Part shown: in pieces, positions 1 through 64,000 of the stretch
Layout: each line of letters opens with the position of its first letter
Position numbering within the stretch: the first letter of the stretch is position 1
DNA from: Octopus vulgaris
Taxonomy: Eukaryota
Direction of reading: 5' to 3'
Length of the DNA: 64,000 bases
Assembly (NCBI GenBank): GCA_951406725.2
Contig: OX597820.1
Span: forward strand, 70,742,001 to 70,806,000
Notes under the pieces: model-generated
The model's database searches: none
What the model saw: only the letters and a program-made list of their open reading frames with translations
What the model was told of the DNA's origin: nothing
Program-made: the position numbers and the translations under genes

Positions 1-204
1 ATATTAAATGTTCATTCTGATTAAACTAGTACTTTCATTCATTAAACTATGCAATCTTCAGGTTCATGCAGTGGTGGTGACAGTTATGTTTTACAATTTA
101 CAACTGTACGTATTTCTTAAAATTTCATGTTATCTTTAATTAAGCTTCTAGCTTTATAACTATATATCTTTTAAAATAGATTTGATTCGGTTTCTCCGAG
201 GTAT

Positions 205-250
205 TCGTCACTAAGGAAATCAAATCATGTCGAAACGCAGTGTATGACGA
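205..250 (+). ncRNA. Degenerate type-I hammerhead ribozyme relic
   Basis: tcgtca-CTAAGGA-...-GAAA-cgcagtg-TA-tgacga: perfect 6-bp stem I and a GTA triplet; core G5 mutated and stem II decayed. Confidence 0.5.
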
Positions 251-376
251 TCCACTGGTAATCTGAGTAAAGCTTTGTGTTTTTAACGCATAAGTCACAT
301 TGATAAATTTTCTCTGGGGCGAAATATTACAGCCAGTGCCATTCGACGCCTGTATAAACATAAATATTCACGTTTT

Positions 377-1005
377 AAAGTTATCTCTAAAGATTTCCTA
401 TAGAATTTAGAGCGAACTCTGAAATTTACGACGTTTCATATGTGAATACGTCTATGTAAACAAAGTGACTGAAGATAGAAAAATATGCAATAGGTGTATA
501 TACACATTTCAATAGTTATTGCTCCTTCTTCAGCACCACAATTTATCAATTACCTACGAACACACATCTTAAATAGCCAACTAAATTTTGTGATGTTACA
601 CAACTGGTTATACCAATTTTACATATTAGACATATTCCTTCTAAATTGTACGTGCACATCAATTACTGGTAGGGGCGCTGTATTCTGCTATGCAACCATA
701 ATATACTATAAAGTATATTAAAGGCTCATAATTCAATACCGTGTTCCACCTGTGTTAGCAGTGCTATTCAGTTACTTTATAAAGTTATCTGTATAGATTT
801 TCTATTGAAATTAGAGCAGCTCAGAAAGTCACAACATACGTATACGAATATGCATAAACACCCATTACCTATTTTTCTATCTTCCATCACATTGTTAATA
901 TAGACGTATTCGTATATGAAACGTCTTAACTGTTAGTGTTGGCTCTAATTTCTAGAGAAAATCTAGAGATAATTTAAAAAAGTGATTGAATTGCAGTGCT
1001 AATAC
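377..1005. repeat. Three diverged copies of a ~100-bp unit (two direct, one inverted); old foldback/MITE-like remnant
   Basis: aaagttatct...agatttt...aattagagc...gaatacgtcta at ~377-453 and ~750-856; reverse complement at ~901-1005. Confidence 0.6.
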
Positions 1006-1932
1006 GGGTGTCTTATATTCACTTATATTCTTTTAATACATTTGGTAGTTAATATGTTTGCTTAACGAAATACGGTATCCCAACCAGCAATTAATTCAAA
1101 TATTATGCACGCCGTCATTTTAAAGTAGTTTTCGGTCAAGAAATGAATATATCACAGTAAAGATTGTCGTAGAACAAGATGTAAACTTCCGGATAGCACT
1201 GTAGAGGTAACACCCCGGAGATTGCGCCATTCTATTTTGATTTATGGGTTGAATAGCATCGCAAGTATTGCTGCTAATGCCTTTATGCAATTTGTTTCCT
1301 TCCCAAGAGCATTAGCCTCGTAAATAGCTTTCCCACTGTCTCAATTGAATATTATAAAGCTTTTAGTCTCCAGTAGCCACCTCAGTAACCGCAATACAAA
1401 AACAAAATAGAAAAGAGAAACTGATAAATGAACATGACACAGCCTGATTTCCATTTTACTCCAAATTGGAAACATTGTGATTATATCGATCTGTCTTTAT
1501 TTATCTCATGGGAGCGTTCATGTACATTGAATAAACAGAGATGATACACATTGAGTAAATTGATGTTGTTTTTCATTATTTGCAGCATCACTCAACGAGC
1601 TATTAACGCTTTATCTTCTCAAGACAAACTGAGTATTTACTATAAATCATGAAATACAAAACCCTTACTGTCGATTCTTAGGAATTCAATAGCGGTGACT
1701 CTTCGCTTAAAAGCTGATCAGTACTAATCGGGTAAACATTTTGTTCAAAGACATTCCAGCCGTGAACACCTCGTCTTTTTTTGTGCAGTGTATCTCGACC
1801 TTCATTGTCTTATTTTTCGACAGTAGTGTGTGAGTGGAAGAAGATTTCGGTCGCCATTTGTAGCAGGTTCATCAGCCATGTTGGTTCGTATAGAGTAACG
1901 TGTTGAAATGACTAGACTTACTCGGAGCATAC

Positions 1933-2371
1933 ACTCTTTTACTCTTTTAATTGTTTCAGACATTTGACTGTGGCCATGCTGGAGCACCGCCTTTAATCGA
2001 GCAAACCGACACCAGGACTTATTCTTTGGAAGCCCAGTACTTATTCTATCGGTTTCTTTTGCCAAACCACTAAGTTACCAGCATCGGTTGTCAAGCGGTG
2101 TTGGGGGGACAAACACAGGCACACAAACGTACACACACACACACACATACACATACACACACACATACACACACACACACATACACACACAGACATATAT
2201 ATATATATATATATATATGACAGGCTTCTTTCAGTTTCCGTCTACCAAATCCACTCACAAGGCTTTTTGGTCGGCCCGAGGCTATAGTAGAAGACACTTG
2301 CCCAAGGTCCATGTAGTGGGACTGAACCCGGTTGGTAAGCAAGCTACTTACCACGCAGCCACTCCTACGCC
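1933..2371 (-). mobile_element. tRNA-headed SINE, family A (internal CA/TA microsatellite)
   Basis: Minus-strand head ggcgtaggagTGGCTGCGTGG...GGTTCAGTCCC (A/B-box-like), ccttgggcaagtgtctt CORE-like motif, (aaaagagt)n tail; many copies in window. Confidence 0.9.
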
Positions 2372-2587
2372 TATATAATAACGACTTATGAACAAAAGAG
2401 TAACGATGATGACCAACCAACCTTCCTCTTGGTTGCCATGGTTGTATGATTAAGAAATTGGTTTTGAAATTATGCGGTTTTAGGTTCGATTCCACTGCGT
2501 GACACGTTTGGCTTGTATGTTGTACCCTAAGAAATTGGAATGTGGTAGACGGAAGCTACATACATTCATGCACACATGCATGCATGC

Positions 2588-2906
2588 GCTCCGTCGATTA
2601 CGACGACGAGGGTTCCTGTTGATCCGATCAGCGGAACAGCTTGCTCGTGCGATTAACGTGCAAGTGGCTGAGCATTCCACAGACATGCGAACACCTTCAC
2701 ATACTTCTTAGAGGGATTCAGCTTGACACAGAGTGTGATAAGGCTGGTCCCTTGAAATACAGGTACTACTCATTTTTTTCAGCTGAATGGACTGGAGCAA
2801 CGTGAAATAAAGTGTCTTGCTCAATGACACAACTCGCCGCCGGGAATCGAACTCGTGACCTTATGATCGCGAGCCGAATACTCTAACCACTAAGCCATGC
2901 GCCTTC
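2588..2906 (-). mobile_element. tRNA-headed SINE, family C
   Basis: Head ggcgcatggcttagtggttag...gagttcgattcc; body and tail match the copy at 21842-22218. Confidence 0.85.
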
Positions 2907-2931
2907 ACACACACACACACACACATATATA

Positions 2932-3458
<527 letters not shown>

Positions 3459-3822
3459 GATTTTTCTCTAGGCACAAGGCCCGAAATTTTGGGGAAAGTG
3501 GCCAGTCAATTGGATCGACCCCGAAAGGATGAAAGGCTAAGCTGACCTCGGCGGAAAACATATATATACATATATATATTTATATATATACATACATTTA
3601 TATATGTGTATATATATATGTATGTATAATATATACAAAAATACATATATATATATATATATATATGTATTATGCATACATATATACATATATATATATA
3701 CATGTATATGTATATATGTATACCTAGAAACACGCACAAATACACATACATATATATATATATACACATATAGTGAGAGAGGAGAGAGAGGGGGAGAGAG
3801 TGTGAAAAGGATTGTGCATGTA

Positions 3823-3862
<40 letters not shown>

Positions 3863-4180
3863 GAAGAGAGACAGAGAGTGATGCTAAAATCGTATCCAAC
3901 GTTAATTAAAACTGGCTACGTTCCGAATTTCAGATCCGAGGAAAGTGAAATTAGCCAATTAATTAAGCTCGTATTCATAATCAGCTGTTAATGTGCGGTC
4001 TTCAATTGATGCGTTTACACTTTCGCTGTTAAGGTCACTGGGCTAAAAGTATGAACAATATAACAAGGATTTTTCTTCTCAAACTACACCCAACTATGTC
4101 CAAAAGAGAGAGAGAGAGGTGTTGGCCAATATAGGCCTAGATACGCAATTCCTGACAGAAGGCCAGGATATCTCGTGTAC

Positions 4181-4245
<65 letters not shown>

Positions 4246-4247
<2 letters not shown>

Positions 4248-4450
4248 CGAGACGTACTTGCATAGCAAGTGACCTGATGTGAGATCGTGTGCTGGAACGA
4301 AAATAATTGCAGCGTGGAAGGTGTTTATAAGCCATTTAAGAAGCACACAAAAACCAATAGATTCACTTCAACATTTAAATTTTATTTGCCAAAATATTTT
4401 CGTCGCTTTGAAACTGCGACCTGTTCACTGACAAAATTCCGTGCTGCATC
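4246..4450 (-). mobile_element. ~205-bp (TA)n-anchored HHR-bearing element (G3:C8 family)
   Basis: Near-identical to 43512-43716 and 43385-43513; 3' end abuts (TA)n. Confidence 0.85.
4385..4435 (-). ncRNA. Minimal type-I hammerhead ribozyme, G3:C8 core variant
   Basis: tttgtca-GTGAACA-g-gtcgc(agtttcaaa)gcgac-GAAA-atat-TT-tggcaaa: 7-bp stem I, 5-bp stem II, palindromic AATATT stem III. Confidence 0.7.
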
Positions 4451-4464
4451 TATCTATCTATCTA

Positions 4465-4516
<52 letters not shown>

Positions 4517-4922
4517 TATATATAGTTCAAAAGTCCTTCTCGAGCCATAGGCTGATAAGATCGGTTCCCATGATTCTGTGGTGTCTCACCGATCCCCGAC
4601 CCAGAGGAGACGCCGATTCTTTGCAGGGTTGATCATTTTTGACAGCTGAGCGGCCTAGTGCAACGTGAAATGAAGTGTTTTGTATCGCCCGTAGCAGGAA
4701 TTGAAACCACATGTATGTGTGTATGTAAGTATGTACGTATGTATGTACGTATGTATGTTTGGTTAAGAAGTTTGGTTTATGGTCCTTATGTATGTATGTA
4801 CATGAGTATATATATATATATATATATATAGGTTAAAGAAGTATATATGTGTGCGTGTACGTGTGTGTGCGTGTGCGTGTGTGCGCGTGCGCGTGCGCGT
4901 GAACATGTGTACGTGTGTGTGG

Positions 4923-5978
4923 ACTGGGTGTTCGGGATAAATTTGACAGTTTGCATAAAAAGAAAAGAAAGCATAACATTACGTTCAGAAAGAAAGATAC
5001 TTTAAAAATTCAAAAAATATCAATTAGATTAAAACTGGGTGATAACATCTTACTGAAAATAGCTACACTTCTACAAGGGTCCGGAACCTGACGCATGCGT
5101 TCCTCACTATATCCCATAGAAGATCTTCGAACTATTTCTTAATCTTGTCCAACAGCTCGGCTTTGGTGTTGGAAAACAAAACGTTTAGTGTCTTTCTTAG
5201 CCGGGCTCTACACCATGTATACCCCTGGTTGCGTTTTCGCAACGCAAAACCTGCTCCTACTTGTGTTGGACATGAACTTGCCAGGAAGCATTTGACTGAA
5301 CATACAAAATATTCAGTTGGTAGTGAACACCCGTAGCTAACAGTTCCATATTGTCCTTCTCTTCCAGATTGTGAAAGCTTACCATAAATTTTAATCTAAA
5401 TACAGTGAAATTTTAAAACTTCATTGGTGGGGGCATAATAATCCCTGGGATTACACTCGAGGGAATTAGGGAGCCATAAAATGAGGTTGGCGAAATCGTA
5501 CAAATTCTCTGACAACCACTTCTGACTCTTTCCGGAGGTATAGCAAAGACCTGAATCCTGCTGTTACACATATGGCATTCCAGCTGCAACCATTTCCAAC
5601 CATTTATTGACCACAGTCACCAGCAGTTGCACATAGCCGTCGGAACTGAGTCTGAGGCCCTGTTAAAAAAAGTGGAGACAACCCATTTTAAGGGAACTTG
5701 ACTTTCATGATGTCCATGTCAGGTCTTAAAGCCTTTACACTGTTCAGAGGGCAATGAGCAGCAGTCATGTCGATATTTTTGTATCCGGTGTGAATCATTA
5801 TGACAAAGGTAACTTTTCCAATATTCAAATGGCTTTCTGACAGCTAACATTTTCTCAACTACAACTTCAATCTTTATGCTCTTCAACACATTTGATTGGT
5901 CACCAAATACACGAAGCTGTATCTGAGATAAAAGAGGCATTAAAACAACCGTCATTTTCTTTTTACTGAACGCCCTGT
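4923..5978 (-). mobile_element. Decayed Tc1/mariner-superfamily transposon (maT/DD37D-like)
   Basis: Broken minus-strand frames PYV*QQDSG, SQKWLSENLYDF...WLPNSLECNPRDYY, NTKAELLDKIKK...NACVRFR; diverged ends ctgggtgttc/cagggcgttc; ~230-bp foreign insert at ~5200-5435. Confidence 0.7.
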
Positions 5979-6006
5979 ACATATATGTGTGTACGTGTGT
6001 GTATGA

Positions 6007-6070
<64 letters not shown>

Positions 6071-6117
6071 GTATGTATGTATGTATGTATGTATGTATGT
6101 ATGTATGTATGTATATA

Positions 6118-6619
6118 GAGGGAGAGAATCAGATGAATATGGTACTTAAGTTGAGGCACCAGAATTTAGTACAGTATTATCCGTACAATTTCAAAGAAAG
6201 GTGATTAAAATCAAAATAAGCAACAAGGATATCCAGAGGTAATGCAGTACGATTGTTTCATGCAACTCCATTTAATTGAACAATGCAATTATTTCATCAA
6301 TTGAGAATGCAGAGCAATCTTCAGCTGCACAAAGACATAGAATTTAATGAAATTAGAACAGATGCACACATTAGTAAAAGAACAGCATGTTCTTTGTCTA
6401 TCTCCTTAACTTCTTAGAGATTTTAGGTATAATTATACTAATGTGTCCATCAGCTCAAATTTAATTAGATTCTATGTCTTTGTGCAGCTGATTGCTCTGC
6501 ATTTTAAACTGATATAATGATTGTATTGTTCAATTAAATGGAGTTGCATGAAACGATCATACTGCATTACCTCTGGATATCCTTGTTGCTTATTTTGATT
6601 TTAATCACCTTACTTTGAA
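6118..6619. mobile_element. Head-to-head inverted pair of an HHR element between microsatellites
   Basis: Arms 6190-6377 and 6436-6619 are diverged reverse complements. Confidence 0.85.
6242..6330 (-). ncRNA. Type-I hammerhead ribozyme with long stem II
   Basis: gtgcag-CTGAAGA-[~58-nt stem II]-GAAA-caatcg-TA-ctgcat; the partner at 6482-6567 has GAAAcgatcaTA and a 3-nt core deletion; consensus stem III is ACGATCGT. Confidence 0.75.
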
Positions 6620-6655
6620 GATGTATATGTGTGCGTGCGTGTGTGTGTGTGTGTG

Positions 6656-6704
<49 letters not shown>

Positions 6705-7229
6705 CAAGATGCTCTAAGATACAAGGGGACTAAAACTGTCCAATAGGCTCGAGATGCAGGGGCTCAACTTCGCAACAAAACAACAGATCAGTTTTTGGTA
6801 GACCATAATGTGAGCTTGTACCTGATCCCAGACCTATTAGTAAAGCTTCATCAGTGGTCATTTTCTCCACTGTTCAGGCCAAAAGGCGGCCGGATCACAA
6901 GATGGACTTCAATACGGGAAGCGGTAGCTAGCTGCACGGGGATGGTTTTGATGGTCTGCCCTAAGAGGTAACCTTTATATGCCAAACTTACTTGGTGATT
7001 ATTTGGCAGCTATCTACAAAAACTAACAGCACACTGGTATAATCCCCATTTCTGTAAGTCGAAGAGCGGCAGCACAGCTGAGAAAGGACCAGAATAACAG
7101 ATCAGCATATTTTAAAATTTTTACGACTCATAACTCTGCTAAATGCAGATTGCAAAATTTTGTACAAATTTTTAGTGTAGTGTTTAGCTCTTGACGTCAG
7201 TAGTTTTATTAGTGATACACCATCCCCTA

Positions 7230-7650
7230 CACACTTATCTGCGACAATCCCCACCTCATACAATACATCATTTAGAGCACCAGTAAGTGACCTGGCACTG
7301 GTGGGGGCAAGATCATCTTACATCAATCGATAGCTTTCAATAAAGTCGACCACCAAATACTTGGCGGCTGCCCTTACAGCAGCTAGTTTCGGTCTTGTCT
7401 TCAGGGACTGGATCGCCGCACAGTACTGCGACATCCGTTCGGTGATTAGAGTTATCTTCCACCTATTACAAGCATTGGATATCAAGCACTCAGTCAGTCA
7501 GCATTGTCCCTTCTCATTTTTTCTGTACTAATTGACTCTTGAGACATTACTACGAAAAGTAAAGGGGCTGAGAAGCATTCAGAGAGAACAAGAGTAAGAA
7601 AGGCTTTTATTGATATATGCAGACGACCTCACCGTAATAGTGTCTAGTTC
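7230..7650 (+). mobile_element. Decayed Tx1/L1-type reverse transcriptase remnant
   Basis: Broken frames resembling DxxKAFDRV (atcaatcgatagctttcaataaagtcgac), GLVFRDWIAAQY, VRQGCPLS-like and YADDLTVIV. Confidence 0.65.
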
Positions 7651-8569
7651 GCCTATTGAATCTCACCAATGGCCTTTAACAATTCGAAATTGAAATTCGA
7701 GTCAAGACAAACGTTTCAATTTTGCATTTAACTTCAAATAGATCCTCAGTTTATTTGGTAAAGTCTGTGGATCATATCGGGTTAAGCAATTTATTGACGT
7801 CAGTTACATAGCTTTTCAAACTAACATGCGATATATCGTTTTGTCTATGTCTATTACTTCGATATCATAAATATTTAAACGTTTCTGACAGATATTATAT
7901 TTCTTCTATGTAGCTACATCACTGATTCAGTGTGATTTCTGTCAGCTTAAGTTGGACTTCAGAAATGACAGATTTCACATAAATTGTAAGGCTAGAATTC
8001 AAAGATATGTGTTATTAAAAAAAAATACCTACCGCTGTTGTTGCAGTTGTTGTTGTTGCTGCTGCTGCTGATGATGATTATCATGATGATGATCATGATG
8101 ATGATAATGATGATGAAGTTATTCTTGTTTTTTCAGCATATTATCATTTATAACATTAAAATGTGTCGCAGTGGGAATTAAGATTTTGAGAAAACTACAC
8201 TGATTACAATATTGGTGAAGAAGAGCAGTCAGACGAAGCTGAATTCTTAATTGTATAGCACAAATAATTAATTATCTTGAATCCAGGAAAAAAGTCACAT
8301 GCAAAAAAGAAATTATCAGAAAAGTCACACGAAAAAATTTAAAGTACACAACACGTTATGTCTTCAACTTTTATCTGTTACTTGTTTCAATGATTGAATT
8401 GCGACCACTCTGGGGTATCGCATCGAAGATATCTGGTCGGTTGTGTTTTAAATAAGAGGATATTCTACCAATACTCTTTTGACTTGTCGGTCTCAATATA
8501 GTCAACTTCGTCATTAAGTGTTTTCCTTTTTGTTATTCTGTTCGAGAATGTTCCGGCTACCACTTTTCC

Positions 8570-9297
8570 AGTTCTATATTTAAGAGATGAGGAATTATGT
8601 ACATTATTTGCATTCGAAGTCCGGCTGGTATACCCTCCAGCCTTCATCAGGTGTCTTGGGAAAATTTCGAACCTGGGTTCTCATTCTTATTATTAATATT
8701 ATTATTCAGGTCACTGCCTGGAATCGAACGTCGGTATCTTGGTGTTAGTAGCTTGCGCTCTTAACCACTACCCGTCGGCAATTATGGCGTGAATTTTTAG
8801 GGCTTATAAATCTAATATTTTTCTATCCTTCCTTAATACCGGTTTCTATATGCAATTCATATCTGCACTCGGTCTACTTAGGAGGTTGTTGTGTCCTAGC
8901 GTATGTGCTGCTTCTTTTAGTTTTCGTATTTTCCAGTGGTGTTCTCTGTCTATTATTTGAATTTCATCCCATAGGGGGAGATGCTCTCCATTTTTCCATA
9001 CATGATCAGCTATACCCGATTTATCAATATCTCCTCGTGTCACATCTTTGCGATGTTCGTCTACCCTTATTTTGAGGGGGTAGCATGTTTCACCTTTGTA
9101 TAACCTTCCACTGCTACATGGGATGGAGTACATGCAATTTTTGATCATATTCTCCTCTATTGGTAGTTTTACTCGAAAGAGATATTTGTGAAGTGTTGTA
9201 TTATTCTTGAATACTGTTCTGATATCATATGGGCAGCATATCTTTTGTATTTTTTCGGAGAGGCGTTTCACATAGGGTAGACAGACTGTGGACAATG
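8570..9297 (-). mobile_element. 5'-truncated Penelope-like element: C-terminal GIY-YIG endonuclease plus 3' region
   Basis: ORF 8846-9295 VCLPYVKRLSEKI...CMYSIPCSSGRLYKGETCYPLKIRVDEHRK...SGIADHVW...RKLKEA, followed by a tRNA-like segment and a half-deleted HHR (8620-8655). Confidence 0.9.
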
Positions 9298-9304
9298 TAT
9301 TGGG

Positions 9305-9890
9305 TTCATCCTCATAGAAGAGAATAAGACCAAAAACTGCATGTACTCCATCCCATGCAGCTGTGGTAGGTTATACAAAGGCGAAACATGCCACCCCCTC
9401 AAAATAAGTGTAGAAATCGCAAATCTGTGACACGAGGAGATATTGATAAATCGGGTATAGCTGATCATGTATGGAAAAATGGAGACCACCTGCCCCTATA
9501 AGTTAAAATAATAGACAGAGAACACCACTGGAAAATACGAAAACTAAAAGAAACCGTATATATGGTAGGACACAACAACCTCCTAAGCAAACCGAGTGCA
9601 GATATGAATAACATATGGGAAGCAGATATGAATAGCATATTAAGGAAGAATAGGAAAATATTAGATTTATAAGCCCTAAAATTCACTCCATAATTGCCCA
9701 CGGGCGAGCTACTAACCCCAAGATTCCGAGTTCGATTCCAAGCAGTGACCTTAATAACAACAATAATAATATCAAAAACTTAGGAATGAGAAACCAGGTT
9801 CGAAATTTCCCCAAGACACTTGATGAAGGCTGGAGGTATATCAGCCGAAAAGTTGTGTTAACAACAAACGTCGAATGTAAATAATGTACC
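9305..9890 (+). mobile_element. Inverted second PLE copy (frameshifted GIY-YIG plus 3' region with degenerate HHR at 9815-9859)
   Basis: Reverse complement of ~8600-9165; gacac-TTGATGA-aggctg...cagcc-GAAA-agtt-gtgtt. Confidence 0.88.
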
Positions 9891-9944
9891 ACTTTTCCAT
9901 TTATTAATTTAATCCTTACGCTTCAAAAATTTTAATAAGTCACT

Positions 9945-10300
9945 TAATTATATACTCCATTTCATTGCTCACGACTTGTTGACAACGTTCCACTTGGTTG
10001 TCAATACCTTGACGGTAGAAATCACGTTCCTTGATTTAGAGAATTCATCGAACCACATTTGCAGCTCCATGTTGTTGCTGAACGAAACGCCCTGAAACTG
10101 TTGAAGGCGCTATATCAGAACACGCTGAGTGCGATAGAACTGCTCTCTCTCTCTTCTCTTGAATAACATTTTTGGTCAAATTAGTGACGTGGGGTAGAGC
10201 GTTGCTGTGTTGAAGAAACACGTCCTATCGCTGGTTGGTGTGCCACGACTGTGGATGAGCTCGTTCTGTCATCTTCATTGTAGTTTTAAAACCATTTCTT
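9945..10300 (-). mobile_element. Mariner transposase C-terminal remnant
   Basis: VFLQHSNALPHVTNLTKNVIQE (cf. LQHDNARPH) and GVSFSNNMELQMWFDEF...DFYRQGIDNQVERCQQVVSNEMEYII*. Confidence 0.75.
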
Positions 10301-10519
10301 TGCAGTTCTTTCAGTAACAACACTTCCTCTGTATACAGCACAAATGTCTTTAATGGCTTCGGCACCTTTGGAACTTTGATTGAAAGCCAAGCGAGGAATG
10401 TGTCGGAAAAACTCATTAATTTGCGCTTAACAGCATATATCTGCAAACAGGTAAAATCTTTTGAAATTTCAAAAACGATAAACAAACGTTGTAAGCAAAG
10501 ACAAGAGATACACAATATA

Positions 10520-10596
<77 letters not shown>

Positions 10597-10597
10597 G

Positions 10598-10628
<31 letters not shown>

Positions 10629-11112
10629 GTATGTATGTATGTATATATATATTGTGTTAATTAAAATATTCGAAAGAAACGAAGGAATTTATCTGACAAC
10701 CCAGTGTATAAGTGTGTGTGTGCATGCATGTATATATGATTGTTTATCTATCTATCTATACAGACATACATACATACATACATACATACATAAATGCATA
10801 CATACATACATGCATACATACATACATACATACATACATACATACATACATACATACATACATACATACATACATACATACATACATACATACATACAGA
10901 AAAGCAGAAAAGAAATCATTTAACTATATTTCTTAAGCGAATATATTCAGCAGGAATTCGGTAGGAACTAATTTTAAATAATCTTCCGAAAGGAAATGAT
11001 TTGTTGCTTCTCTTTACTCAACGAAACTTTTCAATCTGAATCTGCATCAATTATTCACAGATGAAATTAATCTAAATCTTAATGGATTTTATCTTAATAC
11101 GTGATAAATGTA

Positions 11113-11153
<41 letters not shown>

Positions 11154-11315
11154 CGTGTGGGCGTGTGTGTGTGTGTGTGTGTGTGAAAAATGCTTGATAC
11201 AAAGTATTCTAAATACACCTTACCTGTTTTATATAGCGACAAGTAATGAATTTTGCATTTCATAGCGTGCGTTATTAAGTAAAGGTAATCTGTGGAGAGT
11301 GGAGAGTGGAGAGTG

Positions 11316-11560
11316 GAGGCACATGGCCTAATGGTTAGAGCAGCGGACTCGCGGTCGAGGGATCGCGGGTTCGAATCTCAGACTGGGCGATGTGTGTGTT
11401 TATGAGCGAAACACCTAAGCTCCACGCGTCTACGGCTGAAGGTAATGGCAAACTTCTGCTGACTCTTTCGCCACAACTTTCTCTCACTCTTTCCTCCTGC
11501 ATCTTGCAGCTCACCTTCGACGGACCGGAGTCCCGTCCAGGTGGGGAACCTATACGCCAG
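11316..11560 (+). mobile_element. SINE family C variant
   Basis: ggaggcacaTGGCCTAATGGttagagcagcggactcgcggtc...GGTTCGAATC head; body shared with 21842. Confidence 0.85.
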
Positions 11561-12564
11561 GCATTGCTCGAGAAGGAACAAACAATCTGTGGAGGAGGTA
11601 CCAAGATGAATCTGCGATCCGGTTTCCATTCATTTCCAAAAGTAGTTTACAAAGTATCCGTAATCCACTGGAATCAAGTAAATTGACTATTCTTCTCTGA
11701 CTGGTGTTACTTTCATTATATTACATAGCAGCAGAAATACAGAGTATCCTGCGATATCCCTAAGTCTTTCAAATAAGACGCAATAGCAGAAGCATGATCA
11801 CTCTTGAACTCTAGCCGCCCACATTGTGCTTTTTACTTTTAACTATCCATTTTGGTTCACCCCGTGATGGCTGAATCCATTTAGTTTTACTTGGACCGTC
11901 CACCCCTTTAACATGATGGACTAGCCTAGCGTCTGTTCATCAGCTATAAAATGAGAAGTTTTGACCCGCTAAGTCCCAGGGAGGAGAGTTCTGCGGCGAG
12001 CGACCTGGGACCTTGATGTGAGAACAGTTTGATTTCACTGTGCAGTTTTCAGCTTGAACAGAATTCAAACCAGAATCCTTGACGTTCTGCTTCGCGTCTT
12101 ACCAATGCTTGAATAGAATTGTAGCCAGAATTTTTGTGATGCTGTACTTCAGGTTTTTCTAAGCTTTCAATCTTCATTTTTATGAGAATCTAAAACTATA
12201 CAATCTATTGACAAATATTGATGTCCTACTAGTTTGCTGTTTCTAATTTTAGCATTAGTAATATAAGTGTTTCTGTGCGGTCAATTGCAATTTGTCTTTG
12301 AATTTGTGATTTAATATCTATTCTGACGTCATGTAACATAATATATCAGATCTTAAACCGCAATTCATACAACCACATTCATACCTTATAGCTAAAACAC
12401 GACCAAGGTCTCTATACGGTCATATTGGGTCTATGTAATTCTGCTTAATAATCCTGGAGTCTTTAGCTATAATTATTTACCCTATATGACGTATTCAGTA
12501 CTCTTTTCATTGTGTGTCCACTCGCACACAGACCAACATATACGCATTCACGTGGACTCTCTCT

Positions 12565-12605
<41 letters not shown>

Positions 12606-12701
12606 TCACGCACGCGCGCGGACAATCTGGCCTAACACACACCAATACATATTTCTCCGTCACTCCCGACTTTTTTCTTTCGTCTACATTTTTCTTCCTA
12701 A

Positions 12702-12737
12702 CTTTCTGAAGAAGAACTTAAACTCGAAACGTCAAAG
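12702..12737 (+). ncRNA. Minimal hammerhead ribozyme in a short repeat family (relatives at ~45900-46062 and ~59935-60135)
   Basis: cttt-CTGAAGA-agaacttaaactc-GAAA-cg-TC-aaag; GTC triplet; relatives keep gagc/gctc stem II or GAAACGTC but substitute core position 6. Confidence 0.6.
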
Positions 12738-12911
12738 ACTTTCTTAATCCCTCATTGAGCGTCAAACATTGTTTCCACTTCGTCTCTGAGACTTCTATCC
12801 TTGTCGTTGATTTTCAACGCATATCTGTCTATTTATCTACCTATCTATCTACCTACCTATCTATCTGCCTACCTATCTATCTACCTATCTATCTATCTAC
12901 CTACCTACATA

Positions 12912-12956
<45 letters not shown>

Positions 12957-13799
12957 TATCTTGCTGCCCTTTATTTAAAGTCGTTTTGTTTGAAATTAAT
13001 CTCATGTGGTCGCTTTTGGCAGCTTAGGATAACGAAAAAAAAAACCACGGGCTTCATTATTATTTAACCATTCATCAGGAATTTCAACTGTCCCCACTTC
13101 TGCTGGCGATGATAGCACCTGAAAGCTATTGATTAAAATGTAAACAAGTATGTTCCTAGGCATAGACACATTTGTACAATGAAACAAGCCTGACGGCCGA
13201 ATAATAATTACAAAATGGGTTATGATATTGTATATAAGTTTGTGTGTGAGAGAGAAAAGATTGTTTCCGTGCGTCAAAATGTAAGGCAGAGAATTTTACG
13301 TGCTTGTATGACAGTATGTGTGTGTGCATGTGAGTGAGAGTGTATATGCGCATTTATGTGCGCATATATGTGTGTGCGTGTTTCAGAAAGAGAAGGAGAT
13401 TGCTTGCTACTTACGTAGATGTATATATGTTTGGAAGTGACAGAAATAAAACGCGGAAAAATACATTGTTAATACGTGAGTGTGTGTGTGTAAACAAGAA
13501 AGAGAGAGAGAGAAGAACAAAAGAGAATTACTTACGTTCAGAAATTCATTTAGACTGATAATCCCCGTTACTACCGAACGCTGCAATCTATGTGCAACTA
13601 ACAAGGCAGGAATATTACCAAATAGCGTAGGCGTTTTGATGAATACCATGGAATGTCTTAAGTGTATTTTGGTCCATTTACCATTTATTTAACTAATTAT
13701 TCACTTGTTTGCATTGCTGTATTCAGTTCTATCATCTACAAGCCAAGATCATGTCTCTTCTTCAATTTCTGTTATGTTTCTGATCACAGTTAGCTGCGC

Positions 13800-13990
13800 A
13801 GCGAAGAAGTTTAACTAGACGATTACTGCATTTTGCCCGTCTTTGCGTTTTGAGTTCAAATTCCGCTGAGATCGATTTTGCCTTTCATCCTTTTAGAATC
13901 GATGAAATAAATGCCAGTTAAACGCTAGAGTCGATGTAATCAAAGAGTCCTCTCCACCAAAATTTGAAGCCTTATGCCTATAGTAGAAAG
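13800..13990 (+). mobile_element. SINE family B, diverged copy
   Basis: gagttcaaattccgc...gcctttcatcctt...gcctatagtagaaagg. Confidence 0.75.
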
Positions 13991-14115
13991 GACTACTACT
14001 TCTACTACTACTACTACTACTACTACTATAGTGTTCGTTTGACCAACCATTGATTTTTCAGTGGATTTTACTAAACAGAAATTGTGTAGCAACCCGACGC
14101 ATGCGCGCGCTCACA

Positions 14116-14158
<43 letters not shown>

Positions 14159-14604
14159 CATATAATAGTTACATATCCAGTGTAATCTATTAATATTTCC
14201 TTTTCGCATTACCGCTTTCAGTTCCATTTGATGACATTTTCCAGACATCTTGTAGATAAATCCAACAGCGGTGCTGAACAACATTTATCCGCAAAAAATA
14301 CGTAGTTTAAAAAAAAAACTGCTCTAGGAAAGAACTGTTTGAAAGAGAACAAAAAAATTGATGTCTTACTTTTATGGATGTAAGAATAGAAATGAAAATG
14401 TGGAAGTACCGTATGAATGTAGTTACTTAAGGGTTACCAAGCTACAGATACTTTGCTCTTTCCGCCTGACTTAAGGCTTAAGAACTCTACGCTCTACTCC
14501 CTCCTCTCCGTACAGGCACACAACGTATCGACATACAGCATATGTGGTTACAGACATCGGTATCAGGCTGATGTTGTTGCCTGTTGGATATTCAAAAGTC
14601 TTTG

Positions 14605-15280
14605 GATCGTTGTTGTTGTTGTTGATGTTGCTGTTAGTGGTGGTGGTGGCGGTGGTGGTGGTAGTGGTGGTGGTGGTGGCTGCAGCGGTGGTACTGACAG
14701 TAGCTTTGTCGGTGACTGCGATATCGGCGGCGGCAGTGGCACTGGTTGTGGTGGTGGTGGTGGTGGTGGTGGTGGTGGTGGTGGTGGTGGTGGCAGCGGC
14801 GGTGTGGCAGCGGCGGTGGCGGCGTCGGTGGCGGCGGTGGCGGCGGCGGTGGTGGCGGTAGTGGTGGTGATGGTGGTGACAGTAGTGGTATCGGTGACTG
14901 CCGTGTCGGTAGCAGCGGTGATAATGGTTGTGGTTGAGGTGGTGCTGGTGCTGGTGCTCGTGCTGGTGCTCGTGCTCGTGCTGGTGATGGTGGTGGCAGT
15001 AGTAGTGTCGGTGACTGCGGAGTCGGCAACAGCGGTGGCAATAATTGTGGTAGTGGTGGCGGCGGCGTTTGCGACGTTTACGGCGTTGATGGCGGTGGTG
15101 ATGGTAGTGGTGGCGGCGTTTGCGACGTTTACGGCGTTGACGGCTGCGGCGCAGGTGGTGGTGGTGATGGTGGTGGTGGTAGCGGCGCTTGTGACGTTTT
15201 CGGCGTTGACGGCGGTGGTGGAGGCCGCGGTGATGGCACTGATGTTGGTTGTTGACGACAGTGGTTACGGGGGATGACGA
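14605..15280. repeat. GC-rich cryptic trinucleotide (GGT/GGC/GCG) low-complexity tract
   Basis: Slippage-derived runs with local duplications (gcgtttgcgacgtttacggcgttga); similar tracts at 33610-33860 and 48100-48440. Confidence 0.85.
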
Positions 15281-15584
15281 GCGGTGTCTTTGCTGCGCTG
15301 CCAGCTGTAGTCATATTGTTCTTATTGATTGTGTTGTTGCTTGTTGCTGATATTTAGTCTCATCTACCCAAGATCAAAGACATTTCATTCAGCTTTTAAA
15401 ATACGCCAGGATACCCCATTACCTCATGTTATAGTCTTTATTTTATATGGAGTAGTTAATCTTGTTCTTATTGCAGTTGTTGTTGGTCGTTAATGAGTTA
15501 GTGAAGAATGGTGAGGATGGTAGTTTACTGGTTCTGTTGTTAATGGTAGGCGACAAATAGTGACGGTTATGAAAATAGATAGAC

Positions 15585-15667
<83 letters not shown>

Positions 15668-15895
15668 GCGAGAGAGAGATGAGTGTATGGTCTGCGTATG
15701 TGTGTTTATATATATTTATATTTCTAAGCGTATATGTCTGTTCGTGTTGTCGTACAGTCCAGAAAGATAACATTATCTGAAACCGAGGAAGTGCATGTAA
15801 TATCTTGTAATAATTGGCATTTAATAAGCTATGTAATATATATTGTATAATATTCCATAGTAATTTAGTAAATATGGTTACATCTAAAATAAATG

Positions 15896-16074
15896 TGGAA
15901 TAAGCTGCCGGACGAGATAGTGAAGATGCCGACGACCGCTCGGTTCAAAGTCTCTCTTGACCAGATATGGCCTGAACTCTTTACATGAACACCCTCCCTG
16001 TACATAACTCCATGTCCCCCTACATGGCCTTGCTTTTTGCTTTTTGGGCCAAAAAATTAACTTAACTTAACTTA
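15896..16074 (+). mobile_element. CR1-type LINE 3' end
   Basis: WNKLPDEIVKMPTTARFKVSLDQIWPELFT*, short 3' UTR, (AACTT)n tail. Confidence 0.8.
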
Positions 16075-16184
16075 AATGTAAACGAATTTACATTTTAGAT
16101 TCAACATGTAAAGTAGTTCTGAAACAAAAAGATAATCCGTAGACTTCGCATTGTGTGTATGTGTGTGTGTGTGTGTGTGTGTGT

Positions 16185-16228
<44 letters not shown>

Positions 16229-16382
16229 ATACATATACACACATACACACACACACATATACACATATATGCATTTTTTGGGAAGTTATCTATAAAATCA
16301 ATTTAGCATTAAATTGAAAGAATTACACAAGAGTTTTTAATGGAGTATTTATGAATTTTTAACAAGGGAACGTTTGACAGTA

Positions 16383-16449
16383 ACTTCGAAGTTTCAGCTT
16401 GCTCGCCGTCATCACTATGGTAACGGTGAGCAAGCTGAAACTTCGAAGT
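16383..16449. repeat. Near-perfect hairpin, 27-bp stem and 13-nt loop
   Basis: acttcgaagtttcagcttgctcgccgt / acggtgagcaagctgaaacttcgaagt (one G-U pair). Confidence 0.9.
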
Positions 16450-17505
16450 CATTTTTCATTGCAAAAGGGAATTCGCACACGTGCGCGCGCACGCACACAT
16501 ACATTTATGCATATACACATACATCACCCACGCACGTACACACGTATACATTTACACATAAACACACACACATGTTCACACACACATACAGACACATACC
16601 AACAGGTATTCTTATAGCACTCTCTTTCTATTAAAACCACAATTACCCTTCCAGCTTCTGTTTAGTCAGCGGTCGAACATGTTAAGATAACCCACACGCA
16701 TTTTCCCCTGGGTCTTTTCTTCCATGTCTCTTCCTGGATTTTCTTGTGGTGTCTGATGAAGGACTATGTCCCAAACGTTATAGTTTATAACCTATTTCCT
16801 TCTTTGTGTGTCTACCTAAGAATAGTATTATATTCCCTTGAACTTTTTTTTCTCTTTATCTTATATATATAATACAGTCTACATTTAGACACATTAAGAG
16901 GTTTCCATCATAGGACTCCCTTACGCTAGAAGGAACAGCTAAAGTCCAAACCACTAATTAGGGATAAATTCTCGAAGGGAATGAAAAATAAAAACATTTA
17001 CCATCTATTTCCTGGACCATGGTTTCTGACTTATTTTAGCAATAATAATTTTATGAATAATATATTGTCTATTGACTAATTTTTCTATACGCGAGGCCAC
17101 TGGTAGTAAAAATTTCTAAAATCTTTATAAACCCTCCTCGAAGTCACTGTCAATAATATTTTTATTAAAGAATAATATTTATGTTCTCTACAATACTACG
17201 GAGTAACTATTTATATTAATGTAAAATTGTTTTTTTATTATAACTGAACATAAAAACAATTAGTATGTGTATGCATGCATGTATGTATGTATGTATGTAT
17301 GTATGTATGTATGTATATATGTATGTATGTAGAGTCGGACCTAAGGAGGAGACTGAGAGGCACATGCCCCACTCACTAAAAGAAATGCGCCCTTATGAAT
17401 GTTATTACACCCTTTTCTCTGGGAATTGTATTCCTTTCTGTCCTTGTGCACTCCCTTCGAAAACTTCCTAGGACCGCGCCTGGTATGTATGTATGTATGT
17501 ATGTA

Positions 17506-17538
<33 letters not shown>

Positions 17539-17559
17539 ATGTATGTATGTATGTATGTA

Positions 17560-17610
<51 letters not shown>

Positions 17611-18036
17611 GGACCGTTCTGTCATGTTGTATTTGCAGGGCAACAATACCCAGTGTGTCCTTTTTTTGAGGACGATTTGTACTTCAAAGGAATTTGTGAA
17701 AGTAATAATTATTTTATCATGTGACCAAGTGATATTTAATCCCTTCACACACACACACACGCACACCCAAACACTCACAAACACAAACACAAACACACGA
17801 TAGCAATGTATGGAAGACAAGCTAACACAGATTACATAACACAAGATTTATTGAATCTTTCGATGTGAAAAGGAAGTAAAATATATTATCGTTCAAAATA
17901 TAAACAGATATCTCTGTATATCTAAACAGCTTCTCATGACCAATAATCTTTCAGATACAAGGAGAAGAATAGTTTATCTCGTTTGCTTCCAACAACGCCG
18001 AGTACTTTCAATTTTTAATTTTCAGTTTTATTTTCA

Positions 18037-18608
18037 AGGCGGCGAACTGGCAGAATCGTTAGCACGCCGGGCGAAATGCTGAGCGGTATTTCGTCTGCCG
18101 TTACGTTCTGAGTTCAAATTCCGCCGAGGTCGACTTTCCCTTTCATCCTTTCGGGGTCGATAAATTAAGTACCAGTTACGAACTGGGGTCGATGTAATCG
18201 ACTTAATACCTATGTCTGTCCTTGTTTGTTCCCTCTGTGTTTAGCCCCTTGTGGGTAATAAAGAAATAGGTATTTCGTCTGCCGTTACGTTCTGAGTTCA
18301 AATTCCGCCGAGGTCGACTTTCCCTTTCATCCTTTCGGGGTCGATAAATTAAGTACCAGTTACGCAATGGGGTCGATGTAATCGACTTAATACCTTTGTC
18401 TATCCTTGTTTGTCCCGTCTGTGTTTAGACCCTTGTGGGCAATAAAGAAATAAGTATTTCGCCTGTCTTTGCGTTCTGAGTTCAAATTCCGCCGAGGTGA
18501 CTTTGCCTTTCGGGGTCGATAAATTAAGCACCAGTTGCGTACAGGAATCGATCTAATCGACTGGCTCCACTCCCTAAAAATTTCGGGCCTTGTGCCTAGA
18601 GTAGGAAA
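18037..18608 (+). mobile_element. SINE family B, three nested or tandem units
   Basis: Head ggcggcgaacTGGCAGAATCG...GAGTTCAAATTCC; central gcctttcatcctttcggggtcgataaattaagtacc (recalled as Deu/Nin-like, unverified); unit restarts at ~18271 and ~18455. Confidence 0.9.
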
Positions 18609-18783
18609 TAATATAAATGTATTCACCACTCAAACCTACATTAACCATCAATAAATTTATACGAAGGGATGTTATGTTTTTTTGGCATTAAATTGCACAA
18701 ACTAGTCTATGTCTTTATTTCATTGTTTGGGGCTTAATTCTTGCTGGATTTGACACTACCTAACGGTTTGCTTGCTCTCTTAT

Positions 18784-18853
<70 letters not shown>

Positions 18854-19048
18854 TCTCTCTCTCTCTCGATACCCCCTTTGGTCTCTATTTTTCAATTAAA
18901 TATACAGCATAACTCGATACAGAGGCGGGCAAAAATAGTTATACAATTGCTTAATATGAGTGCAATGTTCTTTTCATTTCTCTGTTTCATTTAAACCTAA
19001 GCTATTCGTAGCTCAACTATGCAACTGTACACCTTGTGTCCACCACTG

Positions 19049-19135
<87 letters not shown>

Positions 19136-19519
19136 ATATGTATGTATGTATGTATGTTGATATAATTAGGAAGAAATAATTAAGTTTTCTCTGAATAGTT
19201 TGTGCCATTTCCGTCGACTCTTGAATGTTTCATGCTGCTAACGATAGAAACATTCACAGGAGTTTCTGTAACCATGAAGATTTTCAATTTGATTAATCTC
19301 AGAATTATGATAATCCTCAACGAGCTGCAAATGGCTTGCTTTAGATAAAAGCAATTCCGTGTGGTTTCAATCGACTTTATAAGCTGTAAGATCCATGAGA
19401 GAATTTGACTGTTAATGTACGATAATATAAAGTAAGTGGCTGCGAATCGTAGGTTCATAGTGTCGGTTACACGGTCACCATAGCATATAAGCGAGTTAGA
19501 TCATAACGTTCACGACACC

Positions 19520-19682
19520 TCACGGAACGGGATGCCAGCTCACCGCAAGTATATTCCTTTACAGCTGAGTTGACTGGAGCAACTTGAAATGAAGTGTTTC
19601 GCTCAAGAACTCGATGCTCCGCCCTGTCCGAGAATCGAAATCGCGATCTTGCAATCGTGAATACAACACCCTAACCACTAAG
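19520..19682 (-). mobile_element. SINE family C, diverged
   Basis: cagctgagttgactggagcaacttgaaatgaagtgtttcgctcaagaac...ccctaaccactaagc. Confidence 0.75.
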
Positions 19683-21267
19683 CTTTCACATTAATATAAT
19701 ACTCAGTATTTAAAGAATTCTACTGCTGTTAACATTTTTAAAACAATATTCCTTGGGTATGTTTGTATCTGTCACAAACATATCACAACGCTTTTGATAA
19801 TATATAGACAGGCGATCACCCAGAAGCAAGCCTGTGATATTCCGATGTCCTACAGATATAGATTACTCACAAATTATCTCTAGTATCATATCTAGCTGAC
19901 TTGTTTGAACAGAACCTCAATTCCTAATGGCCAAGAAACTCAATCTGATAATCATTGAAAGAATTTCTCCATCACGAGGACAACGTTAGTGTGAGAAATA
20001 AATATTTATTATGAGGTCAATGAATGGCAAACAAGAAATGGTGATAATAATGATCTTATTATGCCAATAGGAAAAGTAAATTCAAGAACCATTGGAATAA
20101 TAAAACGAGTCAAAGACCGAAGTATTCTAGAGGAATATAAATTATATTCCCAATAAAATCCACCTCCGTAAATTTAGGTGAACGATTTTTCCAGAGCTTT
20201 CACATTTACAGCAATTAATGGAATATAAATACGGTAGATAATGATATGTTATAGTGTATTTAGTACGGAGAACATTCCTCTGATGGATTTTCGCTTGGTC
20301 ATATTGTTGATAGTTATAATTGGTGTCATTTTGTTCACTCTGTTTCTACATATGTCTCCAACTGAACAGAATATATTTCGCTGAGGAAGTCAGTAATATC
20401 GAAACAGTAATGTGGAAATATTACCGACCCTAGTTAGCTTTAAGAACTAAATCTTCTCAAATCGGCATTTTCTACGCTGGCCAAAATTTTACTTCAACTC
20501 AGCTTATTGAAGTTTCCTCCTTTGCCTGTTGTGGAGTTGTTTTCCTTTTTTTACCGATATTAAACACACCTGGGAGTTTTTCTCCGTTAGTCGCTTGGAT
20601 AATTGATCGAAGTTCTTTTATTCGCTATATTGCATATGTGACATCTTACAGCAATTGATAAAAAAAATAATGTGTTGTTAACATGATATGAAATCTAAAG
20701 AGTTTGAATTAAATTTCAGGCTTTCACGAATGCTAGTCTCTTGTTGAAATTGTTCTTATTGTTGAAAATGCATGGTATGAATCTCGTGATACATATGTTG
20801 TACGATGGGTACTGGAAAGAAGCAAAAACTCAAAAGAGAACAGTGAACATAGTAAAAACTGATTAGCAATTAGCTCGAATGCTACCGAAGTTTTCCCCAC
20901 CGGTTTCTTCTTCAGAGAATGCTGATGACCAAAAGAAAATAATAACAAAAATAATAAATAAAAATAAACAAGAGATTAGAAACAAGGAAACATACTCTAA
21001 TTTAAAATTTATTTATTTCCAACAAGGCACAAATCCGTATACGTACAGGTGGAATATAAAGGAACATTGTGTATTCCCGCTCAATTTTAAATTTGCCTAA
21101 TTTAATTCCATGCTTGGTAGAATCAATACATAGTACAGCTATATATTAATGATAGAATTAATTTGTAAAATAAATAAAAGAATTTATTACGTTTTTCAAT
21201 AAATTCAGATTTCTAAATTCAAATGTCCTCTGTTATTATATACACAAACCGTAATACAATTCCGACG

Positions 21268-21315
21268 TTCTCTGGCTTTCACTCAGGCGGCGCGGGTCCG
21301 ATTCCCGACATAGCA
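21268..21315 (+). pseudogene. tRNA-Glu(TTC)-like 3' fragment
   Basis: ctggcTTTCactcaggcggcgcgggtccgattcccg resembles the anticodon and T arms of tRNA-Glu; 5' half missing. Confidence 0.55.
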
Positions 21316-21326
21316 TCATGTTATTA

Positions 21327-21478
21327 AGCGCATATATGTCTGTGTGGTTAAAAAGGTCACTTTGCAACTTTGCAATTCTACTGCACAGCGCCTTCGACCC
21401 TAACCCTAACCTTACAGCTCCTGCGACTAGTGTCTTGTGAGTGAATTTAGCAAGCGGAAACCGTGTGGAAGCCTATCG

Positions 21479-21566
<88 letters not shown>

Positions 21567-21768
21567 TGTGCATGTGTGTGTGTGTTAATGTTTGTCTTCG
21601 TCCCACCTCTTGACATTGTTACCAAGCTGTTCGGCAAAGGGACTCCATAGAATAAGTTCTAGATTTTTAAAATAAGTACTGACGTCCATTTGTTCGACTA
21701 AATCCTTCGAAGCGTTGCTGCAGCATTGCCGCAATTCAATAACTGAAACAAGTAAAAGAATAAAAGAA
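21327..21768 (+). mobile_element. SINE family A, diverged
   Basis: Head, gtggaagcctatcg, (TG)n and the 3' actgaaacaagtaaaaga tail. Confidence 0.75.
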
Positions 21769-21841
21769 ATTCAAAAATATAAAGAGTAAACCACGCGCAC
21801 ATACACACACACACAGTAAAACATAGGTACATCATGTCTGT

Positions 21842-22218
21842 GGAGGCGCAATGGCCCAGTGTTTAGGGTAGCGGACTCGCGGACGTAGGATAGTGGTTTC
21901 GATTCCCAGGCCGGGCGTTGTGAGTGTTTATGGAACGAAAACATCTAAAGCTCCACGAAGCTCCGGCTGGTGGAGGGCGAACCATGCTGTACTCTTTCAC
22001 CACAACTTTCTCTCACTCTTTCTTCCTGTTTCTGTTGTACCTGTATTTGGAAAGGCCATCCCTGTCACACACTGTGTCACGCTGAATCTCCCCGAGAACT
22101 ACATTAAGGGTACACGTGTCTGTGGAATGCTCAGCCATTTGCACGTCAATTTCACGAGCAGGCTGTTCCGTTGATCGGATCGACTGGAACCCTCGTCGTC
22201 GTAACCGACGGAGTGCCA
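21842..22218 (+). mobile_element. SINE family C, full length
   Basis: ggaggcgcaaTGGCCCAGTG...GTTTCGATTCC head; 3' ccctcgtcgtcgtaaccgacggagtgcca. Confidence 0.9.
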
Positions 22219-22727
22219 CATCGTGTCTAATATGTGAACTGACAAAATGAAACAAAAAAATAAGTTGTGAGTGAAACTAGCCAGTCACTATGAAAATAAA
22301 CAGAGAAACAGATTAACTAAAATACAGAAAATATTTATGTCAATATTATTAGAAAATATGTTCGTGACATTTTACAACGCTTAGAACAAATGTTGGTGGG
22401 AGAGAATTTAATTGAAAACAGATTCAATATTAGGATGACTTTCTTTGGCATTCTGTCCAAAAGTTCTTTGTATTGTTGGCTTAACATTGTTCTAGTGAGA
22501 TGAGACATCATTTCCTTGTTGAAGAACGATGAACATGAGAAATTGGTACAACGTCGGAATAAAATGTCTCGCTGTGTTTAGTTACGCTTCTCTGCGTTTC
22601 GAGATCGAATCTTGCCGAAGTTAGTCTTTTAAATGGCCAATAAAATAAAGTCAAAAAGAAGGGGAGATATATATGGTTCCCTTCTTTCACATTTATATAG
22701 CGTTGTGCTGTTGTTAGAGACCAATAT

Positions 22728-23160
22728 TGGTTTCAAATTTTGGCACAAGGCCAGGAATTTGGGGTGGGGTAGTACTAGTTGATTACACTGACTCCAGTGT
22801 TCAACTGATACTTAATTTATCGAACCCTGAAAGGATGAAAGGCGAATTCGACCTCAACGGAATTTGAACCCAGAACGTGCAGACAGACGAAATGCCGCTA
22901 TGCATTTTGCCCGGCGTGTTAACGATTCTTATTTCTTTACTACCCACAAGGGGCTAAACACAGAGTGGACAAACAAGGACAGACAAACGGATTAAGTCGA
23001 TTATATCGATCCTAGTGCGTAACTGGTACTTATTTAATCGATTCCGAAAGGATGAAAAGCAAAGTCGACCTCGGCGGAATTTGAACTCAGAACGTAGCGG
23101 CAGACGAAATTACGGCTACGCATTTCGCCCGGCGTGCTAACGTTTCTGCCAGCTCACCAC
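22728..23160 (-). mobile_element. SINE family B, two nested units
   Basis: Reverse complement of the 18037 unit; junction at ~22930. Confidence 0.88.
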
Positions 23161-23597
23161 CGTTGTTAGAAATCAATATTAACAGAAGTATAAGGGCGAT
23201 AGATCGGCATAACTTGTAGTACTCGATTAGGTCCCTTTGCGTTCTAATTTCAAATTTCGCCGAATGCAATACTCCCTTTCGCTCCTTTAAGGTAGATAAA
23301 TTAAGTCCTATTCAACTGGATATGTTGACTAAGGTGGATACAACTGTTCCATCCACCAAAATTTCAAGCCATGTGTCTAATAACAATATTAACCAATATT
23401 AACTAATATTGGTTTCAGATTTTAGCACAAGGCCAACAATTTCAAGGAAGTGAGTAAGTAGATTACATCGACCCAAGCATTTAACTGGTACTTATTTTAT
23501 CGATTCCAAAAGGTTGAAAGGCGAAATCGACCTTGGCGGAATTGGAACTCAGAACATAAATAATCAAATATATATATTTGAAATAACGTGTCTATGG

Positions 23598-23932
23598 TCG
23601 CAGGTATGACTGTGGTTAAGAAGCTTGTTTTACAACCACTACGCGGCACCTTGAGCAAGTGTCTTCCACTATAGCCCCAGGCCGACCAATGCCTCGTGAG
23701 TGAATATGGTAGACGGAAACTGTGTGGAAACCCGTCGTGCGTATATATGTGTAGGTGTGTTGTGTCTGTATAGTATCCTACAACACTTGACAACTAGTGT
23801 TGATATATGACCATGTAACTTAGAGATTCAATAAAAGAGACTGATAGTACCAGAGTCGATTCATAAGTACTTGAATCCCTTCACGGTGATGCTCCAGCAT
23901 AGTCACAACCCATTGAGTGAAACAAGTAAAAA
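23598..23932 (+). mobile_element. SINE family A, diverged (adjacent to B copies at ~23200-23555)
   Basis: caccttgagcaagtgtcttccactatagcc...agacggaaactgtgtgg. Confidence 0.75.
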
Positions 23933-24107
23933 TAGACGATGATATATAACTTTCCCTCTGCCCCGTAAAAATCTGTATAAAAACAGAATTGTAAAAGCAG
24001 AAATACCACGTTTTGGAACACGTCAGAAGCAAAGATTTTTTTTACATGATTCCTATACATTAGGCACTTGTAACTTAGAGAGAATAACGCCGAAAAGCAG
24101 AGAAAAT

Positions 24108-24185
24108 ATGCGGTTACAGAATTAAAGATGATATACTAAATCAAATATTTTATATGGATGACTTGAAATTGTTTGAGAAACCAAG
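24108..24185 (+). mobile_element. RLE-type (R4/Dong-like) RT motif remnant
   Basis: CGYRIKDDILNQIFYMDDLKLFEK (YMDDLKL motif). Confidence 0.6.
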
Positions 24186-24546
24186 AAAGTGTGTTATTTT
24201 TCCTGACAATTTGAGTGCTCGGCAAAAATATAAGGATGGAAATGACGATAGAAAATGTACCATAACTCTATATACATATATATGTAAAAAATAATAATAA
24301 TAATACGGTAAAATAGACAAGAACAAATTATCTTTATTAAAAGGAAATGGATGAGGCATTAAAGAAGCTCGGAAACCTGGAAACAGAAATATTTTAAGGT
24401 AGACCAGGTACAATATAAAGTGATTAAACAGTAAATCAAGAAATTAAAAGAGGATGCATAATGAACGAATCTAGTGCCAAGCAGCGAGATTTATACAAAT
24501 AACATAGAGACCCCCTCATTGTAATGTCAATATTGTTTGTGAGGTA

Positions 24547-25159
24547 AAGCGATGAGCTGGCAGAACCGTTAGCACCCCGGGCGAAATGCGTAGACGTATT
24601 TCGTCTGCCGTTACGTTCTGAGTTCAAATTCCGCCGAGGTCGACTTTGCCTTTCATCCTTTCGGGGTCAATAAATTAAGTACCAGTTACGCACTGGGGTC
24701 AATGTAATCGACTTAATCCGTGTGTGTGTCCTTGTTTGTTCCCTCTATGTTAGCCCCTTGTGGGCAATAAAGAAATAAGAAACGTTAGGAAGCCGGGCGA
24801 AATGCTTAGCTGTATTTCGTCCGCCACTTCGTTCTGAGTTCAAATTCCGTTGAGGTCGACTTTGCCTTTCATCCTTTCGGGGTCGATAAATTAAGTACCA
24901 GTTTCGCACTTGGGTCGATATAATCGACTTAATCCGTTTGTCTGTCCTTGTTCGTCCCCTCTGTGTTTAGCACCTTGTGGGTAGTAAAGAAATAGGTATT
25001 TCGTCTGTCTGCACGTTCTGAGTTCAAATTCCACCGAGATCGGCTTTGCCTTTCATCCTTTTGGGGTCGATAAGTTACGTACCAGTTGCGTACTGGAGTC
25101 GATCTAATCGACTGGCCCCCTCCCCAAAATTTTCGGGCCTTGTGCCTAGAGTAGAAAAG
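24547..25159 (+). mobile_element. SINE family B, three nested units
   Basis: Restarts at ~24780 and ~24998; last unit ends in the alternative gggccttgtgcctagagtagaaaag tail. Confidence 0.9.
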
Positions 25160-25434
25160 AATTTTGCATGTGAGGTAATAAGATCGAAAGCCAATGTTGG
25201 AAGTCATACAGCTATATGCTGTGCAGATGACGTTTTCGACAAGAGTCAGTAATATTTTTATATTTAAGCACAAAACCAAGACTCAAAAGATATCAATTAA
25301 AAGTGCAGATGGAATGTCTGATTTTATATACAGAATTTTAATGCCTAGCTGCAAACATTTTTTTCAGAAGAAACTAATAATGCAGGGGTTAATATTATTT
25401 GTAGACCATAAGGCAGTGAGCTGGCACATTTTTT

Positions 25435-25483
<49 letters not shown>

Positions 25484-26340
25484 CCATAATCATCACCATC
25501 ATCGTCATCATCAATATTTAACGTCTGTTTTCCATGCTGGCATGGATTGGACAAACGCCGAGCAAAATGCTTGATGATATTTCGTCCGTCTTTACGTTCG
25601 AAATTCAAATTCCAGCAACTTGCTTTTCATCTTTTCAGAATCAAAAAAAAAAAAAAGTACCAGTTAAGTGCCGGGGTCGATGTAATTGACTTCCCCCACT
25701 CCCACCATCTTGCTGACCTCGTACCAAAATCTGAAACCAATATTATATGTCCCATCATTTCTATCAGTCCAATCCTTCCTTTCAAAGCTGCAAACGCGCA
25801 TGAACACGATTAAATCAGCATCTATTTTCATTAAGTGAAAGCGTGTGGCCTTATAGATTAGGACGTTGCTCTCACGATCGCAAGATCGTCGTTTCAATCC
25901 CGGGCTGCATATTTTATTCGTGAGCAAAACACTTTAATTCGCATTGTTCCCAACCACTCAGCAGCAAATGTGTAAGGCTGCGACAGACTGATACCCCGTT
26001 CAGGGAAAATGTGCCCTCGGTCACTTATAAATGCTTTGGAAACTGGGTAAGCGGTTCTATAAGTCATAGGCTTTGAGACAGAAATGTTCAGGGCTTGATG
26101 GTAATGATGATGGGGACGAGAAGAAGGAATATACTGACACTTCAGCATGAAAACGATTAAGAAGTGGTGTAACCTAATATAAAATACTGTAGAATGGTAA
26201 CGACCTGGCCACGATTATCTGCGATTCACCTGTCCAGGTTGATTACGAGGTCAAAGTAAAAGAGATATTCTGGTTTAGTTGGTCTTTTACGTCGCCGGCC
26301 GACGGTATTGCAGTAACAGCAATTTCACCTCTGCTTAAAG

Positions 26341-26565
26341 TCGGCGAGCTGGCAGAAACTTTAGCACACCGGGCGAAATACTTAGCGGTATTTCGTCTGC
26401 CGTTACGTTCTGAGTTCAAATTCCGCCGAGGTCAACTTTGCCTTTCATCCTTTCGGGATCGATAAATTAAGCACCAGTTACGCACTGGGGTCGACTTAAT
26501 TCCTTTGTCTGTCCTTGTTTGTACCCTCTATGTTTAGCCCGTTGTGGGCAATAAAAAAATAAGAA
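26341..26565 (+). mobile_element. SINE family B, single unit
   Basis: Full head, core and tail ending aataaaaaaataagaa. Confidence 0.88.
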
Positions 26566-27219
26566 ATTTCACTTCTGCTGTGTCTGGGCTGCTTCCAGAA
26601 GCAACTACCTGACCTCAAGTATATACCACTTTTCCACTCGTGGATACAATACACAGGAAAGACAAGTCAATATGTTCACTGCATCCGTGGAGCCCAAGAG
26701 AATATCAGATACTGGTTAAATATAACCGTACATAAATGCTTTAGGGTTCCTTCCTCCGGATTTTCTCTAAGGCTTTATTACCTTAATCTTTTTAAGATAC
26801 TCTACAAATTATCCCCACAAGACAGCAGGGTTTTATCATTATAGTGGTGATGGTTTGTGCAGATCCAGTCCTAATCTTTTGTCCTTGAAACTTGAATTAG
26901 TTTGATACAACAAGCATCACGATTCCAGTAGTTATCAGGACTTGGAATCTGAATGAAGTTACCTTCTCTTGCATGAGAACCAAAAAATCTGAAGCGCTGC
27001 ATCTGACCTGGGATGACTGTAAGTGACCTTCTTCCAAAAGCAATTCTGTGATATGCTAATTAATCACTATTGGAAACCCTGACAGTTGCTTCTTCTCCGG
27101 GTCAGAATAGACCTGGGAACATCGTGGCTCACCGGTGTTTCCACACTCTTCAAAACTCAGGAATTCCTGAACCAAGGCCCCACTACCGGTTGTGGTTTAA
27201 AGTCATACACAGGACGTAA

Positions 27220-27486
27220 TTGTTAAGTACTTGAACAAAAATCTGTTCTCTGGATTGGCATTTCGACCCTTCTGGCCAATAATGTTGCACGGAAGGAGGT
27301 GGAGAAACTGCCATAGCAGAAATATATTGAACCTAAAACAAACTGGCTGTGGGGTCTGAAAGCACAAATATTACCTGTAATGATTAAGTCACAGGTATGA
27401 TAAAGAAGAGCATGCACATAAATATAAAAATCATGCCAGGTCTCAAAACCCCAGAAATAACTCTGCTCGGTGCAAACCGCATTCTA
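27220..27486 (+). mobile_element. RLE-LINE 3' remnant truncated by the mariner insertion
   Basis: Broken NNVARKEVEKL, WGLKAQILPVMI, ITLLGANRIL motifs parallel the RLE tails at 30000-30200 and 31850-32060. Confidence 0.5.
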
Positions 27487-28022
27487 TCGGGTTGTCCGAA
27501 AAGTTCGTGCACATTTATAGTAGTTTAACTTTCAAATTATTTTAGAACATGGTCGAGTCCATAAAATAGGATTTGGCTACACCTCCATTTAGAGCACAGT
27601 AAACTGTGCTCTAATGTTTATGTTCCTATAACCTGTGTTAATTCTGTAACCATTTAAAATGGAAGATAAGAAAGTTCATTTTCGGCACTTGATGCTTTGG
27701 GAACCAGACAAAAATTGCTGCAGCTCGGCTGGGATGTGTTACCCCAGCCTCTATATTCACCAGATATTGCTCCTTCGGATTTCCACTTATTCAGGTCTCT
27801 GCAGAATAGTCTTAACGGTAAAAATTTCAATTCCTTGGATGACGTAAAAAGATACCTTGATGAATTCTTTGCCATGAAACCACCTCAATTCTGGGAAGAG
27901 GGTATTTTCAAATTAAAGGAAGGATGGAGACGCATATTTGGTTGATTAAAAATGTAATGGCAAGTATTTATTGACCTTTTTCTTTCCTTTAAAAATCGGC
28001 ATGAACTTTACGGACAACCCAA
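27487..28022 (+). mobile_element. Internally deleted mariner element with TIRs and TA target duplication
   Basis: TIRs tcgggttgtccgaaaagttcgtgc / gcatgaactttacggacaacccaa; N-terminus MEDKKVHFRHLMLWE joined out of frame to C-terminus YSPDIAPSDFHLFRSLQN. Confidence 0.93.
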
Positions 28023-28027
28023 TATAT

Positions 28028-28430
28028 AGGATATGACTGAGGGATTAAGAAGTTCACTTTGCAACCACGTGATTCCAGGTTCAGTGCCACTGCGCGGCAC
28101 CGGGGGCAAATGTCTTCTACTATAGCATCGAGCTGACAAATACTTTGTGCATGAATTTAGTAGATAGAAACTGTGTGGAAGCCCGACATTTACATATGTG
28201 TGTGCTTCTGTGTATGTGTATGTGCATGTGCCTTTGTGTTTGTCCTCTAGCACCACTTGACAACTGGTGTTTGTTTACGCCCCCGTAACTTAGTGGTTCG
28301 GCAAAACTAACCGACAGAATAAGTACCAACCTTTAAAAAAATAAGTACACGATTCAGTTTGATCGACTGAGGTCTTCAAGGTTGTGTCCTAGCATGGCCG
28401 CAGTCCGATGACTGAAACAAGTAGAAAAAG
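28028..28430 (+). mobile_element. SINE family A, diverged
   Basis: GGTTCAGTGCC head, core, microsatellite and tail. Confidence 0.8.
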
Positions 28431-29502
28431 AAAGAGGATATTAATTATACTTTGGACACAATGTACAGATTTTTATTTATATTAAGTTCGACACATCAGT
28501 CGTATTCTTTCCGAATTGTATTCTTCAATTATATATCTTTGGGGTTTTGATTTTGATCGAATCAGTTTCATCTCCTTCGAAGTATCTAAGTATTTGTATA
28601 CTTGGTTCTGTTATATAAATTTTTTTCTGGTTTTAGCGACCGAATCTTATTTAATGTCATAAGCTTCTATTAACTTCGGTACTATATAGCGTATAACTTT
28701 ATTATGCTTATTTTGATATCCAAGCTGCATCTATACAAAAAGAATTTTAGGAGATTCTCCAACTGGGCTCTTACGCTTGCAAATAATCTTAAATTACCCA
28801 TTTCGAGAAGATTGTATAAAATATATGTCTATAATTTATAACTGCTAGTGGTTTTATTCGATAAATATTCAAATGGAGAGAAAGCTAAGTAAACGAATAG
28901 AAGTGATAAAGATTCTCCCTGAAAGATTCTTATTTTTATTCTTATAAAGCTGGTTTTGGACATCTTTTTGCAAAGCAACGAAATAGAATTTGCCATTCTA
29001 ACAGGACAGCGAATGCCTTATTTATTATGTAAATTCAACAGTGCCTATGAGTATGGTGTTATCAAATGCATTTCAATAATAAATCTATGTCATGGTTACA
29101 TTTCTCGTCTCTCTTCTTGCTAGCTTTAATAATTATCCCGGTCACCAATTGCCGTTCTTTACAATCCTACATTCATTTCTCTTCCTTTGATAAGATATTA
29201 TTACTTTCCAGGCGAACAGCCGAGCTATCACAGAGTATAGCTGTGAGAGCTTTGTGTGTTATTGGTAAACAAGTTATTAGTCTGCACTTTGGGAGCCTCG
29301 AATATTTTTGCTTTTGAAAATTAATATCATTTTCCCCTCAAGTAACCTGTTAAGAGTTGATGCTGACCAGTTTAGTAATTCATTAAATGCCGTTGCTATA
29401 GCATTCAGTGTTGTTGTCAATTCATGGAGCCTTCCATTTGCTTGCTGACTTTATCGTGTTGGTGATTTATGCTGTATTTGCCGTGTCACTGAATTAATTA
29501 TC

Positions 29503-29556
<54 letters not shown>

Positions 29557-29562
29557 TAATGT

Positions 29563-29810
29563 GGAGGCGCGTGGCTTAGCGGTTAGGGTGTCAGCATCAT
29601 GATCGTAAGATTGTGGTTTCGATTCCTGGACCGGGCGGCGCGTTGTGTTCTTGAGCAAAACACTTCATTTCACGTTGCTTCAGTCCACTCAGCTGGCAGA
29701 AATGAGTAACGCTGCGATGGATTGGCGTCCCGTCCAGCTGGGGAACACATACGCCATAGAAACCGGGAAACCGGGCCCATGAGCCTGGCTAGGCTTTAAA
29801 AGGGCGCATT
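29563..29810 (+). mobile_element. SINE family C variant inside (TAA)n
   Basis: ggaggcgcgTGGCTTAGCGG...GTTTCGATTCC; flanked by (TAA)n at 29504-29560 and 29818-29853. Confidence 0.88.
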
Positions 29811-29816
29811 TATTTT

Positions 29817-29855
<39 letters not shown>

Positions 29856-29856
<1 letters not shown>

Positions 29857-30210
29857 AATGCTCGGAGGCCTGATAAATTGATGCTCAGAGACTAGATATT
29901 GTTGCTGTCGATAAAGGAAAAAAAGGAAACCAAGATTATAGATATTGCAATATCAGGGGATGCATACATAAGTGACAAAAACCAGAAAAGATTGAAAAGT
30001 ACGGACTACTGAAAGATAAAATTTTAAGAATGTGGACTATAGGGAGAGTGTCTGTCATTCCAGTAGTTGTAGGGGTACTCGGAGCACTAACAACCAAGTT
30101 TGAGAAATATGTCAGACAAAATCGGAATTGACATGAGAGTAGAGCAAGTCCCCCAAAAACTGCTCTACTGGGGAAAGCTAGGATTTTGAGATTGGTATTT
30201 AGATGTTGAA
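29856..30210 (+). mobile_element. RLE-encoding LINE (R4/Dong-like) 3' fragment
   Basis: LDIVAVDK...IIDIAISGD...EKIEKY...VIPVVVGVLGAL...TALLGKARILR, frameshifted. Confidence 0.8.
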
Positions 30211-30599
30211 TGTCTTCGACAATAATTAACAACTAAGTAGCAAAGTTTATAATGTGCGGAAAGAGACTCTGCAAGACCTCTCACAAAAGCCTGCTGTCTG
30301 CTCTCACAGAGCCAACCAGAACAAACAAGACCGAACGCTTTGAGAAGTAAAACGATAATAAACAAAAAACACATGCTGTATACACCTTACCAGCACGAAA
30401 GTGCAGCAAGTGATGCAATAGAAAGTTACTTGAAACTATCAGATGTCGAATAATGATAGTGATGATAACGATGGTGACGAACGTTACCTTACCTCAGTTT
30501 ATGAGAGACAAGACTTTGCCCAGAAACTCTGGTTGTAACAACTAAATGAGGCTGGACCTTTAAGGGAATGCCTCTTGTTCGGCAGTGGTTCAGTACAGA

Positions 30600-32070
30600 T
30601 GCAGACTGACCACAGCTGTTATCCTAAGACAACGTCAGCAATAACAGAGTAAGGAGAAGGAAGAAGACCAGCGAAGAAGATAGGACAGTGGTGCAATGCT
30701 ACTTAGAAAGTGAACCTAAAAGAAGGAGTTATACAAAACGGATGTTAACACTTTAGGTAGAGAAGAGTATTTTTAAAGTAACCGAGCGGAGCTAATGCTA
30801 TTAGAAAAAAGTGGATAACATAACTGGACGTGGAAGAGATCACTAGAGAACTGGAAAAGAAAGACTAGGCAGTAGAAAAGCCAAAGAACAACTTAAGAGA
30901 TACAGTTCAAACCAAAGAACCTAAAGAAAACATAACACCACCGATCAGGAAGGGACAACTAGCACCATCCAAGCTAAATGGTCCAAATCTAATGAAGGCT
31001 GTAAATATCTAGGCAGTATAATTACTTAAATACTCAGCAGCTTTTGTAGATTGGACAAAATCTGAATTGATAAATCTAGACAGAAGAACTAGGAAGGAAT
31101 TCAATATCAATGGTGGACTTCACCCAAGAACAGGAGTAGCAAGATTATACTTACCTAGAAAAGAAGGTGAAAGAGGGTTAATATCAGAAGACTGCATGGT
31201 GTTAGCTAGAGTAGATATAGCCTCCTATGTAGGTACTAGTGAAGAAATCTTATTAAGAGCTGCTAGAGTCACAGTAGGAAATGGGGAAACTAAAAAGTCA
31301 AATGAAGTTAAAAACCAGAAACAAGAAGAAAGATTGTCTGACTGGCAAGAGAAGGTTTTGCAGGAAATAGTAATGGTGAAACATCGATATGGTAGCAGAA
31401 AGGAAGGCTGAAAAGGGAGACAGAAAATTTGTTAGTAGCAGCACAAGACCAAGCATTGAGGACTAATTGGATAAAAGCCAAGATAGATAAAAACCAGGTA
31501 AATTTCCAATGTAGGTTATGTTAATCAAACGAGGAAAGTGTTACTCATATAGTAAGTGAATGTAGCATGCTGGCACAGAAAGAATACAAGATAAGACATG
31601 ACAACCTAGGGAGAGTAATCTACTGGGAGTTAGGTAGAAAGTTAAGATTTGGCCATACTGATAAATGGCATGAACATAAACCTAGTAAACTACAAAAAAG
31701 TAAGAAATATAAGATGTTGGGGAACTTTAACAACCAGACGTACAGAGTAACAGAAGCTAGAAGGCCTGATTTAGTAGTGATAAACAATGAGAATAGAAAG
31801 TGCCAGATAATTGCCTTTACAGTCCCAAATGATGGGAAAGTCAATATGAGAGGTATAGAGAAAACAACAAAGTACCATGACCAAGCCATTGAGTTACAGG
31901 GACTATGAAAAGTGCGGGTAAAATGTATCCCAGTAGTTATAGGTGCATTAGGAACTATCCCTAAAGATTTGAACTGAGGAAATAGGCATAACACCTAGTT
32001 TAGTACAGCTTCAGAAAACAGTATTATTAGAGACAACTAATTTAGGAAGGTTCTTGGAATCTAAGGTTAC
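30600..32070 (+). mobile_element. Decayed R4/Dong-like non-LTR retrotransposon (post-RT, CCHC knuckle, RLE)
   Basis: GGLHPRTGVARLYLPRKEGERGL; CRLC*...HIVSECSMLAQKEYKIRHD; RRPDLVVINNENRKCQII; IPVVIGALG. Confidence 0.88.
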
Positions 32071-32454
32071 TTCTTGTAGCCCGATGTTATGAATTTTTCT
32101 TTTCCAAAAGTTTAGTGACATGTGTAATTTTATCGGGTGGTGATTATGTTTCGTATGGATTACCATAGTTGTGTCACCTGTTTGTTTTAATGTCGAATGG
32201 TGATTGTTTTCTAGAGTGTGTGGAGTGACGGTTGCGTAGGTTGTAATTGGAAGCGGTTGTCAGAATGTGTGTTACATAAACTGTGTTATGTGAGACTGTG
32301 TTGTAATATGAAGTCTTGATTATATAAGACTAGACTATGTGTGGTGTTCGTTTAATCAATGGTAATTGCACAAATATATGAGTTGAGTGCAGAGAGAGTC
32401 ATGGGAGTTAAGCTATTTAATCTTTATCTTTTTATCGTTTTATCTTTTTATCTC

Positions 32455-32842
32455 TTACTTGTTTCAGTCATTTGGGCGTGACCATGTTGGAGCACCGCTT
32501 TAATACGACTTTAGCGGAACAAGTCAACACCAGTATTTAATTTATATGTATGGTATTTATTTTATTGGTTTCTTTTGCCGAACCGCTAATTACAGGGGTG
32601 TAAGCAAACCGACACTGATTGTCAAAGGGAGGTTGAGAACAAGCACAAACAGAGAGACACTCGAGCATACATATGTACGGCGGGATTCCACATGGTTTCC
32701 ATCAACCAAATTTACTCACAAGATATTGATCAACTCGGGGCCATAGTAAAAGGCACTTGTTCAAAATGCCGCACAGTGAGACTGAACCCAAGACCACATG
32801 ATCGCAAAGCAAACGTCTTAACCACACATCCATGCCAGTGCC
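32455..32842 (-). mobile_element. SINE family A, diverged
   Basis: ttacttgtttcagtcatttg...gactgaacccaagaccacatg. Confidence 0.78.
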
Positions 32843-33999
32843 TAAACATTTCCCAGTTATGAACTACGGCTTTAAAATAATAAATTGTAAGTTAAGCGAA
32901 TTGAAAAGCCTGGGTGTAAAATCTATTCATTGCATTTCGATCTTATTTGGAGAACCTTCGTCGTACACGGCGTATTTTGGATGTGTTTAGACCTAGTGGA
33001 GCCCATCCCTCACCAGGTTTGATTACAATCGATTTCTCCCTGGAAGAGACAAGCAGATAGGGATACAAACAGAAGAATCGAGCCAATACAGAACAGGTGT
33101 TTTATTTACCGACCCTGAAAGTTTGACTTCAGCGGTTTTTGAACTCAGAGCGCCAGAATAAATGCCACTCCGGAGACTTCGTCTCTTGACCGTCATGCTC
33201 ACTCACGTCATTACAAAGCGCGCAAAAGGGAAGGCTTTTTGGTGCAAAAAGAGAACTAATGCATCTAACGGCAATAGTTCGGAAGCAAAGTAAGGAAAAA
33301 TTATTAGGTTTATAAGTAAATAGAGAAAACGAGAGAAAAAACGTTTGTAAAATCAACAGCAAATTAGATTGAAGGAAAAGGTTCAGATAAGGAAAGTGAT
33401 AAAAAGCGAAAAGCAGATATGAGATTATTGAGTGAAAATATGTTAATAATAATTTCTACAATTGACGCAGAACCGAATGTTTGTAAAGAAACATAGAATG
33501 TTTAAACAATCGCTACTCAGTAAAATAAACACAAAGCATACTCTTACATAATCGCGAACAGGGTGAGAAGTCAAACGCCAGGGGCAGAACATTTCGTCAG
33601 AGACAGAAGAGTAGTGGTGGTGGTGGTGGTGACAGCGCCGGCGGTGGCAGTTATAGTCGTGTTGGAGGTGGCAGCGACCGTCATGGCTAAGCTGCTGACG
33701 GCAGCAGTGGTGTTGGTGGAGGTCGCCGTCATCGTGTTGATAGTAGTGGCGCCAGCAACGGCAGTAGTGGTTGTGGTGATGGTAGCGACAGTGGTGGTAA
33801 TTGTGATAGTGGCAACGGCAGTGATGAAGTTGGCGATCATGGTTGTGGTAGTTATGGGGATAGATAAATTAGAAGAGTGCCAGCGAAAAGTTATATTTCC
33901 CTCTATATTTTGAAGAGGAGAATCTCCAGACATGTTTGTTAATCGGTTTAGACTGTGTCACGTGATAACTTTCTGGGGCTGCCAGCTGGAGCCTAGCAG

Positions 34000-34265
34000 C
34001 GAGTATTTAAAGGGAAATTTGACAAGACAGTCAGTCGCCCGCTGACACTTGTTGACGCTACATCGAAGAGGCCGGGGAAGAGAAGAAAGAAGGAAAAAGA
34101 AGACATGCACCCAACACCAGAGCTGAAGACACCTCCGAAAGCGGGGGGGGGGGGCAACGTTAAAACGTTAGAGAAGTAGGGGCCGAAACCGGACGTGGTT
34201 CCTCCTGATGATGTCTTGGGCTAAAAGGAGCTGTTGTGGTAGCAGACCACGAAACATGGTTAAAA
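34000..34265 (+). other. Putative PLE pseudo-LTR with TATA/Inr-like spacing and two degenerate HHR-like cores
   Basis: TATTTAAA 34004, TCAGTC 34031; CTGAAGA 34123...GAAAccgg 34185; CTGATGA 34205...GAAAcatg 34251. Confidence 0.35.
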
Positions 34266-34627
34266 TTCCTCCTTCCATGAAATGGAGTTGGTGTGCTTGG
34301 ACTTATTATTTAGTTTGTACGTTAGAATGGGTTCAAATTTTGGCAAAAGACCACCAGTTTTGGGGGAGGCGTAAGTCGATTAAATCGATCCAGTGTGCAA
34401 CTAGTACTTATTTTATCAACCCCGAAAGGATAAAAGGCAAAGTCGACCACGGTGGAATTTGAACATAGAAAAAATTCCGCAAAACTTTTTGTCCACCATA
34501 ATTCGTGTGACATAGCGTTATTAAATTGTCCTATTCTGTAGCGCAAATTGTTTTGTGTATGTATGTATGTACATATGTATGAATGTATGCAGGTATGTGT
34601 ATATGCATGTATGTATGTTTCTATATA

Positions 34628-35011
34628 CTCTTTTACTTGTTTCAGTCATTTGACCGTGGTCGAGAAAATCGACCCTATAACTTATTCTTTGTAAGCCTAG
34701 TACTTATTCTATCGGTATCGTTTGCTGAATCGCTAAGTTACGGGGACATAAACACACCAGCGTCGGTTGTCAAGCGATGTTGAGGGGACAAACACAGACA
34801 CACAAATACATACACATATATATATATATATATAAATATACATATATTCGACAGGCTTCTTTCAGTTTCCGTCTACCAAATCCACTCACAAGGCTTTGGT
34901 CGGCTCGAGGCTATAGTAGAAGATACTTGCTCAAGGTGCCACGCAGTGGGACTGAACCCGGAACCGTGTGGTTCGTAAGCAAGCTACTTACCACACGGCC
35001 ACTCCTACGCC
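34628..35011 (-). mobile_element. SINE family A
   Basis: High identity to 47290-47706. Confidence 0.9.
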
Positions 35012-35287
35012 TGTATTTATATCCTCTTCTTTAATTATTTGGTTCTATCAAGAAACAAAACTTCATTACTGGAATTTGGACAACAAAATCTAGGCGTATT
35101 ACATGATGAAGCTCGTAATACTTCATTTGCAAATAACGCTTAATATTATTATTCGCAAAGCTCATTTTAGCTGATCACTATTTTTGCTTGAAAACGTTTG
35201 CCATTTTCTCTTTTAATAACGTGGGTGAGAGCACCAATACTTATAAAGATAAATATGTTTTAATAATCAGTGTCACACACACACACA

Positions 35288-35358
<71 letters not shown>

Positions 35359-35359
<1 letters not shown>

Positions 35360-36040
35360 AGAAAACAAAATGGAACAAGAACGTAAAAGACGATAACAAA
35401 GCATCAGGACAGTTAGACAATACAAAAAGGACAGGAAAAAAACAAGGACGGGTTATTCGGAGCTTCCTATCTTCAGTCGAGTTCGAGATCATCTTAGCAT
35501 TTTCGGCCGGTTACACTCGAGACTGCTCAAATCTGGCCAACCCCAAGAGAATCTAAGCTAAGAGCACTAGATTCCTTGGAAGAAAGCAAGCGAATGTATA
35601 CGAAAAGAATGACGAAAAACGGAGAAATGGTACATAGTTACAAACACAAACAAAAGATGTCTTTCGACTTAGGATGAATTAAATTAAGCTGGCGTGTGTG
35701 GAAGTGAGGGCCTTACGGCAGGGACATAATAGGTGAAAGTCATAGGAAGGAATATAAGAGATGCTACACGGACGGTAGTCGAACCAAGGAAGAAATGTCA
35801 GGCTTGACGGAACACTGACCACGGGGAAGAAGAGTGAGGTAGGGGCAGAGGGATTGAAGAATTAGGAAGGGACGAGAAAGAGAGAATTGATTGGAAAGGG
35901 ACAGAGTGAAGTAAAAAAGGAGGGAAAGTGAGAATGAAGGGAAGGCCAAGAAATGTGAGAGAGGGGAGCGAGAAAAAGAAAAGTGGAAAGAACGAAGAAA
36001 GTGTGAAGGGAGCTAAAAGAAAGTCAGAGAGTCGTACAGA

Positions 36041-36094
<54 letters not shown>

Positions 36095-36300
36095 TTACAT
36101 ACAGGAGACCGAAAGTGTACGTACGCTACTATATGTATGTGTAAAAACGAAAACAAAAAATGGAACAAGAACGTAAACGGCGACAACAAAATATCCGGAC
36201 AGTTAGACGATACGAAAAAGGACAGGAAAAACAAGGACCGGTCATTCGGAGCTTCTTATCATCAGTCGAGTTCCAGATCATCTTAGCAGTTTCGGCTATC
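35359..36300 (-). mobile_element. Two direct copies of a (TA)n-anchored repeat end (35359-~36040 and 36145-36300)
   Basis: gaaaacaaaatggaacaagaacgtaaa...cagtcgagttc.agatcatcttagca duplicated. Confidence 0.65.
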
Positions 36301-36387
36301 TCATTAAGAGATCATAAATCAATGAAAATACTGGTTAGTTACCAATCTATAGAAAGAACTACTATAAGGTAACCACATAAACCCTAG

Positions 36388-36432
<45 letters not shown>

Positions 36433-36436
<4 letters not shown>

Positions 36437-36919
36437 ACTAAGGAGAAAATGGGGAGGTAATTAATAAAATTATTTATTAATTATAAATTGACAACACCAC
36501 TGACAGCTGTTTCGATTCAGAAATCTTTATGAGAAATACATACATACACATGCAAATGTACACTCACACACTGGGGAATAGATACTTAAGTTTCTCAATA
36601 AAAAGAGTTAGTTACATTTAGTTTACCGGTTTCTTAACTCCTTGATTTTCAATCACAGTGTGAGATGACAGAGCCGGGATCTAAGGCGTATTTGTATTGA
36701 CTCTTCTGGAGTCTAAAACTTGCAGTTTCATAGCCGTTACCTCAACATGTATTTCTAATCGGTATATCTTTACTACCTCTGAAGAGATTCATCTTATAAT
36801 GATTTTAATTTTCTCAAATTAATTATCTAAAGATTTCTGGATCGAAACGGCCATCAGAGATGTCACATTTTATAATTAGTAAATAATTTTATTAATTACC
36901 ACTCCATTTTCTCCTTATT

Positions 36920-36922
<3 letters not shown>
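36433..36922. mobile_element. Head-to-head inverted pair of an HHR element bounded by (TA)n on both sides
   Basis: Arms ~36433-36530 and ~36826-36922; HHR on + at 36775-36860: CTGAAGA-gattca...tggatc-GAAA-cggcca-TC-agag. Confidence 0.8.
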
Positions 36923-36976
<54 letters not shown>

Positions 36977-37405
36977 CTGTATAATAATATATCATGATAA
37001 TATTTATTCTCCGATTTGAAACGACAATTTTTAAATACAAACAAATGACCGAAAAATGATGATCTAACCTCAGGCAGAATCGAAGCCATAAATCAATGCT
37101 TACACGGCTCCTTGAACATCCGATTGGCCAAACTTACAAAGCCTTTCGGGTATGTTTATAAATATTATATATATATATATGTGAAGCGTACATAACAGCA
37201 ACAGCTAGCTATTGTCAGATAAAGGACTCGAGACGTTCATACGCCAGTCAAAAGTTCATATCAATTTGTTACAATATTTCGTCATAAACAACGTATTTCC
37301 ATTTTCCGGCATAGGAAAATCAACTATAGGATAAATTGAAATACACTGTAGTTTGTAAGGATATAATTTCATAATTACATGCATACACCCAAACGTGTGT
37401 ATGTG

Positions 37406-37458
<53 letters not shown>

Positions 37459-37534
37459 GTGTGTGCTTGTATACATCAATATGTGTATTTGTTTTTGTAT
37501 GTTTCCATGTATATCTGTATACGTGTGTTTATGC

Positions 37535-37596
<62 letters not shown>

Positions 37597-37872
37597 ATAT
37601 ATGTGTTTACGTATGCATACATTTATATGCATGTGTGTGTATGTATGCATGAGCATATGCATATATGTTTGTGTGTCTGTATGCAAAAGCTAAAGGTTGT
37701 CTATTGATTTTTCAAGCAGAATAATTCATTTAACTCGACAGTAGGATGAAAACAATTAATTTTAAGATCCTGGCCGCCATGGAGATGCATTTAAAGTGTT
37801 TGGCATAAATTTGAAAAACTGTGAAACCTATAAAATAATACTAATAGTAATCCAATCTATGTGTTTGTGTGT

Positions 37873-37919
<47 letters not shown>

Positions 37920-38846
37920 AATATATAACTGTATAGATACACATATATACATAATTACATATATACATACATACGTAAACACAAGTACATCGTATGGATT
38001 CTGACATATGTAAGAATTTACGTATGTATGTATGTGTGTGTGTATGTATGTATGTATGTAGGTAGGTATGTAGGTAGGTATGTATGAATGTATGTATGTT
38101 TGTATGTATGTATGTATGTATGTATGTGTGTATGTATGTATGTATGTATATATGTATGTATGTATGTTTGCTCCTGTGTTTGATTCGAGTAGATATTCTT
38201 CTATCGAAATATTACTTGTGTTCTCTGCGAGAATGTCTAGAATATTTATTTTCATTAGAATTTAGATTCGATTTAGAAAAATACAATTACAAAAAAAAAA
38301 AAAAGAAAGAAAATAACAAAATGTTTTTTTCTATTAAATGGAAAACGAATTGTTAATGATATACATTTATTCAAGAAGATCAAAAATAACTACATGTCTT
38401 TCCGATAATTGCCATCTATCGACACTTTGGTGACTGTGTTTTCCTTAACCAAATGATGCAACTAGTTAACTGTATAACTGAAGTCATTGTTCTGCCAACA
38501 TCAGACATTATCAGGAGGACTTGAGGTTAAAAACGTTCCAATTACACCACCAAGCATATCTGAGACTACATTTTTTATTGTCTGTCTTTTATTTGTTTCG
38601 GTGATTAGACTGCGACCATGCTGGAGCACGACCTTGAGGTATTTTCGTTGAATAAATCGAAATATTTATTATTATTTTTTTTTGTTTTTTGAAGACTGAT
38701 AAATATTCTATCGCACTTTTTTGTCGAACCGCGCTAATTTACGGGGACGTAAACATACCTACACCGGTTTTCAAGCGGTGGTGGAGAACAAACACAGCCA
38801 CAAGCAAATACATACATACATACACATACACACACACACACATATA

Positions 38847-38887
<41 letters not shown>

Positions 38888-38889
<2 letters not shown>

Positions 38890-39310
38890 TTTTACTCTTT
38901 CTCTTTTACTCTCTGTTACTTGTGACTGTGGCCATGCTAGAGTACCGCCTTTAGTCGAGCAAATCGATCCCAGGACTTATTCTTTGTAAGCCTAGTACTT
39001 ATTTTATCGTCTCTTTTGCCGAACCGCTAAGTTACGGTGAACTAAACACACCAGCATCGGTTGTCAAGCGATGTTGTGTGTGGGGAGGACAAACACAGAC
39101 ACACAAACTTATACACACATATACATATATATATATATATATACATATATACGACGGGCTTCTTTCTGTTTCCATCTACCAAATCCTCTCACAAGGCTTT
39201 GGTCGGCCCGAGACAATAGTAGAAGACACTTGCCCAAGGTGCCACGCAGTGGGACTGAACCTGGAACCATGGGGTTCGTAAGCAAGCTACTTACCACACA
39301 GCCATTCCTA
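38888..39310 (-). mobile_element. SINE family A (older partial copy at 38585-38820)
   Basis: High identity to 47290-47706. Confidence 0.9.
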
Positions 39311-39574
39311 CATACACACACACGCACATACACGCACGCACACACATAAACACACACACACACACACACACAAGGCAATTACAATGAATACAGAGATTAA
39401 TACATCTGCATATTTTTTTCTGCTGTCAATTTTGCAGCATATTTGATTTAAATATGTCCGACGCGCGTTTCTACTCCATAGGCATCTCGTAAATTGCATT
39501 TGCACCCAGTGACACTCAGATAAATATTAGTCTACGTAACTTTATTCAAGATCAAAGCACTGACGTGGTCCGAA

Positions 39575-40410
39575 GCTTCAGCGTGCTTGGGTGGTTAAGA
39601 ATCTCGCTTTACAACCACGTGATTTCGAGTTCAGTTCCACATCACCGCACCTTAAGAAATTGTCTTCCATTATGGCTGTGGGCCGACCAATACCTATTTC
39701 TTTATTACCCACAAGGGGCTGAACATAGAGGAGACAAACATGGACAAACATAGGTATTAAGTCGATTATATCGGCCTCAGTGCTTAACTGGTACTTAATT
39801 TATCGACCCCGAAAGGATGAAAGGCAAAGTCGACCTCGGCGGAATTTGAACTCACAACGTAACGGCAGACGAATACCTTGTAAGCAAAATAGTACTCAGA
39901 AACCGTGTGAAAGCGTGTCGTGTTTATATGTATGTGTATGTGTATGTGTGTGTGGTTTTGTGTGACCCCTACCTACGGCTTGACATCTCCGAACCCCAGC
40001 GGTTCAGCAAAAGAAACCGAAAAAATAACAAATATCAGGCTTTAAAAAGTCAATACTACCATGACAGATATCCAAACTACAGTGGAGAAAGCTAGCCACT
40101 GATTTGGTTAAAAAGCGACGATGAGCGATGGCTAGAAGAATATTGAGCTTTATTTGATAACCAGTTGATCTAGCAAGCGGAACCTCATATCAGTGAGGAG
40201 GGGCCGGTGCGCATTTATGCCGTCGAGAGGTAGGCTCCGAAACGGCGCGCATTCTCTCCTGATGACCCCATACACTTGACTGGTAGCACTTGCATATGAA
40301 AGTTGTTTGCAAGACATCAGGCTTTAAAACAGTAATAAACACAGGGGCCGATTTATTTGACCGAACCCTTCCGGGCGGTGCCCCAGTATGACCGCAGTCC
40401 TGAAAGAAAG
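39575..40410 (+). mobile_element. Old family A SINE carrying a family B insertion (39693-39872, minus) and a TSD-flanked insert (40048-40315)
   Basis: Family A segments resume after each insert; ATCAGGCTTTAAAA duplicated at 40034-40047 and 40316-40329. Confidence 0.7.
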
Positions 40411-41117
40411 AAGAGATGTATGATGACTAAAATAGGTGTTTGAAACAAATTAACATGAAATTTAGTTAGGAATTTCTGATTTCGACTTGTTTAAAATATG
40501 AAGGTTTTATCATAGAACCAAGAGGCGAGCAAAAACAACTACAATCTCTAGATTACCGTGATTGATTCGGAAAATGGTTGGACATAAAGCAAAACGAAAG
40601 AGAGAAGAAAAGAATTCATAGAACCAGAAGCAGGTATCGTAGAGAAAATATTGCTGTTCTTCATACTTATTTGCTAAACGTGCTTCCGTTGACAAGGTGA
40701 AAGCATTGGTAGAATTTCTATAGGTTATTGATACAGTTACTCAATGGCCGCAGTTCTCATTTCCGATTTATACAAAAGTGAGCATGTTGTATTCGGTCAA
40801 GAGAAAAGACACAAAATTGGAACATATCATGTGTCCGGGCAAAGCCAGTATAAATTAAAGTGACATGCCATTAGTGAGGCGTTCATCAAAGGAATGTTTA
40901 AATTGAGCGTCAGAAACCTTACATACACCCACGCGCACTCACACACACACTCCCCCACACACACACACACACATACACACATACACACACTTCTCTGTGG
41001 CTATTCTGAGATTGGCGTTTCCGATAACTCACAAAGGCACCGGAATACATCATATTCCAACAAAGAAATATAGTCTACTAAATGTACTGAGAACCATTTT
41101 CAATTCGTCTTGTATTT

Positions 41118-41207
<90 letters not shown>

Positions 41208-41514
41208 AACACACACAAACAAACACACAAACACACACACGGTGTCGACCTGGACTGGAATTGTTTCATCGACCCCTTAACGATGAAAGACCGAATTGAA
41301 CTTGGCGGAATTTGAACTCAGAGTGCTGAAAGTTAAAACAAATGTTGCGATATATACGACGGGATTCCAAAAATTTTCCGTCTACTAAATCTACTCACAA
41401 GGTTCTGGCCGGTCCGAGGCTACAGTAGACAACATTTGTCCGCTGTACTTGAAACCATGTTGGAAAATAAACTTCTTAATATGTAAAAATGAGTGTGTGT
41501 GAATATGTAAAAAT

Positions 41515-41610
<96 letters not shown>

Positions 41611-41973
41611 GTGTGTGTGTGATTATTCAGTTTTATTTCAAGATTTCTTGCCAATAAAGAAAGAGTCGATTTCTAACCTAGACCCAAAGCTCCTTCATTG
41701 GAATTTCATCAACATCAACAGGGTATTTTTGTATGTATGTAAATGTGCATATTTGTATGTTTTGCTTATGTATGTATGTATGTATGTATGTATGTATGTA
41801 TGTATGTATGTATGTATGTATGTATGTATGTATGTGTGTGTGTATGTATGCATGTATGCATGTATGTATGCATGTATGCAAGTATGTATGTATGTATGTA
41901 TGTATGTATGTATGTATGTATGTATATATGTATATATGTATATATGTATGTATGTGTGTGTATGTATGTATGT

Positions 41974-42990
41974 GTCAACGACGGAAAGGCCTTCGACAGC
42001 CTCCTGATGATCGCAGTGCCGAAATCTCTAGAAATGCAAGGAAACATCGAGCTGCAATAAACCAAACTACTCAGAGATGCGAACTCTGGACGCTCCGCTG
42101 ATATAACTCAGCTTTTTCCACCAGTAAGAGTTCCAACTGAGAAGGGCGCCAAACAAAGAGATGCCATCTTTCAGAAACTCTTTACCGCATGTCTAGAAGT
42201 GGTCATCAGAATGAGTAGTTGGCTTGGACATCATCAGCGAAAGCGAAAAGTTCGCCGTTTCGCAAATGGCATTGTATTCATCGTCGAAATCAAAGATTAG
42301 CTGCAGACAATGCTGATAGAGCTGGGTACCTATAGCTCAGCAGTAGGCCATGAAAACAAAATACATGCAATCTGAAAACGTAGTACCAGGCGAATAGAGG
42401 TGAGAAGCGATGAAATCGAGAAAATAAAAGTGTGCGTCTACTTCAGAAACACAGTGAATATGCAGCGAAACATGAATGTTGAAATTTCGAAGAGAATAAG
42501 AGCAGGATGGAAAACGTTTACTTCAATACGTAAAGGATGTGCTCAAGCAAAGCTGGACAAGACCATCCGTACCAAACTCTTCAGTGGCATCGCTCTGCCT
42601 ACGTTCTTATATGTAAGTGAGATGTGGGCTACTGCGAAGAGGGAAGTGCATCGATTAGGTATAACGCAAAGGGCCATAGAAAGATCCATATTACGGATAA
42701 CATTGCAGGAGTATATCCGAAATGAAATAGTTCGAGAACGGGTCCGAGTGAATGATATGATCATTGAATACTAAAATCGCAAGTTCTGGAGGATCGGACG
42801 TGTTGCAAGATTCACAGAAAGCAAGGGGACCAGTGCAATTGCTATTTACTGATCTCCAAGATGTAAAGGTTACTCGGAAAGACTCCACGGTGATGAAGAC
42901 GATTTAGTTATACAATTTGGGCCAAGATGGAAAAAGAATGGCGCAATCAACAAAAATTGGAAGCGTGTTGTGACCGGCGATGCATGACAA
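41974..42990 (+). mobile_element. Decayed RTE-clade LINE (RT to 3' end)
   Basis: VNDGKAFDSL; KGAKQRDAIFQKLFTACLE; RFANGIVF (cf. RFADDIVL); ORF 42400-42774 EISKRIRAGWKTF...LYVSEMWA. Confidence 0.88.
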
Positions 42991-43019
42991 AGTGAGATAG
43001 TCTGGATAGTCTGATACAG

Positions 43020-43068
<49 letters not shown>

Positions 43069-43155
43069 GGTAGCAAAAAATTCAATAGAAATTATTTTGC
43101 CACCAGCGGTCTTGTGAGAAAGAGGAAATAGTCAGAGACTATTAATAAATTCAAC

Positions 43156-43327
43156 AACAAATTGAGGAACGGCTATAATAGGCCGTTCGACCCACTAGAA
43201 GAAGCAGCCAGGGCTCCATGTTTTTTAATTTTTCATCTGATTCCGGAATTACTACTATTTGCGGTTGGAGCCCTGGCTGCTTCTTCTAGTGGGTCGAACG
43301 GCCTATTATAGCCGTTCCTCAATTTGT

Positions 43328-43328
<1 letters not shown>
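43156..43328. repeat. Perfect 63-bp inverted repeat in an insert between (TA)n tracts
   Basis: 43156-43218 is the reverse complement of 43266-43328. Confidence 0.92.
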
Positions 43329-43384
<56 letters not shown>

Positions 43385-43387
<3 letters not shown>

Positions 43388-43716
43388 AATTGTAGCGTGG
43401 AAGGTGTTTATAAGCTATTTAAAAACACACAAAAACCGTTAGATTCACTTCAACATTTAAATTTAATTTGCTAAAATATTTTCGTCGCTTTGAGACCGCG
43501 ACCTGTTCACTGATGCTGCACGGAATTTTGTCAGTGAACAGGTCGCGGTCTCAAAGCGACGAAAATATTTCGGAAATTAAATTTAAATGTTTGAAGTGAA
43601 TCTAACGGTTTTTGTGTGTTTCTTAAATGGCTTATAAACACCTTCCATGCTGCAATTATTTTCGTTCCAGCACATGTCTCAGATCAGGTCACAAGCTATG
43701 CAAGTACATCTCCGTA
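43385..43716. mobile_element. Head-to-head inverted pair of the G3:C8 HHR element between (TA)n tracts
   Basis: Minus copy 43385-43513, plus copy ~43512-43716; both keep GTGAACAG-gtcgc...gcgac-GAAAATATTT. Confidence 0.88.
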
Positions 43717-43727
43717 ATAAATAAATA

Positions 43728-43765
<38 letters not shown>

Positions 43766-43904
43766 GAAATTAGCACCATTAAGATTCAAGTCAATTCTAA
43801 TGAATTCACTTGAATATGGAGGGCTTAACAAATAGTAGATGCATTTAAGAAAACTATATGGTGTTAACCAATACAGTAGTGTGGGGTGATTCTTTTCTTT
43901 TCTC

Positions 43905-43961
<57 letters not shown>

Positions 43962-43988
43962 GTATGTATGTATGTATATGTATGTATG

Positions 43989-44020
<32 letters not shown>

Positions 44021-44091
44021 TGTATGTTTGTATGTATGTATGTATGTATGTATGTATGTATGCATGTATGCATGTATATATATATATATAA

Positions 44092-44409
44092 TATAAAGTA
44101 ATGGAGAGTTTGAACACAACAAAATCAATTTATTTATTTGCATACTAGTCAAATTCATAACGCTTACGCGCGTTTCAATATCTACCTTTATTCATATTTT
44201 ACAATTGATATTTTACAATTAAAAATTTGCATTATGAATTTAGAAAGTAAAAATCTCTTCAGGGGAAAAAATTGACATGTTCATTTACATCCTAATAGAT
44301 GTAGTGCTCACTACAGCCTGAATGACAGCATGTGTGTGTGCGTTAGCATGTGTTTCCTTGGATTCTATGTACGGGAGTGTTTCTTATAGACTGACTGGCA
44401 TTATGTGTA

Positions 44410-44458
<49 letters not shown>

Positions 44459-44790
44459 GCATGTTTGTCTTTGGATTTTGTTCTGAAAATAGCTAGAATT
44501 TAAACTTTGGCCCAAGTGGACAATGGCTAGTTGTACTGAGAATGTTAGGTCATACTACTAATTCCCCTCGATGGAATTTAGATATTTTTTCTTTTATAAA
44601 TTGGCTGGTTGTCGCTCTACTCGCTACCTGCTTGTCAAGAGAGCAAAATAAAGATATAAATATGCAATATATATATTTTTTATATATTTGCAAGTAACCA
44701 AATAAATTTCGCGTAGGCGTTATGAAATTGACTACTATGTAAATAAATAAATTGATTTTGCTGTGTTCAGACACACCATTTTCTTTATAT
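44092..44790. mobile_element. Inverted pair of another HHR element; HHR on minus at 44161-44265
   Basis: Arms 44092-44170 and 44711-44790; cccc-CTGAAGA-gat...att-GAAA-cgcgcg-TA with palindromic ACGCGCGT. Confidence 0.7.
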
Positions 44791-44952
44791 TATATTACTA
44801 AAATTTTGTTCTCATATATCGAATAGATGAAAACATCTATAAATTGATCGATATAGAGATAAACCGGTGGATGCTTGGGTGTAAGACATCCCTGGAAAGA
44901 GCAATTTCTTTCCATACAAAACTTTATAAACACTCGTTATATTCATATATAT

Positions 44953-45058
<106 letters not shown>

Positions 45059-45069
45059 ATGTGTGCGAT

Positions 45070-45410
45070 TTGAGTTTGATGTTCCAGCAATGGTAGTATT
45101 GTTTTTTCACCTATCCTTCTGCTTCCAGGCGTATTGAGAAAGAGGGTTTCTAGTTTGCGTTCGAGTTCTCATGTTGAAAGCTTTATGTTTTGAATGTCCT
45201 ATACTGTTCGTTTCCATCTTTGTTCTGTGCTGAAAGGCCTTTGTGATATATTTGTTGCTAGGTGGACATGGATTATTGTTGTTGCAAATGTAATCTGACT
45301 GTTGTATTGTGGATTTTCCGCCTTTGGAAATTTTAGATGCGTTAATTTTCAAACAATTCTAGCTAGCCTTGACATTGATCTTATTGAAGCACGCTTGATA
45401 TTTATGCTTT
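45070..45410 (-). mobile_element. PLE remnant (Neptune-like Cys linker / GIY-YIG region)
   Basis: ICNNNNPCPPSNKYI...HKAFNMR...LSQYAWKQKD resembles the CxC..CPL..C and LSxYIWxLK motifs; internally deleted. Confidence 0.55.
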
Positions 45411-45598
45411 ATACTGCATTGATTACATATCAAAAGCAGCAATAACCAAGAATATTAGGTGCAGGCATGGCTGTGTGCTTAAGAAACACGCTTTCTAGCC
45501 AAGTGCGGCACTTCGGGCAAGTATCTTCTGTTATAGCTCTGGGCCGGCCAACGCCTTGTCAGTGAATTTGGTAAACGAAAACTGTGTAGATTCCCGTC

Positions 45599-45632
<34 letters not shown>

Positions 45633-45730
45633 TATAATTTCAACAATTGAGGGTAAAATTAATTAATTAATCAATTTCACCAAGTATTCAGTATGCAAAG
45701 GGACCATTTAAGGCGAATTCAAATTATTAC

Positions 45731-45833
45731 ATTATATAAAAGGGCTTAGTAAAATAAATTACTTTGCCGCATACTGAACTCATTCTAATGAGTTCAGTAT
45801 GCGGCAAAAGTAATTTATTTTACTAAGCCCTTT

Positions 45834-45841
<8 letters not shown>
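45731..45841. repeat. Near-perfect 111-bp palindrome between (TA)n tracts
   Basis: Centre catt-ct-aatg at 45781-45790; arms differ by a single indel. Confidence 0.92.
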
Positions 45842-45879
<38 letters not shown>

Positions 45880-46074
45880 TCATCATCATCATCATAATCA
45901 TGTAGAACCGTTAATCCCAACACATATTTTTCTTTCTCCCTTTTTCTTTCCTCTTAATCCTCTCTGTCGAAGAGCGCAGGCTCCAAACATATAAGACTTT
46001 TCTATTCTTCTTTCCCAAACTAATACACCTGCTTCGTCTTTTGTTTTCTGCAAATGTGAACTATATATATATAT

Positions 46075-46460
46075 GGTATGGTAAGTAGCTTGTTTACCAA
46101 CCACATGGTTCCGGGTTCAGTCCCACTGCGTGGCACCTTGGGCGAGTGTCTTCTACTATAGCCTCGGGCCGACCAAAGCTTTGTGAGTGGATTTGGTAGA
46201 CGGAAACGGAAAGAAGCCCGTCGTATATATGTATATATATATATATGCGTGTGTGTGTTTGTGTGTCTGTGTTTGTCCCCCTAGCATTGCTTGACAACCG
46301 ATGCTGGTGTGTTTATGTCCCCGTTACTTAGCGGTTCGGCAAAAGAGACCGATAGAATAAGTACTGGACTTACAAAGAATAAGTCCCGGGGTCGATTTGC
46401 TCGATTAAAGGCGGTGCTCCAGCATGGCCGCAGTCAAATGACTGAAACAAGTAAAAGAGT
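46075..46460 (+). mobile_element. SINE family A
   Basis: Head slightly truncated; full core, microsatellite and tail. Confidence 0.9.
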
Positions 46461-46513
<53 letters not shown>

Positions 46514-46866
46514 CATATAAGTGAGTGTGTGTGTGTTTTGATTTGTTCCCATTCCACCGCTTGGCAACCGGTGTTGGTTTGTTGACGTCTCCACTGATAG
46601 AACGAATACCAGAATTTAAAAATAAGCGCAGTGGGGGCGATTTTTTTCGACTAATCCTATTAAGGCAATACCCCGGCATGGCTGTAGTTCAATGACTCAA
46701 TCAAGTAAAAGATTAAAAGTTTAAAGAAAGGTATCAAATGAAATGTCTGCCATATTTTAACTTTTTTTACCTATTTTACCGAAACTCAGACAATGTCTTC
46801 GTGGTTCACACCTCTCTACATTTAAACATATAAAAAAATATATTTCCGATAAAATGCACACTGACA

Positions 46867-46922
<56 letters not shown>

Positions 46923-47289
46923 TGCACACACACGCGCGCGCACACATGCTAACACGAACAGGAAAACAAACAAACACAAACATTAAATTTTCTGCTATTA
47001 TTTCCTTTGACTGAGGCATCTCTTCTACTGAGAAACATCATACAATTCTGTTAATTCCGCCGGCCATTATCCAGCTTACTGATTTATATTCCGTTTCTTG
47101 ACGAGAAGCCACAATCCAAAACTTTCCTCTGTTTCTCCTTTACATCGTAAAATTAATTATTGTACTCCTGCTTATTTACTGTGTGAAAATTCTTTTCTTT
47201 CTCCTCATTTCTGAGGTTTTTTGGGATGTAAACCAGCTAATGTTTCTTTTCCAGCCTCTACTTTTCTCTGGTGCATCTCACGCGTATAC

Positions 47290-47706
47290 TCTCTTTCCCT
47301 TTACTCTTTTACTTGTTTCAGTCATTTGACTGCGGCCATGCTGGAGCACCGCCTTTAGTCGAGCAAATCGACCCCAGGACTTATTCTTTGTAAGCCCAGT
47401 ACTTATTCTATCGGTCTCTTTTGCCGAACCGCTAAGTGACGGGGACGTAAACACACCAGCATCGGTTGTCATGCAATGCTAGGGGAACAAACACAAACAC
47501 ACAAACACACACACATACATATATATATATATACACATATATACGACAGGCTTCTTTCAGTTTCCGTCTACCAAATCCACTCACAAGGCATTGGTCGGCC
47601 CGGAGCTATAGCAGAAGACACTAGCCCAAGATGCCACGCAGTGGGACTGAACCCGGAACCATGTGGTTGGTTAGCAAGCTACTTACCACACAGCCACTCC
47701 TGCGCC
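47290..47706 (-). mobile_element. SINE family A, full length
   Basis: ggcgcaggagTGGCTGTGTGG...GGTTCAGTCCC to the (aaaagagt)n tail. Confidence 0.92.
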
Positions 47707-48119
47707 TATTCTAATTTTTCATCTCGTTTGAATGCGCCATTGCAGTAAAGTATGCTTCAGTTGTACTTGTTCCTACCGGGGAATAGTCTGGACACCATCC
47801 TCTGAATATTTATCGACAGTGTGCCAACATTGAGAGGAAACTCTCAATATATATAAGAGAGACGATTTACTTATTTCGTATTTAATGATCTATATGTGTG
47901 TGCATGAATGCTGATGACTGCCAATTGGTGCTCCTCAACATTTATATGTACGCATACTGCTGCCTTTAAACTAATAAATGAATATACTCTACAACGGTTA
48001 TTGAGTGCTAAATGAATGTGTGCGTACGTATCTGTGAACAAGATCCACGGCCAGTTTCTCTACAGCAAGAGAGTCGTTTATCGAAAGAAGATAAAATGTT
48101 TGTTGTTGTTGTTGTTGGC

Positions 48120-48160
<41 letters not shown>

Positions 48161-48563
48161 GGATGATGATGATGATGATGGTGACGATGATGATGATGAT
48201 GATGATGTTGATGATGATGATGTTGATGATGATGATGATGATGATGATGATGTGTTCCTGGCTGTCGTAGTGAACGCAACGGTAGCAGCTGTGGAGATGA
48301 CAGCGATAATGGCAGTCACAGCGGTGGTGAGGACGACAAAGACGGCGACGGCAGCTGCAGCGATGGTAATGGCGAGAATGATGACTGCGGCAACAGTAGC
48401 AGTCACAATGAGGGTAGCTGCCATGGAGACGGTTAGCAGTGACTAGCAATACTAATGAGTTTAGTTTAATCAGGATATTAAAACTTACTTCAAGTTTAGA
48501 TAATAACTCTCTGAAGAAGACTTTTTCATTTATTTCCTTTTATCGTTTTTCTCTGTGCGCACA

Positions 48564-49202
48564 TCTATTATATAAAATCCGTTCTGTCTGTCTGTGTGTG
48601 TGTGTGCGTGTGTGTGTGTGTGCGTGTGTGTGTGTGTGTGCGTGTGTGTGTGTGTGCGTGTGCGTGTGTATTTTAGGATCTCGGGCATCCTCCATCCGAT
48701 TGCGCTCAAATTTGATTTGTAGATACCGACGGTATCAGGACGTGCATAAGACTTGAAATAATTACAAAAATCGATTCCAGGTGAGAATGCGATCGATAAA
48801 GCCGTGGGGGCGTGCATTTGTACGCGCAAGTACATCAGCTGTTGCGATGGATACTACGCGTACGCGAGAAAAATGCACGTTGTTTTTGTACTGCTTAAAG
48901 GTACGTTTCTTTCCTGCCAAGCTTACTATTTAAACCATGTTTGTGTTCTCCCAGTCAACAGCCTTATCATTACTGGTACTTTAAACTACTCGGTTGCATA
49001 TTTGTGTGAATAAAATCGTTTTTCTTTGGAATAGAAAAAAGTCTATCTTTATTTTTTCTTTTGCTGGTATATCAAATTTAGGTTAAATCAGTGTTTCTCA
49101 AAGGGGAGGCCTATGGGACGGTCGGACAAGTTGTTTTGAAAAAAATTGGTTTAAATGTTTGACAACTCCGCACCGTCCATTGGACGGGGGGCGTTTTGCT
49201 CG
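48564..49202 (+). mobile_element. Non-autonomous Helitron
   Basis: A|TCTATTATATAAAATCC 5' end, (GTCT/GT)n, ccgattgcgctcaaatttg, subterminal hairpin ccgtcca-t-tggacgg (49173-49187), 3' CTCG|T. Confidence 0.72.
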
Positions 49203-49244
49203 TATACATATATGTATACATACATACATACATACATACATACA

Positions 49245-49278
<34 letters not shown>

Positions 49279-49364
49279 CATACATATACATATATATATA
49301 TATATATATATATCAAATATACATATATATACATATAGGATATAAAATATATATATATATATAT

Positions 49365-49500
49365 ATATCGGGTGCAAATACTCCCGCACGGAGTTTGATA
49401 TTCCCCTGATATTGTTTGGGTGTGCAAATTATTTTCACCTAATGAGGTGCCTTAATTTAAGTGCCTAATTCAACAGAATCTTAACTGTATTTTTTAAAAC
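49365..49500. repeat. ~140-bp direct repeat (second copy 51220-51356)
   Basis: tcgggtgcaaatact...cacctaatgaggtgccttaatttaagtgcc; each copy lies between (TA)n and (GATA)n. Confidence 0.9.
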
Positions 49501-49570
<70 letters not shown>

Positions 49571-49649
49571 CTATGCATGTAATTATATATATACATGTAT
49601 GTATGTATGTATGTATGTATGTATGTATGTATGTATGTATGTATGAGAG

Positions 49650-49878
49650 AGCATATATCCAGTATGAAGAACTTAAGCGAGCTGCGCGAAAGCGCACGGC
49701 TCATATAGTGAATGGGGAAAGCTTGGTCTGCAATGTTTGCAGTCGTGTATGCTTGTCAAGAGCAGGGCTCATTAGCCACCAACGGAGCCGCAAATGCAAA
49801 ATATAAGTTAGTCCTAGAGCGCACAACGTTCCTGAAGGTCGGCAATGGTCTTCCTCGGTCACGAGTGGACGGCCATCA
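49650..49878 (+). mobile_element. RTE (BovB-like) 3' end with C-terminal zinc finger
   Basis: EELKRAARKR...LVCNVCSRVCLSRAGLISHQRSRKCKI*, short 3' UTR, (TGTA)n flank. Confidence 0.75.
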
Positions 49879-49974
49879 TGTATGTATGTATGTATGTATG
49901 TATGTATGTATGTATGTATGTATGTATGTATGTATGTATGTATGTATGTATGTATGCATATGTGCGTATATATA

Positions 49975-51146
49975 CACAGACATACAGGAAATAAATAGAC
50001 ACCTTTAATTTTCAAAATCTTTTATTTAATACACAAAGCGAACAATTGAAATGTAATCGATAGGTAGGACTACATACTTTTGTATTTAGTTGACATTCCC
50101 TTTGCAGTTTTTAATTCAGAAGCTCTTTTTGGCATTGAACTGACGAGCTTTGTGATTGTCTCTTGTAGAATTTATGCCCACTTTTCACGCAACAATTGAA
50201 ACAATTCATCTTTAGATTTAGGTTTCTGTCGATTTTTTCACATAGCTCTATCTAGTATGCTCCAACAATTTTCAATTGGGTTCATGTCAGAAGATTGGCT
50301 TGGCCCAGGGAGCTTTTTGATCCCATTTTCAGTCAGCCATTGTTGATTCCTTTTCGCTGTGTTTCATGGAACCCCATCTTCCATGAATAAAATTCACTTT
50401 TCGTTTATGTTATCGTATGAATACATCGGAAGCAGTCCTTGCTTAAGTATTTCGATATATTTTTCAGAGTTTATGGTTCCAACACATTCGATCAGCTGAG
50501 AACGACCATTGCTGCCTCCAGACCCAAACACGTCCACTGTCTGAAAATAATGCAAATCTGGATTCATCTAAGAAAATCACTCTATCCCAAAATGAACTGG
50601 ATTTTTCTGACATCTTAGCCTATTTCATTCTTTTCATGATAATTGGTTGAAGGAGAGGTTTTCTTCTAGCTGCTCGTCCATAATACCCAAGCTTATGCAG
50701 ATGTGTAGCACACGTTCTTGGACTAACTTCTAGCTGTTTTGCAATGTCAGAAGCCTTCGAACGGGGTTCGTTTTCCACAATTCTCTTCAAGCAGCTAAGC
50801 TTCCTTTCCGAGGGCCCAGGTCGGCTGGAACGAGATTCTGTTGATTCTTTTCCTTGGCTTCTGAATTGCATTATGATTCTATTGCCAGTAGCAAGAGAAA
50901 TTTGAAGATTTTCGGCAAATTTTCGCTGGCTAACACCAACCTCAGCAATACGACCTCTTTATAAATCTGACTGTAGAGCTGAATTTTTTGTGCGTGGCAT
51001 GGCTACTCTTCGGAAATGTTTAATATAATGGCACCTGAAATGAAAAAAGAATAATTACATTGTAAATTCTACAGCGCTGAAAATACATTAAGACGCTTAG
51101 AAATTTTGAAAATTAAAGGTGTCTATTTACTTTCTGCATGTCTGTG
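49975..51146 (-). mobile_element. Tc1-family transposon with ~45-bp TIRs, TA duplication and a pseudogenised transposase
   Basis: TIR cacagacat.cag.aa.taaatagacacctttaattttcaaaat; ATG ~51000; ARRKPLL, IFLDESRF, FMEDGVP, SQSSDMNPIENCW (DDE). Confidence 0.93.
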
Positions 51147-51167
51147 TATACATACATACATATATAC

Positions 51168-51204
<37 letters not shown>

Positions 51205-51375
51205 GACATATATTTATATATATCGAGTGCAAATACTTCTGCACAGTATTTGATATTCCCCTGATATTGTTTGAGTGTGCAAATTATTTTCACCTAATGA
51301 GGTGCCTTAATTTAAGTGCCTAATTCACCAGAATCTTAATTGTACTTTTTAAAAACATATAGATAGATAGATATG

Positions 51376-51454
<79 letters not shown>

Positions 51455-51463
51455 TAGATAGAT

Positions 51464-51522
<59 letters not shown>

Positions 51523-51524
<2 letters not shown>

Positions 51525-51624
51525 CGCAGGAGTGGCTGTGAGGTTAGTAACTTACTTACCAACCACATGGTTCCGGGTTCAGTCCCACAACGGGGAACCT
51601 TGGGCAAGTGTCTTCTACTATAGC
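51523..51624 (+). mobile_element. SINE family A head only
   Basis: ggcgcaggagtggctgtg...tcttctactatagc. Confidence 0.85.
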
Positions 51625-51673
51625 TAAGGAAGAGGAGGGAGTAAAAATATGCATGTGTGCGTATATATATACA

Positions 51674-51710
51674 CGAGCAAAACGCCCCCCGTTTAATGGA
51701 CGGTGCTGAC
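51674..51710 (-). mobile_element. Second Helitron 3' terminus
   Basis: Reverse complement of 49168-49202 (hairpin plus ttttgctcg|t). Confidence 0.6.
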
Positions 51711-52465
51711 TCATATCTGCTGAATAAAAAGCAATCAGTGTTTTCTTTTCATTAAAAAATAATTAAGCTTGCCTTTATTTCACTAAAATTTTTTGTTTTG
51801 TTAAACGAAGTTAAGGCAAACAAAACACTTCTTGAGAAACCAAATAGTCTTTCCTTCCTTCATGCCAAGTTTGAAGAAAATATCCATTTTGCATCTTACT
51901 TTTTCGGTCTCTTAAATATACTGCTTTGATTCTGCTCGAGAATTACATTAAGAGTACACGTGTCTGTGGACTATTCATCTACTTACACGTTAATTCAAGA
52001 GCAGCTAATTTAGTTGAGCAGACAGTTTTATCCTCATCGTCGAACGACGGAGATCCACTCATCCATAATCCGTAAAAAAAAAGCCCGATATTTTCTCTTA
52101 CACAATTCATTCTTTAATATGGCTAAGTAATCAAAGGTGAGCTGACAGAACTGTTATCACGCTGAGCAAAATAATTTGTAGCATTTCGTCCGTCTTTACG
52201 TTCTGAATTGAAATACCGTCGATGTCGACTTTGTCTCTCGGTCGATAAAATGAGCACCAGTTGAGTATTGAAGTCGATGTAGTTGACTCATCCCCTCCTC
52301 AGCAATTGATAGCCTTCTGTCAAAATTTGAAACTTGTGAGGACTAGTAATTTACTATTCAAAGCAGAAGAGCCATTTCCCAATGATATTCCAACTGTGGC
52401 CATCCCTTTTTGTATATTTTTATAGGACTACTTTTATTCATGCGCTGTTCCAATTTTTAACAATG

Positions 52466-52935
52466 GAGGTGCGTGGCTTAATAGTTGGTGTGTTGGACTT
52501 ATGTTCGTAAGATTGTAGTTTCGATTCCTGGACCAGACTATGTGTTGTGTTCTTGACGTTGGTCCAGTCACTTTTGACGTTGCTCCAGTCACTCAACTTC
52601 TTTGACGTTGCTCCAGTCACTCAACTTCTTTGACGTTGCTCCAGTCACCCAACTTCTTTGACGTTGCTTCAGTCACTTTTGACGTTGCTCCAGTCACCCA
52701 ACTTCTTTGACGTTGCTTCAGTCACTTTTGACGTTGCTCCAGTCACTCAAATTCTTTGACATTATTCCAGTCACTTTTGACGTTGCTCCAGTCACTCAAC
52801 TTCTTTGACGTCGCTCCAGTCACTCAACTTCTTTTGACGTTGCTCCAGTCACTCAACAAAAATGAGTAAACCTGAAATAAACTGGCGTCCTTTCCAGGGT
52901 TATGATATACGCCGTATAAGCCTATATGACTCGAG
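52466..52935 (+). mobile_element. SINE family C with an internal minisatellite expansion (52552-52857)
   Basis: About 12 units of ttgacgttgctccagtcac(tcaacttct), in ~21- and 28-bp forms. Confidence 0.85.
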
Positions 52936-55900
52936 AAAGAGTTCTATCCTATCCATTTTTTCATAGAGGGTGTGATTTGAGCTAATTTTGCTTCTGTTTC
53001 TAGCAGTTCAAGCACCACATAGTTGTTCCATTATCGGTTCGTGTGTCGAAGGTGTTTATGCTTTTTGGCAACCAACACCAGATTGGTTGGAAGCATGTAC
53101 ACATATTTATCGCTAATCAAAGCCTGTTACCCCATGTTACATCATTTGACGAGAATCTTCCCTGCAAAACGAGCGCGAGCATTCTAGTAATTGCTGTTTT
53201 GTTGTTAATTTGCTTTTGCTTTTAATTTAAAGTGTTTTCGAAGCAAAATTACCATATATAATTTCCAAAATGCCAATAAAGGTGCCAAGAATCCTCATTT
53301 TATCAAACTTTAAGGAATTCTCTTGATGTTTTTCGTTTGTTTGTTGTTTTTCTTTTATTAGTTTGAAGAATTGATATGCTCGTCGAGGCTCGTGTTATAT
53401 TCACACGAGCAATTTTCTGTTTTTTTAGTTTTATTTTTTTGCTATGCCTTAAATTCACTGCATCAGCTCTACACTGAACAGTTATATGGCTGTGTTGAGG
53501 TATGAAGCAGCTTTGTAACTACATGGTTCCAGTTTTAATTTCATTACACGGTACTTTAAGCAGGTGTCTCCTTACGTGGCCTGGGACCAATCAAAGCTGA
53601 TAACTATTTGGAAATCCGTCCGTGAAAACTGTCTTGTTTAACAGCGCTACGTTGCCCCTGTGTGCCATTAGTGAAGAACATTTCTTTGCAAGCATTCAAG
53701 TCAGGTATCTGAAAAATGTTATGAGTTCAACTTTTCTACTCTAACCAAGCCATTAGAAAAATAATCCGTGACATAAATGTATCTGAGCCCGCGAAATGAG
53801 GTAAGTTGTGCTTTGAACCAGCAATCCAATCTCGTAAAAGAGGAGCAGCTCCAGAATGCTATTTGTAATACCCATGGAAGGAAGGGGATAATAGACATGT
53901 TCAAGCAATGACAGACTTTAACGAAAGCCGAATGGACATGAGAGAGGCCAAAATCACATGAACGGATACAGAGAAAACTACACCCAATAGAAAATAGTGA
54001 CATCAACTTACTGTCCAATGAAATCGAGAGGTCTTGACACTAAGTCTTAAAACAACGGATAAAGTGTCACATTTTACTCTTATTCAAGAAGAAAAGGGTG
54101 ACACCAATGACTTTTTTTAGGTCCTCTGAATAGTGAGGAAAGGAGAAAGTAATTCTTAAAACTGGTTCGAATATTTGTAACAGAGTAAACATCGCTGAAA
54201 TCCCCAATTGATCATCTGATAGTGTTAAACAGGGCGACAGATTAAATCTACCACTCGACTCAGCTCGCAATGAGCCGGGAAAATACTACAAGAAAACCTC
54301 CTTTGACACTCAAACAATTTCGTCTCTCCACTACTCTGAACTGATACATTATTTAATTGACCCCGAAAAGATGAAAAATAAAGTTGACATGGTTGAGACT
54401 TGAACTCAGAATGCAGAGAGCCAGAACAAATACCATAAATCATTTTATCCGACCCTTCTAACAATTCCTCCAATTTATCACCCTAAAGTGGTTCTTTAAT
54501 TTACCAACCTCGAAAGAATGGAAAGTAAAGTTGATTTAGACAGAATCTAAACTCAAAGCGCATAAAGCCGGAATAAATACTACTTTTCCCTCGAAATGGT
54601 TCTTTCAAATCAATTGTTAAACACAAATGTCTGATCTGGAGTTAATAACTTACAATGCCTGCTTTAATATAAAAACTGAGCGGTATTTTAGGGTATTACA
54701 TTAAAATATTACACTTCACTAGTACCTAAGTAGACAGTCATTAATTAAGGTAAAAACCAGGAATCCAATGGAACTGGTGAAGAGAAGTATCGATAATAAT
54801 TAATGTGAGAGTGATGACATAGATTTTGTACATTTCAATAGGTACATCTTGCTCTTCGTCACAGACGATTGCCAAGATCTCGAAACGCAAGATTCTTCAC
54901 TTTTTCATTGCAATTAAAATGAATGAACTCTTTTGTGGAGTCAGCTTTGAATTGTTTCCAAACAATGGAAGGGTACCATATCAGCACTGAATAGGGAACA
55001 CTAGTAAACTCTTAAAATGTACAGCGCTTTCACCTCTAATAGAGCAAGTTATCTACTTACAACATCCATGCCTTCCAGCGAGTCCTAAAAACGTTCCCTA
55101 CAGTTGCTAGAAATAACAACCAACTTTTCCATAAATCATAGACAATAATCTTAAATAAGGACTCATTGGACAATTCATTACAAAAAGATAGAATGCTAAA
55201 ACGCCTTTGAATATAGTTTTTCGGTTTTACCAGGGGGCCAAACAAGAGCAAACACAATAATGAATTCTATGATATATATGAAATAAAACCTCCTTAAACT
55301 AGAAACCCTAAAATAAGTATTACCCTCGTCATAATTAAAATCTCCATGGAAGACAATTATGAAATAGCAATATGTGTTATGACACAAAAATCAAAGTACC
55401 ATAAACCAAGAAATCAAGAACCCTTTAACAAGTCCAACCCTTCGAGAATGAAGGACAGTTTAGAAAAACAAAATCAAAGATAAAAAGGAAGTGACAGAGA
55501 AAAAACAAGTATATAAAGCATATATTCCCTTCATCAGCTACCTAGCGGATATCATTATTGTTTCGACACTTTGGCAGTAGCATTAAATACGGCGATGTCA
55601 ACAGAGTTAAAAGAATAAACGCTGTCTGGGAATTAATAGACTAGTAGGACCGAAATATCAATGCAATATGTCAATTACCTCTACACCTGCTTTTTATTAC
55701 AAATACAAACATAAAATCTCAAACATAAATCATTTCATACCAATAACTACGAAGCTATATAGGTATATGTTTACAAGCAAGTGATAAATTCGATTTTGAA
55801 TTAAAGGTTATTTCTTGTGCCAAGATGCAAACCAATGTTACGTGGTTAGCAGGCTACTACACTAATAATTATAGTCTCCGACTCTGCATTTTATAGTACA

Positions 55901-56607
55901 CTGAAGCTATGTTATTTCCCACATTAATCAAGTACAATAAATAATAGTGAGAAACATGACCTCCCAGAATTAAAATTAAATTCTGAGATGTCGGTAATTT
56001 GGAATTTACTGAGTGGGGCATGAATGGAAGATTTTGGCAAGTGATAACTTTTTTATTTAGTTATCGAAGCCGTTTGCATTATTTCTTCCGACTCCTTATT
56101 CTATGAATTCAAATCACACCAAGTTCAACTTTGCCTTTCTTCCAAGCTCGGGGCCATAAAACAAAGTACCACCCAAGTACTGGTGTCCGGTGGTGTCTAC
56201 TGACCTTCCTCTCCTCGAAATATCTGCCTTGTGCCCAAAATATCATTCCTTAGTTTACTACTTTTAGACATTGGACTGGGACCATGGTGGGGTACTGGTC
56301 TCAGGGGTTTGTGTAAAACATGTTGAGCCAAGTAGTTATTCTAGCCTCATACTTATTACGCCATTTTTACAATGAAATGTTTTTTACACGTGTAAACATA
56401 AATACACTTTCATATACTATATATATATATATCGAAGCATTGGCGCAAAACAGTGTTTAGGTATGAGTAGAATTTAGGGTAGTTGAAATATATGTTTGTC
56501 ACATATTTCAACTGCTAAAAGGCAAATAAACTGTAGTTACCGTGGGGAAATTTTTCTCTTGTGGTAACAAGATGTGAAAACACCCGGTTCGTGCAGAACT
56601 GTTAAGA

Positions 56608-56656
56608 ATCTCAGACATCGATGTTTCGAGTTTTATTTTATTCTTGTCAATGAGAT
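56608..56656 (-). ncRNA. Type-I hammerhead ribozyme, U3:A8 core variant
   Basis: atctca-TTGACAA-gaat(aaaataaa)actc-GAAA-catcgatg-TC-tgagat; sister copies have gagt, restoring stem II. Confidence 0.7.
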
Positions 56657-56678
56657 GTACCTAAGAGAGACAATTCTG

Positions 56679-56995
56679 TTCTATATTTAAGAGATGAGGA
56701 ATTATGTACATTATTTATATTTGATGGATATTTCTCCTCATCTTCTTTGTTGTTAACACAACGTTTCGGCTGATATACCCTCCAACCTTCATCAGGTGTC
56801 TTGGGGAAATTTCGAACCTGGTTTCTCACTCCTAAAGTATTTTTCATTGTTATTATTATTATTATTATTATTATTCAGGTCACTGCCTGGAATTGAACTC
56901 GGAATATTAGGGTTAGTAGCCCGCGCACTTAAGCACTACGCTATATGCCCACGGGCATATGGCGTAGTAGTTAATGCAAATGATGTAAATAATGT
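56679..56995 (-). mobile_element. tRNA-like head plus HHR module (PLE 3' region) with 13-bp TSD
   Basis: AGAGACAATTCTG at 56666-56678 and 56996-57008; tRNA-like 56878-56950; same sequence as the PLE 3' ends at 8570-8800 and 9690-9890. Confidence 0.85.
56755..56800 (-). ncRNA. Minimal type-I hammerhead ribozyme, intact core
   Basis: gacac-CTGATGA-a-ggttg(gagggtatat)cagcc-GAAA-cg-TT-gtgtt; loopless palindromic ACGT stem III. Confidence 0.8.
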
Positions 56996-57562
56996 AGAGA
57001 CAATTCTGAACGGACTTAATAAACCTGTAGCTTTATATATAATTCAGTCAACACGTTGAGTGATTTGCACTAGTAGATCACCTGACCAAGGTAAATAACG
57101 ATGCATTGCGCAAAGCAGTGTTTCGGTATGAGCAGAATTTAGGCTAGTTGAAATATGTTTGTCACTTGTTTCAACTGCTAAAAAAACAAATACACTGCAG
57201 TTACTGTGGAGAAATATGTCTCTTATGGTAAAAAGGTGTGAAAACACCCAGTTCGTTCAATGTCACCATCTGTTAGGAATCTCAGACATCGATGTTTCGT
57301 GTTGTTTTACTCGGGCGATCTACGAGTGTAAATCAGTCAACGTTTTGACAGAATTATATATAAAGCTGCCTCTCTTAGGCACATCTCATTGACAAGAGTC
57401 AAAAGACATCGATGTCTGAGATTCCTAATAGATGGCAACACTGAATGAATTAAGTGTTTTCACACCTTTTTACGATAAGAGAGATTTTTCTCCATGGTAA
57501 TTGCTGTGTATTCGCCTTTTAGCAGTTGTAATACGTGACAAACATTTCAAATAACCTAAATT

Positions 57563-57620
<58 letters not shown>

Positions 57621-58408
57621 ATGATGATGATGATGATGATATATATAATTGGATGATTTACTACTTCCGAGGTTCCGCTAGTTATCAAACATATGTAGCC
57701 TAGATTTTATTTATTCCATTCCCTAATTTTAGGTTATGTGTGTGTGTGCTTGCGTGTGTGTGTGTGTGTATGTATGTCTATATGTATACATACATACATA
57801 TCTGTACATGTATATATATATATATATGTATATGTGTGTGTGTATAGACATACGCAAACACAACACAACACACACACCAGCCCTCTTCCACACGCACATA
57901 CAAACTCTCTTATACACACGTACGCGCACCTTCGTTTTGGGATCAACACTACTCTATTATCTCCCGTTCTCTCTAGCTCTCCTGACTTTTATAATTTGTA
58001 TTCTTATCTTATTTGTATTCAATTATAAGATATATATGTATCCTATTGATGTTCTCATTTTGTTAAATGAATAAATAATCCAACATTGTAATATCCGTGT
58101 GTAATATCTGTGTGTATTTACGGCGGACTTCTTCAAAGTTTCTGTTTGTCTAATTCTGGTCACGGGCTAAAGTAGACCACTTACCCAAACTGTCACATGC
58201 AGTCAAATCGGACCTGGATCCTCGTGGCTGCAAAGCGAACACTTTCGCCACACGATTGTTTTTATATCAAGCTATAACAATACCATTAGGTTTCCATGTT
58301 GTTATCTCAATAATTATCGTTTCCCTCTCTGAGGTTGTTTATCTACATATATGCTTGTATGTGTCTGTGTGTATACATAAGAACAAATATGTGTGCGTAT
58401 GCATTTAT

Positions 58409-58468
<60 letters not shown>

Positions 58469-58506
58469 ACTTAATAGATCTACTCGATCAGGGACGGCCT
58501 GGGGCG

Positions 58507-58536
<30 letters not shown>

Positions 58537-58539
<3 letters not shown>

Positions 58540-58779
58540 TGCATACACACACATGCACACGCAAACACACACATATATATATATGCATAAATATATATTT
58601 ACGTATATATATGTATATAAATTACATATTACGTATATATATGTATATAATATATATATGTATGTATATATATATATATATATACACATATATATACATA
58701 TATATATATACATATTTATACGTATATATACGTAATATGCAATTTATATACATATATATACGTAAATATATTTTTATGC

Positions 58780-58830
<51 letters not shown>

Positions 58831-58852
58831 TGTCTGCATGTGTGTGTATGCA

Positions 58853-58856
<4 letters not shown>
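58537..58856. repeat. Inverted duplication of a compound microsatellite
   Basis: aggtgcatacac...ttacgtata...attacatattacg mirrored at ~58715-58856; 58465-58508 mirrored at ~59025-59068. Confidence 0.75.
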
Positions 58857-58898
<42 letters not shown>

Positions 58899-60130
58899 TA
58901 TTTGTGTACATACATATATATATATGTGTGTGTGTGTGTATACACACATACACGCACGCAAGCCTGAATTTTCTTCAGATTAGTTCCATCTAATAGATTA
59001 TGGTTAAGGCTTTTGTTATCTTTATTTTATCCCAGGTCGTCCCTGATCGAGTCGATCTATTAAGTCTTTTGATCAAATGCCAATCCAATCGAGATCATTT
59101 GTTCTGTTTTGTTTTATCACGCTTAACAACCTTATAAAATACTGGATGGCCACAGCCGGAATGCTTTTGATCACACATCTAATCCATCATTGGTTAATCT
59201 AGATCTAAACGACGACAATTCTATACAGCAGAGTTTTTTTTTCCTTTTCTCTATTTTCTTTGTGCCTTTTCCAGAGAATTATATCAAGACTATTATGTTT
59301 GAATTGTTTTGTTATTAGGTTGATAAAATCCAGAGTTATTCTTTATTGCATTCTTATCATTGTAACTTCTATGTTATTTCCTTGAAATGTAGCCCCTACT
59401 AATTTCATCTAACAGTATTTTATTGTAGATGTGTATTACAAATATAGCAGCCATAGCCGTGTGGCTAAGATTTCACTACGAGTTCGATTCCACTTCTTAG
59501 CACCTTTCGCAAGTGTTTCTGTAGTATTGGGTTTAATAATGTCATGTGACAGAAAATTTGTAAGCAAAAATTCTGTGATTCAAAAAGCTAACAAACAGAA
59601 TATTTAAGGGTATACTTTTTTCTCCCTTTGAAGAGATTAAGCTCAGAAATATGATTTTAATACTTATTTTACTTCCCTAAGCTTAATTGAAACAGCTGTA
59701 AGGGATAATGATTGATGATTTGCTGATAATAAACTCTTGTTAACTTCAATATCTCCATTTTCTTATTCTTCATTTGCATGATTATAAACCGTGGTTTATA
59801 TATAAACTTATTATTTTATGGGTATTAACCTCCCCAAAAAATATTAGGCATTGAGCCAGTATTTCTTTGGATGATACAATCCCTTAATGAGGCCAACATA
59901 ACCTCTATTTCAATTGTGTGTTTGCGTGTGTGTATCACCATATTGAACCATTAATCCCTACACATTTTTTCCATTTTCTTTTTCGATCTCTCCTTTTTTC
60001 CCTCTCAGTCATTTCTGCTGAGGAGCGTAGAAGTCGAAACGTCAAAGACGTTTCCTTTCTTCCTGAGCGCCAAACTAATACAACTGCTTGCTGTTCCTAT
60101 ACCAGGGTTTCGTCTTTGGTTTTCTGCAAA

Positions 60131-60253
<123 letters not shown>

Positions 60254-60751
60254 TTAAAGCGGCATTGTATTATCACAGTCAAATGACTGAAACAAATAAA
60301 TGATATAAATTATATGTGTGCAAGTGTTTGTCTGTGTATCCTTTGTTTAAACGACCTTTCCGTGTTGTCGCTTTAAAAAAATAAGAAGACAAATAATTAA
60401 CGGACTGTGTTATCAGGCTTATATATTCTGCTGATCAGATTAGCGAATTAATAATACCACTGATCGATGAAGTCATCAACAGACAAGATAAATGAGGTTC
60501 TTGAATTAGTTTTTGTCGCTGTGGTCGTCTGATGCTTGTGTGTGTGTAAGATAGAGAGAAAGTGTGTGTGTGTGTGTACGCGCGCCAATGTGTGTTTCTG
60601 TCTGTTTGTCGGCACATTGATATAGGTGACGGTGTTTGCTGGAGTGTTTTCGTTTGTTTGCTTATTTACTATCACTGGAGGTCTCGTAAACATTATTTAA
60701 AAATATGTAATCATTATTATATCCATAGAGAAATCTGTCTGTCTGCAATTC

Positions 60752-60782
<31 letters not shown>

Positions 60783-60822
60783 TTTCTGCTTCAGTGTGTA
60801 TGTATTTATATAAATATGTATT

Positions 60823-61102
60823 TACTCTTTTATTCTTTTTCTTGTTTCGGACATATGACTATGGTCATGCTGGAGCACTGCCTTGAAGGGTTTTAGTCGA
60901 ACCCAGAATCGAACCCAGAACTTATTTTTTAAAGCCTAATGCTTATTCTATCAATCACTTTTGCCGAACCGCTAAGTTACGGGGACATAAGCACTCCAAC
61001 ACCGGTTGTCAAGCGGTGATGGGGGAAAGAAAGACAGACACAAAGACACACAGAGATACATACATGCACACAGATACACATACGTATGTATATATATATA
61101 TG

Positions 61103-61144
<42 letters not shown>

Positions 61145-61168
61145 TCTGTATATATATATATATATTTA

Positions 61169-61211
<43 letters not shown>

Positions 61212-61454
61212 GTATGTATTATGTATACATATATATGTGTGTGTGTATAAAGAAAAAGGAGGCAGTCAGAATTTTGGAGAATTCTTTATTAGCGCTTTCA
61301 TTCATTTAACCGAACTCTTCAAGATAAAGCTATTTTGGTTTTATCTTGAAGAGTTCGGTTAAACAAATGAAAGCGTCAATAAAGAATTATAAAGAATCCA
61401 AAATCTTGACTGACTCCTTTTTCTTAATATATAATATCTGTACACTACTTCAAA

Positions 61455-61516
<62 letters not shown>

Positions 61517-61676
61517 CGGGCTTCTTTCAGTTTCCGTCTGCCAAATCCAATCGGAAGGCTCTGGTCGACCCAAGACTATAGTAGAAGACACTAACCCAAG
61601 GTGCCACGCAGTGGGACTGAACCCAGAACCAAGTAGTTGAGAAGCAAGCTTCTTATCACACAGTCACTCCTGCGCC
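60823..61676 (-). mobile_element. SINE family A whose internal microsatellite hosts an inverted HHR-like pair
   Basis: Tail 60823-61060, head 61516-61676; insert 61248-61426. Confidence 0.85.
61284..61329 (-). ncRNA. HHR-like fold with a 1-nt core insertion
   Basis: ctttat-CTTGAAGA-gttc(ggttaaat)gaat-GAAA-gcgc-TA-ataaag; inverted sister at 61339-61385. Confidence 0.5.
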
Positions 61677-62099
61677 TTTACAAAATGGGAAGAAACTGAT
61701 GAATCTCCATTCTTTAGATTCCTGTTAAGAAAACTTACGAATAAATATTCGCTTTTCTCAGTTGAATTTTTTATGTTGCCTGCTAGCGTGTTCATACTGT
61801 CAGTTATATTTTGCTTTCAATAGATTTGGGAATCCATCTGCCATGTGGTTTCGAAGCAAACTCCTTAGCACACAGCCACACATACGCGTGCGTATGTACA
61901 TATAAATATATTTCGTATACAATGTACACTCAAGTAACAGAACAGAGTGAAATAACTACAATTAGGTGATTCTTTACGTAAAACTCCATAAGGAACGGGC
62001 TCTTCAAAATCTAAATAGCGTACCTCCAAACATCCTACTTAAATAACCTACTTACCGTACCAAATAACGTACCTTCAATCACGAGAGTCCTCATTGTTG

Positions 62100-62460
62100 T
62101 CTGATAGCCTGTGTCCCTTAATGACTCTGAGAGCTATGGCAGCAGGGCCAGAACTCCTATTATGCTTCTTATGCTGAACAGGTCAATGAATATAGGGCAG
62201 AGTAATACGGACCACCACTTCCCAGAGATAAGAATGGGTGTGCATAGGGTTAATACCCCTACCTAGATAAAAGCGAAGTTACAGAAGCATCGATGAAAAT
62301 TCAAAAACCTGAGAGAGACGGTCTTACGCGGTGCAACAAAATCCGATAGGCAAGTGCAAGACCGACTCCTTTACTAACCACCAGGAGAAAGCCCAGAGAC
62401 GAGAACAGTGGAGAAAAGTCTTTTATGGCCACTGTTCCATAGAGAATGGAGAGCTTAAGT
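62100..62460 (+). mobile_element. Possible internally deleted RTE-group element (5' UTR-like part joined to 3' end)
   Basis: KAQRREQWRKVFYGHCS resembles the RTE C-terminal AQDRxxWR...LCS motif. Confidence 0.45.
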
Positions 62461-62603
62461 GGCTTACCTACTCCCTACTTATTTCTGTTCTAGCCTGCAT
62501 ACATATTCATCCTAGATCCCAAACTTCTCTAGAGAGAAAATCATCCCTCCTAGTTTCATCGTACTTTATATTTCCACGTCTGATTTTGTTTCTCACGTAT
62601 ACC

Positions 62604-62846
62604 TTACTCTTTTACTTGTTTCAGTCATTTGACCGTGGCCATGCTGGAGCACCGCCTTTAGTCGAGCAAATCGACCCCAGGACTCATTCTTTGTAAGCTT
62701 AGTACTCATTCTGTCGGTCCCTTTTGCCGAACCGCTAAGTTACGGAACGTAAACACACCACCATCGGTTGTCAAGCGATGTTGGGGGGACAAACACAGAC
62801 ACACAAACATATACACACATATACATATATATGAAAGAAACCTGTC

Positions 62847-62892
<46 letters not shown>

Positions 62893-63055
62893 ATATATAT
62901 ACGACGGGTTTCTTTCAGTTTCCGTCTACTCACAAGGCTTTGGTCGGCTCGAGGCTATAGTAGAAGACACTTGCCCAAGGTGCCACGCAGTGGGACTGAA
63001 CCCGAAACCATGTGGTTCGTAAGCAAATTACTTACCACACAGCCACTCCTGCGCC
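62604..63055 (-). mobile_element. SINE family A, full length
   Basis: High identity to 47290-47706. Confidence 0.92.
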
Positions 63056-63669
63056 TTCATCAATTTTACCCAGAATAATATCTAAGGTGTACAAGTTACT
63101 TCCATTTTTAGTATGCAATGTAAAAAGATAAAAGCGGTTGATTGAACGAATGATTGAGGCTATGGTGGGTTGTGAGTCCTTTTTCTTTAATCGATCTTGA
63201 ATAAATGCCATGATGAAAGTTCACTCTGGTGGACTTCCAATTCTAAACAATGAACCACAGAACAAGGTCTATTCACACTCTCTACTACTTCAATCAATGG
63301 TTCAAACACTGCTTTTGTCGTCTTCGTTGTCGTCGTCGTGGTTATCGTCGTCCTTGTTGAGGCACAAGTTTGTAGACATTTAAAAATGCGTGTGTGTGTG
63401 TGTGTGTGTGTGTATGTATTTGCTATTCAGGTGGAAAGAAGTGGTGATATACTAAATATAATTCACATAGAAGTAGGTGATGAAGTATTGAATTATATCA
63501 TCATCGTTATAATCGTCATTGTTATCATCATCATCATCATCATCGTCATAATCATCATCATCGTCATCATCATCATCATCAGTCACTGGACAAAACTGTC
63601 ACGAGTTCTAGAACTTATAGTGTTGTTTATCAGGTTTCATGGTGTTTAACAGACCTAGATCATAACATT

Positions 63670-63800
63670 CCCTCTGAACGAAACACCAGTCCGTTGCAGG
63701 TTACACATTTACAGCTTAGGGAACTGGAGCAACGTGAAGAACACAACGAAACGCCCGGTCCGGAATCGAAATTCCAATTTTGCAATTGTGAGTGCAACAT
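63670..63800 (-). mobile_element. SINE family C, diverged
   Basis: actggagcaacgtgaagaacacaacgaaacgcccggtccggaatcgaaa...ctaaccatt. Confidence 0.7.
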
Positions 63801-64000
63801 ACTAACCATTAATCCACGCGAATGCGTAAAAAAAAATATTTAACGAGCTACAAATTGCTTTTTAATTAGAGAAAAAAAAAAGAAGCAAAAACTAGCGGCA
63901 GATGTTAGCGACTCACAAACAGGAAGGGGAGGTAATTACATAAACTTAAAAAGTAATTTTGCAGAAACCGACTTTTCATGATTTGGAGAGTGGATGAGGA

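What the first reader, a model, noticed from the sequence alone, without database searches (positions are those of the whole stretch)
56608..56656. Hammerhead with a U3:A8 core in a second, unrelated family
Seen: atctca-UUGACAA-gagu/acuc-GAAA-caucgaug-UC-ugagau. UUGACAA recurs at 57389-57395, and the GUC triplet, 6-bp stem I and 10-nt palindromic stem III are present. With the canonical and G3:C8 families, three different 3:8 pairings occur in one 64-kb window. Inference: this is covariation evidence of selection for catalysis while the elements were mobile.
Basis: partly seen in the sequence, partly recalled or inferred. Interest (0 to 1): 0.74.

Follow-up and report, generated by a model that had tools for sequence, protein, structure and literature searches.

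The report
Decayed U3:A8 hammerhead in Penelope-type repeat
This is a worn copy of a small non-coding jumping repeat whose predicted self-cutting RNA motif has a U-A core pair instead of the usual C-G; that swap is shared by the whole repeat family but was already published for this kind of element, and cutting is untested.

Summary
The motif is real (minus strand, 56656-56608). U3:A8 is a family trait: 44 of 52 genome copies found with the core left free, and 18 of 20 found by a flank alone. The family is a ~340-nt ORF-less unit with Penelope-type footprints: partial tandems, an inverted 5' piece, a fixed 3' end on (TA)n. No coding partner was found. This copy is decayed: its stem II is not the 'gagu/acuc' quoted, and both neighbouring motifs are broken. 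It is not new: U3-A8 in Penelope hammerheads is in Cervera and de la Pena 2014, and this scan noted the same three pairings elsewhere in this genome. Limits on 'selection for catalysis': no 3:8 covariation inside this family; about a third or more of its copies were likely inserted with U4C; a 6,501-hit family has U4C; a coding Penelope family amplified a U3-G8 wobble; and copies read through the predicted cut. Likely a slow, dimer- or protein-assisted ribozyme under loose constraint.

The parts
56608..56656 (-). Type I minimal hammerhead motif, U3:A8 core, stem II damaged (A.C mismatch, lengthened loop); predicted cut between 56614 and 56613
   Evidence: dimer fold 6.5 kcal/mol above the best fold
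56644..56650 (-). Core strand U3 U4 G5 A6 C7 A8 A9 (U3 = 56650, A8 = 56645)
   Evidence: sequence directly
56615..56624 (-). 10-nt palindrome A15.1 to U16.1, predicted intermolecular stem III
   Evidence: self-duplex -12.9 kcal/mol, no hairpin alone
56425..56678 (-). 3' part of the family-A insertion: -63 to +194 relative to the predicted cut, ending at the family's usual 3' end next to (TA)n
56679..56995 (-). Later 317-bp insertion of another, far more abundant repeat, carrying a canonical C3:G8 minimal hammerhead at 56755-56800; flanked by a 13-bp duplication (56666-56678 = 56996-57008)
56996..57312 (-). Upstream tandem unit of family A (-28 to +290): 3' half of a hammerhead only (57279-57298), tail and spacer
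57311..57562 (+). Inverted (head-to-head) 5'-truncated family-A piece with two deletions; its hammerhead (57383-57421) keeps TTGACAA but lacks the 3' strand of stem II and the GAAA box; ends next to (TA)n

Best explanation
The motif is a decayed genomic copy of a minimal type I hammerhead carried once per ~340-nt unit by a non-coding repeat that was likely copied into the genome by a Penelope-like element's enzyme; U3:A8 is fixed in the family and likely kept the 3:8 core pair of a slow ribozyme predicted to work as a dimer or with protein help. Shown: motif, family-wide U3:A8, unit length, tandem and inverted layout, fixed 3' end on (TA)n, no ORF next to the copies examined. Inferred: tandem transcripts paired their 10-nt palindromes to form stem III and cut after GUC; the reverse transcriptase started at an internal site about 185-195 nt after the cut and copied an uncut multimer or a re-ligated circle; selection acted only on source elements and only loosely; inserted copies, this one included, then decayed neutrally.
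For: U3:A8 in 44 of 52, 29 of 32 BLAST-found and 18 of 20 spacer-found copies; no C:G copy among 107. Stem II fourth pair T-A 70 / C-G 17 and stem I third pair T-A 64 / T-G 31 / C-G 5 among 107 copies. Same-strand hammerhead spacing 338, 339, 352 and 358 nt in four loci; unit 340 nt in L006. 3' ends of 36 of 52 pieces fall at +150 to +199, 13 more run on into a next unit, and 5' ends are scattered. This layout matches the published PLE footprint (PMC8557442 passages) and internal priming at AT-rich targets (PMC11167929). 11 of 11 hits in 1 Mb have a Watson-Crick 3:8 pair. A separate RT + GIY-YIG Penelope family (family B; Pfam PF00078 and PF01541) carries a U3:A8 motif just after its ORF. Intact family-A copies fold to the dimer at or within about 2 kcal/mol of the best fold in 11 of 17 cases.
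Against: No cleavage data. No autonomous partner: PLE-protein hits near family-A copies (L014, L034/L293, L271, L287) belong to separate insertions where inspected (L014, L287, L293; L271 lies on the other strand and was not inspected). Only 1 of 52 pieces starts within 5 nt of the predicted cut, so no footprint of cleaved linear templates. U4C, reported to lower activity considerably in vitro (PMC3088659), was amplified in this family (C at position 4 in 15 of 52; 9 of 20). In PAc, ribozyme-dead mutants still insert in vitro.
Confidence: 0.72

Rival explanations
1. The copies are only 5'-truncated stubs (pseudo-LTR ends) of an autonomous Penelope-like element whose coding copies are rare, lost or were missed; no separate non-autonomous RNA exists.
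For: Other families here are such stubs (family B). My own-genome DNA searches scored only 40 candidates each.
Against: The unit closes on itself: the 3' end runs straight into the spacer and the next hammerhead in many independent loci. No family-A copy was contiguous with PLE coding sequence in the 98 + 30 loci tested, which include repeats of the same locus.
Confidence: 0.15
2. The fold is kept for a reason other than cutting (protein recognition, packaging, or an RNA motif that merely rides along), so the 3:8 pair reflects shape or descent rather than catalysis.
For: Mobile U4C and U3-G8 lineages. Templates were copied through the cut site. Insertion does not need cleavage in vitro and no RNA ends were seen at the cut (PMC11167929). 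PMC8557442 says HHR function is unclear and HHRs may parasitise PLEs.
Against: The 3:8 pair forms in the active conformation and is absent from minimal ground-state structures (PMC3884650 passage). It is complementary in three different ways across non-alignable families, which descent alone does not explain.
Confidence: 0.1
3. Chance resemblance or neutral drift of a dead motif.
For: This copy is damaged and a looser descriptor gives spurious hits in this AT-rich window.
Against: 52 vs 0 control matches; compensatory stem changes; 11 vs 0, 1, 0 hits.
Confidence: 0.03

Closest known systems
Minimal type I hammerheads (min-HHR) of metazoan Penelope-like elements, including the U3-A8 variant of Schistosoma mansoni (Cervera and de la Pena 2014, PMC4209133; parts 1-2 of 4 of the text read, supplement file 2 searched by terms, file 1 not available)
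   Same: Type I topology, palindromic helix III, G10.1-C11.1, scattered truncated copies, opposite-strand pairs 100-700 bp apart, U3-A8 core (about 1,300 hits reported in S. mansoni; the supplement aligns a UUGAAAA PLE motif beside a similar CUGAAGA one from S. japonicum).
   Different: Family A has a 6-bp stem I, a 4-bp stem II with no extra base after A9, and a long 10-nt palindrome; no coding element was found; a large minority of copies also carries U4C.
Metazoan non-LTR retrozymes (PMC7229834, passages; bioRxiv 10.64898/2026.07.22.740005, part 1 of 5 read)
   Same: Non-coding ~340-nt unit with one type I hammerhead per unit, head to tail, low GC; proposed to derive from PLEs.
   Different: Only partial tandems and dimers seen, no long arrays; copies are old (about 80-85% identical); circular RNA not tested.
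Natural U3:A8 hammerheads (Perreault et al. 2011, PMC3088659, passages)
   Same: C3-G8 covarying to U3-A8 in nature; such pairs cited there as active in vitro; U4C cited as a natural low-activity viroid variant.
   Different: Here the variants sit in multi-copy animal retroelements, and U3:A8 is combined with U4C in one subfamily.
Poseidon PLE PAc of Anolis (PMC11167929, second half of main text and passages read)
   Same: Fixed internal 3' start, AT-rich targets, templates copied uncut, 3:8 pair needed for cleavage.
   Different: PAc is autonomous with a canonical core; its ribozyme cleaved only with protein present.

Membership tests
PLE-type minimal type I hammerhead | Core boxes N3 U4 G5 A6 N7 N8 A9 / GAAA / UH with a complementary 3:8 pair | tested here: met
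   Window copy complete; complete in 47 of 107 copies with U4, 58 of 107 allowing C4
PLE-type minimal type I hammerhead | Stem I closing the motif and stem II opened by G10.1-C11.1 | tested here: met
   Family level, with compensatory changes; the window copy keeps only 2 contiguous stem II pairs
PLE-type minimal type I hammerhead | Palindromic helix III allowing a dimer | tested here: met
   10-nt palindrome, duplex -12.9 kcal/mol; dimer folds
PLE-type minimal type I hammerhead | Extra nucleotide between A9 and 10.1 (common; optional in the published descriptor) | tested here: not met
   A9 is followed directly by G10.1 in family A; descriptor allows 7-8 nt
PLE-type minimal type I hammerhead | Self-cleavage after NUH | not testable with these tools
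   Needs an in vitro assay; only contigs were available for expression
Penelope-like element (autonomous) | RT + GIY-YIG ORF contiguous with the terminal repeat | tested here: not met
   None contiguous in the loci tested; searches were samples, not exhaustive
PLE-mobilised insertion | 5' truncation, partial tandem, inverted 5' piece, fixed 3' end, microsatellite target | tested here: met
   against the description in PMC8557442
Non-LTR retrozyme | Non-coding 150-450-nt head-to-tail unit with one type I hammerhead each | tested here: met
   338-358-nt spacing, 340-nt unit
Non-LTR retrozyme | Multimeric arrays of complete units | tested here: inconclusive
   At most two same-strand motifs per locus seen; the window has none intact in tandem
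Non-LTR retrozyme | Expressed as monomeric linear and circular RNA | not testable with these tools
   No raw RNA reads served

The most novel reading that the evidence does not exclude
This genome preserves a natural mutational walk of the hammerhead core in mobile lineages: C3:G8 to U3-G8 to U3:A8 inside one coding Penelope family, and U4C in two unrelated families (one with 6,501 exact hits; in family A stacked on U3:A8, where it removes a rival UUGAC/GUCAA hairpin). If the wobble and U4C forms cut much more slowly yet spread, Penelope hammerheads are selected to be slow or protein-gated, and these natural variants give a ready panel for the open question of what the ribozyme does in the Penelope cycle.
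Probability: 0.35. Interest if true: 0.5.

Novelty: new member of a known kind. Interest (0 to 1): 0.27.

Why it matters
As reported, little: it adds one more family to a variant published in 2011 and 2014. Its practical value is that descriptors fixed on CUGANGA miss U3:A8, G3:C8 and U4C families (8 of the 11 hits in my 1-Mb sample). The amplified intermediates (U3-G8, U4C) are natural test molecules for whether Penelope hammerheads need to cut fast, or at all.

Tried and rejected
Rfam scan of the window: no hit. L014's GIY-YIG neighbour as the autonomous partner: rejected; that family (B) has its own, different 3' repeat and only 1 of 19 other loci held any family-A sequence. PLE ORFs near L287 and L293: separate insertions. 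A LINE that seemed to target the family-A hammerhead: rejected as family-specific; only 2 of 27 rows sit in family A, and many land on TC-rich words. Trees of family A and family B were spoiled by non-homologous flanks and are not used; only the diagnostic-site table is. Pile-up of 5' ends at the predicted cut: not seen. Expression: no RNA holder listed; contigs laid cannot show ends or level, and no piece spans the locus. ARAGORN found no tRNA in the 317-bp insert. Lunse et al. on PLE hammerhead dimers, Przybilski and Hammann 2007 and Ambros and Flores 1998 are not held; they are cited only through other papers, and Lunse et al. may already list U4C, G3:C8 or U3-G8 variants. One look-up by a wrongly recalled id gave an unrelated paper.

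Full report
1. Observation. The motif lies on the minus strand, 56656-56608: atctca TTGACAA gaataaaataaaactc GAAA catcgatg TC tgagat. Stem I has 6 Watson-Crick pairs, the triplet is GUC, and A15.1 to U16.1 is a 10-nt palindrome. U3 is 56650 and A8 is 56645. The + strand TTGACAA at 57389-57395 is real, but that copy has lost the 3' strand of stem II and the GAAA box. A canonical C3:G8 motif (56755-56800) and a G3:C8 motif (4385-4435) are in the window. A further copy of the canonical family at about 9815 reads U3-G8, which shows how single copies decay. Rfam finds none of them.

2. Local anatomy. Mapped on a natural copy (L006), the locus is one complex insertion. A minus-strand run goes from 57312 (28 nt before a predicted cut) through one whole unit to 56425 (194 nt after the next cut), ending beside (TA)n. 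It is interrupted by a later 317-bp insertion with a 13-bp duplication; that insert carries the canonical hammerhead. Head to head with it is a plus-strand piece, 57311-57562, with two deletions, also ending beside (TA)n. No intact tandem partner is left. The window motif's dimer fold is 6.5 kcal/mol above its best fold, so this copy is probably inactive (inference).

3. The family (A). The host genome has 2.8 Gb in 227 contigs; that it is an octopus is my inference from size and repeats and from earlier scan notes, not from a call. A DNA search gave 55 matches from 40 scored of 1,316 candidates, the long ones at 74-84% identity. None fell in a 1-Mb arbitrary sample, so the family likely has hundreds to a few thousand copies. 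The unit is 340 nt in L006, with same-strand motif spacings of 338-358 nt in four loci. Of 52 pieces found by the tail alone, 36 end at +150 to +199 from the cut, 13 run into a next unit, and 3 end earlier. Their 5' ends are scattered: 32 start upstream of the cut and only 1 lies within 5 nt of it. This is the published Penelope footprint (PMC8557442, passages) and fits internal priming at AT-rich targets on an unprocessed RNA (PMC11167929). No coding partner was found: PLE-protein hits near four copies were separate insertions in the three inspected.

4. Is U3:A8 a family trait? Yes. With all seven core letters, GAAA and UH free, 52 exact matches (reversed control 0) gave U:A 44, U-G 4, U:U 2, C:A 1, G:A 1. 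BLAST-found copies gave 29 of 32, and copies found by the spacer alone 18 of 20. Among all 107 copies held, partly selected on the core and so biased, 93 are U:A and none is C:G. Stems covary between subfamilies: stem II fourth pair T-A 70, C-G 17; stem I third pair T-A 64, T-G 31, C-G 5. These count copies, not events. Inside the family 3 and 8 are lost independently (0.846 vs 0.851), so selection can only be read at the level of source elements.

5. In 100 arbitrary 10-kb stretches a descriptor with 3 and 8 free found 11 motifs: 7 C:G, 2 U:A, 2 G:C, none mismatched. Three shuffles gave 0, 1 (G:A) and 0. One U:A hit is AT-rich and weak, and the 11 hits stand for about six families. By family, from hand counts of the first 100 rows listed: G3:C8 family, 88 of 100 paired, 2,199 hits; CCGACGA family, 92 of 100 C:G, 6,501 hits; family B, 80 U:A, 10 U-G, 5 C:G, 3 C:A, 2 U:U, 132 hits. 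Family B is a coding Penelope-like element (RT PF00078, GIY-YIG PF01541) with the motif just after the ORF. In it 3 and 8 are associated (Fisher p = 0.006 after collapsing same-event rows; related copies are not independent). Among 35 copies compared, all 5 C:G copies share one flanking haplotype, the 10 U-G copies split 5 and 5 between that haplotype and the one common in U:A copies, and the 3 C:A copies look like decayed U:A. That fits a stepwise C:G, U-G, U:A path, but several U:A copies are mosaic, so order is not shown.

6. Results against a strict reading. U-G copies outnumber C:G copies in family B and are too many for non-CpG decay at an assumed 6% rate, so a wobble source element was likely mobile. 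Position 4 is C in 15 of 52 and 9 of 20 family-A copies. Head-to-head pairs that differ C/T there (L207, L280, L287, L290) show CpG decay, so a third or more of copies were probably inserted with U4C. The 6,501-hit family has C4 in 84 of its first 100 rows (hand count). U4C is cited as considerably lowering activity in vitro while sufficing in a viroid (PMC3088659). In family A, U4 with GAGUCAA allows a rival hairpin about 2 kcal/mol better than the dimer, while in the three C4/GAGUC copies the dimer is the best fold; this is a prediction on 17 copies only. In PAc, C3G and G8C stop cleavage and the double mutant partly rescues, yet insertion is unaffected and cleavage needs protein.

7. Mechanism. 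Most likely (0.72): a non-autonomous, retrozyme-like derivative copied by a Penelope enzyme from an uncut multimer or a circle, with a slow dimer- or protein-assisted hammerhead kept under loose selection in source copies. Shown: anatomy and family statistics. Inferred: cleavage, dimerisation, the enzyme and the template form.

8. Novelty. U3-A8 in Penelope minimal hammerheads, about 1,300 hits in S. mansoni, is in PMC4209133, and its supplement lists such motifs. Natural U3:A8 covariation is in PMC3088659. My searches for 'U3-A8 / G3-C8 / C3-G8', 'U4C', 'hammerhead ribozyme + octopus' and core-variant terms found no paper on natural G3:C8, or on amplified U3-G8 or U4C, in retroelements. The library is partial, Lunse et al. 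could not be read, and supplement file 1 of PMC4209133 was unavailable. Verdict: a new member of a known kind, interest 0.27.

Noticed in passing
G000 pattern hits; L059-L078, L296-L315: Coding Penelope family B holds C3:G8, U3-G8 and U3:A8 cores in one family, the wobble form amplified and bridging two haplotypes.
   Followed up: partly
L229-L238; 6,501 exact hits: Abundant repeat with a minimal hammerhead whose core is CCGACGA (U4C) in 84 of the first 100 rows.
   Followed up: partly
window 4385-4435 (-), about 43430-43580; L219-L228: G3:C8 family, 2,199 exact hits, 88 of the first 100 rows paired; often head to head. In L020 one follows a family-A 3' end directly.
   Followed up: partly
window 56679-56995; related copies at about 8570-8770 and 9700-9870: Very abundant repeat with a canonical minimal hammerhead, preceded by a segment that looks like a tRNA-type SINE head by eye (ARAGORN negative); inserted in family A with a 13-bp duplication.
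   Followed up: partly
L218:3226-4300, L217:5960-6560, L216:5850-6500; L239-L265: A LINE-like element (possibly Tx1 type, recalled label) whose 3' end tends to land on TCTCT words; two copies, plus a related one at L028/L216, sit in stem I of the family-A hammerhead with a ~17-bp duplication.
   Followed up: partly
L115:2167 (-): A further U3:A8 minimal hammerhead (TTGACAA core, different stems) that does not align with family A.
   Followed up: no
window 16395-16450: Long near-perfect palindrome with GAAACTTCGAAGT at both ends; not examined.
   Followed up: no
L293:1020-1100: End of another PLE with CTGATGA and a distant GAAAC that does not fit the plain type I layout; may be the rearranged hammerhead reported in earlier scan notes.
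   Followed up: no
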